Positions 1 through 55,098 of a DNA stretch of 55,098 nt are shown in pieces (within the stretch, counting starts at the first letter, position 1; every line of letters starts with the position of its first letter). The notes below the pieces were generated by a model, which had not been told where the DNA came from, did not search any database, and worked only from the letters and a program-made list of their open reading frames with translations. The stretch comes from a virus (taxonomy: Duplodnaviria; Caudoviricetes), in the IMG/VR virus record IMGVR_UViG_3300021197_000270, positions 1-55,098 of that record; one strand, written 5' to 3'. Made by a program: the position numbers and the translations under genes.

Positions 1-40
1 TGCATGTTGTCCTATGTGGGTGTAATGTCGTAGGACATTA
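1..40 (+). promoter_or_regulatory. Copy of the repeated early-promoter core TGCATGTTGTCCT, truncated by the window edge
   Basis: CATGTTGTCYT recurs at 1584, 2746 and 4833, each upstream of a gene with an ATGGAGG RBS. Confidence 0.55.
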
Positions 41-63
41 ACCAGCCAATGGAGGGCTAGACA

Positions 64-285
64 ATGACTAAAACTAAATTTATCCGCGCCGGTGAGTTCA
101 ACAATCTTGAATTGAAAGCGCAACATGACATGGCCAAAGAGATGGTCAAGGCATGGACGCAAACCAAGGCGGATATTGAGGCGGAGGCAATCGCGGCGGA
201 CATTGCATACAAGCAACCGCAAGATTTCAACGTCAAAGCCAAGGCGGCATATGTGCAGACGCGCATGATGTTCACTTGGAAATAA
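64..285 (+). CDS. Hypothetical early protein (73 aa)
   Basis: ATG with GGAGG RBS; GC hairpin at 293-316 follows. Confidence 0.75.
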   Translation: MTKTKFIRAGEFNNLELKAQHDMAKEMVKAWTQTKADIEAEAIAADIAYKQPQDFNVKAKAAYVQTRMMFTWK

Positions 286-341
286 ACTACAAGGCGGCGG
301 CATCATGCCGCCGCCGCAACCTAGCCATGGAGGGCTAAACA

Positions 342-587
342 ATGACTAAAGAACGTAAACTACCTTTTGATTGTATTGTCGGGGATATTCCGGAGACAAT
401 CCAAAACCCATTCAGTGGAGATAGCATAACCATTCCGGCGGACGCCGTGGCGGTTTATGACGTAACCATGGGTTATAATCATATCGCTGAAAAATCCGGC
501 AATCCCAAGCATTGGGATATTGTCCGGAAAGGCCTTGATTGGTTCCGGAAGCATGAACCAAAAGCCTATATGGTTCTTCTAGACTAA
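342..587 (+). CDS. Hypothetical early protein (81 aa)
   Basis: Initiation region nearly identical to that of 64..285. Confidence 0.8.
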   Translation: MTKERKLPFDCIVGDIPETIQNPFSGDSITIPADAVAVYDVTMGYNHIAEKSGNPKHWDIVRKGLDWFRKHEPKAYMVLLD

Positions 588-772
588 TGGTTAGGTTGTT
601 CTTTGTGCTAGCAGGATTATTCCTGCTAGCTACAGCTCATTCACTGTATGGTTTGACCACAGTAATGAGCATGGACGTTGATAGCATTATCAGGCTATCG
701 CTTATCGTACACGCTGGCGCGGCGTTCTATTGCGCTGGCGTCTTGCATCTAATCAAGAGAGGGCAGAGATAA
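587..772 (+). CDS. Small membrane protein, two hydrophobic segments
   Basis: TAATG coupling at both ends; hydrophobic stretches. Confidence 0.65.
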   Translation: MVRLFFVLAGLFLLATAHSLYGLTTVMSMDVDSIIRLSLIVHAGAAFYCAGVLHLIKRGQR

Positions 773-981
773 TGAAGTATCAGATAAAGCAATATAACAC
801 GCCTAACCTACCGCGTGATTACTATGTTGCGGATGAAGACGGCAACAAGCGGACGGATCCAACGCCGCATTTAAGAACCGCAGAAATGATGATGCTGGTT
901 CAGCAACAAGTAAATGATGGCAAGTATCGGTCGCACGCGGAATGCGAGGATATTTTCGCGGACATGGCGGAGATGCTATAA
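772..981 (+). CDS. Hypothetical protein (MKYQIKQY...)
   Basis: TAATG overlap at 772; ends just before a terminator. Confidence 0.7.
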   Translation: MKYQIKQYNTPNLPRDYYVADEDGNKRTDPTPHLRTAEMMMLVQQQVNDGKYRSHAECEDIFADMAEML

Positions 982-984
982 CAA

Positions 985-1013
985 GAGGGGCGGAGCAATC
1001 CGCCCCTTTTTTT
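985..1013 (+). terminator. Intrinsic terminator
   Basis: AGGGGCGGA-GCAA-TCCGCCCCT stem followed by a T run. Confidence 0.85.
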
Positions 1014-1089
1014 GTGCCTAGATTTTATATGCTATAGTCTTACTCCTATAGCAGAGGGCGGCGCCCATAGTCGCCACCAGTATCACCAG

Positions 1090-1133
1090 TCCCGAACCCG
1101 ACCCGACCCGAATTATAGCGAACCCGACCCGAA
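1090..1133 (+). repeat. CCCGA(A/C) repeat cluster 1
   Basis: cccgaacccgacccgacccgaa...aacccgacccgaac directly upstream of a promoter. Confidence 0.85.
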
Positions 1134-1140
1134 CATTTAG

Positions 1141-1169
1141 TTTGTTTTGTGTTTGTTAATGTGTATAAT
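1141..1169 (+). promoter_or_regulatory. Sigma70-like early promoter
   Basis: TATAAT at 1164-1169 with a T/G-rich -35 region. Confidence 0.65.
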
Positions 1170-1254
1170 CATTCTTGTAGGGAGTCGCGATGACCGCCGA
1201 CCAGTGATGCGAACAGCTCTCCCTACTCTTTTTAACCTGTCTATGGAGGACAAA

Positions 1255-1524
1255 ATGGAAGTAACAATAATCGCAGATAACGGACACGCATGGGGCATCG
1301 TATCAGTAGAACAGTTAAAGGCAGCGCGCCTGTCTATTGATGACATTAGCGACTATTCATACAAGACGCCCAATGGTGAGATACTAGCATTGGAGGAAGA
1401 TTGCGATCTTCCAAAGTATTTAAACAAACTGGAGAGTATGGGCACGACATTTAGTCTTCGTGACAATTATATCCCAGACGAAGATCATCCGGATAATCCT
1501 AGAACATGGAACAGGATTAGATAG
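1255..1524 (+). CDS. Conserved phage hypothetical protein (D.GH.W...IS.YSY...LEEDCD)
   Basis: ATG at 1255 with ATGGAGG RBS; recognisable phage motif. Confidence 0.8.
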   Translation: MEVTIIADNGHAWGIVSVEQLKAARLSIDDISDYSYKTPNGEILALEEDCDLPKYLNKLESMGTTFSLRDNYIPDEDHPDNPRTWNRIR

Positions 1525-1540
1525 TTCCTCCATAGGACGG

Positions 1541-1568
1541 AAAGAGCGGCAGAAATGTCGCTCTTTTT
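1541..1568 (+). terminator. Intrinsic terminator
   Basis: AAAGAGCGGCA-GAAA-TGTCGCTCTTT plus T run. Confidence 0.8.
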
Positions 1569-1570
1569 GT

Positions 1571-1599
1571 TTGTGTTATGTCTCATGTTGTCTTATAAT
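1571..1599 (+). promoter_or_regulatory. Sigma70-like early promoter
   Basis: TTGTGT-17 bp-TATAAT containing CATGTTGTCT. Confidence 0.75.
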
Positions 1600-1629
1600 C
1601 TTATTATGCAATAACCTATGGAGGAATAG

Positions 1630-1845
1630 ATGCATATGAAAGAAATGTTAAAGAACATGGGATTCCATGTAGTCAACACAGGCGGAGGATGCCAAGGATA
1701 TGAATTATCTCTGCCTAATGGTTTATCCATTCTTGTCACAGATGGCGAAGCGCAGATAACAGACGATGTTAATGTGAAGCCTACCATCGTTTTTGAAGAT
1801 GGGGAAAATGGCAAGTATGTAGTTGTTGAAGGGAGTGTTGTCTAA
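1630..1845 (+). CDS. Hypothetical protein (NTGGGC motif)
   Basis: ATGGAGG RBS, downstream of promoter. Confidence 0.75.
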   Translation: MHMKEMLKNMGFHVVNTGGGCQGYELSLPNGLSILVTDGEAQITDDVNVKPTIVFEDGENGKYVVVEGSVV

Positions 1846-2069
1846 TGAGCAATGGTTCTTTTGAAGACTACTACAAGAAATTAGTAGGCTGGACAATCAC
1901 AGCCTACCGCGAAGAGGAGGATGAGTTTGGGGGAGACCCAATGCCCATTTTCACTCTTACCAAACCAAAGTTTGCACCATTGGAGATGGTTATCTTGTGT
2001 GACCCTGAAGGCAATGGCGCTGGTTTCGCAGACTACTATCATCCTGAGGAGGAAAAGAAACATGCCTAA
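1845..2069 (+). CDS. Hypothetical protein (DPEGNG.G motif)
   Basis: TAATG coupling. Confidence 0.75.
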   Translation: MSNGSFEDYYKKLVGWTITAYREEEDEFGGDPMPIFTLTKPKFAPLEMVILCDPEGNGAGFADYYHPEEEKKHA

Positions 2070-2520
2070 TTGGTGTCAGAATGTAATCTATGTGTCTCAT
2101 GCAGACAAAAACAAGATGGTGGCGTTGAAAGACGCCATCATCAATGGCGAGATGTGCGACCATATCAAACCCATGCCAGAAGCATTGAAGGATACAACAT
2201 CTCCTTCAGACTCTCCTAATTGGTATGATTGGGCGTGCGATAATTGGGGCACGAAATGGGATGTCTGTTCGCCATGGGATACAGATGAAATCTATAGCGA
2301 TGAGAATGGTGAGACATATGTGTTCAAGTTTGACACAGCATGGTCGCCACCAATCCCTGTATATGATGAGATGATTAAACAGGGATTCAATCTAGTCGCC
2401 AAATATGTGGAGTATGGCATAGGATACCATGGCGAGTATTCCATAGATGGGGATTTCTATCACAATGAAATACAGGATGGGGATGAGATAGACGAACATC
2501 TCCAATCTGAATACGCATAG
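2062..2520 (+). CDS. DUF1281/YubB ferredoxin-like family protein
   Basis: MPNWC.N, WYDW...NWGTKW and FDTAWSPP motifs. Confidence 0.8.
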   Translation: MPNWCQNVIYVSHADKNKMVALKDAIINGEMCDHIKPMPEALKDTTSPSDSPNWYDWACDNWGTKWDVCSPWDTDEIYSDENGETYVFKFDTAWSPPIPVYDEMIKQGFNLVAKYVEYGIGYHGEYSIDGDFYHNEIQDGDEIDEHLQSEYA

Positions 2521-2524
2521 GCAG

Positions 2525-2557
2525 GTGGGGCTGGTTGATGCCAGCCCCATCCTTCTT
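2525..2557 (+). terminator. Probable terminator
   Basis: GTGGGGCTGG/CCAGCCCCAT stem after the stop codon. Confidence 0.65.
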
Positions 2558-2589
2558 GACTCCAGTCACTGACTCGAGTATTTTTTTGT

Positions 2590-2646
2590 TTCTAGTCCTC
2601 CATACTAGAAGTGGCGCCCAGGGCCTAGCCCTGGGCGTTTTTATTT
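2590..2646 (+). ncRNA. Candidate ~55-nt small RNA with anti-SD loop CCUCCAU
   Basis: TTGACT-17-TATTTT (2556-2584); 7-bp stem TTCTAGT/ACTAGAA with loop CCTCCAT; GC terminator 2614-2638 plus T run; no ORF. Confidence 0.6.
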
Positions 2647-2647
2647 G

Positions 2648-2725
2648 TCCCGAATCCCGAACCCGACTCGAGGCAGCTGCTGCTGCCCGACCTGGTCACC
2701 TGTCCTGGTGAACCCGAACCCGAAT
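2648..2725 (+). repeat. CCCGA repeat cluster 2 with CTCGAG, CAGCTG and CCTGG sites
   Basis: cccgaatcccgaacccgactcgag...cctgg...cctggtgaacccgaacccgaa. Confidence 0.85.
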
Positions 2726-2732
2726 CTTTTTG

Positions 2733-2761
2733 TTGTGTTGTGTTGCATGTTGTCCTATAAT
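2733..2761 (+). promoter_or_regulatory. Sigma70-like early promoter
   Basis: TTGTGT-17 bp-TATAAT containing TGCATGTTGTCC. Confidence 0.8.
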
Positions 2762-2788
2762 GTTTAAGTAAACTATGGAGGTTACAAA

Positions 2789-3391
2789 ATGCTTAAAATA
2801 TCAAACATGACAGGCAAACTTGCCGGATTCAAAGCGTTGAATACAAACACGCTAACGAATCCATATTGCCAAAAAATGAATGCTGTTGATGATGACAACA
2901 TCATTTGCAAACATTGCTATAGCGTTGAGATGCTGAACGGATTACGCAAAAATTGCGCTCCATCATGGCAACGAAACAGCGACACGCTATCGGGCGGATT
3001 GATTCCCCCGCATATGTTACCGACAATCCTAGACGCATTTTTCAGGTTTTCCGGCCATGGCGAATTAATAAACCTGACTATGCTGGAAAATTTCCACAAC
3101 ATCACGTTACACAATCCGCATTGCTCTTTTGCATTGTGGACAAAGCGCAAGGGCTGGATTCGCAAATTTTACAGCCAGCATGATAAGCCGGCAAACCTGA
3201 TTCTTATCTATAGCAACCCGCGCATTGACGCGGTAATGGACAACCCGCCGGCGTTCTTTGACCGGACATTCAACAACGTATCACCGGACAGTGACGCGCC
3301 ACAAAATTGCACCGGCCAAAAGTGCCGCGATTGCTTGCTATGCTATACGCCAAACAATGGCGTTACTCAAATTGTGGAGGCAGTGAAATGA
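2789..3391 (+). CDS. GP88-like Cys-rich (radical-SAM-like Fe-S) protein
   Basis: C...CKHCY, FRFSGHGEL, FALWTKR and C-terminal C...CxxCxxCY pattern. Confidence 0.6.
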   Translation: MLKISNMTGKLAGFKALNTNTLTNPYCQKMNAVDDDNIICKHCYSVEMLNGLRKNCAPSWQRNSDTLSGGLIPPHMLPTILDAFFRFSGHGELINLTMLENFHNITLHNPHCSFALWTKRKGWIRKFYSQHDKPANLILIYSNPRIDAVMDNPPAFFDRTFNNVSPDSDAPQNCTGQKCRDCLLCYTPNNGVTQIVEAVK

Positions 3392-3531
3392 ACAAAGAAG
3401 ATATCATCATGCATATAAAGCACATTGTCGTTGAACAATGCGAAAAGGAACCGGAAGAGCGGGATATATTCGCAGCCTTCGGCGCCCTGATCGACAAGAT
3501 CGAGGACAGCATAAAGGAGGAGCAGGCCTAG
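3388..3531 (+). CDS. Hypothetical protein (47 aa)
   Basis: ATGA overlap and GGAGG RBS. Confidence 0.6.
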   Translation: MNKEDIIMHIKHIVVEQCEKEPEERDIFAAFGALIDKIEDSIKEEQA

Positions 3532-3546
3532 GCCTGCTTTTCTTTT
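3521..3546. terminator. Palindromic terminator at convergent gene junction
   Basis: Perfect palindrome AGCAGGCCTAGGCCTGCT followed by T-rich tail. Confidence 0.65.
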
Positions 3547-4046
3547 GCCTCGAGCCCAGGTTGCTGTAACCCTGGTACTGGGGCACCAGTCCCCAGCTGC
3601 TCTTGAGCCGAATCCCCGACTCCCGAACCCCGAAGCTGCTCCAGTACCGATTCTAAGTGCTTGATCCCCGACTCCCGAACCTGGTGCCACAGGTCCTGGT
3701 GACCCGAACCCCGAAACAAGTGCCCCGAACGTAGGCCATTGCGCCCGATTTCAAGGCTCTGGGCGCCCTCAAACAAAATTAGGTCACCCGAAGAGAGGTG
3801 CTTAACCAAGATGAATGACAAGCCGCCATTACGCGAATACGCGGTATTCCACGCTATTTGCTGTGGGGACAGGCGAACAGAATTGTTTTTAGTTGTTTTT
3901 AATTCTATCCAGAATACAAGCCCAGACCATGCAAAATGTACGTCAGGCACGCCGCCACCATGGCGGTTCTCAATCCGTGTTGGATAACAGTTCTTCGGCA
4001 GATTCCTGCGGACGGTGTTCCAAAAGTTCGCCTCCGGTGTCGGCAT
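3528..4046 (-). CDS. VRR-NUC/Holliday-junction-resolvase-like PD-(D/E)xK nuclease with repeat-encoded C-terminal tail
   Basis: RIEN...GVPDV...FWIELK...LSPQQIAW. Confidence 0.8.
   Translation of the reverse strand: MPTPEANFWNTVRRNLPKNCYPTRIENRHGGGVPDVHFAWSGLVFWIELKTTKNNSVRLSPQQIAWNTAYSRNGGLSFILVKHLSSGDLILFEGAQSLEIGRNGLRSGHLFRGSGHQDLWHQVRESGIKHLESVLEQLRGSGVGDSAQEQLGTGAPVPGLQQPGLEAKEKQA
3608..3730 (+). repeat. CCCGA repeat cluster 3, including an exact 18-bp direct repeat
   Basis: ATCCCCGACTCCCGAACC at 3612-3629 and 3664-3681. Confidence 0.85.
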
Positions 4047-4548
4047 CAGTTATCTCCTCATACTCGCCTTCGATGAAGGCTTGGGGATATTCTCGCCGGA
4101 GTTGAGATAAACGAGCGGTGATCTCTTCACGCGATAGATCGTCCAACTGATGGATTTGTTCTCGCCTGTCTACGGTCAAGCCACCAAGGGCGGATCGTAT
4201 CTTCTCAGCATTGATCGCGGCTGAGAATTGACCAGCCTCTTCTGCGCCGGACGATAGTTCGTGCAAGCGTTTGAGTTGACCTGTTACGGTCACTCCATAT
4301 CGCCGTTCTCGTTCTTCTCTTAACTCTTGGATATAATCGACTAGCTGGGGGAACTTCTTGCCTGCCAAAAGGTGGCCTGCAATGGACGCAGCACTATTGG
4401 TTGCGTAGCCAGCTTTTCTAGCGCACTCCGCATTGGAGTATATACCTTCAACATAGTAACGAGCGAACTCACGCTGACGGTTCGTCAGTTTTCGTCCAGT
4501 CTCGGCCTCTATGTCATCTGCAAGAATATCTGTCTTCTTGTTACACAT
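3970..4548 (-). CDS. terS: Terminase small subunit
   Basis: N-terminal LT.RQ..F...Y......N...AR.AGY HTH typical of Terminase_2. Confidence 0.75.
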   Translation of the reverse strand: MCNKKTDILADDIEAETGRKLTNRQREFARYYVEGIYSNAECARKAGYATNSAASIAGHLLAGKKFPQLVDYIQELREERERRYGVTVTGQLKRLHELSSGAEEAGQFSAAINAEKIRSALGGLTVDRREQIHQLDDLSREEITARLSQLRREYPQAFIEGEYEEITDADTGGELLEHRPQESAEELLSNTD

Positions 4549-4819
4549 GTCACACTTCTAACGCAAAAAACGGGGTTTTTGAAGTTTTTTCGTGCCTGTG
4601 GATAACTCATTGTTTTCTGATATGTAGTCTTATAGAGTCTCCAAAGTGTAACAAGTGTAACAAAAAAGCCGGGAAGTGTGCCAAGGTCAAACCCTTGCCA
4701 GCCGTGGATCACAGCGATCCGTGTTACACTTGTCACACTTGTCACACTACATTTGAAACTTTTTCAAAACTTTTTTTCCAGCAAAAAAGGTGTAACAAAT
4801 GTGCCAAATGTGCCAAGTG
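4538..4819. repeat. Array of 9-mer AA(G/T)TGT(A/G)(A/C)C-like repeats in both orientations; candidate origin or pac region
   Basis: aagtgtaacaagtgtaacaa (4644), tgttacacttgtcacacttgtcacact (4722), gtgtaacaaatgtgccaaatgtgccaagtg (4790), with A/T tracts between. Confidence 0.8.
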
Positions 4820-4821
4820 CA

Positions 4822-4850
4822 TTATGTTGTTGCATGTTGTCCTCTAGTAT
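4822..4850 (+). promoter_or_regulatory. Promoter for the accessory operon
   Basis: TGCATGTTGTCCT core; TTATGT-17-TAGTAT possible. Confidence 0.55.
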
Positions 4851-4885
4851 GTAATAACAATTAATTATCAGTAATGGAGGACGAT

Positions 4886-5065
4886 ATGCAGGAAGTACAG
4901 GAAAGGATCGTGGTTCAAGGGTCACGCATTGAGTACGCTATTTATTGCGATTGGTGTTGTGGTCATGGGTACGAGCCTACTGAATATATGACGGTTGAGC
5001 CATGTGCCGAGTGCCATGGTTCGGGTTTCAAGTTTCAACATGTAGTGGAGGCGAATAATGGATAA
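4886..5065 (+). CDS. Small DnaJ-type zinc-finger protein
   Basis: Two CxxCxGxG motifs (CDWCCGHG, CAECHGSG); ATGGAGG RBS. Confidence 0.7.
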   Translation: MQEVQERIVVQGSRIEYAIYCDWCCGHGYEPTEYMTVEPCAECHGSGFKFQHVVEANNG

Positions 5066-5330
5066 GGCAACGATGCAAAAACTTATGGATGATGCACGAG
5101 GTGGATACACTCGTGATCAGTTGCAGGATATTTTTGACGAGGTTTGTGATCCAGACAATTGGAAGGATTGCATTCAAGCGGTTATCCCTGCGTCTGATTT
5201 TGATCGTGCCGATAAAGCGGTTTGTTATTTCACCGGAGGCGGTTTGGAGATCGTTAAGCAGTTTCAAAGTGATGGCGAAATTTTTTATGACGTTTTTGGT
5301 CACGGTTATTATGTGCATATAGGAGCATGA
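5058..5330 (+). CDS. Hypothetical protein
   Basis: GGAGG RBS, overlapping operon structure. Confidence 0.75.
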   Translation: MDKATMQKLMDDARGGYTRDQLQDIFDEVCDPDNWKDCIQAVIPASDFDRADKAVCYFTGGGLEIVKQFQSDGEIFYDVFGHGYYVHIGA

Positions 5331-5515
5331 TTATGGATAAGTTGATTTCAATATCTTTAACCGCGAAGCAGTGGAATGTTTTGGAGGTGGCTCTGGATCG
5401 TTTCATTGAGGATCAGGTTGATGATGGTTCGGATGAGGCGAAGCTCTATGCCGGACATGGGAACATCGTGAAGATTTTAATGCAGAAAGTATTGGAGGAA
5501 GACAATGGGAACTAG
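5327..5515 (+). CDS. Hypothetical protein
   Basis: ATGA overlap. Confidence 0.65.
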   Translation: MIMDKLISISLTAKQWNVLEVALDRFIEDQVDDGSDEAKLYAGHGNIVKILMQKVLEEDNGN

Positions 5516-5948
5516 AGCGATTTACATTTTTGAAGATGAGCATGACCACGTTGGAAGACCAGACGAGGTTTACGTTTACAAGCATTATGACAACTACCCA
5601 GAAGGTGCGGTGGATTTCATTGAGAACGCCAAGGAGTTCGCATGGGAGTTGCCACGGTTTGAGGCTGACGAGTTTGCGGCATCGTTTGTTGCGGCGAACA
5701 AGGATCGGAAGGGTGGCGGCATTCGTTTGGTCAACGCGAGTTTCAAGGATCGTGATGAGATGTTGGAGGCCAATCATTGGTGCGACTATCATTATGTGAT
5801 CTCAAAACATAACAGCCAAGATTTGTGGATTGAGATTTGGGACAGCCGTTATGACATGGATTCGGATGATACGGCTTGGGTTTTGATTGACGAGTTAACG
5901 CATACGGAGATGAAGGAGAAATACGGTGAACGTGCTATCGCTGTTTGA
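5505..5948 (+). CDS. Conserved hypothetical protein (MGTRA...H.D.YP family)
   Basis: N-terminal motif common in phages; GGAGG RBS. Confidence 0.75.
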   Translation: MGTRAIYIFEDEHDHVGRPDEVYVYKHYDNYPEGAVDFIENAKEFAWELPRFEADEFAASFVAANKDRKGGGIRLVNASFKDRDEMLEANHWCDYHYVISKHNSQDLWIEIWDSRYDMDSDDTAWVLIDELTHTEMKEKYGERAIAV

Positions 5949-7122
5949 CGGAATGTCATGTGGGAGGCTGGCTCTTGAAAGGGCTGGCTTTCCTATCCAC
6001 AACTACTTTGCCAGCGAGATCGACAAGTATGCGATTGAGGTGGCGAGAGCCAACTATCCTGACACGGTGCATCTGGGTGATGTAACCACCGTAACCACAA
6101 AGCATGGTCGTCTTTTTTACGAGGATGAAAACGGTGTTGGGTGTGGCGCGGACATTGATCTGTTGATCGGCGGCTCACCCTGTCAGGGATTTTCGTTTGC
6201 CGGCAAGCAACTCAATTTTGACGATCCGCGTTCCAAACTTTTCTTTGAGTTCGTGCGGCTGTTGAAAGCGTTGAAGCCAAAGTATTTCCTGTTGGAAAAC
6301 GTCAACATGAAGAAAGAATATCAGGACGTTATATCTGACCTTCTGGGATGCAAGCCTATAGACATCAACTCAAACCGTGTAAGCGCGCAGAATCGGCGCC
6401 GTTTGTATTGGACGAACATTCCAGTCAAGTCCTTGCCGGAGAACAAGCATATCTATTTGAAAGACATCTTGGAGGATGGGTTCACGGATCGGGATAAGTC
6501 GCATTGCATAGACGCGAACTACTTCAAAGGCGGCAATCTGAAATCGTATTTTCAGAAGAACCGCCGCCAGCTTGTGTTTGATTTTGACGATCAGACGGAA
6601 GACGGCTTGCAGTTGGCTGGTGAGGCAGACCTAAAGGGTCACGGCTACAATCGCCGCGTCTATCATCCGGATGGCAAGGCGCCAAGTTTGTGTGCGAACT
6701 CTGGCGGCAATCTTGAACCAAAAGTCGTGGTGGTAGGTGAGGCCGAGGGCAATTCGTTTTATCAGGAGCGCAAGGTTTATGATCCGGAGCACAAGAGTCC
6801 AACTCTTACCGGCCAGCGGTCAAGCAACGTGCCAAAGATTCTTCAAGTGCCAAGGGGCAAGAACCAAGGTGGTATAAAAGCGGAGGATGGGAAGGTTCCC
6901 ACGTTGAGCGGATCGTCATGGGAGCATAACAATTTCTTGGCGGTTGATGGTATGAAGTGGCGCAAGTTGACGCCCATTGAATGTGAGCGGTTGCAGACCG
7001 TGCCGGACAACTACACCAACCATGTGTCGAACACCCAGCGTTATCGGATGTTGGGCAACGGCTGGACGATTGACGTAATCTGTCATCTGCTAGGGGGCAT
7101 GAAGGATGCTGTCGATCAGTAA
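5926..7122 (+). CDS. DNA (cytosine-5)-methyltransferase
   Basis: Motifs LFDGMSCG, GSPCQ, ENV, QNRRR, R.LTP.E.ERLQ, LGNGW. Confidence 0.95.
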   Translation: MNVLSLFDGMSCGRLALERAGFPIHNYFASEIDKYAIEVARANYPDTVHLGDVTTVTTKHGRLFYEDENGVGCGADIDLLIGGSPCQGFSFAGKQLNFDDPRSKLFFEFVRLLKALKPKYFLLENVNMKKEYQDVISDLLGCKPIDINSNRVSAQNRRRLYWTNIPVKSLPENKHIYLKDILEDGFTDRDKSHCIDANYFKGGNLKSYFQKNRRQLVFDFDDQTEDGLQLAGEADLKGHGYNRRVYHPDGKAPSLCANSGGNLEPKVVVVGEAEGNSFYQERKVYDPEHKSPTLTGQRSSNVPKILQVPRGKNQGGIKAEDGKVPTLSGSSWEHNNFLAVDGMKWRKLTPIECERLQTVPDNYTNHVSNTQRYRMLGNGWTIDVICHLLGGMKDAVDQ

Positions 7123-7309
7123 GTGTCACAAGTGTGACAAGAAGGCGGACGCAAAGGATGGGAACATCCTCCTTTGCACGGATCATTGGTTTGAAATCTA
7201 CGGAGGTAGAAATGGGAAAAGTAAAAGCATGGGTCATGGACATGGAGGAGGATGCTATCGACATGACCGTGGAAGAGTGGACAACCAAACATGGCGAGAG
7301 CGTGATTGA
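7106..7309 (+). CDS. Small putative zinc-binding protein
   Basis: CxxC...CxxH; C-terminal part overlaps the next gene. Confidence 0.45.
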   Translation: MLSISKCHKCDKKADAKDGNILLCTDHWFEIYGGRNGKSKSMGHGHGGGCYRHDRGRVDNQTWRERD

Positions 7310-7391
7310 GGTTTACCATGAGGCGCGGCGCAAGTACGCGGGTTTAGTTAACGAAGGACCGGACGGTCCACCGGAGGATGAAGATGAGTAA
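7212..7391 (+). CDS. Hypothetical protein (MGKVKAW...)
   Basis: GGAGGT RBS before ATG 7212. Confidence 0.75.
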   Translation: MGKVKAWVMDMEEDAIDMTVEEWTTKHGESVIEVYHEARRKYAGLVNEGPDGPPEDEDE

Positions 7392-7581
7392 CTATGAGGT
7401 AAGGGTAACACCGCATTTTTCTGGCAAGACGTACAATGTTGATTTGGTGTCTTGGGATAGAAAGGGCAACGGCATGATGGTGGGCAAGGCTTTTGATGTA
7501 TCTCGTCAAGAAGCAGATAAGGAATCAAAGCGCGTTGCTGAGTTATACAACGCCACAATAACGGACAAAGACGATGAGTGA
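7384..7581 (+). CDS. Hypothetical protein
   Basis: GGAGG RBS, overlap. Confidence 0.7.
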   Translation: MSNYEVRVTPHFSGKTYNVDLVSWDRKGNGMMVGKAFDVSRQEADKESKRVAELYNATITDKDDE

Positions 7582-7873
7582 CATGGACTGGACACTAAGT
7601 TTTCTGTCGTCCGTGGCAGGCCAAATCACAACGTCATCAGGTGAGGGCAGCACGACACGTTTGTTTGCGTGGGGCACGAAGGGCGTTAACGAGGTTTTGC
7701 ATCCGGCGGACTATTGGCTGTTTTACATCGTGGATGATAACGGCAAGCAAGGTGTGAGGATCAAGTCCTTTATCGCGCCGGACTCGGAGTTCTATTCCGT
7801 GATCGGATACTGCAAGTATCACGGCATTCAGTGTGAGATAGATGAGAGTTTACCGGAGGATGATGATGAATAA
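7574..7873 (+). CDS. Hypothetical protein
   Basis: 8-bp overlap with upstream gene. Confidence 0.7.
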   Translation: MSDMDWTLSFLSSVAGQITTSSGEGSTTRLFAWGTKGVNEVLHPADYWLFYIVDDNGKQGVRIKSFIAPDSEFYSVIGYCKYHGIQCEIDESLPEDDDE

Positions 7874-8135
7874 ACGAGTGCAAGTTGCCCCACCATGGGT
7901 TCGCGGTTCAATGAGGCATGGGAGTCCGGCGGATCGTGGCTCGGCGGACGCATATTATGGGCGCCGTCCTGCTCCGCATTACGATCAGGTGCAGGAAAAC
8001 GGTTCGATGAAGCGCATCGAGCGCGAGGAGATGACGGATGAGCAAATCCAAGATTACCTCCGCGCCTATGAAAACGAGGATGACCGCAAGGATTGGGGCG
8101 GTCCAGAGCTGGAGGATGATGATGTTGAAACTTGA
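7866..8135 (+). CDS. Conserved phage protein (HGSP.DRGSAD.YYGR...PH)
   Basis: Recognisable motif; GGAGG RBS. Confidence 0.75.
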   Translation: MNKRVQVAPPWVRGSMRHGSPADRGSADAYYGRRPAPHYDQVQENGSMKRIEREEMTDEQIQDYLRAYENEDDRKDWGGPELEDDDVET

Positions 8136-8574
8136 AATAATTCCAGGATTACGTCCGGAGGATGATGATTTGGATTGGGTTTACAAGATGCGTGACAAGT
8201 GGGCAGACCTTGATGCGAACCGCGAATACCATGAGCAACACCCGCCGCAAGTTGGTGATTTGGTGGTAGTTTTGCACACGGCCTCACATTACGAAATGCA
8301 AAAGCCGCATGTGACAAGAATCAAGGCCATAACCGATAGGGGTCGGATTGTTGTGGATCACGATCATGAGGCATGGGCAGGCAAATCATTCTGGAAGTCG
8401 GGGCAGAATTGCAAGGCTCCGAAGGGACAGTGTTGGTTGGTTCCCGCTGAACTTTACCGAGACATCCCGCTTACTAAAGAAAACGCCCGATTAAAGAGCA
8501 ACGAAGAACGCGAACTTAAAATGCTTGAAAATGGTTACTTGAGAGCCAGAGGCAGAAGGAGGGCATGGCAATGA
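8122..8574 (+). CDS. Hypothetical protein, SH3/KOW-like (VGDLVVV)
   Basis: GGAGG RBS before the ATG cluster. Confidence 0.7.
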   Translation: MLKLEIIPGLRPEDDDLDWVYKMRDKWADLDANREYHEQHPPQVGDLVVVLHTASHYEMQKPHVTRIKAITDRGRIVVDHDHEAWAGKSFWKSGQNCKAPKGQCWLVPAELYRDIPLTKENARLKSNEERELKMLENGYLRARGRRRAWQ

Positions 8575-8750
8575 AGAACGCCGCAGACATGACGGTTGAC
8601 GAGTTCGCGCAAGAACTTAGACGCATCCGCGACAAGGCTTGGTTTATCAAAACCATTGCTGGCACGAGGCAGGATCGCTCATACAAGAACCAGCAGCGCG
8701 GTGATTTTTATGGGAAAGACAACAAGTGTCAGATCAAAAAGAATACCTGA
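8565..8750 (+). CDS. Hypothetical protein
   Basis: AGGAGG RBS. Confidence 0.6.
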   Translation: MAMKNAADMTVDEFAQELRRIRDKAWFIKTIAGTRQDRSYKNQQRGDFYGKDNKCQIKKNT

Positions 8751-8923
8751 TCGCGCAAGACTTCATCGTCCATGGGTCTCACTACTATGTAGTGAAGGCA
8801 AATACCATGGGCGAAGCGATTGCGCTAATTGAGAACGATCCGGACTTGTTACCAGTCGATTACGAGACGAACAAGTTCAAGGTCATTGGCTACACCGAGT
8901 CGGAGGACAACTATGATAGTTAA
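8726..8923 (+). CDS. Hypothetical protein
   Basis: GTG start, fits operon packing. Confidence 0.6.
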   Translation: MSDQKEYLIAQDFIVHGSHYYVVKANTMGEAIALIENDPDLLPVDYETNKFKVIGYTESEDNYDS

Positions 8924-9101
8924 GTTTCTAACGGTGATACTGATGTGCACCGGAAGCGAATGTAAATGGATTGAAGGTTCATTGCACAATGAAAAATGGC
9001 AGTGCTTGTACGAGATTGCTGAAATGCGGCCTAAATATTACGAAAACAAAACCATGAAATTTGTGGACTGTAAGAGAATAACAACTTATAAACATGGCTA
9101 A
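8913..9101 (+). CDS. Small Cys-containing protein with hydrophobic N-terminus
   Basis: GGAGG RBS; four Cys. Confidence 0.6.
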   Translation: MIVKFLTVILMCTGSECKWIEGSLHNEKWQCLYEIAEMRPKYYENKTMKFVDCKRITTYKHG

Positions 9102-9672
9102 TGATAATAAAATCTTAGATTTCACAATTACTTTGTACTCAAACAAGTTGAAGATTGTGAAGGAGGTGGTCTGTAAGCCCACCGAAGTGGAGAAGGTGAT
9201 TGATGAGTTGGACAAACAAGCCAGCATCCCCAGAAGGGGAGACGGTCACCATGGTTACTACATCGAGGTCGAAGTAAGGAGGCATAAGGATGTATATAGG
9301 AAACCAAACGGTGTTGATAAACGACACCCTAAACCTGCTACGCGGAAAGCTAGTGCGGTTCATTCTGGAGGACGGGGACATGCGGATGATCGCAAACCTC
9401 GTGGCAACAGCGGACGAACTGGGTCTGGAGTACGATCAGGAGTCGATGACGTATCGGGATCGAAAGGGCGAGGAGGCAAGACGCAAGAGCCGAGCGCAAC
9501 TAGCAAAGGAACTAGAGCCAGGACTCAATGCACTGTTCGGGACGGATTACGCAAGACACGACCCGAACCTAAGTCCGGAGGAAAGAGAGCAGATGCTGAA
9601 GGAGGCAAAGCGTCTGGAGGCAAACCGCAAGGCGCGAGAAAAGTATCACGCAAAAAAGAAAGGCAAAGCTAA
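9094..9672 (+). CDS. Hypothetical protein; basic low-complexity C-terminal two-thirds overlaps 9290..9703 in another frame
   Basis: 8-bp overlap at start; TAATG coupling with 9672 at its stop. Confidence 0.5.
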   Translation: MANDNKILDFTITLYSNKLKIVKEVVCKPTEVEKVIDELDKQASIPRRGDGHHGYYIEVEVRRHKDVYRKPNGVDKRHPKPATRKASAVHSGGRGHADDRKPRGNSGRTGSGVRSGVDDVSGSKGRGGKTQEPSATSKGTRARTQCTVRDGLRKTRPEPKSGGKRADAEGGKASGGKPQGARKVSRKKERQS

Positions 9673-9703
9673 TGGCAGCAAAGCGCGGAAGACCTCAAGT
9701 TGA
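9290..9703 (+). CDS. Accessory protein containing a copy of the major capsid protein N-terminal segment
   Basis: AGGAGG RBS; SRAQLAKELEPGLNALFG identical to MCP residues 4-21. Confidence 0.8.
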   Translation: MYIGNQTVLINDTLNLLRGKLVRFILEDGDMRMIANLVATADELGLEYDQESMTYRDRKGEEARRKSRAQLAKELEPGLNALFGTDYARHDPNLSPEEREQMLKEAKRLEANRKAREKYHAKKKGKANGSKARKTSS

Positions 9704-9848
9704 GGAGAAGGCGGCTTTTCGTAACGTAGCGGTCCCGATAGAAATCTACGACATGATCCGCAAGTTATCCAAGGCTGAAGAGCGGACGATTGCTAGGCAA
9801 TTAGCTGTTCTGATTAAAGAAGCATACCATCGTAAATTGGAGGTTTGA
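9672..9848 (+). CDS. Ribbon-helix-helix-like DNA-binding protein (58 aa; not in ORF track)
   Basis: MAAKRGRPQ...FRNVAVPIEIYDMIRKLSKAEERTIARQLAVLIKEA: beta-strand/helix/helix pattern. Confidence 0.7.
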   Translation: MAAKRGRPQVEEKAAFRNVAVPIEIYDMIRKLSKAEERTIARQLAVLIKEAYHRKLEV

Positions 9849-9849
9849 T

Positions 9850-10065
9850 ATGTTTGGTAAGTTTATGAAGATGTTTTTCCCTATGTTTGTTTCGGAACCG
9901 GAACGTGCGCGGGATGAGAAGGGTCGCCTTGTTGGGGACGACAAGAAGACTCCTACGTTTAATGAAGCGTGGGTCGGGGGTCAGGCGCCGGCAAAGAAGG
10001 TTGCACCCAAGCCGCTACCGAAGAAGCGTGGCAGGCCAAAGGGTAGCAAGAATAAGAAAAAATGA
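9850..10065 (+). CDS. Basic protein with RARD.KGR...DD..TP..NEAW motif and AT-hook-like KRGRPK
   Basis: GGAGGT RBS; motifs visible. Confidence 0.75.
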   Translation: MFGKFMKMFFPMFVSEPERARDEKGRLVGDDKKTPTFNEAWVGGQAPAKKVAPKPLPKKRGRPKGSKNKKK

Positions 10066-10211
10066 AACGCAATCCGCTGGCACGCAAGATCCGTGAGCCG
10101 AGGTTCAGGAAGCGTGTCGTAAAATCCAAGAAGGTATATACAAGGAAGGGGCGGTCAATCCGCCCCTTTCATATTAAGAAACACCTCTTAGCAAAGCAGA
10201 TTCTTTTATGA
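10062..10211 (+). CDS. ArfA-like small basic protein (49 aa; not in ORF track)
   Basis: ATGA overlap; MKRNPLARKIREPRFRKRVVKSKKVYTRKGR resembles the ArfA core. Confidence 0.5.
   Translation: MKRNPLARKIREPRFRKRVVKSKKVYTRKGRSIRPFHIKKHLLAKQILL
10145..10175. terminator. Hairpin/terminator between convergent units, lying inside the ArfA-like ORF
   Basis: AAGGGGCGG-TCAAT-CCGCCCCTT stem. Confidence 0.7.
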
Positions 10212-10407
10212 CTGCTTCAGTATAATTATCCCAACGACCCTGAATGATCTTTCGCTGCACCTCGTTGGCGCTATATAATTGTTTCCAAAGCTCACCGATA
10301 TAATCAACTATCTCAGCGTGGCTTTTGTCTTTTAGGTCTAGTTCAGCTAAAATTCTAAACTGGAAGTTTGTTTCTGGATTATCTAGTTCATGTTGATAAG
10401 CACTCAT
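10174..10407 (-). CDS. Hypothetical protein
   Basis: AAGGAG RBS. Confidence 0.7.
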   Translation of the reverse strand: MSAYQHELDNPETNFQFRILAELDLKDKSHAEIVDYIGELWKQLYSANEVQRKIIQGRWDNYTEAVIKESALLRGVS

Positions 10408-10423
10408 CTCTTTCTCCTTAATG

Positions 10424-10522
10424 TTAGAACAGACTCAGCTGCTCCGGCTCGCGCATGATCTCGTCTATGTCTTTATGCATGATCTCGGTAAACTCACCAG
10501 CCGACCACCATGAAATGATCAT
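10424..10522 (-). CDS. 32-aa mini-ORF MIISWWSAG...EQLSLF (possible deletion remnant of a PAPS-reductase-like gene; clamp-binding motif)
   Basis: ATGA overlap with upstream gene; fills the gap between neighbours; not in ORF track. Confidence 0.55.
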   Translation of the reverse strand: MIISWWSAGEFTEIMHKDIDEIMREPEQLSLF

Positions 10523-10971
10523 GCTTCCCACCTAAACTTCAGCTGCCCATAGATTGGTTGCCACTCCCGACTCCGATTCTTGCGATCCCAGCCCTGCGAG
10601 GTGGGCTTGACCTCCCCGACAATCTTCCAACCGGCGCCTCGAAGCGAGGAGCCAGACTCTTCTTGCAAGGTATATGTCACCATGCGTTGACCACCCATTT
10701 GTTGCCAAATTCGCCAACACCGCCCGTAAAGAAAACTGCACGAGTTTTTGGGTGCGTGATCTACAACGCAAACTCTGGTAACCTCGGCTGTCACCCCATC
10801 GTCTAGCATCCGAGCTACGGGTCTGCCCACAATGGCTACCCCGACAAGTTCGCCTGCATAGGTTGCCCCGATAGCAAACTTACCCCCGCCAGTAGGTTTG
10901 TTGTGGCGGTGAAAGTTATCTACGAACTCGTTCGCCTCACGAATGCTGATCGGTGTTACCGTTAACTTCAC
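10519..10971 (-). CDS. XF1762-family / Mom-like GNAT-fold protein (putative DNA modification)
   Basis: EANEFV...HRH..P...KFAIG...GVAIVGRPVAR.LDDG.T.EV.R...CSFLY...TYTL..E.G.SL..AGW; GTG start at 10971 with GGAG. Confidence 0.75.
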   Translation of the reverse strand: MKLTVTPISIREANEFVDNFHRHNKPTGGGKFAIGATYAGELVGVAIVGRPVARMLDDGVTAEVTRVCVVDHAPKNSCSFLYGRCWRIWQQMGGQRMVTYTLQEESGSSLRGAGWKIVGEVKPTSQGWDRKNRSREWQPIYGQLKFRWEA

Positions 10972-11128
10972 AAGCCTGTTCTCCGGTGCAACATTCACTG
11001 ATAACCAGATGACATACCGAGCATTGTATGTGCCCATGGACATCAACTGGCGGCATCATCGTCTGGCATCGAGGGCAATGCCCCCGTGCTAATCGTTCTG
11101 CAAAAGTACCGTCACCCTGATCTATCAC
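10937..11128 (-). CDS. Small zinc-finger protein
   Basis: CPRC...HGH.QCSVC...ECC. Confidence 0.7.
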   Translation of the reverse strand: MIDQGDGTFAERLARGHCPRCQTMMPPVDVHGHIQCSVCHLVISECCTGEQACEVNGNTDQHS

Positions 11129-11297
11129 GTTTCGTCTCCGCTCTGACGCATACCGCCTCCTGATTTAAAGGCATGTTCTCCCATAGAATCTGACTCGCTG
11201 CCGAGTGACAGTCCTCCATCGTTGGAAACCCCGACAGAACTCTTGTTTCGATTCTGTCCATCTCCACGGCGATCACTAGGACGAGGAGCCATATCAT
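11112..11297 (-). CDS. Small protein with hydrophobic N-terminus
   Basis: GGAG RBS; F.T...C...C pattern. Confidence 0.65.
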   Translation of the reverse strand: MIWLLVLVIAVEMDRIETRVLSGFPTMEDCHSAASQILWENMPLNQEAVCVRAETKRDRSG

Positions 11298-11512
11298 TTC
11301 TCCGCCTGCTTTGTTGTATGAACTGGCCTGTTCTCCGAAAACGAAATGACATTGTCTCTCCCCAATCCTCTAATGAACTTTTCGGCAATATCAGGTGTTA
11401 GACCTGTTAGCTTACCAAACCGATCAACGGCCTGAACAAGTGTCAGACCACCCTTCTTGTAGTCAATCAGCACATCTATGCTGCCTGTGATTTTGGCGTC
11501 AGCTTCAGCCAT
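11294..11512 (-). CDS. Hypothetical protein
   Basis: GGAGG upstream; overlaps helicase 3' end. Confidence 0.55.
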   Translation of the reverse strand: MAEADAKITGSIDVLIDYKKGGLTLVQAVDRFGKLTGLTPDIAEKFIRGLGRDNVISFSENRPVHTTKQAEK

Positions 11513-12963
11513 TCTCTGGCCTCCTCTCCTAATACTCGTGCACCTATATCTATCTTATCACGAAGTGCCTTGACGATCTTCTCGTCAATGGTTCCGTCCG
11601 CAATCAGGTCGATATATGTGACAGGGTTTTTCTGACCTATACGATGACAGCGATCCTCGGACTGGATCCGAGTTTCAAGATTAAAGTCGTTAGCATAGTA
11701 GATCACTGTATTGGCCTCGGTCAGCGTGAGGCCATATCCTGCGGTGGCGGGGTTCGCCACAAAAAATCTTGCAGTTCCGTTCTGGAATCTGTCGATAGCA
11801 ATCTCTCTGTCTTTATCAGACGTATCGCCATAGTACGACACCACCGAGTCTGCGCCATACACCTTGGCTAATTCTGCACGGATGTTGACAATGTCGTAGC
11901 GAAAGCGTGACCAGATGAGAATCTTGCCCGACACCTCCTCGATACAATCCATCATGGCAGACAGTCGTTGAGTCGGCACTTCAAGCATATCACCTTGATC
12001 AGTCTTTATATGCCCCGATAGCACTTGTTGCAGGCGTAACATCTGGGTGATGACTTGCGGCGCCGACACCAGTTTACCGTCATCCAAGAGCGTCATGGCC
12101 TCCTTTTGCAAATCCTTATACATACGCAACTGTTCCATGGTCATCCCGACAGAGCGCACAGTGTAGGTCTTTTCTGGTAGATCCAGACAATCCTTCTTCA
12201 ACACCCGAAAAGTAAACGGATCAATCTTTCTTGTTAACTCTTCCAAGTTTTTGTAGCCAAGAACCTGTTGGAAGCTATGCGCGCCCATGCTGCGCTTCTG
12301 TAAGACGGCGTAGCGGCCTTGGAATGCATAAAAGGAATCATAGCCAAGGATTTCAGGGTCAAGGAACTGGAACTGCGCGAACAAATCCATTGGGGACTTT
12401 GTTACAGGTGAGCCTGTCAACAGCCTTCTATACTTGAAGTTGCCTGCAATCTTGAGTAAGGACTTGGTGCGTTTGGCTTTGTGGTTTTTGATGGTTGTCG
12501 ATTCATCAATGGCTATAAGGCCAAATCGCCCGAACTTTTTAGCCATCCATTCCCCAGCCACCTTGCCCTTGGCTGACGAGAACGCCTCCACGTTCATGAC
12601 GAATATCTTCACACCTGGCTCTCTACTAGAGAAGAACTCCCGAACCTGTTCCCGATAAGCCTTACCCTGATTTGCCTGCCAGTGGCAGACGGTATGTGGA
12701 ACCTCGTCCGAAAAATGTTGCGGAATCTCTTTGTTGATCCAATTACGATACACGCCTTTTGGGGCAATGATTAATGCGAACTCGACACGATCTAGAGGGT
12801 AGGTCGATTGCGACCCAAGATAGGCAATACTGTCGATCAAAACCTTTGATTTACCAGTGCCCATCTCCATAAAGAACCCAAACGATTCTTTGTCAACACT
12901 ACGATCCAACGCCTCTACTTGGTGTGCATACGGTTTCGTTTTGAATTTGTAGTTGACTTCCAT
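11476..12963 (-). CDS. SNF2-family (SF2) helicase
   Basis: EMGTGKS, DES, LTGSP, GYGLTL, QSEDRCHRIGQ. Confidence 0.95.
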   Translation of the reverse strand: MEVNYKFKTKPYAHQVEALDRSVDKESFGFFMEMGTGKSKVLIDSIAYLGSQSTYPLDRVEFALIIAPKGVYRNWINKEIPQHFSDEVPHTVCHWQANQGKAYREQVREFFSSREPGVKIFVMNVEAFSSAKGKVAGEWMAKKFGRFGLIAIDESTTIKNHKAKRTKSLLKIAGNFKYRRLLTGSPVTKSPMDLFAQFQFLDPEILGYDSFYAFQGRYAVLQKRSMGAHSFQQVLGYKNLEELTRKIDPFTFRVLKKDCLDLPEKTYTVRSVGMTMEQLRMYKDLQKEAMTLLDDGKLVSAPQVITQMLRLQQVLSGHIKTDQGDMLEVPTQRLSAMMDCIEEVSGKILIWSRFRYDIVNIRAELAKVYGADSVVSYYGDTSDKDREIAIDRFQNGTARFFVANPATAGYGLTLTEANTVIYYANDFNLETRIQSEDRCHRIGQKNPVTYIDLIADGTIDEKIVKALRDKIDIGARVLGEEAREWLKLTPKSQAA

Positions 12964-13044
12964 CTATGTCCTCCTATATGGTCTGAACATAGGGTGCCGG
13001 AACGGTTCCGTCAACCCACTTAACCTGAAGAGGATGTACTTGCT

Positions 13045-13617
13045 ATGCAGCAGAGTGAAACAATCTTTGATGAAGAGATGTTCGCAGATGCAGACACGCT
13101 ATCCGGCGTTGATGCAGATGGGGGCAAACAGTTATCCGGTTTAGTCCGCCGGCTTAATGAGAAACAAGAACAAATTGACGAGACTGAAAAGTATCTCAAA
13201 GGACTCAAAGCAGAAAAACAGCGGATTGCGTTTGAACAGATACCTATGCTCATGGATGAGATGGGTATTGAGCGTGTGGATGTGGACGGTGCTACCGTGA
13301 CACTGAAGCCGTTCGTGTCGGCCTCGATCCCTGCTGACCGGAAGCAGGAGGCTTTTAATTGGCTCCGAGAACATGGTCTGGATGACATCATAAAGAACGA
13401 CATCATTGTGTCGTTTGGTCGTGGGCAAGACAACCAAGCCGGGGACGTTATGTACGACCTTGAGCAAAAAGGTTTTCACCCAGAACAGAAGACTCATATC
13501 CATTCGATGACCCTCAAGGCGTTCATTCGTGAACAAGTAGAGAAGGGCAAGCCGATAGATCTGGATATGTTTGGAGCCTATGTAGCAAGAACTGCTGAAG
13601 TAAAGAGGAAGAAATAA
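13045..13617 (+). CDS. Conserved replication-module protein (coiled coil; AFNWLRE.G...IIK; H..TLKAF)
   Basis: GAGG RBS; first gene of the replication operon. Confidence 0.8.
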   Translation: MQQSETIFDEEMFADADTLSGVDADGGKQLSGLVRRLNEKQEQIDETEKYLKGLKAEKQRIAFEQIPMLMDEMGIERVDVDGATVTLKPFVSASIPADRKQEAFNWLREHGLDDIIKNDIIVSFGRGQDNQAGDVMYDLEQKGFHPEQKTHIHSMTLKAFIREQVEKGKPIDLDMFGAYVARTAEVKRKK

Positions 13618-14438
13618 TGGCTAATCAAGTAGCAAAAAAAGAAGAGGCTGGTCTGCCAGCCGAAATGATGGACGATATTTTTGACACCGCTGGCGAGGGT
13701 ACAACCTATGAAGCTAGTGAGTTGCAGATTCCATTTGTGCGTGTAGCGCAGGGAACGTCCCCACAACTCAAGAAAAGCGATATGAAGTATATTGCTGATC
13801 TGCGCCAAGGCGACATCTTCAACACCGTATCCAACGAGATCTGGGACGGCGAGAAGGGCATTACCGTTATCCCATGCTACCAAGTGACTACTTATCCAGA
13901 GTTTGTCGCTGGTGATCAAGGTGGGGGCTTTGTCGGGGTACGAGCACCGGACGATCCGGATTTGTCCCAGACTACGCGGGTAGGTGCAAAGGAATATCTG
14001 CCCAACGGTAACGAGGTTATCAAAAGCGATCAGCACTTCTGCCTTATCTTAGGCGAAGACGGTATGTACGAGCCTGCCATTGTGGACTTTAAGTCCACCG
14101 GTTTGAAAGTTAGCCGCCGCTGGAAGACCCAGATTGCCATGCAGAAGGTAAAGCATCCAAAGACTGGTGAAATGAAGACACCGGCTTTGTTTGCTACCAT
14201 GTGGAAGATGACAGTGGTGGAGGAATCCAAGACTGTCGATGGTGAGTTGCGTACTTGGTACAACTGGTCGATTGAGAAGGTCGGCCTTGTACAGGATAAG
14301 GCTTTGTTCAACGAAGCAAAGCTGTTCCGCGAACAAGTCATGAAGGGTGAGGCTAAAGCCCAACAGGAAGAGACACCAATGGCGTCTGCGACTCCTGTGG
14401 ACAATACGCCTGTAGAGGATGACGACATCCCATTCTAG
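13617..14438 (+). CDS. Putative single-stranded DNA-binding protein
   Basis: Acidic C-terminal tail EDDDIPF; position before primase. Confidence 0.65.
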   Translation: MANQVAKKEEAGLPAEMMDDIFDTAGEGTTYEASELQIPFVRVAQGTSPQLKKSDMKYIADLRQGDIFNTVSNEIWDGEKGITVIPCYQVTTYPEFVAGDQGGGFVGVRAPDDPDLSQTTRVGAKEYLPNGNEVIKSDQHFCLILGEDGMYEPAIVDFKSTGLKVSRRWKTQIAMQKVKHPKTGEMKTPALFATMWKMTVVEESKTVDGELRTWYNWSIEKVGLVQDKALFNEAKLFREQVMKGEAKAQQEETPMASATPVDNTPVEDDDIPF

Positions 14439-14443
14439 TGACT

Positions 14444-14471
14444 AGGGGGAGGTTCGCCTCCCCCCTTTTTT
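14444..14471 (+). terminator. Intrinsic terminator
   Basis: AGGGGGAGG-TTCG-CCTCCCCCT plus T run. Confidence 0.8.
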
Positions 14472-14483
14472 GCGGAGCGAGTA

Positions 14484-16016
14484 ATGAGTTTAGTTGATCG
14501 TTTCGCTGCGGCCTTTGAAGGCTCCAGCGTAGCACACGGTCAAACAACAGTAGGTGACGTTAGGAAGAACGGAAAAACAGAGGCAAAAAGTTTCATCGTC
14601 CGAGAGCCGCTGGTCAAGACCTTGGTAGCGGCTCATTTGAAGGGCGAACATGGAGTCGGATCAATACCGATTAATGATCAGAACATGTGCAAGTTTGGCG
14701 CATTGGATATCGACACATACCCAGTCGATCATGCTGCAATCTTGAAGAAGTGCCGCCGTTTTAAACTACCGCTAGTTGTTTGCCGCTCAAAATCAGGTGG
14801 GGCGCATCTCTTTCTGTTTATGCAGGATTGGATTAGCGCAACGGACATGCGCGATCATCTTACGGAGTTCGCAGCGGTGCTTGGCTATGGGGGATGCGAG
14901 GTCTTTCCAAAGCAGAGCAAAATTCTGGCCGAGCGTGGGGATGTCGGCAACTTTATTAATCTGCCGTATTTTGATTCGGAGAATACATTACGTTATGCGT
15001 TTAATAATAAGGGCGAGGATCTGCCGCTTGAGGGGTTTCTTGATCAGGTAGACAAGGTCAAATGCACCTTGGAAGATTTGCGGAAGCTGGAGTTTGCCAG
15101 TGACGATGACGAGTTGCGGGAGATGCCGCCATGCTTGCGGATTATGTTTGCAACCTCGGTGCCGGACGGAACCAGAAACAAGGTCATGTTTCATGCGGCG
15201 GTGACCGCCAAGATGATGCATCCGGACTCGTGGGAGACCACGCTGGAGAAGTGGAACCAGAAGTATTGCAAGCCGTCTCTGCCGGCCAACGAGATCGTGA
15301 CGATCCAGCAACAGCATAAGAAGAAGGATTATGGCTATCTGTGTAAGGAAGAACCGATGGGTAGCCACTGCGATAAGGCCGCTTGTCGCCAAGCCAAGTT
15401 TGGCGTGGGCAAGAATGGCTCGATGCCAGGAATCACAGGTCTGACAATCCAGAAGTCGGAGCCAAGACTCTACTTCCTAGATGTAGATGGTAAAAGGCTG
15501 GAGTTGTCCACCGAACAGTTGCAGATGCCCTTGCAGTTCCAACGTGCATGTATGGAGCAGCTGGATGTTATGCCACCGATTATGAAGGCGCCGGACTGGC
15601 AGGAGTATGTAAACCGAATGCTTGAGACGGCAACACATATTGAGGTGCCAAAAGAACTGACAATCAAAGGTCAGTTTGAAGAATTGCTAGAGGTGTACTG
15701 CACGAGCCGGATTAGAGCCAAGTCACCACAAGAGATGATGCTTGGTAAGCCTTGGACAGAGAGTGACATGACAATGTTCACGCTCAAAGGTTTGACAGAG
15801 TTTTTGCGGAACCGTGGGTTTAGAGAACTGCGCCGTCCGCAGATCCAACAAAGATTGAAAGACTTGAACGGTGGGCACGAGTGTAACTCGGTCTACAAGT
15901 TCAAAGACGAAGATACAGGTCAATGGAAGAATCTTCGCGTCTGGCATGTGCCGGAGTTTGACAGCAATGAAATCGACCTACCAATAGAGGAGAACGTAAA
16001 TGACATACCATTCTGA
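14484..16016 (+). CDS. AEP-superfamily primase with PriCT-like domain
   Basis: ALDID, SKSGGAH, GNFINLPY, PPC...G.RN motifs. Confidence 0.85.
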   Translation: MSLVDRFAAAFEGSSVAHGQTTVGDVRKNGKTEAKSFIVREPLVKTLVAAHLKGEHGVGSIPINDQNMCKFGALDIDTYPVDHAAILKKCRRFKLPLVVCRSKSGGAHLFLFMQDWISATDMRDHLTEFAAVLGYGGCEVFPKQSKILAERGDVGNFINLPYFDSENTLRYAFNNKGEDLPLEGFLDQVDKVKCTLEDLRKLEFASDDDELREMPPCLRIMFATSVPDGTRNKVMFHAAVTAKMMHPDSWETTLEKWNQKYCKPSLPANEIVTIQQQHKKKDYGYLCKEEPMGSHCDKAACRQAKFGVGKNGSMPGITGLTIQKSEPRLYFLDVDGKRLELSTEQLQMPLQFQRACMEQLDVMPPIMKAPDWQEYVNRMLETATHIEVPKELTIKGQFEELLEVYCTSRIRAKSPQEMMLGKPWTESDMTMFTLKGLTEFLRNRGFRELRRPQIQQRLKDLNGGHECNSVYKFKDEDTGQWKNLRVWHVPEFDSNEIDLPIEENVNDIPF

Positions 16017-16218
16017 TGAACGGTATCTCAAAGTGGGTGAAGTGGTCGCTTGGTTGGGTGTGGCAAGATCTACCGTGTACAGATGGGTAGACGAAGGTCA
16101 CTTTCCTAAACCGGTTGTGCTTGGTCCTGAGAAGGAAAAGAACAGTACAACAAGGTGGCTACGCACAGAGGTTGAGCAATGGCTCGAGTCTCGTCCACGC
16201 GAGAAGACCGATGGCTGA
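16000..16218 (+). CDS. AlpA/excisionase-like HTH protein
   Basis: EV...LGVARSTVYRWV..G.FPKPV.LG...RW...EV..W. Confidence 0.85.
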   Translation: MTYHSDERYLKVGEVVAWLGVARSTVYRWVDEGHFPKPVVLGPEKEKNSTTRWLRTEVEQWLESRPREKTDG

Positions 16219-17731
16219 TGAAACCCTGATCTTCGGACCACCGGGTTGCGGTAAGACACACACGATGATTGAGATCGTGCGGAAGGAGTTAGCGCAAGGC
16301 ACTCCGCCGGACAGGATTGGTTTCGTATCGTTCTCTCGCAAGTCGATCCAAGAAGCTAGAGAGCGCGTAGGGGCGGAGTTACAGCTTACCGAAAAAGATG
16401 TTCCGTGGTTCAAGACACTGCATTCGATAGGCTTTAACTGGCTGGGCATGGATAAAAAAGAGACGATCCAACCTTCAGACTTCCGTAAGCTGGGTGACGT
16501 ATTAGGCATGGCCTTTGATAAGGGCACTGCCGAGGCCATGGAAGAGGGCATGGTTCCTTTGTCTATGAAGGAGGGCAACCGCTATCTGGAAGTAATCAGT
16601 AGATCCAAGCTGCGCTGTATTTCCATGGAACAGGAGTACAATGACCGTGGGGATTACAATCTGCATTGGTCGATGCTCAAGCGCGTGAATCAGGTATATG
16701 TCGCCTATAAGTCAGACGCTGGGAAGTACGACTACACCGACATGATTGAACTGTTCGTCCGTCAGGGCACTGGCCCCATGCTTGAGGTTTTGATTGTCGA
16801 TGAGGCGCAGGATCTGACACCGCTACAGTGGAAGCAAGTGGCGATACTGAAAGAAAGAGCCAGCCGCGTGTACTACGCGGGGGACGATGACCAGTGCATC
16901 CACCGCTGGAACGGCGTGAATCTGCATAGCTTTATGAACGCTTGCGATAACAAGACCGTATTAAATAAGAGCTACCGTGTGCCGGGCAGCGTGTACAAGC
17001 TGGCAAACCAACTGGTCAACCGGATTAACGTCCGCCAGAAGAAAGACTGGCAACCTAGGGATGAAGACGGCAACGTGGATTTTCACATGAATTGGTATGA
17101 TGTGAATATTGATGAAGGTTCGTGGACGATTATGGCTAGAACCAACAAAGCCTTGAACTCAATTCACCATTCTTTACGCGAAGACGGCTATTTGTTTGAA
17201 CGATTTGGTCATTCCATGATCTCGCTTGAACTCCTTGAAGCCATGAGCATTTGGGAGCGGCTGGCAAAAGGCGAGACGGCAAGCGTTGGTGATATAAAAA
17301 AGCTCTACGGTTTCATGCCCAAGCAGGGCGACAGAGCATTGCTCAAACGTGCGGCGACAAAGACCTTTGATGCAGTAGATCCACAAGGCTACCACAACTA
17401 TGACAACTTAGTGGCTGAACATGGCTTGCTTGTTAATCAAGATGCAAGGCCGGAGGTCGTGGTCAACATGTCTCTTGAGGACATACGCTACATGGGCGCC
17501 GTGCGCCGGAGGGGTGAGGATCTGACCAAGCCGCGCATCAATCTATCTACTATACACCGCATGAAGGGCGGCGAGGACGACAACGTCTTGTTGTTGACCG
17601 ACTCGTCATACCCTGCGGTCAACGCTCCAGATCAGGACGATGAACATCGTGTGTTCTATACCGCAGTGACCAGAGCACGGAACAATCTGCATATTGTCGA
17701 TTCCCACGCAAAATATAGGTATGTGATATGA
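16211..17731 (+). CDS. UvrD/Rep-like SF1 helicase
   Basis: GPPGCGKT, DEAQD, GDDDQ, STIHRMKGGE, YTAVTRA. Confidence 0.93.
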   Translation: MADETLIFGPPGCGKTHTMIEIVRKELAQGTPPDRIGFVSFSRKSIQEARERVGAELQLTEKDVPWFKTLHSIGFNWLGMDKKETIQPSDFRKLGDVLGMAFDKGTAEAMEEGMVPLSMKEGNRYLEVISRSKLRCISMEQEYNDRGDYNLHWSMLKRVNQVYVAYKSDAGKYDYTDMIELFVRQGTGPMLEVLIVDEAQDLTPLQWKQVAILKERASRVYYAGDDDQCIHRWNGVNLHSFMNACDNKTVLNKSYRVPGSVYKLANQLVNRINVRQKKDWQPRDEDGNVDFHMNWYDVNIDEGSWTIMARTNKALNSIHHSLREDGYLFERFGHSMISLELLEAMSIWERLAKGETASVGDIKKLYGFMPKQGDRALLKRAATKTFDAVDPQGYHNYDNLVAEHGLLVNQDARPEVVVNMSLEDIRYMGAVRRRGEDLTKPRINLSTIHRMKGGEDDNVLLLTDSSYPAVNAPDQDDEHRVFYTAVTRARNNLHIVDSHAKYRYVI

Positions 17732-17997
17732 AAAGAGATAAGCTACTTGATACCGCCAAGGACTTGGTCAATGGGCCAAGAGCCGAGGATTATGGTGACG
17801 CATACGAGAACCATGAGCGCGTAGCGCAACTCTGGTCTGTGATTCTCAAACAGGACATATCGGTTTCTCAAGTTTATCAGTGTCTTACGGCGCTAAAACT
17901 TGCTAGACTGATTGTAACGCCAACGCATCAGGATTCGTGGGTGGATATCGCTGGATACGCCAGCCTCGGAGGAGAGATAGATGGCAAAGGAAAGTAG
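17728..17997 (+). CDS. DUF6378-like protein
   Basis: R...YG....N..R.A.LWS...KLAR...H.DSWVDIAGY. Confidence 0.75.
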   Translation: MKRDKLLDTAKDLVNGPRAEDYGDAYENHERVAQLWSVILKQDISVSQVYQCLTALKLARLIVTPTHQDSWVDIAGYASLGGEIDGKGK

Positions 17998-19879
17998 TCA
18001 GATCAGCTTCCTGCATCGCATGGATCTGGACACCATCGAGAAGGATTGGGTGCCGCCGGAGGTGTTCCCTGATCTGCGAAACAGCCAGTTCATTGCTATC
18101 GACCTTGAGACCAGTGATCCAAACCTGACAACCCTTGGTCCTGGCTGGGCGCGTAGTGACGGCTTCATTGTAGGCGTGGCTATCGCTGCTGGCGATTTTG
18201 TTGGCTACTATCCTATTGCACATGAGGGTGGGGGCAACATCCCGCAAAACAAGGTCATGAAGTGGTTAGCTGACCAGCTTGCTACGCCCAACATCCCAAA
18301 GGTTATGCATAACGCCACCTACGATGCCGGCTGGCTCCGGTGGGCAGGGGTCAAGATCCAAGGCACGATCATCGACACCATGGTGGCCGCGCCGCTACTC
18401 AACGAGAACCGGTTTAGTTACAGCCTCAACAATCTGGCAAGGGATTACCTGAACGAGCGCAAGGACGAGAAGACTCTTCGTGCAGCGGCTAACGATCATG
18501 GCTTTGATCCCAAGGGCGAAATGTGGCGCCTTAACTCACGGTTCGTGGGGGCGTATGCCGAGAAGGACGCCGAACTAACATTGAAGCTGTGGAACATGAT
18601 GCGTGTGGATCTGGAGAAGCAGAGCCTCATGGACGTATTCAATCTGGAAACTTCTCTGTTGCCGGTGATGCTGGACATGCGCGAGAAGGGCGTGAAGGTA
18701 AACACTGACGGCGCCGAGGCGGCAAAGACAAAGCTAATCGGACTCAAGAAAGATCTGGTTGCAGACATTAAGCATGAGACAGGCATAAGCGTAGAACCGT
18801 GGGTAGCCAGAAGCGTTGCCGCCGTCTTTGATCATCACGGCTTGTACTACAACAGAACAGAGAATAACGGTCAGCCGTCCTTTACCAAAGCGTTCTTGCA
18901 AGCTAGTCCTCATCCTATCGCGGCAAAGATCTTGCGCTTGCGTGAACTAGACAAGGCCAGCAATACCTTCATCGACAACATCCTCAAGTTCTCTCACAAG
19001 GGCCGGATACATTGCGAGTTTCATCAGCTTCGTTCGGACGATGGCGGCACCGTTACTGGACGTTTCTCCTCAAGTAACCCAAACCTCCAGCAGATTCCAG
19101 CGCGTGATCCAGAGATCAAGGCCATGATCCGAGGTCTGTTTGTGCCGGACGAAGGATGCAAGTGGGGCAGCTTTGACTACTCGAGTCAGGAGCCGAGACT
19201 CTTGGTGCACTACTGTGCGTCTCTGGCACCCAAGGATCGTCATCCGTCTATTGATGATGTTGTGTCGGAGTATCACAAAGGTGATGCCGACTTCCATCAG
19301 ATGGTTGCAGACTTAGCGGAGATTACCAGAAAGCAGGCCAAGACGGTCAATCTGGGCATCATGTATGGCATGGGCGTGGGCAAACTATCTCACACCATGG
19401 ACATATCCAAGGATGAAGCCAAGAAACTGTTGGCGCAGTACCATAAGAAGGTTCCGTTTGTTAAGGACTTGGCAGACATGGTGTCGCTACGAGCCAGCAA
19501 CAACGGACAGATTCGCACGATGTCGGGACGGCTTTGTCGCTTTGATATGTGGGAGCCTAAGACATTTGGCTATAACAAGCCTATGAAGCGCGAGGAGGCC
19601 GAGAAAGAGTACGGGCCTATGTTGAGGCGTGCATTTACTTACAAGGCACTCAACAGACTTATACAAGGCTCTGCGGCAGACCAGACCAAGGTTGCCATGG
19701 CAGAGTGCTACAAGGAAGGTTTGGTGCCGCTCCTGACAGTGCATGACGAACTTTGCTTCAACGTAGAGACCGAGAAGCAAGCGTCAAGAATTACGGAGAT
19801 CATGGAGACAAGCACGGAACTCAAGGTGCCGAGCAAGGTCGATCAGGAGTTGGGCAACAACTGGGGTGAGGTTGGCTAG
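17981..19879 (+). CDS. polA: Family A DNA polymerase with 3'-5' exonuclease
   Basis: DLET, HNATYD, TGRFSSSNPNLQQIP, DYSSQEPR, AKTVNLGIMYG, QGSAAD, VHDE. Confidence 0.97.
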   Translation: MAKESSQISFLHRMDLDTIEKDWVPPEVFPDLRNSQFIAIDLETSDPNLTTLGPGWARSDGFIVGVAIAAGDFVGYYPIAHEGGGNIPQNKVMKWLADQLATPNIPKVMHNATYDAGWLRWAGVKIQGTIIDTMVAAPLLNENRFSYSLNNLARDYLNERKDEKTLRAAANDHGFDPKGEMWRLNSRFVGAYAEKDAELTLKLWNMMRVDLEKQSLMDVFNLETSLLPVMLDMREKGVKVNTDGAEAAKTKLIGLKKDLVADIKHETGISVEPWVARSVAAVFDHHGLYYNRTENNGQPSFTKAFLQASPHPIAAKILRLRELDKASNTFIDNILKFSHKGRIHCEFHQLRSDDGGTVTGRFSSSNPNLQQIPARDPEIKAMIRGLFVPDEGCKWGSFDYSSQEPRLLVHYCASLAPKDRHPSIDDVVSEYHKGDADFHQMVADLAEITRKQAKTVNLGIMYGMGVGKLSHTMDISKDEAKKLLAQYHKKVPFVKDLADMVSLRASNNGQIRTMSGRLCRFDMWEPKTFGYNKPMKREEAEKEYGPMLRRAFTYKALNRLIQGSAADQTKVAMAECYKEGLVPLLTVHDELCFNVETEKQASRITEIMETSTELKVPSKVDQELGNNWGEVG

Positions 19880-20322
19880 TCTGCCAATGCCCTCATGCGT
19901 GCTACCAAACGCTTGGCGCGGTTGGTTACTTGATCGTACCAGCGGCTGTCTACCATCTCGTCAGCTGCGCGGTTCCAGTCTTGTGCATCAACACCGGCCT
20001 TCATGCCTTTGAACTTGGATAGGCGAGGCCGTCCCATGTTAAACATCATATTAGCTATAATATGCTGACACTCTTCGGGTAAGTCATCAAAGTTTTCGTA
20101 CAAAACGCGGCACTCGTCCAACGTGACGGCAATGTCTAAGTTAAACATCTGACGCACACGTTCTTCATCTACAGGCGTGCCTACGGGCTGACCGTGCTCT
20201 GGATCGTTTTCTACCACGAGATGCCCAATCCCACAGGTAGGTAGGCCGAGGTGGTCTAAGTAAATTTCAAACTTACAGCCCTCGTCCTCGGCTATCTCTT
20301 CGCGTAGTTTGTCTTTGTTCAT
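19876..20322 (-). CDS. GH24 lysozyme / endolysin
   Basis: DEG....Y.D..G..T.GIGH; NM.FNMG; AA.EM.DSRW..Q...RA.RL. Confidence 0.9.
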   Translation of the reverse strand: MNKDKLREEIAEDEGCKFEIYLDHLGLPTCGIGHLVVENDPEHGQPVGTPVDEERVRQMFNLDIAVTLDECRVLYENFDDLPEECQHIIANMMFNMGRPRLSKFKGMKAGVDAQDWNRAADEMVDSRWYDQVTNRAKRLVARMRALAD

Positions 20323-23300
20323 GGGGTTGTCCTTCCAATGGACTGCGCCAGAGCCTGTGTCGCAGGGTCAGGCAGCAAGATTGGTGATACTTGTCCAGCG
20401 GTTCCGGCTCCACCCGGCATTACGTTTGGCGCTTGTGTCATGGTTATAGGTTGAAAAACATTTGGTCCTTGTTGCGTTTGTTGCGCCTCTTGTGCTTGTA
20501 CTTGCGCTTCTTGTTGTGCCTCTTCTGACTGCACGGTGGGCGTGACACTAGGCAAAGCGCGGTCACTTCTTGGAGCCGTCTGTCCGATTCCCTCATACAT
20601 GATTTCAAACGCACGACCAACACGGTCAAATTCCTCACCAGTGCCCGGCCTGACGCCCTTTGGTCTGGAGATTGTTTTCAAAAACGTATTACTTCGCAAA
20701 GCACGAGACATAAGGAACAGTCCGCCAGCGGTGCCGATAACGCCCATCGGGCCTGATAGAAACGCCGCCAGACTCAAAGATCCTGCGATTGTAGCAGGAG
20801 CAAGACCACCCAATCCTTTGATTGGCTTGTTAGAAACAATCTCTGACTCTTTTGCTAATTTACGCAACAACGGCCCAGCCTCACCAAACATGGCATCAAT
20901 GGTCTCATCACCATAATCGGCAAGTTGTTTTGACAACTGCGTTGAGAAAGAACCATCAACAACAGATTCCGTAAGTTCTTTAGCTGTCATTCCTTCTTTG
21001 CCCAAGTTGCCAACTATACGCTCCATAGCAAGTTGTCGAACTTGATCCATAGTGTCTTCGCCTAATTCACGTTCAGCCTGCTTTATGAATGCAGCACCGT
21101 TTTTACGGAAGATTAGACTTACAACTTTTTCTGGGTCACCATCAGCAACAGCTTTGCTCAAGCCTTTGGCTAAAGCGTTATCTGCCGCAGAGTTTGTGGT
21201 GCGCGTTAGACGGCTGATTAAATTAACTTGTTCTGCAATCGGTTGACCCGCAACCAATGCAAGTTCGCGATCCGTAATTTTGGCTCCACTAGAACCAAGA
21301 TCTCTTAATGCAGTCATCAAAGGTTTATACTGTTTCCCGAACAAAACTTCGCCCGTGCTACCCAGTTTGCTTATCTCTTCTGCAATTGCACTAGGGTTAG
21401 CCGTTCCAAACACGTTTCTGTTTTGTCTGGACACACGTTCAAGAAAGTTACGCGCCATTGAGTTTCTTACAGCCTCAGAGACTTCAACTCCAGCACCTCG
21501 AGCACCGGCAACCTCTTGAGCAAACCGTTTGGTCTCTTCAAATTTACGCATGAGTCCAGACTTCAACGGGTCTTCGTCAGGCAGGCCTTTCACAAGTTGA
21601 GCGTCTTGAGCATTCATACCCCGCGCCAAAAACTCATCAAAAGTTTTCGGTGCATCTACGGCGGCTCGCCCACCTGGCACTACTGACTTAAAGAATTTTT
21701 TTAACGTGTCGCCTCTGTTGGGCGCCAGTAAGACTCCGCCTGGATCAAACAACTCTTCAACATCAAGCTCACCGTCTTTGTACTTACGAAAGATCTCGGC
21801 TGTCTTGGCGTCTCTAAAACGTCCAACACCCTTGCCATAAAACTTGTTCGCCTTTTCAAGCAAATCCAAACCATCTTTTGCTTGAGCATCTGCCTTACCA
21901 GTAAATCTTCCGTCTGGCCGGCGTCCTTGTCCTATGTTTCTACGGATCTGTAACGCAGCGTCCGTATATGAACGATCAATCGCGCCTAGCAATTCACCAA
22001 TGAACTTACGATTCTGTGTGCCAACAAGGCTAGGGTCATAACCAGCCTCACGAAGAGCGGTGCGTATGCCATTCATTTCTGACACGGTGGCATTACGAAA
22101 ACCATTGCCCTCTTTAAACTTCAGGATGAATTTGCCGAGGCCAGAGCCAGCAAGGTCGAAGGCCGGGTTGTCCTTTTGCAACCGTTCAAAGGCTTGCACA
22201 AGTTTGGCTGTGGGCAAGACTTTAGAGTTACCCAAAAGTTCACTTGCCTTACCGTACAAAACGTCTGTGTCTTCATCAAAAATACGTTTAGAGATTTCTA
22301 TCTGACGAGCGATCTTTGATCCGTTTAAAGGCTTGCTGTCACCAAACATACCAATTATGTCATCAATACCTTGATCAACAAGGTTAACTAAATCGGCTTC
22401 AGCTTGCTTTAAGACATCATCTGGGTTGCCATAGATCCTAATCAAATCGCGGTCTATAAGTTCCAGAATCTTTTCTTTGTCCGTGGCTTTGCCTTTGTAA
22501 CCTGCCGCCTTCATATTTGAAGCTAGTTTTTCTGCTACAAAATCTGCATTTGCTCGAGCCGCTTTCTGGTTTGGAAAGACGCCTTCGTAAATTGCTTGTA
22601 AACGACCAAGAATTGGTGATTCATTTACCGCGCGAACGGTGGGTTTACCGCCTTGACTAATGACCTCACGAGCCACTTTTCTGGCCTCGTTGGCCGACTG
22701 AGACCCGCTACCTTTGGCAAGGTAGCCAAACAGTGATGTTATACCTCTGGCAGCACCTTCACCAAGACCGCCAGTGATAAACTCTCTTTTCATTCCGCTG
22801 TAAAGATCATCTTGATTCTCGCGGCGCAATCCTTCTTCCGTTTCTTGATATTCGTCAAACAAGTATCCTAATGTTGATGCGGCACCTACAGTAAGCGCAG
22901 CGCCTACCCATCCAAGTGGACTGGCAAGAACAGAAGCTGCGGTTGCCGCAAGTAACGGGCCGCGAGTTTCACCGTAAAAATCAACGAAATCGTTCTTTGT
23001 GAAGCCACGCTTTTCATCAATTGCAAGAAGACCTTCGCCTTTGATGTCATACCGAGCCTTGATGTCATCAGGCAACAAGTCTCGATCCAAAAGAAACTCG
23101 CCTTCAGAATCAATTTGCACAGCCTCATCAGGTATACCAAGACCTTGAAGTCGAGCACGCCTCTCTGCTTCGTTGTCACCTTTAGCAAAGTTAAGACGAA
23201 AATCAACGTCCTGAACACCAGTGTCGTAATCAATTTTACGCGCTGGAAGTTCTGGTTCCACAGGGCCAGTGTCTTGATCAACGGCTTGATCAACGGCTTG

Positions 23301-23423
23301 AGCGGCAGGCTGCTCAGAAAAAAACGTGTTAATGATTGCCTGTTGTTCTTCGTCAGTGGGGTTGTCGCCTGCGATACGAACTTGTTGCACACCACTTGGA
23401 GTTCTTATCTTTATAACACCCAT
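20319..23423 (-). CDS. Large internal virion (ejection) protein
   Basis: 1034 aa, helical, hydrophobic A/G patches; position after tail genes. Confidence 0.65.
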   Translation of the reverse strand: MGVIKIRTPSGVQQVRIAGDNPTDEEQQAIINTFFSEQPAAQAVDQAVDQDTGPVEPELPARKIDYDTGVQDVDFRLNFAKGDNEAERRARLQGLGIPDEAVQIDSEGEFLLDRDLLPDDIKARYDIKGEGLLAIDEKRGFTKNDFVDFYGETRGPLLAATAASVLASPLGWVGAALTVGAASTLGYLFDEYQETEEGLRRENQDDLYSGMKREFITGGLGEGAARGITSLFGYLAKGSGSQSANEARKVAREVISQGGKPTVRAVNESPILGRLQAIYEGVFPNQKAARANADFVAEKLASNMKAAGYKGKATDKEKILELIDRDLIRIYGNPDDVLKQAEADLVNLVDQGIDDIIGMFGDSKPLNGSKIARQIEISKRIFDEDTDVLYGKASELLGNSKVLPTAKLVQAFERLQKDNPAFDLAGSGLGKFILKFKEGNGFRNATVSEMNGIRTALREAGYDPSLVGTQNRKFIGELLGAIDRSYTDAALQIRRNIGQGRRPDGRFTGKADAQAKDGLDLLEKANKFYGKGVGRFRDAKTAEIFRKYKDGELDVEELFDPGGVLLAPNRGDTLKKFFKSVVPGGRAAVDAPKTFDEFLARGMNAQDAQLVKGLPDEDPLKSGLMRKFEETKRFAQEVAGARGAGVEVSEAVRNSMARNFLERVSRQNRNVFGTANPSAIAEEISKLGSTGEVLFGKQYKPLMTALRDLGSSGAKITDRELALVAGQPIAEQVNLISRLTRTTNSAADNALAKGLSKAVADGDPEKVVSLIFRKNGAAFIKQAERELGEDTMDQVRQLAMERIVGNLGKEGMTAKELTESVVDGSFSTQLSKQLADYGDETIDAMFGEAGPLLRKLAKESEIVSNKPIKGLGGLAPATIAGSLSLAAFLSGPMGVIGTAGGLFLMSRALRSNTFLKTISRPKGVRPGTGEEFDRVGRAFEIMYEGIGQTAPRSDRALPSVTPTVQSEEAQQEAQVQAQEAQQTQQGPNVFQPITMTQAPNVMPGGAGTAGQVSPILLPDPATQALAQSIGRTTP

Positions 23424-25862
23424 TTAAGAACCTCCTAATGCCACTACATCCCAAATACCGTCATCAGCCTTTTCAAGTCGCCCTCCAGCGAAACTAGGAG
23501 CGGTAGTCTTTGCTTCTTGTAGACTACCAATCTGGTAGCCAACTTCTGCGCCTATTCTAGCGTAGTTCTTAGAAGCATCCTCCGCTCTGTTGCGGATGAT
23601 TCCTTGAACTCTTCTTAACGCATCAATGGCTTGGCCTTTATTCGTAAACGTATTTTTCCAACTACCTAAATTCATGGTGTCGGTGCTTTTGTCATATACC
23701 GCATCAGCAAAACCTAACGACCTAGCAACTTGCTCACGTTCTTGGTTTGAAATCATTTTGCCACCCTCATTCAAAATAATTCGGGCTGACTGCAATGCAA
23801 TGATTCTGTTTAAGTTTTCAAACTCGCTTGCTGCACTGACCACACCATACTCAAGACCTGCTGCGCTAAGAACACCCTGCATGGGTGTGCCTTCAGTAGC
23901 TCCTCTTGCCGAGTCAGCAAGTTTTCCAAGAAGACCCGGTGTGCCTAATGCACCATCCTCTGCAAGTTTTATAGCGTCTTCAAGTGCATTGTCTGTACGA
24001 GCCATGGCTTCAAGATCTTGCACATAACCAGCCGTTGCGGCTGTCCACTCATTAACACCGCCAGCTAACTGAGGTTTGAGGCCAAGTGCAAGACCTTCAC
24101 GAGTGGGGTATACGAGGTTAACACTAACATTTTGGTTAAGATCTTTTTTAACTGTCTTGGTCATATAGTAGTCGTCAAGACCCTTCTTACTACCTGACGC
24201 CGTTACTTTAGCTTTTGCTAATTCATTCGCATCATCAAGTTGTTGTCTATACACGGCACCAGAAACCAAAGGAACCCCACCCATGGCATCAAATGCTTTA
24301 TCGTTCAAACGAAGATGCGTGCCTTTGAGAATCTTTCTACCATCTGGAGCGGTGAAGTCGGCAGCGGCATAATAAGAGTTCTTTGAGAACCCTCTCGTCC
24401 GATCTGCTTCTTGTCTTTGAATCACATATTTTGAAGCAAGAAGATCTGTCTCTCGTTGAAACGCCTTTCGCTTGTCCGCCTCTTTAATAAAGTTTGGAAG
24501 CGTCTTTTTCATACCATCAGCAATATTTTCTAATGCACTTCCGCTTTTACCACTAGCGATAGTAAATCCCATCAAAGCAATATTGAGTCCCATTGTTGAT
24601 GGGTCAGAATCATACTTTGGAAGAAGTTTGAGAAACTCAGCTTTTAAGTCTTCTGCGGAGCCGGTGCCTGTTTCAACAGCCGTTTGAATCTCAGATTTAG
24701 CTGAATCTTGTTCAGGCACACCCTGTGCCGCATTAGCCGCCTTGGCTTGAGCTACAATATCAGGGAAGTTTTCTGGCTTTGGTTGCGGCACTGTTATGTC
24801 AGCGGCAGGATCTGTGTCTGTGCGTTGTTCCACAGTTGACCCTGTAGGACTGGTGTCGTCAGTAGTCGCGGTCGCGGTCTCTGTTTCAGTCTCCGAATCA
24901 TCAGGAAACGCGCCTTCAGGAGTGCCGTCATCATACCGAGAGCCAGCAAGAATATCACCGTCATCAGGACTCGGACCAAGTTGATCTTGTTGTCTGCGGT
25001 CTTCAGATTCTAATGTTCTTTGTTGCTGTTGGGCGGCATTAATCAACTGTTGAATGTCGTCAGTAGGTCCGGCGCTAACTGCCCCTGTAGTTGGATCGAC
25101 ATCAACCGTACCGCCTGCTGCGGTTATTGCTCGGGCGCGATCTATGTCCCTTTGACGAGCGGCAAGTTCACCATCAGGAATAGGCCCAGCGGCTTGTCTT
25201 GGGCCTTGAAACATACCACGAGGAGCCGATGGAGTTGGAATTTGTGAAGCTCTTTGCTGTCGCAATATTGCATCATCATAACTCTTCGGAGCTGGATTAA
25301 TATTTAAAGTTGACAAGAACTTGTCCGTTGGCTCTACAGATCCTAAACGGCCACCAACGGTGCTAGTATCTCCACTGTCAGACATAAACGGAGACAGCGC
25401 CAAAGAACTTAACATTCCTTGCCCCGTGCCTAAAAGACTTGCTCCACCTCTAACTACGTCAGAAGCAAGAGTGTCTCCAAGATAATCTTCTACACCTTGT
25501 GTTGCGTCCAGAGCCTGTTGCCCACCAGCTACAGCCTGAAGTTGCGCCCTTTCAAGAACACTTAAACTTCCAATGCCCCCTTCTTTGGCTCTTCTCGCAA
25601 TATCTATGAGTCCCGCTGTGTATGGATCTGAGGCAGTGCCTGGAGAAAAATATTGTTGACCACTTCTAGTGGTAAAAGTTTGTACACCCGTAGGAGGAAC
25701 CACTTGTCCGCTTGCCGTTACATTTCTAGGACCAGTTGGACTATGAGAATGTCCCACTGGCCCACCAGCGTGAAACTTCTGCACGCTAGTTATACCCGCT
25801 GACCGATTCAAAGCGTTACGAGCGTTACGCGGCTTGAACATTTTGCGGTTATATACGCTCAT
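23424..25862 (-). CDS. Internal virion (ejection) protein
   Basis: 812 aa; R.MF and FHAGGPV N-terminus; position. Confidence 0.65.
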   Translation of the reverse strand: MSVYNRKMFKPRNARNALNRSAGITSVQKFHAGGPVGHSHSPTGPRNVTASGQVVPPTGVQTFTTRSGQQYFSPGTASDPYTAGLIDIARRAKEGGIGSLSVLERAQLQAVAGGQQALDATQGVEDYLGDTLASDVVRGGASLLGTGQGMLSSLALSPFMSDSGDTSTVGGRLGSVEPTDKFLSTLNINPAPKSYDDAILRQQRASQIPTPSAPRGMFQGPRQAAGPIPDGELAARQRDIDRARAITAAGGTVDVDPTTGAVSAGPTDDIQQLINAAQQQQRTLESEDRRQQDQLGPSPDDGDILAGSRYDDGTPEGAFPDDSETETETATATTDDTSPTGSTVEQRTDTDPAADITVPQPKPENFPDIVAQAKAANAAQGVPEQDSAKSEIQTAVETGTGSAEDLKAEFLKLLPKYDSDPSTMGLNIALMGFTIASGKSGSALENIADGMKKTLPNFIKEADKRKAFQRETDLLASKYVIQRQEADRTRGFSKNSYYAAADFTAPDGRKILKGTHLRLNDKAFDAMGGVPLVSGAVYRQQLDDANELAKAKVTASGSKKGLDDYYMTKTVKKDLNQNVSVNLVYPTREGLALGLKPQLAGGVNEWTAATAGYVQDLEAMARTDNALEDAIKLAEDGALGTPGLLGKLADSARGATEGTPMQGVLSAAGLEYGVVSAASEFENLNRIIALQSARIILNEGGKMISNQEREQVARSLGFADAVYDKSTDTMNLGSWKNTFTNKGQAIDALRRVQGIIRNRAEDASKNYARIGAEVGYQIGSLQEAKTTAPSFAGGRLEKADDGIWDVVALGGS

Positions 25863-26755
25863 TATTTTGTACCACCCAGTCCAAGCATGTTACCTAGCCC
25901 ACCAAAGATGCCGCCAGAGCCAAACGCTCCAGCCTGTTGAAGACCCGCCACGCCCATACCAAGGCCAGCAACTTGTGACAACATGCTAGGTGACGGCGCT
26001 GTACGACTGGTCAGTGTGCTTGTGGTGGTAGGCACGCCACGGAAGATATCAGACATAAAGCCGATACGTTGGTAAGGCTCAAACTGCCGCTCAAGGCTCG
26101 TGGCGCGTTGTGCCTCAAGTTCTGCTTGCTGTTGCTGTTGCTCTTGACCACCAAGCTGAGACAAGATGCCGATGTCTCGTTGTTGTGCCCCTTGTGCCGA
26201 TTCGCCCATAGCAGCCTGTTGCAGTCCTAGCTTGCCAAACAGTTCTGCCCCTTGCTGTGCTCGATCTTGAGCCGACTCAAATGCTTGCGCGCGAAGTTGC
26301 CCTGACTGCCTAGCAAAGGCGTCCGCCGTGTTGCGCTGTAGTTCTTGCTCTGCAATAGCCTGACGAGATCCGCCAAATGCGCCGGCCTGTACCGCAGCTG
26401 ATCCAATGCGCTGACGCTCCATGTCTGCTTGACGCTGTAGATCTGCAAGACTCTGATCTAGAACCTGATCCGTGTATGGGGACATATATTGTTGGAAAGC
26501 ACCCGGCTGTAACGCCGCTACGCCCTGACCAAGGGTCGCGGCGCCGGCTTGCATCATAGGCTGATATGCGCCGATGCCAGATACTCCAAGCTGGATGGCT
26601 TGCTGTTGTGCCGGCGTCATGCCAGCTACTTGATATGCAGGAATCGTGGTTGGCTGATTCGCCATCGTAGAGGTGCTGGCAAGCAGGTCTTTCAGGAAGG
26701 TTTCCTGATACTCCGGTAATACCTGTACCTGTTCGGTGCGGACTGTATCGACCAT
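25862..26755 (-). CDS. Q/G-rich DNA-transfer (pilot-like) virion protein
   Basis: YMSPY...V, GAFGGSRQAI, Gly-rich hydrophobic C-terminus. Confidence 0.7.
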   Translation of the reverse strand: MVDTVRTEQVQVLPEYQETFLKDLLASTSTMANQPTTIPAYQVAGMTPAQQQAIQLGVSGIGAYQPMMQAGAATLGQGVAALQPGAFQQYMSPYTDQVLDQSLADLQRQADMERQRIGSAAVQAGAFGGSRQAIAEQELQRNTADAFARQSGQLRAQAFESAQDRAQQGAELFGKLGLQQAAMGESAQGAQQRDIGILSQLGGQEQQQQQAELEAQRATSLERQFEPYQRIGFMSDIFRGVPTTTSTLTSRTAPSPSMLSQVAGLGMGVAGLQQAGAFGSGGIFGGLGNMLGLGGTK

Positions 26756-27555
26756 TATGCCATCCTCTCAAAATTGTCCATCATGGCGTACATCCGTTTT
26801 GCGCCTAGCTTTGTGTCTCCGTTACCCGCGCCTTTAACAGCGTTTTTAGTCATGACAAACTCTTCGTCCGAAAGCCTAGCCTCCTGAACCTTTTTGCCAT
26901 TCTGATATATGCCAGCCTTGATGCTGTCCGATGTGCCGGTGCCCGGTCCTTCGATCAAACCGCCGTTCATCAAGGATATGATACCGCCGGTAGCCATAGC
27001 CATGGACCGTTCTTTACGTTGCTTGATAGCCTCTTCAAGCTCCTCTGCCGTGTCGTACTTGATGTCTGTAACAGTGTCTACAAACAATCCAGCAATTGGC
27101 GTGCCTTTGTAGTCGGGTCGAGATTCAAGTTCCGTGGGGCCACTATCTGTAACATCTTCCTCACCAACACCAGCCATGCTCAACAAAGAACTACCAAGCA
27201 CTACGTCACCAACCCCGATGCCAGAGCCAAGAATCCCGCTCTTTGCTGCCTCGTTAGCTACAACCTGTTTCGTTGCCTGATCTGCCAAAACCTTTTGAGT
27301 GGCTGCATCCGTAGCCGCCTGCCCAGCCGCAGACTGCACTGCGGCACCTGGTCCTACGCCTAGTGCGCCAAGGCCAGCCGATGCGCCGCCGCCAATGATG
27401 GCGTTCTTGATAGCGTCTTTAGCATCACCACCAGCTACAAGAGTCCCGATTCCTGAACCAAGAGCCGAGTTTAGCGCAACACTACCGGCGGGACCAAAGT
27501 AAGCGCCGGCTATCCCGCCTATGACTGGTAACAATGATTTTAAACTAAGACCCAT
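26755..27555 (-). CDS. Internal virion protein (GPGTGTSD.I motif)
   Basis: Gly/Ala-rich N-terminus; ARLSD.EFV. Confidence 0.7.
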   Translation of the reverse strand: MGLSLKSLLPVIGGIAGAYFGPAGSVALNSALGSGIGTLVAGGDAKDAIKNAIIGGGASAGLGALGVGPGAAVQSAAGQAATDAATQKVLADQATKQVVANEAAKSGILGSGIGVGDVVLGSSLLSMAGVGEEDVTDSGPTELESRPDYKGTPIAGLFVDTVTDIKYDTAEELEEAIKQRKERSMAMATGGIISLMNGGLIEGPGTGTSDSIKAGIYQNGKKVQEARLSDEEFVMTKNAVKGAGNGDTKLGAKRMYAMMDNFERMA

Positions 27556-27564
27556 AACACACCT

Positions 27565-27852
27565 TTAGGACACTGCCACTGTAACAGAACCAACCGCAGT
27601 TGTCCCTACATTAGTGGTAGCAAAGATATCGTCCGCCTGAACGATCTTCAAGAACCCCGCATCCGCTATATACATATCACCCGTATCAAGAGATGTTGCG
27701 CTACCCATCTGGCTTATGCCTTGGAAGTTAACGTCTGCATCTCTTACCTCATCAATCAAAAACTCCAATGCCCGTGCCAGTTGATTTATGTAAACCGGAT
27801 CATATTCGTTCGGCGCGACAGGCAGAATCGGACGTACAACCTTTTTCGTCAT
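27565..27852 (-). CDS. Virion-associated hypothetical protein
   Basis: ATGA overlap; LP.AP.EY motif. Confidence 0.7.
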   Translation of the reverse strand: MTKKVVRPILPVAPNEYDPVYINQLARALEFLIDEVRDADVNFQGISQMGSATSLDTGDMYIADAGFLKIVQADDIFATTNVGTTAVGSVTVAVS

Positions 27853-29717
27853 CTTCTGCCATCCGGTCTCACATCTATTCTAGGGGCACCAAGACGCCAT
27901 CGGACGCCGGTTGCCGTGTTTTCTACGCGAATGGACATCTGTCTGCCTCGAGCGCGAAGGTCGATCTTGTCCGTGTATTGCTCTACAGGAGAAGTCGCTG
28001 TCCGTATTGCCGAGTCCGAAGGTGATTCTGTGAAGTTGTCGCCGCCAAAGTCTCTGCTACGAATCGTGAACAAGGCCGCAGGATTAGATGCATCAGAACC
28101 AGTAAAGCTCAAGTCTGGCAAGATGCGGTTGAGCAACATGAACTGTTGACCATCGCCTATGTCAAAATCCGAGGATTCCACGAAGGCGTTGATGGCTACG
28201 GCACTGCCTGTGCTGTAGTCGTCCAAGCCGTTCTCATGATCATACAAATACAGATCTGTGCCGGTGCCCTGCGGGAAACTACGAAGACCAGACGCTCTGT
28301 CGTTCCAAGCGGTGCGAACCAACGTGCCGTAGTACCAGACCTGTTGGCCGTAGTTGTAGACCACATACCGGTCAATCTCGGTTGAGCCGGACGAACAATA
28401 GTACCACCAGATCTCCGTCTGACTGGCGATTGATCCGGCGTGGAACTTGAACGACTGCTGGTTGTTCATGTCGTTGAAGACATAGTCTCGCACGGTGCAC
28501 GGTATGGCTTGCGTGCGTCCATCGTACAGATAGAAGTTCTCTTGACCCATCCAGAAAACAACGTCATTTACAGCAAGCGCGGTATTGGGGCCAGCAATAC
28601 GAGTGTTGTCAGCAAGCATGGACACACCAAACGTAAACGGCGGTCCAAGAAACTGCATTGAGTAGAGCGACTGATCGGTAAACACCAAGATCTGACGGCT
28701 TGTCTGAACGGCGGTAATGATCTCGCTGCCTTTCGACAAACGCAAATCACCAGCCGTATTGGTTGCCGTAGGCGTGAAATCAGTCAGGGACTCCTGACTA
28801 CCAAAGCGTATAAGCAAAGGATCTTGGGTGCTAGTGCCGATGATATTTGCGCCAAACGCAATTACATGCCGGTCAACGTCAGATACCAGAACCTTACGGG
28901 CAATGGTCGGTGTGTCACTAGCGCCGGTCAGTGACGATAGTTCCACGGCTCGTGTGCTGGTGCCGCCGGTAGCGTCCCAATAGAATATTGACCCATTCAT
29001 GACGTTAAAGACTAGATCTTCACCAAAGTTGTCTGCCGCCCAAAGACGTAGTGTCTGACCGGCAAGTGCACCAGAAGCTGAACCCCATTCAAAACGACCC
29101 CATGTGCCTGCGCCCCAACCTGTGCCAAGAATCGTGGTTGTTATGCCGATGTTGATCTGAAAAGCGGCTGTGCCAGAGGATCCGCCACCCGCCGTGCTGC
29201 CAGATGTAGCAGAACCAGCGGTGGTAATCGTAAAAGTGGTGGTGGTTGGTACACTTGTAATCTTGTGTTCAATGTTTAACTGCGCGGCAGTAATCCCGTC
29301 TGTAGTCGTAAGACTAGCAAGCGTAACAAAATCGCCAGTGTTTGCACCGTGTGCAGATTGTGTGGTTACGGTGACCACGCCACTACCCGCTCCACCCGTT
29401 GTGTTTACGGGGTTTGATCCAAGACTAACAGTAGATCGGATCGGGGTGATGTCGTTAAAGACACCAGAATCTTCAAGAAAGACCTTTTGCTCTGTGCCTA
29501 CAAACAACAGATTGGCCGAAGCCAATGTAACGAAGTCATATATCTTACGAGCTATACCGGTAAACTTGTTGTTTGACACACGAACCCAGCCGCCTATGCG
29601 CTCGACATAGCCGTTACGATAACGAATTTTATCTCCGTCAAACCAGCCACCCTCATTAGAGTAGTTTGTGCCCTCTCTATTGATGCCTGGTTTAAATTGC
29701 AGTTTGCTGAGAGGCAA
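27849..29717 (-). CDS. Tail tubular/nozzle (P22 gp10-like stabilisation) protein
   Basis: 622 aa beta-rich; PG....T.Y..EG.W N-terminus, RPDGRR C-terminus; TTG start with AGGAG. Confidence 0.75.
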   Translation of the reverse strand: MPLSKLQFKPGINREGTNYSNEGGWFDGDKIRYRNGYVERIGGWVRVSNNKFTGIARKIYDFVTLASANLLFVGTEQKVFLEDSGVFNDITPIRSTVSLGSNPVNTTGGAGSGVVTVTTQSAHGANTGDFVTLASLTTTDGITAAQLNIEHKITSVPTTTTFTITTAGSATSGSTAGGGSSGTAAFQINIGITTTILGTGWGAGTWGRFEWGSASGALAGQTLRLWAADNFGEDLVFNVMNGSIFYWDATGGTSTRAVELSSLTGASDTPTIARKVLVSDVDRHVIAFGANIIGTSTQDPLLIRFGSQESLTDFTPTATNTAGDLRLSKGSEIITAVQTSRQILVFTDQSLYSMQFLGPPFTFGVSMLADNTRIAGPNTALAVNDVVFWMGQENFYLYDGRTQAIPCTVRDYVFNDMNNQQSFKFHAGSIASQTEIWWYYCSSGSTEIDRYVVYNYGQQVWYYGTLVRTAWNDRASGLRSFPQGTGTDLYLYDHENGLDDYSTGSAVAINAFVESSDFDIGDGQQFMLLNRILPDLSFTGSDASNPAALFTIRSRDFGGDNFTESPSDSAIRTATSPVEQYTDKIDLRARGRQMSIRVENTATGVRWRLGAPRIDVRPDGRR

Positions 29718-29726
29718 AACAGACTC

Positions 29727-29939
29727 CTATGTGCCAGTAGCGATTTCTTCACTTTTGATAGATTGGATGAGTTTGTTAGTGAACATGTTTTGTGCAGCTT
29801 GTACTTGGTCAAGTTCAAAACTAATTTTCGCGGCTTTTTCTTGGCATGAACGAATCTGACTAATCATATATGTCTGTTGATCGTCTAAGTCTTCAGCACT
29901 GTATTCTTTGCCATCAATAGTAATTACGTTTTGTGTCAC
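29727..29939 (-). CDS. Small coiled-coil protein, possible fibre chaperone
   Basis: ITIDGKEY...L motif; follows fibre gene. Confidence 0.65.
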   Translation of the reverse strand: MTQNVITIDGKEYSAEDLDDQQTYMISQIRSCQEKAAKISFELDQVQAAQNMFTNKLIQSIKSEEIATGT

Positions 29940-29973
29940 TTTTTACCCCTTCTGACTATGTGAACTAAATCCA

Positions 29974-31557
29974 TCAGCCTATTTTTACAGCAACGGTGTG
30001 TTGACTGCTGCCTAATTTCCACACCTTGCCAATCGCTACAGAATATTGTTCAAATGTAGGCGAGGTGACTGCTGCTGCTTCAATGCCGCCATCTGACGTT
30101 GCTTGCGCCACAACAAAGTCACCAACTTTAGTAGTGCCAGTAATGGTGCAGGGAACCTGCCCACTAAACGCTATGCGGTCTACTTTCTGCCTCGCAGCCT
30201 CTAGCGCATCGCCTTCCAATGTTGTCTGATTACCATCAGCGTCAGTTGAAGCAATACTCCACACATCACCTCCAACATATGACGGGTCTGTTGATTTAAT
30301 TACAAAGCTGTGAGCATTAGCAAATACGTCAGTTAGCTTGCCATTTGCGTCAACCCCGCACACTGCACCTTTTGCAATAGTGCCTACACCATCAGCCTTA
30401 ATCATGTATTCAGCGTAGTCAGCACCAGATGCGTTGACTGTTCCACCAGCGTTAATCGCTCTATCTGTAGTATTCATACCTCGCACTTTGAGAGTGGCAT
30501 TTGCTGCGTTTGGTGCTTTACCACCTTCATTGGCGTTAAACACGCCAAAGTATTCAGTCGGAGATGTATCAGCAATTCTAATAGCTTGCAGCGCAGTTGT
30601 GTTTCCACACTGAATGTCTAAAACACCAGTGCCGGGGTCACGCCCGATGCCAACCTTATCTTCTCCAGCATTGACAGTTAGCATGTTAGCGTTGCCGTTG
30701 CTCTCAACACGGAAGTCTATGTCTGCGCTGCCATCATTAAATGATAATGTGCTGGCGTCATAATTTATTATGCTGGTTAAAGCCCCAGCTTTTATAGAGA
30801 AGATATCAAACGCCGCATCTTCAGTGCCATCGGACGCATCAATAATAAAGTTCCGCCACCGTGTTCCAACCGTGTTTTCAGCAGCATCGTTGTTAAAGTT
30901 GAATGTCAACTCACCAATGGCATCGTTGTCGGCAGGGCTTCCTGATGCTCTGGTCATCACAAGATTTGGACCAGTGTTAGCATCCGCATCCGTTGATGTA
31001 AGTGTTAGATTGTTAGAGTTGTCAGAGGTGGTAATTGTGGAAGCGGCAGTTGCGGCAAACCCGCCTGTGATGTCCACGCCTGTGCTGCTAGTTTCGATAC
31101 GTTTTGTATTATTGTTATAAAGTTCAACAGCACCATCATCTGTCAGCTTTGCAAGTGTTTCGCCGCCATCTCCAGAATAAAACTCAATGTTTGTGCCGCG
31201 TATTTCTAGGTTGCCCGTGCCTGTATCTTCCAACTTAGTTTTAGAACCGTTATGGCTAATTTTGAAATCGTCATCTGCGCCAAATATAAGAGCAGCATTG
31301 TCATTAAACTTTAGGTCATCTGTACCAGTAGGCACGAAACACACTGTAGTATCAGCATCATTCTTGATAACAACGTCACTGGTGCTACCCTGTCCTGTGA
31401 GGATAAGTCCTTCTGCGCTGGTAAAGCCAATAGCCGCATCATCGCCAGCAGCGGTATCACCTGCGGGTTCAACCGTGCCGGTAGACGTTACATTACCTGA
31501 AACGCTCAAATCAGACAGGGTCGTGATGTTTTTTGGTTCTTTACCTAGATATGGCAT
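29974..31557 (-). CDS. Tail fibre with C-terminal intramolecular chaperone (ADYAE motif)
   Basis: MPYLG start, DFRVESN module, GADYAEY. Confidence 0.8.
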   Translation of the reverse strand: MPYLGKEPKNITTLSDLSVSGNVTSTGTVEPAGDTAAGDDAAIGFTSAEGLILTGQGSTSDVVIKNDADTTVCFVPTGTDDLKFNDNAALIFGADDDFKISHNGSKTKLEDTGTGNLEIRGTNIEFYSGDGGETLAKLTDDGAVELYNNNTKRIETSSTGVDITGGFAATAASTITTSDNSNNLTLTSTDADANTGPNLVMTRASGSPADNDAIGELTFNFNNDAAENTVGTRWRNFIIDASDGTEDAAFDIFSIKAGALTSIINYDASTLSFNDGSADIDFRVESNGNANMLTVNAGEDKVGIGRDPGTGVLDIQCGNTTALQAIRIADTSPTEYFGVFNANEGGKAPNAANATLKVRGMNTTDRAINAGGTVNASGADYAEYMIKADGVGTIAKGAVCGVDANGKLTDVFANAHSFVIKSTDPSYVGGDVWSIASTDADGNQTTLEGDALEAARQKVDRIAFSGQVPCTITGTTKVGDFVVAQATSDGGIEAAAVTSPTFEQYSVAIGKVWKLGSSQHTVAVKIG

Positions 31558-31589
31558 ACCTGTTCCTCTATACTTCTTGTGCGTCTATC
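31540..31589. repeat. 50-bp direct repeat, copy 1 (46/50 identical to 33020-33069)
   Basis: tttaccta..tatggcatacctgttcct.tat.cttcttgtgcgtctatc. Confidence 0.9.
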
Positions 31590-31846
31590 ATGGTTTGATA
31601 CGCAGTCTTCACAGCATCACTCCACACAGCGTTGCAGATAGCTTGCACTTCAGTGCTTTCGCCGCTGATGTCTGTGTCAGCCCACGAACCGCTTGCTTTT
31701 GTGCTGGGTTGCAACGCATGACGATGAAAGCTACGGCTAATCTCTACGCCGTCACGCTTGATGATGGTTGCAGTGCGTACTTGTACAGCTTTGTAGTCGC
31801 CAACTACCTCAATCTTGTCTTGTACTGTTTCTTCTGTAAGTGCCAT
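31568..31846 (-). CDS. Tail fibre assembly/chaperone-like protein
   Basis: MALTE...DKIEVVG...QVR....I..DG.E.SRSFHRH...VQAICNAVW; follows an LDDYEEG fibre. Confidence 0.7.
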   Translation of the reverse strand: MALTEETVQDKIEVVGDYKAVQVRTATIIKRDGVEISRSFHRHALQPSTKASGSWADTDISGESTEVQAICNAVWSDAVKTAYQTMIDAQEV

Positions 31847-31903
31847 TTTTATCTCCTATGGTTGGACTGTCCGCCCCCAGCATTTACTAGAGGTATAAAG
31901 TTA

Positions 31904-33037
31904 TTAATTTACGTCATAATGACCGAACCATCGCCAGCCACCATTCAAAGCCATTGTGTTTCCGGCAACAGACCCGCCGTCTTGAAATTTATAAACGCCT
32001 ATAACAGTGCCGTTATTAAAAATAACACCTGTAACGTGGATGTTGTTTGAAACACCTCCAGTGTAACTAATAAGCGCACCCGATGACGGAACAGCATTTT
32101 TTGAAGTAAAAGGCAAACCGCCAATGTAAAGATGGCTGCTATTTCCCGTAATCGAATTGCCGTCTAATTCAAATTCAAAGAAAACCCTGTTGCCAACTTT
32201 TGTGTAACGGCCAGTCTGAATTGAATATGTCGCAGAATCAGTGCCTTGCGTGTAGGATGGCGTAAACGTACCCTCCTCATAATCGTCAAGAAGTTCACTT
32301 GTCATGCCACTAGCGTCACTGGTTGCAGCAAAACTAATGCCGTGACCGCTTGCCACCACAAGGTCACCGTCAGTCAAAGTTAGTCCATTACTAAGTGTTG
32401 CGGCACCATTATCAGACATATCCAAGTCAAGAGCAGTTATTATTGAACCACCATCATTACCCTGAAACTTTATGTCTCCGTCAGATATAGGGTTTTTAAT
32501 TCTGGAATTGTTGCCATCCTTGTCAATTTCAAGAAACGTAGTGCCGCCATCTGCAAGAATTATATCTGCGCCATCAGCGTCGAGAGTAATATCTCCCGCC
32601 ACGTCTATCGTTAAATCCCCAGAACTAAGGTCAATCTCCGTGCCGTCAATAGTGATGTTGTCTACAACCACTCCAGCATTTGCAGTTACTACACCAGTGA
32701 GTGCAGTAGTGCCGGTAACACTAAGATTACCACCCACAGAAAAGTCACTATCTACATCGCCACTAAACACACTAAACGTGTCGTAAACAATGATCTCTAC
32801 CTGATCGTTGGCTGTTAGTGCTGTCAAACCAGCAATCGTATTAGCTGTATTGGTGTTGTAGTCAGTGCCAGCAACCAGTGCCACACCATTGACCGATACG
32901 TCTACAAAGTTGCCATCAGTAAAGGTAAGCGTACCACCAGTGGTCATGCTGCCAGATATTGAGGTTTCACTCCCGCTGGCAGTAAGGTAATACCTAGCCC
33001 TAGTGGCCTGTGATGGGGTTTTACCTATGTATGGCAT
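31904..33037 (-). CDS. Tail fibre protein
   Basis: MPYIG start; LDDYEEGTFTP...YTKVG...GLPF tip. Confidence 0.8.
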   Translation of the reverse strand: MPYIGKTPSQATRARYYLTASGSETSISGSMTTGGTLTFTDGNFVDVSVNGVALVAGTDYNTNTANTIAGLTALTANDQVEIIVYDTFSVFSGDVDSDFSVGGNLSVTGTTALTGVVTANAGVVVDNITIDGTEIDLSSGDLTIDVAGDITLDADGADIILADGGTTFLEIDKDGNNSRIKNPISDGDIKFQGNDGGSIITALDLDMSDNGAATLSNGLTLTDGDLVVASGHGISFAATSDASGMTSELLDDYEEGTFTPSYTQGTDSATYSIQTGRYTKVGNRVFFEFELDGNSITGNSSHLYIGGLPFTSKNAVPSSGALISYTGGVSNNIHVTGVIFNNGTVIGVYKFQDGGSVAGNTMALNGGWRWFGHYDVN

Positions 33038-33069
33038 ACCTGTTCCTTTATGCTTCTTGTGCGTCTATC
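33020..33069. repeat. 50-bp direct repeat, copy 2
   Basis: Matches 31540-31589. Confidence 0.9.
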
Positions 33070-33077
33070 CGATGGGG

Positions 33078-34283
33078 TTAAGTTGCTGTACGGTAACAAC
33101 CAGCAATGTGAAAATCGTTTTGACCATTTACCCCTGTTGCATTTCCAACCAAAGCGTTACCATCTCCTTTAAATAACTTGACTTGGTTAGTGTTTTCACC
33201 GATTTGCATATATATGCCGGTATCGACATTGTAAAAGTTGTTGTTAAACGTGACCCAAGCACCGCCCATCTGATGATTCATTGTGCTATTTTGGTCTGAA
33301 GAAAATGGAAGATTGTCAATTTTAATTTGATTGCCGTCTGTAGACGCTGCACCGTTTGTTATGTCCAACTCAATTACAAAGAATACAAAATTACCTATCT
33401 TCGTATAAACTCCGTTTTGGTCGCCGTAGCCTGAACCAGAAAGACCACCAGTGAAAGATGGTGTGAACGTGCCTTCTTCGTAATCATCCAGCAGTTCACT
33501 TGTCATGCCACTGACATTTCCGGCTGCGCTGAAATCAATGCCGTGACCGCTTGTGCCAATCACAAGGTCGCCATCGCTAACAGTAACATCTTTATTTGTT
33601 CCAAGAACAAGCACATTAGCAGGAGAACCAGCGGACGCAGAAGTAGCGAGTGTAATCGGTTCAACCGCAAGCGTTCTAATCTTCATACCGCCAGCATCAG
33701 ACATCTGAATGTCACAACCTGTGTTGGTTGTGCTGTTGTGTTGGAATAATATTTGAGTGCCGTGAGATGCGTCAGCGTTATCTAGAAGGAGTGTTCCGAA
33801 ATCTCCACCAACCACAGATAATTTGTTTGCGGGGCTGTTAGTCCCAATACCAACTTTATCATTACCCGCATCAACAAACAGCATGTTGGCGTTGCCGTTG
33901 CTTTCGACACGGAAGTCACTATCTATACTATCTTCGTTTATAACAACTTCGCCGGGCAACATTTCTATTCTGCTACGAGATGACCCAGCAACGATTGTTA
34001 GTAATTCTAGTTCGCCATCTTCAGTGCCGTCTGTTACATCGTTTGCTTTTGCACTGATTTGTGCCGCCGATACAAAATCGCTACCTGCACTATTATCAAA
34101 TTTAAACTGAATTAACCCTGCATTATCGCCGTCAGCAGGACTACCCGAATCTCTTTGTAGCAACAAAACAGGGCCAGAGTTTGCATCAGCGTCCGTTGAC
34201 GAAAGGGTAAGCTGTGCAGTGTTGTCGGCAGTCGTAATCGTTACACCAGATAACAGGTCTGCTATTTCTTGTGCTCGGGACAT
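33078..34283 (-). CDS. Tail fibre protein
   Basis: DFRVESNGNANML, VGIGT and LDDYEEGTFTP modules. Confidence 0.8.
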   Translation of the reverse strand: MSRAQEIADLLSGVTITTADNTAQLTLSSTDADANSGPVLLLQRDSGSPADGDNAGLIQFKFDNSAGSDFVSAAQISAKANDVTDGTEDGELELLTIVAGSSRSRIEMLPGEVVINEDSIDSDFRVESNGNANMLFVDAGNDKVGIGTNSPANKLSVVGGDFGTLLLDNADASHGTQILFQHNSTTNTGCDIQMSDAGGMKIRTLAVEPITLATSASAGSPANVLVLGTNKDVTVSDGDLVIGTSGHGIDFSAAGNVSGMTSELLDDYEEGTFTPSFTGGLSGSGYGDQNGVYTKIGNFVFFVIELDITNGAASTDGNQIKIDNLPFSSDQNSTMNHQMGGAWVTFNNNFYNVDTGIYMQIGENTNQVKLFKGDGNALVGNATGVNGQNDFHIAGCYRTAT

Positions 34284-34612
34284 TAGGTGATCTCCATGAT
34301 ACTCGCTACAGTGTCTAGACTGTTAGCAACGCTAGACTGCACAATCAGGCTATGACCCGTTTCCATGACAATCTTGTTCCCAGACATATATTCAAAGCTG
34401 GATCCAACAGGTATTGGAATGTCTTTAGCCAAGAACACCATATCACCAGCGTTCAACTTGATATCTGCTGTGATTTGAGATGATCCGGTGTTTGCCAGCG
34501 TCAGACCAATAATAACTGTAGTGGTAGAGCTTGGCGCGGTGTAAACAGCCATGTCTGAATTGGCACTGCTGTTTGCACCATTAAACACCTTGTTTTTGAA
34601 GGTATTAGCCAT
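34283..34612 (-). CDS. Virion structural protein
   Basis: MANTFK...Y.AP...SIMEIT. Confidence 0.7.
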   Translation of the reverse strand: MANTFKNKVFNGANSSANSDMAVYTAPSSTTTVIIGLTLANTGSSQITADIKLNAGDMVFLAKDIPIPVGSSFEYMSGNKIVMETGHSLIVQSSVANSLDTVASIMEIT

Positions 34613-34621
34613 GATCTACCC

Positions 34622-35074
34622 CTATCCTACATCGTCAAGCAAAGCACATACGATGACCTCTGCGGTGGATGCAGACGAGATAGCGTGAACATCAGCCACG
34701 GTGGCGTTTGGCAACCTTGCCGCAAAAGCCTCGCTCGGCCCTATGGTTACGCCGTCCGCTGCACTAGAAGACGCTGTTCCAGCATCAAACACCACATAAA
34801 TGCTACGACTGTTTGAATCTACATTTTTGATAAACAAGAACTTGACCTTGTCTCCTGTAGCAACTGCGGTTGGCGCAGTATCATCATCTACAGCGGTATA
34901 GTCGGTATAAGCACCAGCAATTAGGTCAGTGCTTGAATTAGACACACTGGTCTTCTTGTAATACCACTTATCATTTGCATCAACAGGTGTGACAGTCATA
35001 CTAGCCGAGAAAGTCTTGGCAATCTCGTCTGGCAAAACTGTTGCCTGTATTGTTACGGAAGCATCATTTGCCAT
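34622..35074 (-). CDS. Virion structural protein
   Basis: AGGAG RBS; beta-rich composition. Confidence 0.7.
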   Translation of the reverse strand: MANDASVTIQATVLPDEIAKTFSASMTVTPVDANDKWYYKKTSVSNSSTDLIAGAYTDYTAVDDDTAPTAVATGDKVKFLFIKNVDSNSRSIYVVFDAGTASSSAADGVTIGPSEAFAARLPNATVADVHAISSASTAEVIVCALLDDVG

Positions 35075-35086
35075 TTTGTACTCCTA

Positions 35087-35599
35087 TCATCCGAGGGCGA
35101 TTGCTAAAGCTGTGGATTGATCAGCCACATCTGGGTTGTCGGCTACGTTAAAAGATGAAGCAACCGCTGTAACCGCTGCGCCTGAACCAGCCCCATCACA
35201 AAACACAATATCGGTCTTACCGTTTGGTATCGACACAGTGGCTCCGCTACCTTGCTGAATCGTTGCGCTGCGACTGCCAGATAAAGAGTTTTTAATAACA
35301 AAAAATTTACTAGCGGTATTAGGGGCAATCGTCACCACGTTAACACCACCTAGATCAGAACCGCTGTCTTTTATGTTTATGACAGAGAACATCCCCGTCT
35401 GAACATTGCTTTGTCCAGAGGTAGGAGAAGCTGCTCGTATGGTAAGATCAGTTGTAAGATCAGACGCTGTCAGATCCGCTGCGCCCGTTACTCGGTCAAA
35501 AATATCAAAGTTAAAATTGGTAACATCGCCCCAACTACCAGACAATTCACCTGTAGCCGGCTTTTCTATACCAAGATTTGTACTAAATGAACTTGCCAT
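35087..35599 (-). CDS. Virion structural protein (fibre-anchor-like, ends ALAIALG)
   Basis: GE.SG.WG..TN.N motif. Confidence 0.7.
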   Translation of the reverse strand: MASSFSTNLGIEKPATGELSGSWGDVTNFNFDIFDRVTGAADLTASDLTTDLTIRAASPTSGQSNVQTGMFSVINIKDSGSDLGGVNVVTIAPNTASKFFVIKNSLSGSRSATIQQGSGATVSIPNGKTDIVFCDGAGSGAAVTAVASSFNVADNPDVADQSTALAIALG

Positions 35600-35608
35600 G
35601 CATTGCTC

Positions 35609-36298
35609 CTACGCCGCTTTCTCTGTCCAATTTGGAGTCTGCGAGGGTGTTTCGTCAGACCAGGAAGGGGATGCTGCTGTAATATCCGTCCAACTTGGAG
35701 TCTGGCTAGGCACAATACTCGTGTAGACTAGGACTATACCAGCATTTCCTGTCGCTGTAACCCCCGTAACAGAATACTTGGATTCTAGGGTAACAGCGCC
35801 CGTTGCTCCCGTGCCAACAACACCTGTAGCAGACAACAATGAAGATGCCGTTACAGTTTCTGAACCTAGCGCACTGGTGCCCACATTGCCTGTAACAGCA
35901 ACCAACGCTCCAGCGGTAACTGATTCGTCACCAAAGCTAACGGTGGCCGTAACGCCTACACCCGCTACATTAGCCGCACAATTGGTCTGTTCATCACCAA
36001 CTGCGGTAGTACCTATAACATTTGTGGGGGATACAAGAGCGGTGCCAGTAACAGTCTCAGAACCAACAGCACCCGTTGCAGATGAACCGGTTGAAGCGAC
36101 TAAGGCAGAACCGGTAACAGTTTCAGAACCTAAAGCGGTGGTTCCAACGACACCCGTGACAGTAACTAATGCTCCAGCGGTAACAGTCTCAGATCCGAGA
36201 GCGGTAGTACCCGCAACACCAGTAACAACAACAGGTATTGCTTGGTTCCAAGTAAGCTGGCCCCAAGTACCTCGACCCCAACCCGTAATATTTGCCAC
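35609..36298 (-). CDS. Repetitive T/V/G-rich structural protein
   Basis: Repeated VTG..GT.ALGSETVTA units; GWG.GTWG N-terminus. Confidence 0.75.
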   Translation of the reverse strand: MANITGWGRGTWGQLTWNQAIPVVVTGVAGTTALGSETVTAGALVTVTGVVGTTALGSETVTGSALVASTGSSATGAVGSETVTGTALVSPTNVIGTTAVGDEQTNCAANVAGVGVTATVSFGDESVTAGALVAVTGNVGTSALGSETVTASSLLSATGVVGTGATGAVTLESKYSVTGVTATGNAGIVLVYTSIVPSQTPSWTDITAASPSWSDETPSQTPNWTEKAA

Positions 36299-36310
36299 GA
36301 TGCTACTCCA

Positions 36311-36763
36311 TTACGCTATGCGGATAATGGCATTACTCGCATCGGCTGTTGGGAACTGAACGGTGAAAGTACCAGAAGTAGACGTTTTATTAGATGTGAA
36401 GTCCAAAACACAAACAGCTTTGTCACTGTTAGTGTCATTGTAGATCAAAGCGCCCATTGCTGTAATTGTAGCCGTAGTAAAGCTGATATCAGCAAAATCA
36501 GTAAAAGCCGTAGTGCCGGAAGTGCTTGGTGCCACTTTCGTAAGAGCACCACCGCCTGCGGTGTATGATCCGCTGTTTGCGACCTCACCGGTTGTGGTGT
36601 AGGCGGTTGTAGCTGCGCCAAGAGTGGCTGTGGTGCTTGATTTGCCGCCGCCGCCTTCTGCGTACAAGGCCAACTTAAAAGCGTTGCCGTTTGTTGCGAA
36701 ATTATGCGTACCCAGCAACAACTCTTGTTTGAATGCGGTACACATTGCTTGTGCAATTGCCAT
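36311..36763 (-). CDS. Conserved virion structural protein
   Basis: FK.ELL.G.H.F...FKLALY...Y.AGG..L...AIIRIA. Confidence 0.8.
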   Translation of the reverse strand: MAIAQAMCTAFKQELLLGTHNFATNGNAFKLALYAEGGGGKSSTTATLGAATTAYTTTGEVANSGSYTAGGGALTKVAPSTSGTTAFTDFADISFTTATITAMGALIYNDTNSDKAVCVLDFTSNKTSTSGTFTVQFPTADASNAIIRIA

Positions 36764-37050
36764 TACAGTCTCCCTATAGCATCAGCTAATTCGTGCTGAC
36801 CAGCTTCACGAACTTTCGCGCAAATAGTAGCACGTTCTTCTCTTCTAGCCAACTCCACATAATATTGTACTAAATTTCGTACTCGATCCTTGAACGCTTC
36901 GGCCTGAAGACGAATCGGTTCTGGTGCCTCATCCGATATATATATGATCTTGTTCGCCGCCATATCGGCTATCTGATCGTTAGACAAACCACCGTTATCT
37001 GACGTAATTACGTCCACGGCGCCTACAGATCCCATGCTTATATCAAACAT
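36763..37050 (-). CDS. Conserved hypothetical protein
   Basis: GGAGG RBS; AP..IR.QA.AFK. Confidence 0.75.
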   Translation of the reverse strand: MFDISMGSVGAVDVITSDNGGLSNDQIADMAANKIIYISDEAPEPIRLQAEAFKDRVRNLVQYYVELARREERATICAKVREAGQHELADAIGRL

Positions 37051-37720
37051 TGTCATGCCTCCCAAAAATAACTGGCTCTGATTCCACTGGTTCAGGAGGA
37101 TCAAACTCTGATTGTTTGGTTATCAATAGACTTCCGTCTTGGACGGTTTGAACCAACGGGTCGTCTAGCCGGTGATATCCATACAACTTCTCATTGTCTG
37201 GGACGTTGGTGTCCAAAAGACTTGATCTATGCGCGACTTCTATCTTAATACCCTTCGACACGGCAATAGCGCACCAGAACTCAACGCAGGCTCTTCCTGA
37301 CTCAGCCATACTTACATTCTTGTATGTATAGTCTATGCCATACAAACAAATCTTACTGACCTTCGCCCAAATCGCATAAGCAACAGCATAGGCCACCGTG
37401 TTATTGAAGTAACAAAACCCCAACTCAGTCGCCACTTCTTTGAGCGGATAAAGCTCTAAGTGTTTGACTCGCTTGTCTAACTGACACGTTACTATCGGTT
37501 TTTTGTTGGTTTTCAGGAACTCACGAGCAACACCAGTTTGAGATCCGGCATTCTCAGAGTCTAAAAACCTAGACACTGGGTCCATCATGAAGGTCTTATC
37601 AACGTGAATTATTGCGCCGATACAGTTGATGCCCCATATCTCGTCAAACTCTTGAGAGGCGACTCGAGCAGATATGTAATCAGCATAGCTGCCTCCAAGC
37701 CCAACAATAGCAATCTTCAT
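37043..37720 (-). CDS. Putative sialyltransferase-like/DUF115-like glycosyltransferase-fold protein
   Basis: IAIVGLG.S, WGIN, F.MD, T.AYA...A, I.LYG.D pattern. Confidence 0.5.
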   Translation of the reverse strand: MKIAIVGLGGSYADYISARVASQEFDEIWGINCIGAIIHVDKTFMMDPVSRFLDSENAGSQTGVAREFLKTNKKPIVTCQLDKRVKHLELYPLKEVATELGFCYFNNTVAYAVAYAIWAKVSKICLYGIDYTYKNVSMAESGRACVEFWCAIAVSKGIKIEVAHRSSLLDTNVPDNEKLYGYHRLDDPLVQTVQDGSLLITKQSEFDPPEPVESEPVIFGRHDNV

Positions 37721-38571
37721 GTTCTAACTCTTCTTACCAACCCATCCCTATATGCGTCAGCGTTTTCTCTGGCTTCAGCGTAGTCCTTCAACCTAATCAA
37801 AGACTCGGAGAATCTGTCGCCGTACATCTTCATGACATCCGGCTCACCCTTCATGTAGGTGTACGCTTCAACCAAACTGCCATAGAGCATTGCATTTGGA
37901 GCGTTTTCACTAAGCCATGTCTGTGTGGTATCGGAACTGGTAGATACAACTGTGCCGGTGGCACCGCTAGTACCGCCAGTTACCGTTTCGCCTACTGTGA
38001 AGTCCGTGCTTGGAATAATAATTGTCAGTGTCGATGAAGCACCACCCGAAGAGATGGTTGTCGTTGCACCGCTAGTACCGCCAGTTATTGTCTCTGTGTC
38101 TTGAAAAGTGCCACTAACGCTACTTAAAGTTAAAACGAACGTACTAACCGTTAGACTGGTTGGTCGATAGTAATAATGCAATTCAGCCGTAAACGCTGCA
38201 TTAGGCGTGGGCGCTAATAAAAAATTGTTTGAATCAAACAATGCATAGTATTTTGGCGTTCCGGTTGCTGTAGTGCTTGGACTGTACTCTTGCAAAAAGT
38301 TCACATCCTTGTGCATCAAGAACTCTCTGTTGCCAGAGTTGACAATAGAAAGACTGAACGAAGCAAGATAATCATCAGGTACAGCTAAAAACTGATTCCC
38401 AGAAGATGTGCTTCCATTGACGTTCTTACGAAAGAAATCTAGATCTACGCTTTTGAATATGCGCTCTTCTGCGGTGGAGATAAAATCAGATAAATGAGAA
38501 ACAAAAGTAGATTCTTGGTTCTCTGTGTAATCTTTTATAGAGTTTTTTAACTCTGTATAAGTATATGTCAT
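37717..38571 (-). CDS. Head-tail adaptor/tail tubular-A-like protein with inserted repeat domain
   Basis: FI..AE.RI, G.PKYYA, APTP, LYGSL.EA..Y.K. Confidence 0.7.
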   Translation of the reverse strand: MTYTYTELKNSIKDYTENQESTFVSHLSDFISTAEERIFKSVDLDFFRKNVNGSTSSGNQFLAVPDDYLASFSLSIVNSGNREFLMHKDVNFLQEYSPSTTATGTPKYYALFDSNNFLLAPTPNAAFTAELHYYYRPTSLTVSTFVLTLSSVSGTFQDTETITGGTSGATTTISSGGASSTLTIIIPSTDFTVGETVTGGTSGATGTVVSTSSDTTQTWLSENAPNAMLYGSLVEAYTYMKGEPDVMKMYGDRFSESLIRLKDYAEARENADAYRDGLVRRVRT

Positions 38572-38882
38572 GACACACTCACCGTGACCTCCCCTACAAT
38601 TGCTTTAGCCCTAGGGGTTTCCGTAAACACTAGGTTCACCAAATCAAAGATAGGAATCTGTACGGTCTCTGGAATAATATTGCGAGTGTCTGGACGAGGA
38701 TCCCGCAAAGCCTGGGGATCCGCAACAACGCGCCTTGGTTCTAGCTGTGGGTGCTTTTCTTCAAACTCGTCAATCCCAACAAGCAAACCGTTCCATTCTT
38801 TACGCATATCGCGCAAGCGATACCGAAAGCCAGAACGATCCGATATACCGTATGCATTTTTTCCTGAAGCGTACCTAGCCAT
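38568..38882 (-). CDS. Conserved hypothetical protein
   Basis: ISDRSGFRY...EWNG.LV..DE.E.KHPQL...DPQAL..PRP. Confidence 0.8.
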   Translation of the reverse strand: MARYASGKNAYGISDRSGFRYRLRDMRKEWNGLLVGIDEFEEKHPQLEPRRVVADPQALRDPRPDTRNIIPETVQIPIFDLVNLVFTETPRAKAIVGEVTVSVS

Positions 38883-39550
38883 TACACCCTCAAATATTGA
38901 ATACTAGGTTGGAGTTTCAATGACACTCTATCTTCGTCCTCGTCAGCAGCTCTTTGGAACTCTTCCTCATATACCACTTTCAGAAGCTGAATCCTATCGG
39001 GCGCCTTCTTCATAGCCGTATAATACGCTAGACCAGCTACCATGCACGGCAAAAAGCGAAAGGGTGCATCTGTTGTGTTTTGAAGAGTATCCGCATCCTG
39101 TATTCGATTGACGTAGTAAAACACCAATGTATCTGTTGAATCATTGGGAGTAGGCCACAAGGTTATTGTCGGTGTTGTTTGTCTGTCGAAGAAAAACTGG
39201 GTTGGCCTGCCAGTGGTTGTCTTGTTCGTTAGATTTAGGTAGTCGCCCCTTGAGATCTTTGTTAAGGGCAGGTCCACACTACTGCTATCTCTAACAACAA
39301 CTTCTAAAAGATCTGCAAAGTTGGAAGTCAAAGTATAAGTAGCAGTGCCGGATGTTAGAGCTTGCGTGGCTTGATTCACCGTCCAAAGATTAAGACCTCG
39401 ATTAGCCCAATCGGCAAACATGAGATTAAGAGAACGCCTAGCAGTCTTTGCATCGTAACCGGTGCGAACCTCAAGGCCACACCGCTCATACGCTTCCTCA
39501 ATAATCTCACCTACATCAAGGTCAAAATCTCTGGAATTGGAAGTTGCCAT
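38882..39550 (-). CDS. Head-tail connector protein
   Basis: IEEAYERCG...ARRSLN...W.NRG.NLW; GRP.Q; LWP.P. Confidence 0.7.
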   Translation of the reverse strand: MATSNSRDFDLDVGEIIEEAYERCGLEVRTGYDAKTARRSLNLMFADWANRGLNLWTVNQATQALTSGTATYTLTSNFADLLEVVVRDSSSVDLPLTKISRGDYLNLTNKTTTGRPTQFFFDRQTTPTITLWPTPNDSTDTLVFYYVNRIQDADTLQNTTDAPFRFLPCMVAGLAYYTAMKKAPDRIQLLKVVYEEEFQRAADEDEDRVSLKLQPSIQYLRV

Positions 39551-39556
39551 ATCACA

Positions 39557-39706
39557 CTATCTCTTTGCTTTGACTCGTCCGCCACCACGGAATCCGGCCT
39601 TTTTCTTTTTAGCAACCATGCCGCCGCCGCGCATCATCTTCTTGCCGGTGACTGCGCCGCCGCCGCGCATCATCTTTTTCTTCATCCGTTTCATTGCACC
39701 TGCCAT
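39557..39706 (-). CDS. 49-aa basic protein with three (M/F)RGGG repeats (not in ORF track)
   Basis: AGGAG RBS; MAGAMKRMKKKMMRGGGAVTGKKMMRGGGMVAKKKKAGFRGGGRVKAKR. Confidence 0.7.
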   Translation of the reverse strand: MAGAMKRMKKKMMRGGGAVTGKKMMRGGGMVAKKKKAGFRGGGRVKAKR

Positions 39707-40242
39707 TTTAATCTCCTGTAATAGTCTTGCCGTTGCTGATATAAAGAAGAACCATCATAGTAATCTTCACAAGTGCTATAATACCCCTTCTCTCTAAGCT
39801 GATTTGAAGCCTCTTGCAGCTTGCTTAGTCGCTGCAAAAATATCATGGCATAAGGCTCCTCATCAGTCATCTCTATTTCATCGTCAAGCAAGTCGTTATC
39901 TTCTGCCTCTGGATGAAATCCCATTAGAAACATGTCTTTAGTAGAAAACACACCCTCTGCAATATCTTTGTTCATATCATCCAAAAAGGCATACATGTCG
40001 TCTAATTCTGGGTAGCAATGATCCACTAATATAATCACATCCTTTGAGTCATCCCAATCTTCTATAGACAGATACAGAATATCCCAATCTTCAGTGTCCT
40101 TAAAAACAAAACCTACTTTATCCTCTAACCAAGCCTTTTTTGCGTATGGACAGGCAGGCAGACCGTTATAGTTTTCATTTGTCTTCTCTAAAACAGAGGC
40201 AGACCATCTACGCAACTCTTTAATTACGCTCTCTTCAATCAA
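39691..40242 (-). CDS. DUF1415-like acidic protein
   Basis: L..CPYA, FHP and QRLSKL motifs. Confidence 0.55.
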   Translation of the reverse strand: MIEESVIKELRRWSASVLEKTNENYNGLPACPYAKKAWLEDKVGFVFKDTEDWDILYLSIEDWDDSKDVIILVDHCYPELDDMYAFLDDMNKDIAEGVFSTKDMFLMGFHPEAEDNDLLDDEIEMTDEEPYAMIFLQRLSKLQEASNQLREKGYYSTCEDYYDGSSLYQQRQDYYRRLKWQVQ

Positions 40243-40521
40243 TTACTTTTTCTTTCTTCGTACAGCCTTAACGCGCCTAGGCTTACCGGCAGGCTGTCCC
40301 AAACGCTTCTTCTGGGCAATACGAGACTTCTTTTCTTTGGAAGACAGTTCTTTGGTTGTCTTCGGCGTTTTGGAAGAAACCCGCTTTGACGGGCGACAAT
40401 AAGGGACACCACGTTTTTCTCCTTTCTTCCGGCCACATTTCTTGCCGGTACGAACATCCTTCCAGTCCTCTTTAAACCAACGCTTGAGAGCCAGACCTTC
40501 TTTGGTTTTTCTAACTGCCAT
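40243..40521 (-). CDS. Basic Cys-containing protein
   Basis: L.RWFKE.W.DV...CGR...PYCRPSKRV. Confidence 0.75.
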   Translation of the reverse strand: MAVRKTKEGLALKRWFKEDWKDVRTGKKCGRKKGEKRGVPYCRPSKRVSSKTPKTTKELSSKEKKSRIAQKKRLGQPAGKPRRVKAVRRKKK

Positions 40522-40655
40522 CAGGACTGCTCCACTGCACCCTTAGTTCTCTTCCTTCGCCTCGGCAAGACCTTTCCGCAACCACGCGCTACGGCTGTCC
40601 CCTCTATCTTCTTGCCTCGAAACTTCCGCTTGGGCCTTGTTACTTGAGGTCTCAT
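40521..40655 (-). CDS. 44-aa basic protein with ARGCG motif (not in ORF track)
   Basis: TGATG coupling on both sides. Confidence 0.6.
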   Translation of the reverse strand: MRPQVTRPKRKFRGKKIEGTAVARGCGKVLPRRRKRTKGAVEQS

Positions 40656-40894
40656 CAATAGGTCTTACCTTTGCGTTTAGAAGAGCCACTCTTTCTTTTA
40701 GACTTCTTATTCTTTCCTCCAGTTCCATAATTAGCCGCTCCTACTTTTCTACATTTCGCAATGGCCCCTGATGCATATGCGCTTGGAAAAACCTTGTAGC
40801 GTGCTTTAACTTTTTTATAACAAGCGTCTTTAGGCATCTTTTTCCCTCCCGGCTTACTAATCTGTTTACTCATCCGTGCTCTGTTTATAGCCAC
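40655..40894 (-). CDS. Basic protein (KDACY.KVKARY.VFPSAYASGA..KCRK)
   Basis: Conserved phage motif; start uncertain (GTG 40894 or ATG 40837). Confidence 0.7.
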   Translation of the reverse strand: MAINRARMSKQISKPGGKKMPKDACYKKVKARYKVFPSAYASGAIAKCRKVGAANYGTGGKNKKSKRKSGSSKRKGKTY

Positions 40895-41052
40895 TACAAA
40901 AACCTGTTCGCCAAAGCTGTAGCAACGATCAACGCAGCTATACCCCAAAGACGCACATCAAGCCTGTCCAACTGACGTTGAATCTCAGCATATCGCTTGT
41001 CGCACGACTCCTCGTGCTTTTCCAATTGACGCAAAACTTCTTCGGGGGTCAT
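40894..41052 (-). CDS. 52-aa coiled-coil plus C-terminal TM protein (XhlA-like; not in ORF track)
   Basis: HE..C..RY..I...L.RLD..LWG followed by hydrophobic segment; TAATG coupling. Confidence 0.7.
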   Translation of the reverse strand: MTPEEVLRQLEKHEESCDKRYAEIQRQLDRLDVRLWGIAALIVATALANRFL

Positions 41053-41336
41053 TAGCACTTCCATCGTTTACGAGCCTGTCTTAGACGGCTGTTCGGATCT
41101 TTTGCCGCCTTGGGAAACTTCTTCATCTGACCGGCAGATCTTGCACAAAACGACTTACGCCGCTTTGCTGCTTTACTGCCCTTCTTAACCTTCCCTGTAA
41201 CCGCTGTTTTTAACTTGCTTCCAGGGTTTTCTTTTCGATAACGAGCAACACCCGCCTTAGTCATACCCGCGCCAGATTTAGTAGAGCGAAAGTATTTCTT
41301 GGTCTTCGGAGGTTGCTTGTCACGCTTCCTAGGCAT
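41052..41336 (-). CDS. DUF6321-like basic protein
   Basis: RRKSFCARS.G.M......KDPNSRL..AR.RW.C. Confidence 0.75.
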   Translation of the reverse strand: MPRKRDKQPPKTKKYFRSTKSGAGMTKAGVARYRKENPGSKLKTAVTGKVKKGSKAAKRRKSFCARSAGQMKKFPKAAKDPNSRLRQARKRWKC

Positions 41337-41931
41337 GGAAGAAAGTCATCATATCAATTGTTGCAACCGTATATGAAACAGACATCCCGTCCTCAAACAG
41401 AACGCCCTGTTCAGGGATTGTCCTATCCAAGGTTGTGTTGTCTGTACCGATTGTTCTGGACTTGAATATAGTTGTCCCACTTTCCGGAGTGCCGTTGATG
41501 TAGTTGATAACACCCGCCGTACCACCAGAAACAATCGAGAAACCTTTGAGTCGTATTCTGTTGCTTCCTTGAATGGCTTCAGCGCACAGCGTCCCAGATC
41601 CAACCTTAATATTTGCTGCATACTTTGCAGAACACTCAACAGCACTCACTGTTAAAAACAGTTTCGTGCCTGCCACCGCCTCTGCACTACCAGTGGACGT
41701 TATCACTTCTGTCATGGCATTGCCAAAAACATCGGTGCCGGTGATTGTACAAGTCTTAGCGTTGTCACCAGTGCCTGTGGTGGTGACAATGACGTTTCTC
41801 GCACCGCCTCCAAGAAAGGTGGTGTTTGCCATGGTTGCACTTGTGTCTGGTCTTGCTGCCGTTACGAGACGATCATCGTCTGAAGCATTCTCATCACTGA
41901 TGAACTTTGCGGTGATGTTTGAACCCGCCAT
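41329..41931 (-). CDS. Virion structural protein
   Basis: AAGGAG RBS; IP..G.LF..G C-terminal motif. Confidence 0.7.
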   Translation of the reverse strand: MAGSNITAKFISDENASDDDRLVTAARPDTSATMANTTFLGGGARNVIVTTTGTGDNAKTCTITGTDVFGNAMTEVITSTGSAEAVAGTKLFLTVSAVECSAKYAANIKVGSGTLCAEAIQGSNRIRLKGFSIVSGGTAGVINYINGTPESGTTIFKSRTIGTDNTTLDRTIPEQGVLFEDGMSVSYTVATIDMMTFFHA

Positions 41932-41946
41932 TTTAAACTCCTTTAT

Positions 41947-41973
41947 AAAAGGAGAGGGGTTTTACCCCCTCTC
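41947..41973 (-). terminator. Probable terminator
   Basis: GAGAGGGG/CCCCTCTC stem with T run on minus strand. Confidence 0.55.
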
Positions 41974-41977
41974 ATTG

Positions 41978-42604
41978 TTAGGCTTCGTAGCCCATCAGCT
42001 CAATAAAGAGTTTACCAGCAGTGTAGTCCGCGTCTGTCGCCGCACCTGTTGTTAGATACAAAAACTGATCAGCGGCAGGAACAGCCGAGAAATAAACCTT
42101 GCTTCCAAGAGTTGCGTCACCCGCGTTAACAAGAAGTGTTTCTGTCAAATCACCAATTGCCCCGTCCTCAACACCTGTACCCTCTGTGGCAGAGTGGATA
42201 TTGATGTCGGGGTCGCCGCCAGCCGGAGCCTCAAAACATTCCATGCTACCCGTCAGGATTGTACCGTTTTTAGCAGCAGTGATCTGACCAATGTGACAAA
42301 CAAGTGCTGTACCGTTTACACCAATGATGTCGCCAGAGCCTGTTGAACGCAGACCTGTAAGATCAATAAGAATACGAGTGGTGATGATGCCGCCCATACG
42401 CTGAACTGCGCTGCGGTAGATAGTGCCGGAGCCGGTTGTGATACCCGTGCCGGCCTCTACAGCCATCGTGTTAGCATCAAAAGAAGATACACCAGTTGAA
42501 CTGATGCTTGAGAGAGTTGTAAACGCGCCTGTGGTTGCGTTCTCACTTACAGAGGTAAAGCCGCCCTTTGAGCGCACTGCACCTGAAAAGGTAGTAGTAG
42601 CCAT
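41978..42604 (-). CDS. Capsid decoration-like protein
   Basis: MA.TTFSG.VRS..GF N-terminus; directly after MCP. Confidence 0.7.
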   Translation of the reverse strand: MATTTFSGAVRSKGGFTSVSENATTGAFTTLSSISSTGVSSFDANTMAVEAGTGITTGSGTIYRSAVQRMGGIITTRILIDLTGLRSTGSGDIIGVNGTALVCHIGQITAAKNGTILTGSMECFEAPAGGDPDINIHSATEGTGVEDGAIGDLTETLLVNAGDATLGSKVYFSAVPAADQFLYLTTGAATDADYTAGKLFIELMGYEA

Positions 42605-42671
42605 GTAATTCTCCTGTCGTGGCTAGTGTCAGATCCACATTAGATCTGTCAGGGTATAAACACCATACACG

Positions 42672-42720
42672 AAAAAAAGCGAAGCCGCAATTGGCGGCTC
42701 CGAGTTTAGGGAGGAACTAC
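42672..42720 (-). ncRNA. Candidate anti-SD hairpin plus terminator (CCUCCC loop)
   Basis: Minus strand AGTT-CCTCCCTA-AACT, then GAGCCGC..GCGGCTT hairpin and T7. Confidence 0.45.
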
Positions 42721-42746
42721 ATTAGTAAGGTCTATATAGGCTAACA

Positions 42747-42777
42747 GAAAAAAGGGCGACTGTGAAGCCGCCCTTTC
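42747..42777 (-). terminator. MCP terminator
   Basis: AAAGGGCGGCT-TCAC-AGTCGCCCTTT plus T run. Confidence 0.85.
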
Positions 42778-42797
42778 ATCCTAGCTCTTAACTAGGG

Positions 42798-43709
42798 TTA
42801 TGCGCCTGGTGAACCAAACACGCAACGTGGGTCTGAGAAGCCGAAGCTGTAACGCTCACGAGCCTTGAACCGCATGTTGCCGGTGTCGAAGTCTGCTTCC
42901 ATCTGTGTAGACAGAGGCACACGCTCAAAGTGGAGGAATCCACGAGGAGCATCAGTCATGATGAAGAACGCATCTGAATCCGTCAGGAAGTCGTTGACGG
43001 CATAACCGTCAGGCAACATACCCATCGAACGAATTGCGTTAACATCGTTGTCTGCTGTGCCGACACGAAGATTTGAAACCATCAAACGCTCTGCCACAAA
43101 CTGTAGCTGGCGAGGAACGATGAGCTTCATGCCACGAAGAGCAACCTTCAGACCACGCTCGTCAACAAATCCAGCAATGCTGATCAGAGCATCCTCAAGG
43201 GATGTCTCATTCAGATCAGCGGCAGTGCTAGGCTCGTTATTGAACGTGCTACCGTTGGTCAGCGGGTGTGATGCGTCACAGAGTGCAACACCGTCACCGC
43301 CAGCAAATGCACCAGCCGAAAATGCGTTGTTTAGAACGCTGGCTGCTTTTACCTGCTTTGTGTGAGCCATTGAACGGGCAAGAGCACGAGTGTAGCGCGA
43401 AGACAGACGATCATAGAGATTGTCTTCCACGGCTTCTTCTGTGATCGAAAATGCCAGAGCAATGGTTTCGTGGTTGTACCGAGCGGTAAATGCTTCATTG
43501 GCGTCATCAAAACTGATGGCAGAACCTTCATCCTTAGTAGGAGCGGCTCCAAACCCGGAAAGCATGACCTCTTCCTCAAATGATCTATCTGAGGACTCAG
43601 TGGTGTAGATTTCTGCGTGCTGGTTCTCGTACCTGTCATACTCCATTCCAAATAGAGCATTGAGGCCTGGTTCCAGTTCTTTCGCTAGTTGTGCGCGAGA
43701 AATAGCCAT
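42798..43709 (-). CDS. Major capsid protein
   Basis: 303 aa; MAISRAQLAKELEPGLNALFG...KARERYSFG.SDPR; followed by strong terminator. Confidence 0.9.
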   Translation of the reverse strand: MAISRAQLAKELEPGLNALFGMEYDRYENQHAEIYTTESSDRSFEEEVMLSGFGAAPTKDEGSAISFDDANEAFTARYNHETIALAFSITEEAVEDNLYDRLSSRYTRALARSMAHTKQVKAASVLNNAFSAGAFAGGDGVALCDASHPLTNGSTFNNEPSTAADLNETSLEDALISIAGFVDERGLKVALRGMKLIVPRQLQFVAERLMVSNLRVGTADNDVNAIRSMGMLPDGYAVNDFLTDSDAFFIMTDAPRGFLHFERVPLSTQMEADFDTGNMRFKARERYSFGFSDPRCVFGSPGA

Positions 43710-43721
43710 TGATCAGCCTCC

Positions 43722-44366
43722 TTATACGCCAGTCGTAGAAACAGTGGCCGCTGCAATGGAGCCTGTCGGCGCATTGAAGTGGTTGTTTATACGAACGATT
43801 AACGGGATACCAGCAGCAGTGAAGTCTGCGTTTTCTGGGTCGTCAAGAACGCCCATAATACGCAAAGCTAACGTGTTGGTGGTAGCGATAGTATTCAAAT
43901 CCGCAGTAGCAGAGGAAATACCTGTGGTGGTAGAACCGCTATTACCTGTTGCAAATGCAATGTTTGCGAACACCGCTGCGCGGATTTCTGCTTCGGTGTT
44001 AGCCGCAGAAACTACGTTTGATGTTGCAATCGTAAACAATTGCGAAGGATTGTCATACAAAAAGGCTTTAACGGGGAAATTAGAATCCGCGCCAGAACCA
44101 GGCCAGAAGTTAGAACGAACTACTTCTCCAGTGGTAGAACTGACATATTCACATCCGTTAAACACACCCACGATGGCTACGTTACCGCCAGCGGCAGCTT
44201 GTAGATCATCAATCACACCAGCAGCAAGCGGGATAACCGCCATACCTTGGAAGATTGGGTTTGAGTTATCGGACGCGATTCTATACTCAGTCGTACCAGT
44301 GGAATTAGGTGCTGAACCCAGCATCCCATACGGCCTTAGACCGAAACTTCCATTGGTGTTTGCCAT
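43722..44366 (-). CDS. Minor capsid/decoration protein
   Basis: MAN....FGLRP; GVF.GC.Y; directly upstream of MCP. Confidence 0.7.
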   Translation of the reverse strand: MANTNGSFGLRPYGMLGSAPNSTGTTEYRIASDNSNPIFQGMAVIPLAAGVIDDLQAAAGGNVAIVGVFNGCEYVSSTTGEVVRSNFWPGSGADSNFPVKAFLYDNPSQLFTIATSNVVSAANTEAEIRAAVFANIAFATGNSGSTTTGISSATADLNTIATTNTLALRIMGVLDDPENADFTAAGIPLIVRINNHFNAPTGSIAAATVSTTGV

Positions 44367-44394
44367 GAGAATAACTCCTTATCTCATACTATGG

Positions 44395-44856
44395 TTACTT
44401 GGAACCGCCTTTGCGGCCTCCAAAACTTACACGACTTTGCCTCTCATTAGTGATTGGCATTGAAGGATGTTGTTCCTTCATTAAGTCCTGGTCCACAGCA
44501 GTCATTTGTTCGCGTGTCCGATCACGGTAATATTCGGTTCTTTCCTGCGCTGTTTCTTCAGGGATCCTTGCTAACATCAATCCACCGTTTCCAATAACAC
44601 CTGCATGATCCCCGTCTTGGATGACGGCGAAATCAGATCCGGAATACTCATCGGCTCTGACAGGTTCCCATCCTTCGCGAAGTTTCGCATGGACGTTCAT
44701 CTTGTCATCTTCACCTCTGAGAGCCGTTCTGATCCAACGATGTCTGTATCCATCGGGTGCATCAGGCGATTCTAGACGGTTGGGCGGTGCCCAAGGCTTT
44801 CTGCGCGTTGCTTTTTCGCGGGTCTGCGTTGACCGTGGTTGTCTGTCATCACTCAT
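44395..44856 (-). CDS. Conserved head-module protein
   Basis: W.PP..L..P..P.G..HRWIR...LREGWE.V...GGL.LARIP.E. Confidence 0.8.
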   Translation of the reverse strand: MSDDRQPRSTQTREKATRRKPWAPPNRLESPDAPDGYRHRWIRTALRGEDDKMNVHAKLREGWEPVRADEYSGSDFAVIQDGDHAGVIGNGGLMLARIPEETAQERTEYYRDRTREQMTAVDQDLMKEQHPSMPITNERQSRVSFGGRKGGSK

Positions 44857-44859
44857 TGC

Positions 44860-45747
44860 TTAGTCCTTCACATACTTAGCGTATTCTTCAAGAGGAACAC
44901 CAAGTTTTTTAGCCATAGCCACTTGTGATGGTGACAACTTGACAGTCCTGCGCCCCTGCTTGTTGCTGCGGGATGCGGAAGTAGAAGCCGAGGCGACCCT
45001 TGTACTTCCCCCGTTTTGTTTCGCCCCTAGTTCGTTTGGAAAACGATCTTTGAGACGACTGTTCAATTGATCATAGTATTCATCTTCGGTTCCGTCAAAC
45101 CCTTCCGCAGTAAGATTGTTGTGAATAACAATCGCAGCCTGCGTCATAATCTCATCTTCGCCAAACCATTCGTTCCGTTCAGCCCACTTTTCAGCCTTGG
45201 GATCTGGTTTAGCTGCCGGAGCCGGAGCCTGTTGTTGAATCTCTGTGGCGTTAGCCGCCGGAGCCTGTTGCTCCTGACGTTGTTTAGCTAAACGAAAACG
45301 CTCTTGTTCTATGGAAATCTTTGACAGTGCCTGTTGCGCGTCAAACATGGCGTCAACGTCACCTCGATCATGCGCGTCTTTGTACGCACGTTTTGCGGTG
45401 TCCAGTTGTGAGTCAATACGACTGCCATATTCACTAAGATAACCCTGATCAAGATTGCTCAACTTGTTTTTAAGTTGTTCATTCTCGTTCTTCAGCGTTT
45501 CTGCAAGCCGAGCCGCTTCTTCCTTGTCACGCTCGGCGTAACGATACTTCTCGGTTAGCTTCTTAATCCGTTTCTGTACGCCCTTGCTATAATTGTCTAG
45601 CTCATCAGGTTCTTCCACAGAGACTTCCGGCTGATCGGAATCAGATAAGTCTAAGGACTCCTGAACTGGAGCACCTTTCTGATCGTCACCAACAGTAACT
45701 TCTACTTCTTCCTCAACAACCTGTGCTTCAGCTTCTGCCATCATCAT
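44860..45747 (-). CDS. Putative scaffolding protein
   Basis: Acidic N-terminus, coiled coil, C-terminal L..SQVA.AKKLGVPLEEYAK. Confidence 0.7.
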   Translation of the reverse strand: MMMAEAEAQVVEEEVEVTVGDDQKGAPVQESLDLSDSDQPEVSVEEPDELDNYSKGVQKRIKKLTEKYRYAERDKEEAARLAETLKNENEQLKNKLSNLDQGYLSEYGSRIDSQLDTAKRAYKDAHDRGDVDAMFDAQQALSKISIEQERFRLAKQRQEQQAPAANATEIQQQAPAPAAKPDPKAEKWAERNEWFGEDEIMTQAAIVIHNNLTAEGFDGTEDEYYDQLNSRLKDRFPNELGAKQNGGSTRVASASTSASRSNKQGRRTVKLSPSQVAMAKKLGVPLEEYAKYVKD

Positions 45748-45751
45748 CTCC

Positions 45752-46219
45752 CTAAACCTGTTTCACATCATCAGGCTCAAGGATAGTGGCGATCACTTCG
45801 TCATCGTTAATGATGCGAACCTCGCCGCCGTCAATCTTGAACCTAGAACCGGCATACCGACCGATGCAAACCCATTGTCCTTCTTCACACCAAGGCTCTG
45901 GGTTGTCGCCAAACTTGTTGGGATCCTGATACGCCAACGGGCCTAGCTTGAGAACATAAGCCACCACCGTAGCCAGTGCTTCACGCTCACGCGCCTCGTT
46001 AGGAATGATGATTCCGCCGTCTGTCTTCAGCTTGCCTTGATATGGCATAACCAAAAGCCGCCAACCAGTAGGTTGCGGCAGGCGTTCTTTTAAAGATTTG
46101 TCTATAAGGTTGGGGTCTAGAACTCGTGCCTCGGCCTCTACATACGCAGACTCTGCTGAAACTGGCTCTTTTACCTTTGATTTTGCGATATGATCAGGAA
46201 CGTATAATGTCTTCGCCAT
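45752..46219 (-). CDS. groES: Co-chaperonin GroES-like protein
   Basis: P.GWRLLV, T.GGIIIP, V...G, RYAG, IINDDEVIA. Confidence 0.85.
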   Translation of the reverse strand: MAKTLYVPDHIAKSKVKEPVSAESAYVEAEARVLDPNLIDKSLKERLPQPTGWRLLVMPYQGKLKTDGGIIIPNEAREREALATVVAYVLKLGPLAYQDPNKFGDNPEPWCEEGQWVCIGRYAGSRFKIDGGEVRIINDDEVIATILEPDDVKQV

Positions 46220-46406
46220 CGTCTAAATTTCTCTCCAGCAGGGTTTTGATCTCTTCCTTGGCGTAGACAAGTCCCTGTACTTCTCCCACCAACCGCTGGT
46301 ATTGCTCAAAGTTCTGAACACCACCAGATGTTAACATGTCAGCGATTTGCTCCTCTCGCTGACTCAACAAGCTATAAACATATTTTGCGAAGTCTGCAAC
46401 ATCCAT
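46194..46406 (-). CDS. Conserved hypothetical protein
   Basis: G....EQY..LVG...GL motif upstream of GroES. Confidence 0.75.
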   Translation of the reverse strand: MDVADFAKYVYSLLSQREEQIADMLTSGGVQNFEQYQRLVGEVQGLVYAKEEIKTLLERNLDDGEDIIRS

Positions 46407-46413
46407 CGTACAA

Positions 46414-46743
46414 TTAAAATGTGCCGCTAAACTTTTTGCCACGAACTACGGCGCCGCATCCACGAGCCATACCAGAGGCATCTACACTCATTCCTTTGCG
46501 GAATGTCTTTACGTCCTCTTTGAAACGGTCAGATTCTGCAATCTCTCGCACATCGTCATCGCCAAACTCAATAAGTTCGTCAAGTTCGATAATCCTTGGC
46601 TCTTTACCTTTAACTTCGCCGCCTGTCGAGAAGCTAACAATGCCACCAGATGCTTTACGCAGTTCTTTGAAATCTTCGCCGGTAATCTTGTCACGAGGCT
46701 CTGCTACACGAGCTATCTTCATCTGTTTATCTGTTAGTGGCAT
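46414..46743 (-). CDS. Hypothetical virion-associated protein (ARGCGA..RG.KF.G.F)
   Basis: AGGAG RBS; motif. Confidence 0.7.
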   Translation of the reverse strand: MPLTDKQMKIARVAEPRDKITGEDFKELRKASGGIVSFSTGGEVKGKEPRIIELDELIEFGDDDVREIAESDRFKEDVKTFRKGMSVDASGMARGCGAVVRGKKFSGTF

Positions 46744-46752
46744 AATGTTCTC

Positions 46753-47139
46753 CTACTTCTTTCCAAAAAACTTCGTGGCGGATCTGACGCCAAAGCTGGC
46801 GGCAACGATAACTCCGAGTGTATATTGATACCAGTCCGGCATCACTTGTAATGCAGCAAAGCCCTCGGCAACGATTGTTCTGCCCCACTCCCCAGCAAAA
46901 GCTAGGATCAATGGAATCGAGAACAAAATTGTTAGCCACTCATCCTTCCAGGACGATTGGCTACCCTTCGCCATCAACTTTTCCCAGTCAGCCGTTGACG
47001 TAGCGGCGGACACCATGACCTTGGCTTCGGCTTCCGCCTTGGCTTTGGCAACAGCCGATTTACCGCGCTGCTCTTCGGTTTTTGAGTCCATCCATGACCC
47101 AACTAAGCCGGAAATAGGTCCAATCAAAGCCTGTAACAT
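46753..47139 (-). CDS. Holin (3TM/GTA-holin-like)
   Basis: SWKDEW, TM segments, P.WY, ASFG.R, basic C-terminus. Confidence 0.75.
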   Translation of the reverse strand: MLQALIGPISGLVGSWMDSKTEEQRGKSAVAKAKAEAEAKVMVSAATSTADWEKLMAKGSQSSWKDEWLTILFSIPLILAFAGEWGRTIVAEGFAALQVMPDWYQYTLGVIVAASFGVRSATKFFGKK

Positions 47140-47366
47140 CAGTACACTTTCACTTGTTCTGCATCCACTTGTCTGGGTACGCAGTATGCCGTTACTCTGT
47201 CCTTCGCGTCAAGGTATTGAGAATACTGGTAGTTGCCGTACCTTTTTGACACCTGTGAGGCAAAGTAGTTACATTCTGTAACAGAGTAGAAATACATGTT
47301 GCCGGACTCTAGCTTGCGAAAGTCTCCTGTGCCCAAGTATACCAGCAACAAGAAGGCATCTATCAT
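47139..47366 (-). CDS. Hypothetical protein (F.S...C..FA...YC.P)
   Basis: Coupled overlaps. Confidence 0.7.
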   Translation of the reverse strand: MIDAFLLLVYLGTGDFRKLESGNMYFYSVTECNYFASQVSKRYGNYQYSQYLDAKDRVTAYCVPRQVDAEQVKVY

Positions 47367-47680
47367 TTACGGCTCATCCACGCTGTGGTGCCCATATACG
47401 CGCCAACGATACCGGCGCCACTAATATAAAACAGATTGCTTATTTCACTAAGTGCCTCAATACGCTCAACAGATACCCACGGCGTAAACATCGCTATTGT
47501 GAAAACACCCATACCTATCAAAGTGTATCGCGCCATCCGCAGTTGAGCCAAACTCTTACGCAGATCACGTTCTGTTTCTCGTATTTCCTTGGCGTGTTCC
47601 AGTTCCTCGTCAGTTATCTCCCCATCCCCGTCAAGGTCATACTTGGCGTACTCAGTGTCATCTTGAAACTTCTTGCTCAT
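47363..47680 (-). CDS. EF-hand-like membrane protein
   Basis: DLDGDGEITDEE loop plus two TM segments. Confidence 0.7.
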   Translation of the reverse strand: MSKKFQDDTEYAKYDLDGDGEITDEELEHAKEIRETERDLRKSLAQLRMARYTLIGMGVFTIAMFTPWVSVERIEALSEISNLFYISGAGIVGAYMGTTAWMSRK

Positions 47681-48372
47681 TTCTGACTCTCTCGCACGGC
47701 TTTGAGCGTCTCCTGAACAGTCATCTCTTTCTTGGCGTTAGGATCGTATTTGCATTGATACTCCGATGGAATAAACTCCATGTACTCAAAGATTTGAGAT
47801 TCAATCGTATTGTTCTGACCTCGAAAAATACAAACAACTTGTTTGTTTTGCAGTTTTTCGCACTTTACCTTGCGACAGGTCGTCATTTGATCAGCCGCAC
47901 TTGCTGCCTTACCCTGTAAAAACATCACAAAGAATGTAAGAGCCGCTGCACCGAAGCCGATCATCACAATCCAAGCTACTATCTCAACAAACTTCTGACG
48001 CCGTTCGCGTTGTTTGTATAATGTTTCTTGTCTGCGTTTCCGGATCTGGCCCTCCATACGGACCAACTCTTCCCATTTTGACCTACCCATAGTCAGGCCA
48101 ATCCACTGCTGAAGCTCGTATCTCTGCTGTTGAGCCTTTTGCTTGTTGGCAAAAGTCATTATGGCCTCTTGCTCAACGCTTTGACCACCAAACAACTTTT
48201 TAAATATTGGGGGATTCTTGGCCTCTTTCTCCATCTGATCCAGATCAGAAAGCGCACCCATCCAACGCGAAAGATCGGTAGCCATCGACTCGATGTCCCG
48301 TCCTATCGCAAATCCTTTTTTCAATGCTCCGAACGCCGCCGAAGCAGTAGCCATTGCTGTTACTGGATCCAA
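47677..48372 (-). CDS. Membrane-anchored protein with Cys-rich C-terminal domain
   Basis: MDPVT start, coiled coil, one TM segment. Confidence 0.7.
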   Translation of the reverse strand: MDPVTAMATASAAFGALKKGFAIGRDIESMATDLSRWMGALSDLDQMEKEAKNPPIFKKLFGGQSVEQEAIMTFANKQKAQQQRYELQQWIGLTMGRSKWEELVRMEGQIRKRRQETLYKQRERRQKFVEIVAWIVMIGFGAAALTFFVMFLQGKAASAADQMTTCRKVKCEKLQNKQVVCIFRGQNNTIESQIFEYMEFIPSEYQCKYDPNAKKEMTVQETLKAVRESQK

Positions 48373-50847
48373 TTACCTATTACGCATCGCCAACTCACGC
48401 TGGGTCTGGATGCGTTCCCTATTCACATCTGCCCTGTCTTCTGCGATCTCCTCTTGGAGTTCGATTCGCGCTGCGTCAGTTGTAGCTCGCTGTTGGAGCT
48501 TCTGGCGTTCAAGTGCAAGTTCAGCCGCGTCCTGTTGTGCTCTACGTTCGGACTCGGATGCCTTGATAGCAAGTTCCTGCTGCCGGATTGCTACAAGAGG
48601 ATCTTGTTGCCCGTCCGGCGGTGCAAGCATTTGAATGACCTCTTGAGTAAATTGTGACTCTAGTTTTGCAACCTCGGCCTCAACTACCTCTTCGGTTATT
48701 CCAGATGCTGCTTGCATTTGTTGTTGCGCCATCATTGGATCTACGGCTCCCATCTGAGCCGCCATTGCCATTTGTTGCGCCTGCGCCTGCTGTTGTTGGA
48801 CTTGTGCCATTACAGTCAGGCGTGCCTTCATGGATATGTGGTCCTGAAGATGCCCCATAAATATAGCATAAATGTTGGGTGATGTCGAAACCAAAGGCAG
48901 TTTCATAAACGTCACATGCGTCATGATATGTGCATCATGGTCTTGCTGTTGGAACGCCGTCAGCAGTTCGCCCTGCATCCCCTTTGCATTCTCAATGCTA
49001 GGACTTGTAGGCTGTGGCTCTTTTTTGGCCGGCAGAATCTCATCAATGTTCTGGACCTCAAGAGCCTGATACATACGCTTGTATGCCTCATGCAGATTGT
49101 GAATACCGGGGTTGGATTGCGCCAACTGAAGCTGTGTTTGCGCCAACGTCACCCGTTGTGCCATCGAAAAGATGTTCGGATCCGATACTGGAAGTACATC
49201 CACGCGGCCATCAAAGTCTTGTGCTTTGATTTCGGAAGGTGCTCCGGCTACCTCATACGGATAATTTGGAGGGAGATTTTCCGCAAAGATTCTGGCGAGG
49301 AGCCGGAACTCTGTTTTCTGTGCATAGTGCAAGCGTTTGTGAATGGCCGACATGACCTTCATACCGCGCTCAAGCAGTGCCACAGTTGTGCCTACAGGCA
49401 TATCTCCGCTTTGGCTTTCACCAATCTGCTGATCGGCAATTGACACAAACCGGCGCCCACCTTCAATCAATGACGCCAGTAGCTGCGCCAACGTACCAGA
49501 CGGTTCTTTGAACGGAAGCGGAATAATGGAGTTACGAATGTCACCACCAGGCGCATCAATGTCCCTGAACTCACCGGGCGAGAGCGGCTCGTCATCGTTA
49601 CGGATCCGAATGCCGCGCGCCTTGAAGCCAGACGGCAAGTTCGCCAGCGTGCCGGCATCAATCAACTGACGCAAAATGCTGGTGGTCGCACGACCCAAGC
49701 CACCAATCATGTGTATCAGGCCGAAGCCATAGAAACCCAGACCTGGTAAAAACTTGTAATGCACGAAGTATTGCCGCTTACGCTTCAGAGAATCTTCCTG
49801 ATCGTAGTTGCGGGTAATAGACAGAATCTCCCCAGATCCATGATCAAGCGTTACGATATACGGCAGCTTGATTCCCGTTGGCTCTCCTAACGGACTCATG
49901 TCTTCAAAGCCTTCTAAGTCCATTTCAACGTGCATCTCCAATATGGTATGCACATCGTCTGTATATCCTTTGCTGACACCCTCTAACTCGTCCACCTTGT
50001 CATGAACGGAATTGTCACCCTCGTCACTCGTGGACACCTCTACATCACGGTAGATGCCTGCAACTTGCATCTTACGGACTTGATTCTCGTCCATACGCAA
50101 TACATGCGTTACACGCGGTGCTGTGTTCAGATCGGTAGCCGAATATGGCACGACCAGATCCTCTGACGGTACAAACGCAGATACCGCACGATTTCTGGTA
50201 GGATCGAAGTATACTTTCTTGAACGTAGAACCAGAGAGCGGCAGATAGAACAGCATCTGATCCGTATCAGGATCAAACTCCTCCATGATCTCAGTAACCT
50301 GATAGTTCATGAAGTTCTTGACGCGGCTGGCTTGTGCCTCTTTTTCCATAGTCTTGGAACCCAAGACTTGCGTCTTGACCGGACCACCGGCTGGCAGAAG
50401 TTCTTTGTATGCCTGTGCTTGGAACTGGGTTACGGACTCGGCAATCAGCGGATGTGTTACGCCGGACGCGCCATCAAACGGCTGCGTGCGCTCCTGATAC
50501 TTGATACCAAGAAGATCCAGACCCTTGGTGTAGGCTTCCTGCCACTCTTCGCGTGACTCCATGTCTTCTTCATACAGACCGCGCAAATCGCTGGATATCT
50601 CACCCAGATCACCATCATCCATGATTTCTGCAAGATTGGCGTTGTGATCATACTGTTGAGCCTCAACCTCCATGCCCTCTTGAGCACCGCCCATAAGAGC
50701 CTGAACAATTGCGCCGCCATCTACATCTTGTAGAATCTCTGCGCCACCAGCAAAATCTTCTATCTGTGGGATATCCACCTCGACACCCTGCGGTGGTTCA
50801 ATGCCAGAGTCTGTCAAACTGCCCATGGGTTGTGGAGGTAATGCCAT
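48373..50847 (-). CDS. Portal protein
   Basis: 824 aa after terminase; HP...E....FQAQA..EL.P..GPV; G..FKKVY; GFYG.GL. Confidence 0.88.
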   Translation of the reverse strand: MALPPQPMGSLTDSGIEPPQGVEVDIPQIEDFAGGAEILQDVDGGAIVQALMGGAQEGMEVEAQQYDHNANLAEIMDDGDLGEISSDLRGLYEEDMESREEWQEAYTKGLDLLGIKYQERTQPFDGASGVTHPLIAESVTQFQAQAYKELLPAGGPVKTQVLGSKTMEKEAQASRVKNFMNYQVTEIMEEFDPDTDQMLFYLPLSGSTFKKVYFDPTRNRAVSAFVPSEDLVVPYSATDLNTAPRVTHVLRMDENQVRKMQVAGIYRDVEVSTSDEGDNSVHDKVDELEGVSKGYTDDVHTILEMHVEMDLEGFEDMSPLGEPTGIKLPYIVTLDHGSGEILSITRNYDQEDSLKRKRQYFVHYKFLPGLGFYGFGLIHMIGGLGRATTSILRQLIDAGTLANLPSGFKARGIRIRNDDEPLSPGEFRDIDAPGGDIRNSIIPLPFKEPSGTLAQLLASLIEGGRRFVSIADQQIGESQSGDMPVGTTVALLERGMKVMSAIHKRLHYAQKTEFRLLARIFAENLPPNYPYEVAGAPSEIKAQDFDGRVDVLPVSDPNIFSMAQRVTLAQTQLQLAQSNPGIHNLHEAYKRMYQALEVQNIDEILPAKKEPQPTSPSIENAKGMQGELLTAFQQQDHDAHIMTHVTFMKLPLVSTSPNIYAIFMGHLQDHISMKARLTVMAQVQQQQAQAQQMAMAAQMGAVDPMMAQQQMQAASGITEEVVEAEVAKLESQFTQEVIQMLAPPDGQQDPLVAIRQQELAIKASESERRAQQDAAELALERQKLQQRATTDAARIELQEEIAEDRADVNRERIQTQRELAMRNR

Positions 50848-51128
50848 TAAAAGGTTCCTTTGAAATTACTTACAGAAACTCTGCCGCCGTTGCGGAAGCC
50901 TTGCTCCTTCTTTACGCGCTCAATGGCCGCGTTTAACGATTCAGATCCTTTGACCGAACCACCTTTCTTATAACTCTTACCCGGTAAAGGAGTCTTCGGA
51001 TAGAAGCCAAGTTCCAACTCAAACTCAAAGTCTAGAATGTCAGCGACCCTATCAGCATCATAACCAAGCCGCTCTAACTGACGTTTGCGATTAGAGCGTG
51101 CCTTGGGAGTGTTAAACTTGCTGGACAT
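50847..51128 (-). CDS. Small protein with YKKGGSV/FRNGGRV motifs
   Basis: TAATG coupling on both sides. Confidence 0.65.
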   Translation of the reverse strand: MSSKFNTPKARSNRKRQLERLGYDADRVADILDFEFELELGFYPKTPLPGKSYKKGGSVKGSESLNAAIERVKKEQGFRNGGRVSVSNFKGTF

Positions 51129-52588
51129 TAGTAATACTCCCGTTTCCTTGGATACCAATCTGAACCATCGCTCTCGCCCTCGAGTTCGATGAAGCCACCC
51201 TGCCGGAAACGTATCAAAGCCATCGTCATGCTATCGACAAAGTCATCATGCTCCCCATGCGGAAAAGCAAGACACTCCTCAATAACCTCTTCCGAAAACT
51301 TCTGTTCCGGTGCCCACACCATCCCCGCCTCAAACAGCGGTGCTACCGTATGCATACGAGTGATCTTATCACGACCTTTGCTTGGTGTATAGTTCATGAC
51401 CGGAATGCCGGCTGCACGAAGCTCGTCCGTCAATGGTTGCCCTGACGCTTTCGCCTCAATAATAACCATGTCAGGTTCCCAATATTCGTGCTCCTCTGCC
51501 GCCACGGCCTTGAGTTCGGGGAAATTCCAACGACCACGGCGAGCATCCATAAGTATGACATTATCGGCGCCAGTGTCTTCATTCGTGAATACCCCCCATG
51601 TCGTAATAGCCGAGTAGTCGGCAGTCTCTTTCTTGCTGAACGCCGTGTCATACGACTGAATGATGTAGTTTACCTTCGGGATGTCCTCCTTTTCCCACAT
51701 CTGCCACCATTCCTTCTTGACGATGGCGCCTTCTTCGGCAGTCGGGTTCTGCTGCCACTGCGCGTTCCACTTTGCCACAGGCAGTGATGCCTTGACCTTG
51801 ATCAGATCGTCCTTGCCCCAGAACTCCGGCCACAAAGGTTTGTCGGACGGCAGTATGGCAGGGAACTCTACAACCTCCCACTCGTCCGCCAGCGTATCCG
51901 AGCCTTGCATCTTGATAACCTGACCCGTCAGATCCTTCATCCCCCACCGCGTCATGACGATGATGATTGAACCACCCGGTTGCAAACGCTGACGAGGTCC
52001 AGACGTATACCACTCAAATGCGTTGTCAAACGCCGTACTGGACAGTGCGTCCTGCTCCGAGTGTGGATCGTCAATGATCAACAAATCCGCACCGCGACCC
52101 GTCATTGCCGCGCCCACGCCTGCCGCAAAGTATTCGCCGCCTGCCGATGTCCCCCAACGGCCAGCCGCCTTATCGTCCGCCTTCAATCCCGTGTCAGGAA
52201 AAATGGTGTGATAATCAGGCGTGTCAATCAAATCACGAACCTTACGACCAAACCTGACCGCAAGTTCCGTGTTATGCGTTGCCTGAATAATCTTTAGCTT
52301 CGGATTGCGGCCCAAGAACCAAGCAGGCATCAGATATGACGCAAACTCGGACTTAGAATGACGCGGCGGCATGTTGACAATGAGACGCTTTAACTCGCCC
52401 CTTGCTACACGCTCGAGCTTCTCCGCAATCACGCGGTGGTGTTTACCCTCAATAAACCCATCATACACATGGTGAACAAAGGGCATGAACTGATCACGCG
52501 CTTTTTCACGGATCTGGAGCCTTACCTGCTGGTTCTGAAGGGCATAGATTTCCTTGAGGGCTTCCTCTGGAATCGTTTCTAGATTCAT
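51128..52588 (-). CDS. terL: Terminase large subunit
   Basis: MPPRHSKS, IIDDP, MTRW, DTAF...ADYSA, IEAKASG, HDD.VDS. Confidence 0.95.
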   Translation of the reverse strand: MNLETIPEEALKEIYALQNQQVRLQIREKARDQFMPFVHHVYDGFIEGKHHRVIAEKLERVARGELKRLIVNMPPRHSKSEFASYLMPAWFLGRNPKLKIIQATHNTELAVRFGRKVRDLIDTPDYHTIFPDTGLKADDKAAGRWGTSAGGEYFAAGVGAAMTGRGADLLIIDDPHSEQDALSSTAFDNAFEWYTSGPRQRLQPGGSIIIVMTRWGMKDLTGQVIKMQGSDTLADEWEVVEFPAILPSDKPLWPEFWGKDDLIKVKASLPVAKWNAQWQQNPTAEEGAIVKKEWWQMWEKEDIPKVNYIIQSYDTAFSKKETADYSAITTWGVFTNEDTGADNVILMDARRGRWNFPELKAVAAEEHEYWEPDMVIIEAKASGQPLTDELRAAGIPVMNYTPSKGRDKITRMHTVAPLFEAGMVWAPEQKFSEEVIEECLAFPHGEHDDFVDSMTMALIRFRQGGFIELEGESDGSDWYPRKREYY

Positions 52589-54577
52589 CTAGACCTGCCT
52601 ACCGAGCGCCGCTCCCGTTGGTGAAAGTCCCTGAATGCCCTGTGTCGGTTGTGGTGGATTGATTCCAACCGGTGGTGATGCATAAGGCTGCAAGACAAAC
52701 GGATTGATCTGTCCAACCTGTGTGGCCTGTGTCGCCGGCGTAAACAATGTCGGCAGACCAGTGGTCGGATTGATTACGAAGTCTGAACCAGGTGGATCTG
52801 GCTGTTGAATCAAATCATCTACGGGCTGACATACACCGTCACGCATCTGATACCCTTCAGGACACGGATCTGCCGTAGCCTGCTGCATCTGCTGACCGCC
52901 GTCACCACCCGTATCCGCTGGTGGATTGACCAGATTGGCAAATGGACCATCGTAGTTCGGATCCGGCATCCCAGAGTAAGTAACCATGCCAAAGCGGTTC
53001 ATGTTCAATGTGCCACGACCCGCCTGCGCTCCACTGATGGCGCCTGTCTCAGGATCCATGGTGCCGCCAAGCGAAAGCAACTGACCAGACTGGAACGCCG
53101 CCGTATCCTGCGCGGATGGCGCGTCACCGCCAAACAAGTTGGTAACGCCGCCTGATATGCCAGCAAGAGTCTGACCTGGAATGTTGCCCTCAAAAGGCTG
53201 ATCCGGTGTGCCGCGAAAATCACGATATACGTCAGCATAGAAGTCTTGAGCCGGAGTTCCCGCCGCAGCCTGCGCTCCCATCGGACCCGTAGGCGTGACA
53301 CCCGCTTGTTGAGTAGGCGTGCGAGAAGACGCCGCCGCCGCCGCTTGAATGCTCTGTTCAAGAGGCGAGAGTTCACGCTGGCCCAGACCAAGGTTGCTAC
53401 CCAAGCCTTCAAAAACACTTGAAACGGGAGCCGTAGTTACCGGAACCCGTGTCTGATTCACACCATCAAATCCAAAAGCTAATGCTGAATCCATAGCATC
53501 GGCAGTTGTCACATCAGTGCCTGTCACACCCCCTGTGACGGTTCTATCCAACTCCTGACCTGGGAAGTTAAGAGTAAAATCAATATTTTCAGGATTAGTG
53601 GAACGATCTACCAACTGTGGAGGTCCAGCCGCTCCAGCCTGACCCGTGGTCATGAAGTTCTGTGCCGCCGCCTGCTGTTGCCGCTGTGCCTGCAAATCAC
53701 GAACCGTGCCACCGGGTGTTGGTAGTGAACCAATCCCTGCCGAAGGACTTTGATCCGTGATCATTCCTGCATCAGCCGTAGCCATACGCGCCATGTTAGC
53801 CGGAGAAGTGCCTAGAACATTGGCCGCAGTTGCCTGCGAAGCAGACGCAATGCCCAAAGTATTCTGAATAGCCGAAAGCGCCTGTGCGCGTAAATCCATC
53901 TCCTGTTGCGCTCGAGCACGTTGAGCCTCTTGCCCCGCTGCCGGATCAAGATCAGTCTCACTAAAAATATCAATAAGATCCGGACCCTGAAGAGCACCGG
54001 TAACAGGATTCACAGTCCTACCCTGCATCGCCGCTTGAGCCGCACGTTGCCGAGAAACAGTGATGTTTTCTGCCGCCGCTTGATCAGGCGTCAAATTCGC
54101 AATGCGTGCAGTTTCAGGGTCCGTGAAGCCGGTGCCTGCCGGTTGCGTTATATCACCAATGCGTGGTGCTGCACCAGACATGCCTTGTGTGAAAGCAAGC
54201 TCGTCATCCAGACCCAACGCAGCAGGAGGCTGATCAATACGAGGAGCGCCAGCCAATCTGCCGGCAGCAGCCGCACGTTCTACTGCCGCTTGCTCCTTTT
54301 GAGCAACACTCGCCGCTAAATTCTGCGCGCTACGCGATAACGGATTGCCAGTCTGCGCCGCAAACTGCTGTTGCGCCATAGACCTTTCAAAGTCGTTGCC
54401 GGAAGTCACAACACTCTGCGTGCCATCACGATTGGTGGATGTTACAGGATTGCCGCTACTGTCAGTAACCGTGCCGGATCTTGCCGCCGCTTGCTCACGA
54501 GCACGCATTTCATTCGGATTAGAACGATCTGGAACATCGCTGCCAGCATCATTGCCGCTGTCTGTGCTTTCACCCAT
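52589..54577 (-). CDS. 662-aa low-complexity A/Q/G/T/P-rich protein, probably virion-internal
   Basis: Long ORF coupled to acyltransferase; CPEGY...G.C motif. Confidence 0.75.
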   Translation of the reverse strand: MGESTDSGNDAGSDVPDRSNPNEMRAREQAAARSGTVTDSSGNPVTSTNRDGTQSVVTSGNDFERSMAQQQFAAQTGNPLSRSAQNLAASVAQKEQAAVERAAAAGRLAGAPRIDQPPAALGLDDELAFTQGMSGAAPRIGDITQPAGTGFTDPETARIANLTPDQAAAENITVSRQRAAQAAMQGRTVNPVTGALQGPDLIDIFSETDLDPAAGQEAQRARAQQEMDLRAQALSAIQNTLGIASASQATAANVLGTSPANMARMATADAGMITDQSPSAGIGSLPTPGGTVRDLQAQRQQQAAAQNFMTTGQAGAAGPPQLVDRSTNPENIDFTLNFPGQELDRTVTGGVTGTDVTTADAMDSALAFGFDGVNQTRVPVTTAPVSSVFEGLGSNLGLGQRELSPLEQSIQAAAAASSRTPTQQAGVTPTGPMGAQAAAGTPAQDFYADVYRDFRGTPDQPFEGNIPGQTLAGISGGVTNLFGGDAPSAQDTAAFQSGQLLSLGGTMDPETGAISGAQAGRGTLNMNRFGMVTYSGMPDPNYDGPFANLVNPPADTGGDGGQQMQQATADPCPEGYQMRDGVCQPVDDLIQQPDPPGSDFVINPTTGLPTLFTPATQATQVGQINPFVLQPYASPPVGINPPQPTQGIQGLSPTGAALGRQV

Positions 54578-54986
54578 GCTTCAATCTCCAAGCATTACCC
54601 TGTCTACCATCAGGACGTTTCCAATACGCCACCTCATGATCGGTAACATCACTGAGGAACTGACGCATGTCTCTCGCAATATATAATACACTATCAACCG
54701 CCACCATGTCCATGACCCACAATTGATCGCCGCCAGTCCGTGCAAAAACATCACGACCACTGTACTTGCGCGTCTCCCCCTCCTCAAAAGTCATGTAACA
54801 CCATGTGCAAAAACCAACCAACGACCCGTCCCGCATGTAATATCGCACACGACCATGCTCAATCGCAGGAATGAAGCGGTAGCCAAGATCCCTGATCCGT
54901 TGGTCCCTGTACCACGGCGCACTGTCCAGTAACACACACATCCGACCAAACATCTCAAACGATTTTATATCAGAATTTTTTTCCAC
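54570..54986 (-). CDS. HlyC-like (RTX toxin-activating) acyltransferase
   Basis: IPAI..G......G..VGF.TW...G..LW..D..A pattern; GTG start at 54986 with AAGGAG (start uncertain). Confidence 0.7.
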   Translation of the reverse strand: MEKNSDIKSFEMFGRMCVLLDSAPWYRDQRIRDLGYRFIPAIEHGRVRYYMRDGSLVGFCTWCYMTFEEGETRKYSGRDVFARTGGDQLWVMDMVAVDSVLYIARDMRQFLSDVTDHEVAYWKRPDGRQGNAWRLKHG

Positions 54987-55098
54987 GCCCAGGGACTCCT
55001 TTAGGCATTCGTACAATTAATTTGTGGATCTTGCAACTTGAACCTTGGTCGAACAGAAAAACACGGGAATGAATCTACCCAACAAGGGCGGGTGGGTG

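What the first reader, a model, noticed from the sequence alone, without database searches (positions are those of the whole stretch)
2556..2646. Self-contained small RNA whose loop is complementary to the phage's own early RBS
Seen: between two terminators lie TTGACT-17-TATTTT, a 7-bp stem exposing CCUCCAU, and a strong terminator, with no ORF. CCUCCAU is the exact complement of AUGGAGG, the RBS at about 49, 328, 1243, 1618, 2775 and 4874 (mostly first genes of early units). Established: alphaproteobacterial sRNAs such as AbcR and cuckoo/CcsR use CCUCC loops to block RBSs. Inference: a phage-encoded anti-SD sRNA that shuts off early translation, silences host mRNAs or excludes related phages.
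Basis: partly seen in the sequence, partly recalled or inferred. Interest (0 to 1): 0.85.

Follow-up and report, generated by a model that had tools for sequence, protein, structure and literature searches.

The report
Phage anti-ribosome-site RNA hairpin module
An uncultured marine phage and its relatives keep a small RNA hairpin next to a transcription stop signal; its open loop mirrors the ribosome-landing sequence of the phage's own early genes, so it probably brakes their translation, though no transcript or target has been shown.

Summary
The hairpin (2589-2611, loop CCUCCAU) and its terminator (2613-2648) are real. They fold far better than shuffles. The module recurs upstream of the same gene in 36 of 80 related viral contigs. 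Loop CCUCCA is invariant in 32 of 32 distinct copies, while the stem changes by compensatory substitutions. G.U wobbles (22 against 0 A.C) show a plus-strand RNA.

ATGGAGG is over-represented (13 against 6.3 expected) and serves six early genes. Loop position 7 tracks RBS position -2 across lineages.

The "self-contained gene" part is not supported. The sigma-70-like promoter is a chance-level match and is not conserved. Related copies sit in 3'UTRs: at 1525 here, and directly after the capsid stop codon in relatives.

Best reading: a terminator-proximal anti-SD regulatory RNA, acting as a 3'UTR or as a released small RNA. RNA-library contigs cover it but cannot prove transcription. It belongs to no Rfam family. 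The scan has noted comparable anti-SD hairpins in other phage genomes.

The parts
2525..2550 (+). GC-rich hairpin just after the stop codon (2518-2520) of the upstream gene. Its tail is mixed U/C, so it is a weak terminator or a stabiliser ('T1').
   Evidence: Fold; not listed by the terminator scan; listed by my looser script.
2556..2584 (+). Promoter-like hexamers TTGACT-17-TATTTT. They overlap an imperfect hairpin plus U run (2559-2579 and following), which is a clean hairpin plus U run in relatives.
   Evidence: It is a 9-of-12 match at chance frequency and is not conserved: the best sigma-70-like score reaches 8 of 12 or more in 8 of 28 distinct upstream regions against 13% of shuffles, and 4 of 28 have no candidate.
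2589..2611 (+). Anti-SD hairpin: 8-bp stem with 7-nt loop CCUCCAU (2597-2603).
   Evidence: Conserved with compensatory changes in 28 distinct sequences. Loop CCUCCA invariant in 32 of 32. 22 G.U and 0 A.C cells.
2613..2648 (+). Intrinsic terminator: 12-pair stem, 3-nt loop and U tract.
   Evidence: 10 of 12 pairs show changes on both sides in relatives.
2641..2725 (+). CCCGA(A/C) repeat island between the terminator and the next early promoter (TTGTGT 2733-2738, TATAAT 2756-2761). Its start is nearly invariant next to the module.
   Evidence: columns C66-A70 nearly invariant.
49..55 (+). Early RBS AUGGAGG (gene start 64), a candidate target.
   Evidence: seed duplex rank 2 of 115.
327..333 (+). 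Early RBS AUGGAGG in the loop of a 5-bp hairpin (gene start 342), a candidate target.
   Evidence: rank 3 of 115.
1243..1249 (+). Early RBS AUGGAGG (gene start 1255), with 10 nt of complementarity to the hairpin loop and flanks.
   Evidence: rank 1 of 115 at -17.8 kcal/mol.
1618..1624 (+). RBS of the first gene of the unit that ends at this module (start 1630), with 9 nt of complementarity (1616-1624 against 2596-2604).
2775..2781 (+). RBS of the next unit's gene (start 2789).
4874..4880 (+). Early RBS AUGGAGG (start 4886).
1525..1571 (+). Sister element. UUCCUCCAUAGG lies directly after a stop codon and is followed by a terminator (1536-1571). It is a 12-nt complement of the next RBS (1615-1626).
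   Evidence: It is conserved behind different upstream genes in many loci.
42671..42718 (-). Third element, downstream of the capsid gene's terminator: a 4-bp mini-hairpin showing CCUCCC (42714-42709), then a terminator.
42780..42796 (-). Hairpin directly after the capsid stop codon. In relatives its loop is CCUCCAU, CCUCCAA or CCUCCAG; in this window the loop is UUAAGAG.

Best explanation
The element is a conserved plus-strand RNA module: a short hairpin that displays CCUCCA(U), followed within 1-4 nt by an intrinsic terminator. It sits at the 3' end of an early transcription unit.

It most likely works by base pairing. The loop, with a few flanking bases, anneals to the (A/U)UGGAGG ribosome-binding sites of the phage's early genes. 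Many of those sites are themselves shown in small hairpin loops, so a loop-loop 'kissing' start is plausible. Pairing would block 30S binding and so limit or shut off early translation.

The RNA is probably made as the tail of the upstream early mRNA, by read-through of the weak hairpins at 2525-2579. It may then act as that 3'UTR or as a released ~55-60-nt fragment. An internal promoter is possible in some relatives.

Shown here: the structure, the strand, conservation of the loop, complementarity, enrichment of the target motif, and co-variation at one loop/RBS position. Inferred: transcription, processing, pairing in vivo, and repression.
For: - **Structure.** The fold has z = -6.4. Covariance model R1 finds the module in 36 of 80 related loci, always on the gene strand and 145-300 nt upstream of the same gene. 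On 28 distinct sequences, 94.1% of cells pair, 14 of 20 pairs change on both sides, and 0 of 500 shuffles reach this; slid controls give 38-54% paired.
- **Strand.** 22 G.U against 0 A.C cells in the hairpin, and 39 against 1 in the terminator.
- **Loop.** CCUCCA is invariant in 32 of 32 distinct copies although at least 11 different stems occur.
- **Target motif.** ATGGAGG occurs 13 times against 6.3 expected. Six early genes use it as their RBS. UGGAGG precedes 12 of 40 mechanical starts on the plus-strand list but only 2 of 41 on the minus-strand list.
- **Pairing energy.** Seed duplexes with the start regions of genes at 1255, 64 and 342 rank 1-3 of 115 (-17 to -18 kcal/mol).
- **Co-variation.** Contigs with loop U7 have 76 AUGGAGG to 11 UUGGAGG distinct RBS contexts; contigs with loop A7 have 25 to 16 (odds ratio 4.4, p = 0.001, not corrected for phylogeny). 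All 3 A7 lineages exceed all 7 U7 lineages (exact one-sided p = 0.008).
- **RBS hairpins.** 58 of 141 distinct RBS contexts have a stem of 4 bp or more around the UGGAG loop, against 19% of shuffles.
- **Sister elements in 3'UTRs.**. 32 of 69 distinct capsid 3'UTRs carry CCUCC within 70 nt of the stop, against a base rate of 0.042.
- **Resemblance.** Sub-threshold Rfam matches are all to sRNAs built as a hairpin plus a terminator. That these sRNAs act through anti-SD-type loops is recalled, not taken from a call.
Against: - No transcript ends are known. The only RNA-library evidence is short Logan contigs: one of 161 nt, identical to 2531-2691, at depth 8.7. It crosses the terminator, so it may be DNA carry-over or read-through.
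- Any CCUCC loop matches any strong SD, so part of the complementarity is generic.
- The six AUGGAGG sites may share ancestry. The initiation regions at 49 and 327 are near-duplicates, which inflates the apparent enrichment.
- The loop/RBS co-variation rests on few lineages. Two A7 lineages still have mostly AUGGAGG, and a G7 variant (L031) shows no matching RBS shift.
- In this window the capsid-3'UTR copy has lost the CCUCC loop.
- In many more distant relatives the capsid-3'UTR CCUCC is buried in a stem opposite a GGAGG-like arm. My crude upstream-motif test assigned 20 of the 32 CCUCC-bearing 3'UTRs to this type (sequences). That fits a trans-acting seed less well.
- The cultured relatives HTVC023P and DSL-LC04 lack the element at the one place I looked.
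Confidence: 0.55

Rival explanations
1. Independent sRNA gene. Its own sigma-70 promoter (TTGACT-17-TATTTT) starts transcription at the hairpin base, giving a ~55-60-nt primary transcript that acts in trans on phage or host mRNAs, or on those of competing phages.
For: The hexamers and spacing are present. An AT-rich stretch with a TAnnnT hexamer lies 3-10 nt upstream of the hairpin in most relatives, and it is TATAAT in L038, L042, L043 and L049. Upstream hairpins with U runs would otherwise stop incoming polymerases.
Against: Promoter-like sites are at chance frequency in this region (10 found, 10.7 expected). The -35 is not conserved. The best scores barely exceed shuffles, and four distinct relatives (the L004 type) have no candidate at all. 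The same module occurs 4-8 nt after the capsid stop codon in relatives, and the CCUCCAU motif sits 2 nt after a stop codon at 1525, both without room for a promoter.
Confidence: 0.2
2. Cis-acting translational control within one RNA. Either the 3'UTR loop pairs with the RBS at the 5' end of the same early mRNA (icaR-like 5'-3' pairing), or in read-through transcripts it masks the RBS of the next unit, so that the next gene is translated only from its own promoter.
For: The unit that ends here starts with an RBS that gives 9 nt of complementarity to the loop (1616-1624 against 2596-2604). At the sister element, the predicted minimum-energy fold of a read-through RNA (1515-1640) pairs the 12-nt anti-SD with the next RBS across the terminator and promoter (-44.9 kcal/mol, z = -6.3). 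The icaR precedent is described in the abstract of PMC3868564.
Against: Own-unit complementarity (9 nt) is no better than complementarity to another unit (10 nt to the RBS at 1243). The capsid-3'UTR copies in relatives are followed by a gene whose RBS, in the Mu-gpT-DE leader, is not UGGAGG. A covarying hairpin that presents the motif in a loop is not needed for simple cis masking.
Confidence: 0.2
3. A protein-binding or processing hairpin (an operator for a phage RNA-binding protein, an RNase site or a stability element) whose loop is read as a shape rather than by base pairing.
For: An invariant loop on a freely varying stem is the usual signature of protein-recognised hairpins (recalled: MS2 operator, lambda boxB). 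The position next to terminators fits roles in termination, antitermination or stability.
Against: The chance that a fixed 7-mer is the exact complement of the phage's over-represented early RBS heptamer is about 1 in 16,000. The loop-7/RBS-2 co-variation is not expected under this reading. No candidate RNA-binding protein was identified: a Pfam scan of eight nearby ORFs gave none.
Confidence: 0.1
4. A by-product of cassette shuffling. The module is an inverted copy of an 'RBS hairpin plus GC hairpin' intergenic segment, carried along with mobile terminator-promoter cassettes and having no regulatory role of its own.
For: Model R1 also hits the minus strand of the region at about 290-345 and its homologues at 20-28 bits. 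This is the mirror image: a GC hairpin next to a hairpin with AUGGAG in its loop. The sister element plus the following promoter is a nearly fixed cassette behind different genes. Recalled precedent: the PeSL cassettes of T4-type phages.
Against: Origin by inversion does not explain why, across at least 11 stem variants and diverged flanks, the loop stays invariant and the stem stays paired. That pattern is purifying selection on an RNA.
Confidence: 0.07

Closest known systems
c4 antisense RNA of phages P1/P7 (Rfam C4)
   Same: Phage-encoded. Short complementary sequences presented in RNA loops pair around the ribosome-binding site of a phage mRNA and block translation (passages of review PMC12197685).
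   Different: No Rfam C4 match even at E <= 10. c4 targets one specific operon with specific sequences and underlies immunity of a temperate phage. Here a generic-looking anti-SD heptamer matches many early genes of an apparently lytic, HTVC023P-like podovirus.
icaR mRNA 5'-3'UTR pairing, Staphylococcus aureus
   Same: An anti-SD pyrimidine motif in a 3'UTR pairs with the SD region and interferes with initiation (abstract of PMC3868564).
   Different: icaR is a single bacterial gene with a UCCCCUG motif acting on its own mRNA. Here the motif is in a covarying hairpin loop next to the terminator, is repeated at several unit ends, and could reach many RBSs.
Cuckoo / CcsR-type sRNAs of Alphaproteobacteria
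   Same: Variable stems with a conserved anti-SD-like loop motif (abstract of PMC4615179).
   Different: That family is defined by 2-4 adjacent hairpins, each with CCUCCUCCC. Here there is one hairpin with CCUCCA(U), on a phage.
Betaproteobacteria toxic small RNA (Rfam RF02278)
   Same: The best Rfam resemblance. A ~57-67-nt RNA made of one hairpin with a C/U-rich loop plus a Rho-independent terminator (alignment; lengths and terminators in the table of PMC4603805).
   Different: 24.5 bits against a gathering score of 50. Those are chromosomal genes of Burkholderia-type bacteria, whose native function PMC4603805 says is unknown.
T4 RegB / RegA control of early mRNAs (recalled, not checked in a call)
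   Same: A phage singles out its early messages through their ribosome-binding sites in order to shut them off.
   Different: Those are proteins (an endonuclease and a repressor). Here the proposed effector is RNA.

Membership tests
Rfam RF02278 Betaproteobacteria toxic sRNA | Covariance-model score at or above the curated gathering score (50 bits) | tested here: not met
   24.5 bits, E = 0.0017 on a 91-nt search. Not listed at gathering threshold.
Rfam RF02278 Betaproteobacteria toxic sRNA | Single hairpin with a C/U-rich loop followed by an intrinsic terminator | tested here: met
   The alignment places the loop on the model's loop and the terminator on its terminator. This shows a shared design, not membership.
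Cuckoo / CcsR (ar14) sRNAs | 2-4 adjacent hairpins, each loop carrying CCUCCUCCC (abstract of PMC4615179) | tested here: not met
   One hairpin with loop CCUCCAU. No such family appears among the Rfam matches at E <= 10.
C4 antisense RNA (P1/P7) | Match to the Rfam C4 model | tested here: not met
   Absent from matches at E <= 10 on 2450-2800 and at E <= 1 on 2570-2660.
3'UTR anti-SD elements (icaR type) | Anti-SD motif lies in the 3'UTR of the same mRNA whose SD it pairs with | tested here: inconclusive
   The motif lies 77 nt after the stop codon, behind two weak hairpins. It has 9 nt of complementarity to the unit's first RBS. Whether one RNA carries both is unknown.
3'UTR anti-SD elements (icaR type) | Pairing blocks initiation and creates an RNase III substrate | not testable with these tools
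   Needs toeprinting and RNase assays.
Trans-acting base-pairing sRNA (generic class) | A discrete transcript with defined 5' and 3' ends | tested here: inconclusive
   The terminator is clear. The promoter is not conserved. RNA-library contigs cover the element but cannot show ends.
Trans-acting base-pairing sRNA (generic class) | Conserved accessible seed complementary to its targets | tested here: met
   Invariant loop; early start regions rank at the top; loop-7/RBS-2 association.

The most novel reading that the evidence does not exclude
This marine phage lineage runs an RNA-only timing circuit. Anti-SD hairpins are carried on the tails of early messages and, in most relatives, on the very abundant capsid message. 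These hairpins kiss the AUGGAG loops in which early ribosome-binding sites are displayed. Early translation is thereby throttled by its own output and then switched off when late transcription floods the cell. This would be a functional RNA counterpart of T4 RegB/RegA, with the loop and the RBS co-evolving.
Probability: 0.3. Interest if true: 0.85.

Novelty: new variant of a known kind. Interest (0 to 1): 0.64.

Why it matters
Anti-SD regulatory RNAs are known from bacteria, and RBS-targeting antisense RNA is known from temperate phages such as P1. My four literature searches found no description of a conserved hairpin-terminator module aimed at a lytic phage's own early ribosome-binding sites.

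The carriers belong to a large, widespread group of marine phages. At least 374 contigs encode relatives of the neighbouring gene, and at least 598 encode relatives of the capsid.

If the pairing is real, it gives a simple and testable mechanism for early-gene feedback or shut-off without a protein regulator. It would also be a natural example of loop/RBS co-evolution and a compact part for synthetic translation control. In addition, it would explain why these phages keep an unusual U before GGAGG in their early start sites.

Tried and rejected
- **DNA search of the phage collection.** A search with 2300-3000 found nothing.
- **RNAalifold on the raw MAFFT alignment.** It predicted no pairs because stems of different length were out of register. 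I replaced this with a covariance-model alignment.
- **Broad pattern scan of viral contigs** (AGTCCTCCA, a gap, then CCCGA). 119 were stored, and only 3 showed any 5-bp stem; all 3 looked like chance. It says nothing about the family's range.
- **Metatranscriptome contigs.** Four runs from one study were laid. They cover the element at low depth (one identical 161-nt contig, and one contig of an L004-like variant) but cannot show ends, strand or expression. Parts of the stretch without cover are no evidence.
- **Cultured relatives.** The capsid 3'UTRs of HTVC023P and DSL-LC04 lack a CCUCC hairpin. Only that one place was read in each.
- **Host identity.** Capsid relatives in genome bins carry labels from many phyla. 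Three of the four closest bins by best-segment identity (L287, L288 and L301; the L301 match covers only residues 1-175) are labelled Rhodobacteraceae or a genus I recall as Rhodobacteraceae. These are most likely mis-binned phage contigs, so I take no host from them.
- **Minus-strand gene using ATGGAGG as its RBS.** Rejected: a stop follows after three codons and there is no start codon in range.
- **Coding ORF 2535-2711.** Rejected because of indels and paired stem changes in relatives.
- **tRNA-like anticodon arm.** Considered and dropped on reading the loop (position 33 is C); no tRNA scan was run.

Full report
**What the window is.** The window is a whole, about 95% complete viral contig of 55,098 bp. 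Its large terminase, DNA polymerase A and capsid are nearest to Pelagibacter phages HTVC023P and HTVC027P, phage 023Pt_psg01 and the gammaproteobacterial phage DSL-LC04, at 47-70% protein identity. It is therefore a distant, uncultured member of that marine group, and its host is unknown. Related capsid genes in genome bins carry labels from many phyla and give no reliable host.

**The observation.**
- TTGACT (2556-2561), 17 nt, TATTTT (2579-2584).
- A hairpin at 2589-2611 with the 7-nt loop CCUCCAU.
- A 12-pair terminator at 2613-2639 followed by a U tract.
- The 66-nt stretch folds at -29.9 kcal/mol, against -15.0 +/- 2.3 for shuffles (0 of 200 as good).
- ATGGAGG occurs 13 times against 6.3 expected (0 of 100 shuffles reach 13). 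Six plus-strand copies in the first 5 kb sit 5-8 nt before start codons.

Two parts of the description are weaker.
- The promoter-like site is a 9-of-12 match of a kind found at chance frequency here (10 found, 10.7 expected).
- The upstream 'terminator' is a GC hairpin (2525-2550) with a mixed U/C tail, which the tool scan did not list.

Two possible objections fail.
- A mechanical 58-aa ORF crosses the element, but relatives differ by 1-, 2- and 5-nt indels and by paired stem changes, so it is not coding.
- No minus-strand gene can use the ATGGAGG. A stop follows after three codons, and the next ATG is about 50 nt away.

**Conservation and structure.** The neighbouring 200-aa gene (2789-3391) has at least 374 relatives in viral contigs, of which the best 80 were fetched. 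A covariance model built from 12 copies finds the module in 36 of the 80 loci. It is always on the gene strand and 145-300 nt upstream of that gene. Four loci are cut too short to tell, and 40 lack the module.

Across 32 distinct copies the loop core CCUCCA is invariant, while mean column identity is only 65%. On the model-fitted alignment of 28 distinct sequences:
- 94.1% of cells pair.
- 14 of 20 pairs show changes on both sides. Four of these are in the 8-pair hairpin; one pair, for example, is seen as UA, AU, GC and CG.
- 0 of 500 shuffles reach these values.
- Sliding the partners by 1-3 columns drops pairing to 38-54%.

The alignment was fitted to the structure, which favours it. However, the stems can also be read directly in the raw sequences. 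Wobble pairs identify the strand: 22 G.U and 0 A.C in the hairpin, and 39 against 1 in the terminator.

**How the RNA is made.** The data do not support a conserved private promoter.
- In 28 distinct upstream regions, the best sigma-70-like match reaches 8 of 12 or more in 8 cases, against 13% of shuffles. Four regions have no candidate.
- In the L004, L010 and L045 types, the stretch that holds the window's hexamers is a clean hairpin followed by a U run.
- An AT-rich stretch directly upstream of the hairpin is conserved, and in one sub-lineage it reads TATAAT. It could be a -10 box, a processing site or an Hfq-type site.
- Sister elements argue for a 3'UTR origin. UUCCUCCAUAGG lies 2 nt after a stop codon at 1525-1536 and runs into the terminator at 1536-1571. 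This element is almost fixed behind different upstream genes in many loci.
- In complete relatives the same kind of hairpin (loops CCUCCAU, CCUCCAA or CCUCCAG) plus a terminator follows the capsid stop codon by only 4-8 nt.
- Of 69 distinct capsid 3'UTRs, 32 carry CCUCC within 70 nt of the stop, against a base rate of 0.042.
- In this window that hairpin has the loop UUAAGAG instead, but a CCUCCC mini-hairpin plus terminator follows.
- Within the window, CCUCC lies within 35 nt upstream of 2 of 11 plus-strand and 3 of 11 minus-strand terminator-like hairpins. Of the three on the minus strand, only the one at 42702 looks genuine. Base rates are 0.023 and 0.036.

RNA-library evidence is weak. 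In four metatranscriptome runs from one study, one 161-nt contig is identical to 2531-2691 (depth 8.7), and one contig carries an L004-like variant. Contigs cannot show ends or strand, and the first one crosses the terminator.

**The link to the ribosome-binding sites.** The loop is the exact complement of the heptamer used by six early genes.
- With flanking bases, the complementarity reaches 10 nt to the RBS at 1243 and 9 nt to the RBS at 1618.
- Seed-only duplex energies put the start regions of the genes at 1255, 64 and 342 first to third among 115 candidates (-17 to -18 kcal/mol). These values ignore the cost of opening structures.
- UGGAGG precedes 12 of 40 mechanically listed starts on the plus strand, which carries the early and replication genes. 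It precedes only 2 of 41 on the minus strand, which carries mostly late genes. The lists include false ORFs.
- The U is not what pairing with a canonical anti-SD would favour (recalled), but it does match the invariant A of the loop.
- Across relatives, loop position 7 and RBS position -2 tend to change together. Contigs with loop U7 hold 76 AUGGAGG and 11 UUGGAGG distinct RBS contexts; contigs with loop A7 hold 25 and 16 (odds ratio 4.4, p = 0.001, uncorrected).
- Grouped by stem type, all three A7 lineages have a higher UUGGAGG share (0.20, 0.37, 1.0) than all seven U7 lineages (0-0.19). The exact one-sided p is 0.008.
- This is suggestive only. The lineages are few, two A7 lineages still use mostly AUGGAGG, and the single G7 variant shows no matching shift.
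- The early RBSs are often themselves in small hairpin loops. 58 of 141 distinct contexts have a stem of 4 bp or more around UGGAG, against 19% of shuffles, and the stems vary in a compensatory way, such as GCC/GGC, GUC/GAC and AUC/GAU. This suits a loop-loop start of pairing.

**Mechanism and rivals.** I rank the readings as follows.
- **Terminator-proximal anti-SD regulatory RNA that represses early translation (0.55).** It would be made mainly as the tail of the early message and act as that tail or as a released fragment.
See the evidence above on how the RNA is made.
- **Cis masking (0.2).** This could be own 5'-3' pairing as in icaR (abstract) or silencing of the next gene in read-through RNA. 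It is thermodynamically plausible for the sister element at 1525. It cannot be separated from trans action by sequence alone, because all early RBSs share the heptamer. The capsid-3'UTR copies argue against pure cis masking, since the next gene's RBS in the Mu-gpT-DE leader is not UGGAGG.
- **Protein-recognised hairpin (0.1).** It does not explain the exact complementarity or the co-variation.
- **Neutral relic of an inverted RBS segment (0.07).** The model does hit the mirror image of the 290-345 region, which may reflect the element's origin. It does not explain an invariant loop on at least 11 different stems.

**Comparison with known systems.** No Rfam family reaches its threshold in this region.
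- The best resemblance is the Betaproteobacteria toxic small RNA (24.5 bits against 50), which has the same design of one C/U-loop hairpin plus a terminator (PMC4603805 passages).
- Cuckoo RNAs need 2-4 hairpins with CCUCCUCCC loops (abstract of PMC4615179), so this is not a member.
- The c4 RNA of P1/P7 is the nearest phage precedent for loops that pair around an RBS (review passages), but there is no model match.
- Four full-text searches found no description of such a module in phages. Subscription journals are largely outside that library.
- The scan's own notes list 38 findings that hold all my search words on anti-SD loops in phage RNAs, in at least 38 genomes. The 8 shown were comparable hairpins in other phage genomes. 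I did not test those.

**Verdict.** The anti-SD reading is the best supported but remains unproven. The 'self-contained gene' part is probably wrong. I rate it a new variant of a known kind, with interest 0.64.

Noticed in passing
window 42602-42654 (-): A clear Rfam Mu-gpT-DE RNA (66 bits against a gathering score of 49). It forms the leader, RBS and start of the gene after the capsid gene. It recurs downstream of the capsid gene in many relatives (seen in the sequences).
   Followed up: partly
window 1090-1135 and 2641-2725 (+): Tandem CCCGA(A/C) hexamer repeats sit directly after intrinsic terminators and upstream of early promoters. They are conserved next to the module in relatives. Being C-rich, G-poor and unstructured, they could serve as a Rho-loading back-up terminator or as protein-binding sites. 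This is inference only.
   Followed up: no
window 44-60, 322-338, 1238-1253; related loci L002-L049: Early ribosome-binding sites are shown in loops of 4-7-bp hairpins with compensatory stem variants. 58 of 141 have a stem of 4 bp or more, against 19% of shuffles. AUGGA in a loop also fits the recalled CsrA-type ANGGA site.
   Followed up: partly
window 1525-1626 (+): A 12-nt inverted repeat (1525-1536 against 1615-1626) brackets a terminator-promoter cassette. In a read-through RNA it is predicted to mask the next RBS. The cassette is nearly identical behind different genes in many loci, which is reminiscent of mobile regulatory cassettes.
   Followed up: partly
loci L204-L283, 3'UTR of capsid gene: In more distant relatives the capsid 3'UTR hairpin pairs a GGAGG-like arm with a CCUCC(U)CCC arm, forming an intramolecular SD/anti-SD helix just before the terminator. 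My crude upstream-motif test assigned 20 of the 32 CCUCC-bearing 3'UTRs to this type (sequences).
   Followed up: partly
window 1031-1052 (+): A 7-bp hairpin (GCUAUAG, an 8-nt loop, CUAUAGC) lies after the terminator at 984-1009. One similar hairpin with a slightly different loop was seen in relative L012. Its function is unknown.
   Followed up: no
window 1-30 (+): The contig starts inside an early-promoter-like sequence that matches those at about 2745-2761 and about 4836-4860. The record is therefore probably cut or permuted within a promoter.
   Followed up: no
window 3528-4548 (-): A small terminase subunit (Pfam Terminase_2, E = 1.8e-9) and a 172-aa ORF lie on the opposite strand, in the middle of the plus-strand early region.
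   Followed up: no

Follow-up and report, generated by a model that had tools for sequence, protein, structure and literature searches.

The rescue peptides ArfA and BrfA offer the closest described parallels to the locus presented here. In the account given in PMC8012679, a stem-loop in arfA leads to premature termination or RNase III cleavage, ArfA is produced from non-stop mRNA and trans-translation keeps its level low. The same source describes a rho-independent terminator located before the stop codon of brfA, which is likewise expressed from non-stop mRNA. It also places the C-terminus of ArfA in the empty mRNA channel, assigns the recruitment of RF2 to F25 and to the beta-strand Q27-E30, and reports that the change A18T prevents RF2 activation (PMC8012679). 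In E. coli K-12 (L001:4432-4650), arfA and the convergent gene mscL overlap by 4 nt, and a small RNA derived from arfA has been annotated at the 3' end of arfA; arfA antisense RNA and MscL are the subject of a paper (PMC10070815). According to Table 1 of a survey of Alphaproteobacteria (PMC11633108), arfA occurs in 0/2,376 genomes. A phage 'ArfA' has already been named in print, since a 2025 paper gives this name to gp30 of HTVC027P, for which it indicates high expression both early and late in infection (PMC12753301).

The locus considered here belongs to an unannotated IMG/VR virus record; the whole of this record (55,098 bp; estimated completeness, 95%) is called the window below. Its DNA polymerase is closest to those of 023Pt_psg01 (53.8%), DSL-LC04, HTVC023P and HTVC027P, identity with 023Pt_psg01, HTVC023P and HTVC027P being 47-54%. 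Parts of the stretch are found in 20 sequencing runs from 13 studies, with the largest shares in seawater and marine samples. No tRNA or tmRNA gene was found within the window. One of its small ORFs is best read as encoding an ArfA-family rescue factor that lacks the GKG motif and would be made from non-stop mRNA, a reading that we regard as fairly probable. Indeed, since residues that align with ArfA are kept and a hairpin lies at the equivalent place, the most likely reading of the product is a factor that rescues ribosomes and responds to the capacity of tmRNA.

This ORF (10062..10211, + strand) comprises 49 codons from an ATG to an in-frame TGA. It matches phrog_20887, a family of unknown function (E 8.9e-8, residues 2-29 on profile positions 3-30 of 46), and a profile built from 18 unique phage cores, hereafter A1 (E 2.8e-20). 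The original prediction had proposed a translationally coupled ORF at 10062-10211, with a stop codon inside the convergent gene. The coordinates and the peptide proved correct throughout and the TGA (10209..10211) does fall within the convergent ORF (10174..10407, - strand), at a depth of 38 nt. The conserved core corresponds to residues 2-31 (10065..10154, + strand) and aligns with residues 12-44 of E. coli ArfA minus G35-K36-G37; the tail codons located 3' of the hairpin (10171..10208, + strand) are not conserved.

Relatives were collected from IMG/VR in a first scan, which gave 22 loci, and in a core-alignment scan, from which 80 loci were kept, including 6 on contigs that the first scan had already supplied. 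Among the 18 unique sequences of the 30-codon core, pN is lower than pS in 153/153 pairs (mean pS 0.77, mean pN 0.25) and therefore the core is a protein under purifying selection. The tails behave differently: the 6 close homologues found by a word-indexed search have about the first 31 residues in common and diverge completely afterwards, and tails are wholly different between relatives that show 77-100% identity in the core. As the DNA directly 3' of the hairpin is variable, each relative of the L002-L010 group has its own tail and its own stop codon. In L011, L014 and L015, the tail crosses a TGnTATAAT-like -10 box and the AGGAG of the following gene contains the TAG of the ORF, so that the nominal tail of the ORF is promoter and leader DNA in these loci. 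Judging from these comparisons, the codons beyond the hairpin are not under selection as coding sequence.

An ORF of 71 aa with a basic C-terminus (9850..10065, + strand) precedes the ArfA-like ORF and its TGA shares an ATGA with the ATG of the latter, an overlap that suggests translational coupling. This upstream ORF, which gives weak family matches, also precedes the ArfA-like gene in L002-L004 and L007. Its C-terminal end is an AT-hook-like RGRPKGSKNK stretch, and a gene starting with the same motif sits after the ArfA-like ORF in L011 (from about 2177 onward) and L015 (from about 3164 onward). As the motif-bearing gene lies before the ArfA-like ORF in the window and after it in L011 and L015, the two small genes travel together in either order. 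On the other side, the convergent ORF (77 aa, 10174..10407, - strand) overlaps the ArfA-like ORF by 38 nt; it is present in L008 (84% identity), missing from L002-L007, L009 and L010, and gave no match in the family-profile scans. L002-L010 are syntenic with the window over a 192-aa ORF, a gene encoding an RHH protein, the 71-aa ORF and the ArfA-like ORF, followed by a convergent block that holds Mom-like and SNF2 helicase genes. In the window, the genes of a Mom-like DNA modification protein (10519-11046, - strand; phrog_1384, E 1.5e-40) and of a DNA methyltransferase (5926-7122, + strand; phrog_116, E 6.1e-76) border the early region.

The hairpin of the window (10146..10168) has a 9-bp stem with 7 G-C pairs and a 5-nt loop, and is included in the ArfA-like ORF, 39 nt before its stop codon. 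Its arms occupy 10146-10154 and 10160-10168, and in RNAfold the stem grows to 11 bp and spans 10144-10170. Folding of the 96-nt region gives a z-score of -3.9, and 0/200 shuffles fold as well. The position and the 9-bp length predicted originally are thus right, with one small correction: the hairpin does not begin after the core, as its 5' arm encodes K29-G30-R31 and therefore overlaps the last three core codons (29-31). The stem is identical in L002-L008, and L009 and L010 carry the same stem with an altered loop.

The same hairpin lies 5 nt downstream of the stop codon of the minus-strand gene (10174..10407), and its U tail on the + strand, which had been suspected from the outset to be weak, is U-poor (TCATATTAAG); a consensus scan makes its terminator call for the minus strand and not for the + strand. 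The hairpin is probably a bidirectional terminator. The U-poor tail on the + strand and the terminator score obtained on the minus strand alone make read-through to the stop codon plausible in the clade of the window. They fit a reading that we consider unlikely, in which the ArfA-like protein is constitutive and the hairpin is merely the terminator shared by two convergent units, chiefly that of 10174-10407, with no tmRNA sensing. The overlap of the + strand ORF with the hairpin would then reflect genome compaction, and enough + strand transcripts would continue to 10211 for a 49-aa protein with its own stop to be made.

Contigs from four RNA libraries cover parts of 8800-10172 and are uninformative on transcript ends and on the strand transcribed. 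One contig from a marine RNA library, which belongs to a relative, spans the hairpin by joining 10061-10172 to 10521. A contig that crosses the hairpin would, if it derives from RNA, correspond to read-through, to antisense transcription or to DNA carry-over, and it counts among the observations that agree with constitutive synthesis. The relative from which it originates is devoid of the 77-aa gene 10174-10407, like L002, L003 and L005, so that the 10172/10521 junction and the relatives lacking this gene indicate that the hairpin marks a recombination boundary.

In the first viral set, a strong hairpin precedes the stop codon in the window and in 19/22 loci; these hairpins start 0-4 codons past the Y-x-R-K motif and end 5' of the stop. 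The other three, L019, L020 and L021, stop early and lack a hairpin. In the pooled viral set and its control, a hairpin was retained when its dG was <= -17 kcal/mol, when it started between -15 and +12 nt from the core end and when it ended before the stop; it was called T-rich when at least 5 T were present in the 12 nt around its 3' end. Among the pooled unique viral loci, 24/88 carry such a hairpin before the stop, 20 of these 24 with a T-rich 3' end. In a matched control, for which 152 ORFs with a minimum length of 120 aa were taken from the window and 18 loci, a hairpin is found in 10/152 and a T-rich one in 0/152. The family differs from this control with Fisher p-values of 2.8e-5 (hairpin) and 4.2e-10 (T-rich), values that overstate independence because the members of the family are related by descent. 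The matched control replaces an earlier one, in which the search window was wider than in the family test and which gave 8/52 at dG <= -17. Among bacterial loci, 7/10 display the arrangement according to inspection by eye and folding (L025, L026, L028, L029, L031, L032 and L033; a script recognised 6 of them, and the fold of L026 supplied the seventh), and it is absent from L027, L030 and L034. A T-tract terminator inside the ORF is also carried by L046, which encodes a canonical ArfA.

The viral hairpins use nine unrelated stem sequences and the bacterial ones further stems; therefore the position of the hairpin is conserved and its sequence is not. Such a recurrence is hard to reconcile with a terminator that serves mainly a convergent neighbour, all the more as the arrangement is also found where the following gene shares the orientation of the ORF and where the terminator has a tract of 6-7 T on the strand of the ORF (L011, L014, L015, L074 and L077). 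The lack of any T-rich hairpin at the matched position in the control ORFs and the absence of conservation of the post-hairpin tails, even between close relatives, likewise speak against constitutive synthesis of a full-length protein. In its favour, 64/88 unique viral relatives, including all three named ones (023Pt_psg01, HTVC023P and HTVC027P), end at an ordinary stop without a hairpin of this kind. The family as a whole thus does not require non-stop expression, and the expectation that homologues would keep the hairpin before the stop is borne out by those that possess one and fails for these 64/88. In the clade of the window itself, we consider non-stop expression somewhat better supported than its converse, and it is the weakness of the U tract that holds our estimate at this level.

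Two further observations concern the same junction. In L011, L014, L015, L074 and L077, a conserved -10-like box (GTATAAT/GATATAAT) is located just after the T tract; the presence of this box after an ORF-internal terminator in viral contigs indicates that a new transcription unit begins within the nominal tail of the ORF. In the viral locus L069 (601 onward), a terminator hairpin with a T tract has the stop codon in its loop, and this locus is, to judge from its layout, an intermediate between the stop-before-terminator and the terminator-before-stop arrangements.

The relationship of the ORF with ArfA is apparent from both pairwise and profile comparisons. BLASTP aligns it with E. coli ArfA over 34 positions, 14 of which are identical (41%), with one 3-residue gap (E 5e-6 for this single comparison), and with the ArfA of genome G066, which is Pfam-positive, with 16/36 identical residues (E 4e-5); this G066 ArfA resembles the phage family more than E. 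coli ArfA does. A phmmer search of the whole PDB with the ORF returns 6 matches at E<=10, all of them ArfA chains (E 0.54-1.2). When the A1 profile is compared with 177,635 PDB sequences, six ArfA chains are found at E 5.4e-4 to 1.7e-3 and the next match is L14, at 0.43; with a wider profile (A2), ArfA is found at E 8.1e-5 and the next match at 0.49. Furthermore, hhalign aligns A1 with a profile of 12 ArfA sequences (A4) over 30 columns, with a probability of 95.3% and E 2.3e-8. A4 is mostly enterobacterial because a class-level search for canonical ArfA gave only 2/201 genomes. The original prediction had likened the ORF to an ArfA core; the string given there corresponds to residues 14-44 of E. 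coli K-12 ArfA, the likeness goes beyond chance in both BLASTP and phmmer, whose matches are ArfA chains only, and the similarity at profile level that was to be looked for is found with A1 and A2 against the PDB as well as with hhalign. From these alignments, the ORF is very probably homologous to ArfA at the profile level.

Its place among catalogued families is less direct. Neither the Pfam ArfA model (PF03889) nor DUF7230 (PF23876) matches the window ORF at E<=10, a six-frame search with these models gave nothing either, and an NCBIfam scan of the ORF found no family. The gathering score of PF03889 (25.5 bits) is not reached by the window ORF, nor by L018 (16.7 bits) or HTVC027P gp30 (20.2 bits), and that of PF23876 is 27 bits, the window ORF not being reported and its relative L028 scoring 30.7 bits. 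The ORF is outside PF03889 by the Pfam criterion. Searches of a phage collection of 50,697 records found nothing, either by megablast with the region or by tblastn with the ORF; the blank tblastn result is probably due to the low-complexity filter, since a profile search found the gene in three named phages. Among 1.84 billion representatives, the A1 profile retrieves 810 clusters (50% identity) at E <= 1e-3, whose members are small and basic, range from 34 to about 95 residues and have a single motif in common, and the names of the cluster members read 'hypothetical protein' only. In a scan at E<=1 of 145 members (the window ORF and 144 matches), DUF7230 matches 92/145, with a best E of 3.9e-10, and ArfA matches 37/145; in a second set of 34 scanned at E<=10, which includes E. 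coli ArfA and the HTVC027P protein, DUF7230 matches 24 and ArfA 18. E. coli ArfA itself gives a weak match to the DUF7230 model (E 0.11).

The missing GKGS, a caveat raised at the start, takes the form of a 3-residue gap at G35-K36-G37. The segment KGKGS (K34-S38) is invariant in the 12 A4 ArfA sequences, and the window ORF lacks G35-K36-G37. Bridging sequences, in which an NPxAKxxRxPKYK N-terminal motif is followed by KKG(K/R)GSFKR, are HTVC027P gp30 and the chromosomal genes in L051 and L058 from the Alphaproteobacteria-class sample; partial insertions at the GKG site are seen in L053 and L054. These natural intermediates, which combine the N-terminal motif of the family with or without the 3-residue insertion, explain the absence of GKG from the window ORF. 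On this evidence, the ORF belongs to the branch of ArfA in which the GKG insertion is missing and which is listed in Pfam under DUF7230.

Equivalents of ArfA P23, F25, R26, R28, V29, K31, K33, K34, Y39, R41 and K42 are present in the core. In the stretch K21-R31, 6/11 residues are K or R, and this stretch holds the most conserved positions of the family: K21, S22, K23, K24, Y26, R28 and K29 are invariant in the A1 alignment. By alignment, the segment that recruits RF2 corresponds to F15 and K17-R18-V19-V20, which are conserved in the family. E. coli A18 aligns with R8 of the ORF, and the invariant A7 of the family is one position off. A predicted complex of the core with E. coli RF2 scored 0.00, against a mark of 0.32, in a run made without controls, and carries no weight either way. 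It is likely, given these alignments, that the peptide binds the mRNA channel of the ribosome, and we put its dependence on a release factor at slightly better than even.

Related sequences are also found on bacterial chromosomes. The A1 profile matches 22/301 sampled genomes of the class holding an alphaproteobacterial MAG, and chromosomal homologues were located on bacterial genome contigs (L027:2989-3105 and L025:2995-3138), as well as in L048, L051 and L058. In a Pelagibacteraceae genome, the homologue lies directly after polA and converges on ribonucleotide reductase genes; in the alphaproteobacterial MAG, it is found among AAA/VWA, AraC and fatty-acid hydroxylase genes.

These data have to be weighed against the proposal, which we find distinctly improbable, of a peptide that binds the ribosome but does not rescue it, its basic tail filling the mRNA channel and thereby blocking tmRNA-SmpB or ArfB, or modulating translation, with no activation of a release factor. 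It would agree with the fact that the basic tail is the best-conserved part of the peptide, with the missing GKG insertion and with the different residue at the A18 position, as ArfA(A18T) is described as binding ribosomes and recruiting RF2 without activating it (PMC8012679). Nevertheless, the equivalents of the RF2 contacts (F/Y15 and K17-R18-V19-V20) are conserved too, and the alphaproteobacterial chromosomal copies occur in housekeeping contexts, where an inhibitor of the cell's own rescue would be odd. As for a small basic nucleic-acid-binding peptide with no relation to the ribosome, whose likeness to ArfA would come from K/R-rich composition, the shortness and biased composition of the peptide, the weak single-sequence E-values against the PDB and the absence of a Pfam match for the window ORF would suit it, but it is very improbable in view of a BLASTP E-value obtained with compositional adjustment, of the hhalign result, of two profiles whose sole strong matches are ArfA chains, roughly three orders of magnitude ahead of the next match, of the GKG-bearing intermediates and of the matching of non-basic residues as well (N, P, F/Y, V and Y).

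Under the preferred reading, that of an ArfA-family rescue factor made from non-stop mRNA, the ArfA-like gene would be the last of a + strand block and would be translated through coupling to the upstream ORF. Transcription would stop at the hairpin 10146-10168, about 39 nt 5' of the stop codon, and, as the transcript would end before this codon, ribosomes are proposed to reach the 3' end of a non-stop mRNA. As long as the host has trans-translation to spare, the product of about 37-38 residues would be tagged by tmRNA and degraded. Infection, mRNA decay or RNA-cleaving defences may saturate tmRNA-SmpB, in which case the peptide would escape tagging and build up. Its basic C-terminal half (K21-R31) would then enter the empty mRNA channel of stalled ribosomes, and F15 with K17-R18-V19-V20 would recruit a class-I release factor, RF2 by analogy, so that the nascent chain would be freed. 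We infer in this way the transcript end, the control by tmRNA, the binding to the ribosome and the RF2 dependence, as well as any role against RNA-cleaving defences.

More broadly, DUF7230 may represent a second, GKG-less branch of the ArfA superfamily, made up of widespread RF-dependent rescue peptides that are encoded both by many phages and by chromosomes of lineages reported to lack arfA (Alphaproteobacteria, including SAR11, and candidate-phyla bacteria), in which a terminator between core and stop codon has been repeatedly gained or kept and which are made only when trans-translation is saturated; we put this forward tentatively, at a little under an even chance. The same joint reading, with the same reserve, has phages carrying the factor so that ribosomes and untagged phage proteins stay available when the cell fills with non-stop complexes through infection or RNA-cleaving host defences. 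If the rescue reading is right, phages tune ribosome rescue by the same sensing of non-stop mRNA on which bacteria rely for ArfA and BrfA, and trans-translation capacity is linked in a testable way to phage infection or to RNA-cleaving defences. It would also provide a function for the DUF7230/phrog_20887 family, with its 810 clusters at 50% identity, and would extend ArfA-type rescue to lineages in which the survey, as given in its Table 1, found no arfA (PMC11633108). A literature search found no study of DUF7230, of such a phage rescue factor or of non-stop control of a phage gene, apart from the annotation paragraph on HTVC027P gp30.

Among the systems to which the locus can be compared, DUF7230 (PF23876) and phrog_20887 are without assigned function, and the former matches many relatives (see above) but not the window ORF. 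HTVC027P gp30 has the same N-terminal motif as the window ORF, matches A1 (E 4.9e-7) and comes from the same phage group; unlike the window ORF, it keeps a GRG insertion, ends with an ordinary stop, has no hairpin and adjoins the small terminase gene. BrfA of B. subtilis is RF2-dependent and its terminator is of the type seen in many of the relatives examined here; the likeness is one of gene arrangement, drawn from its description. ArfA (YhdL; PF03889), known from E. coli and other beta- and gammaproteobacteria, is the nearest counterpart. The window ORF differs from it in lacking G35-K36-G37, in falling under the Pfam threshold and in being phage-encoded, and the phage hairpin, of the terminator type, has a short stem (9-11 bp), whereas that of E. 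coli arfA is a long RNase III substrate. In both cases, however, the product is a small basic peptide with an unconserved tail, and the cores align over 30 columns with a P-x-F-R-x-R-V segment, a KK pair and Y-x-R-K in common. Both genes carry a stem-loop inside the ORF before its stop codon, and the 3' end of each overlaps a convergent gene, which is mscL in E. coli.
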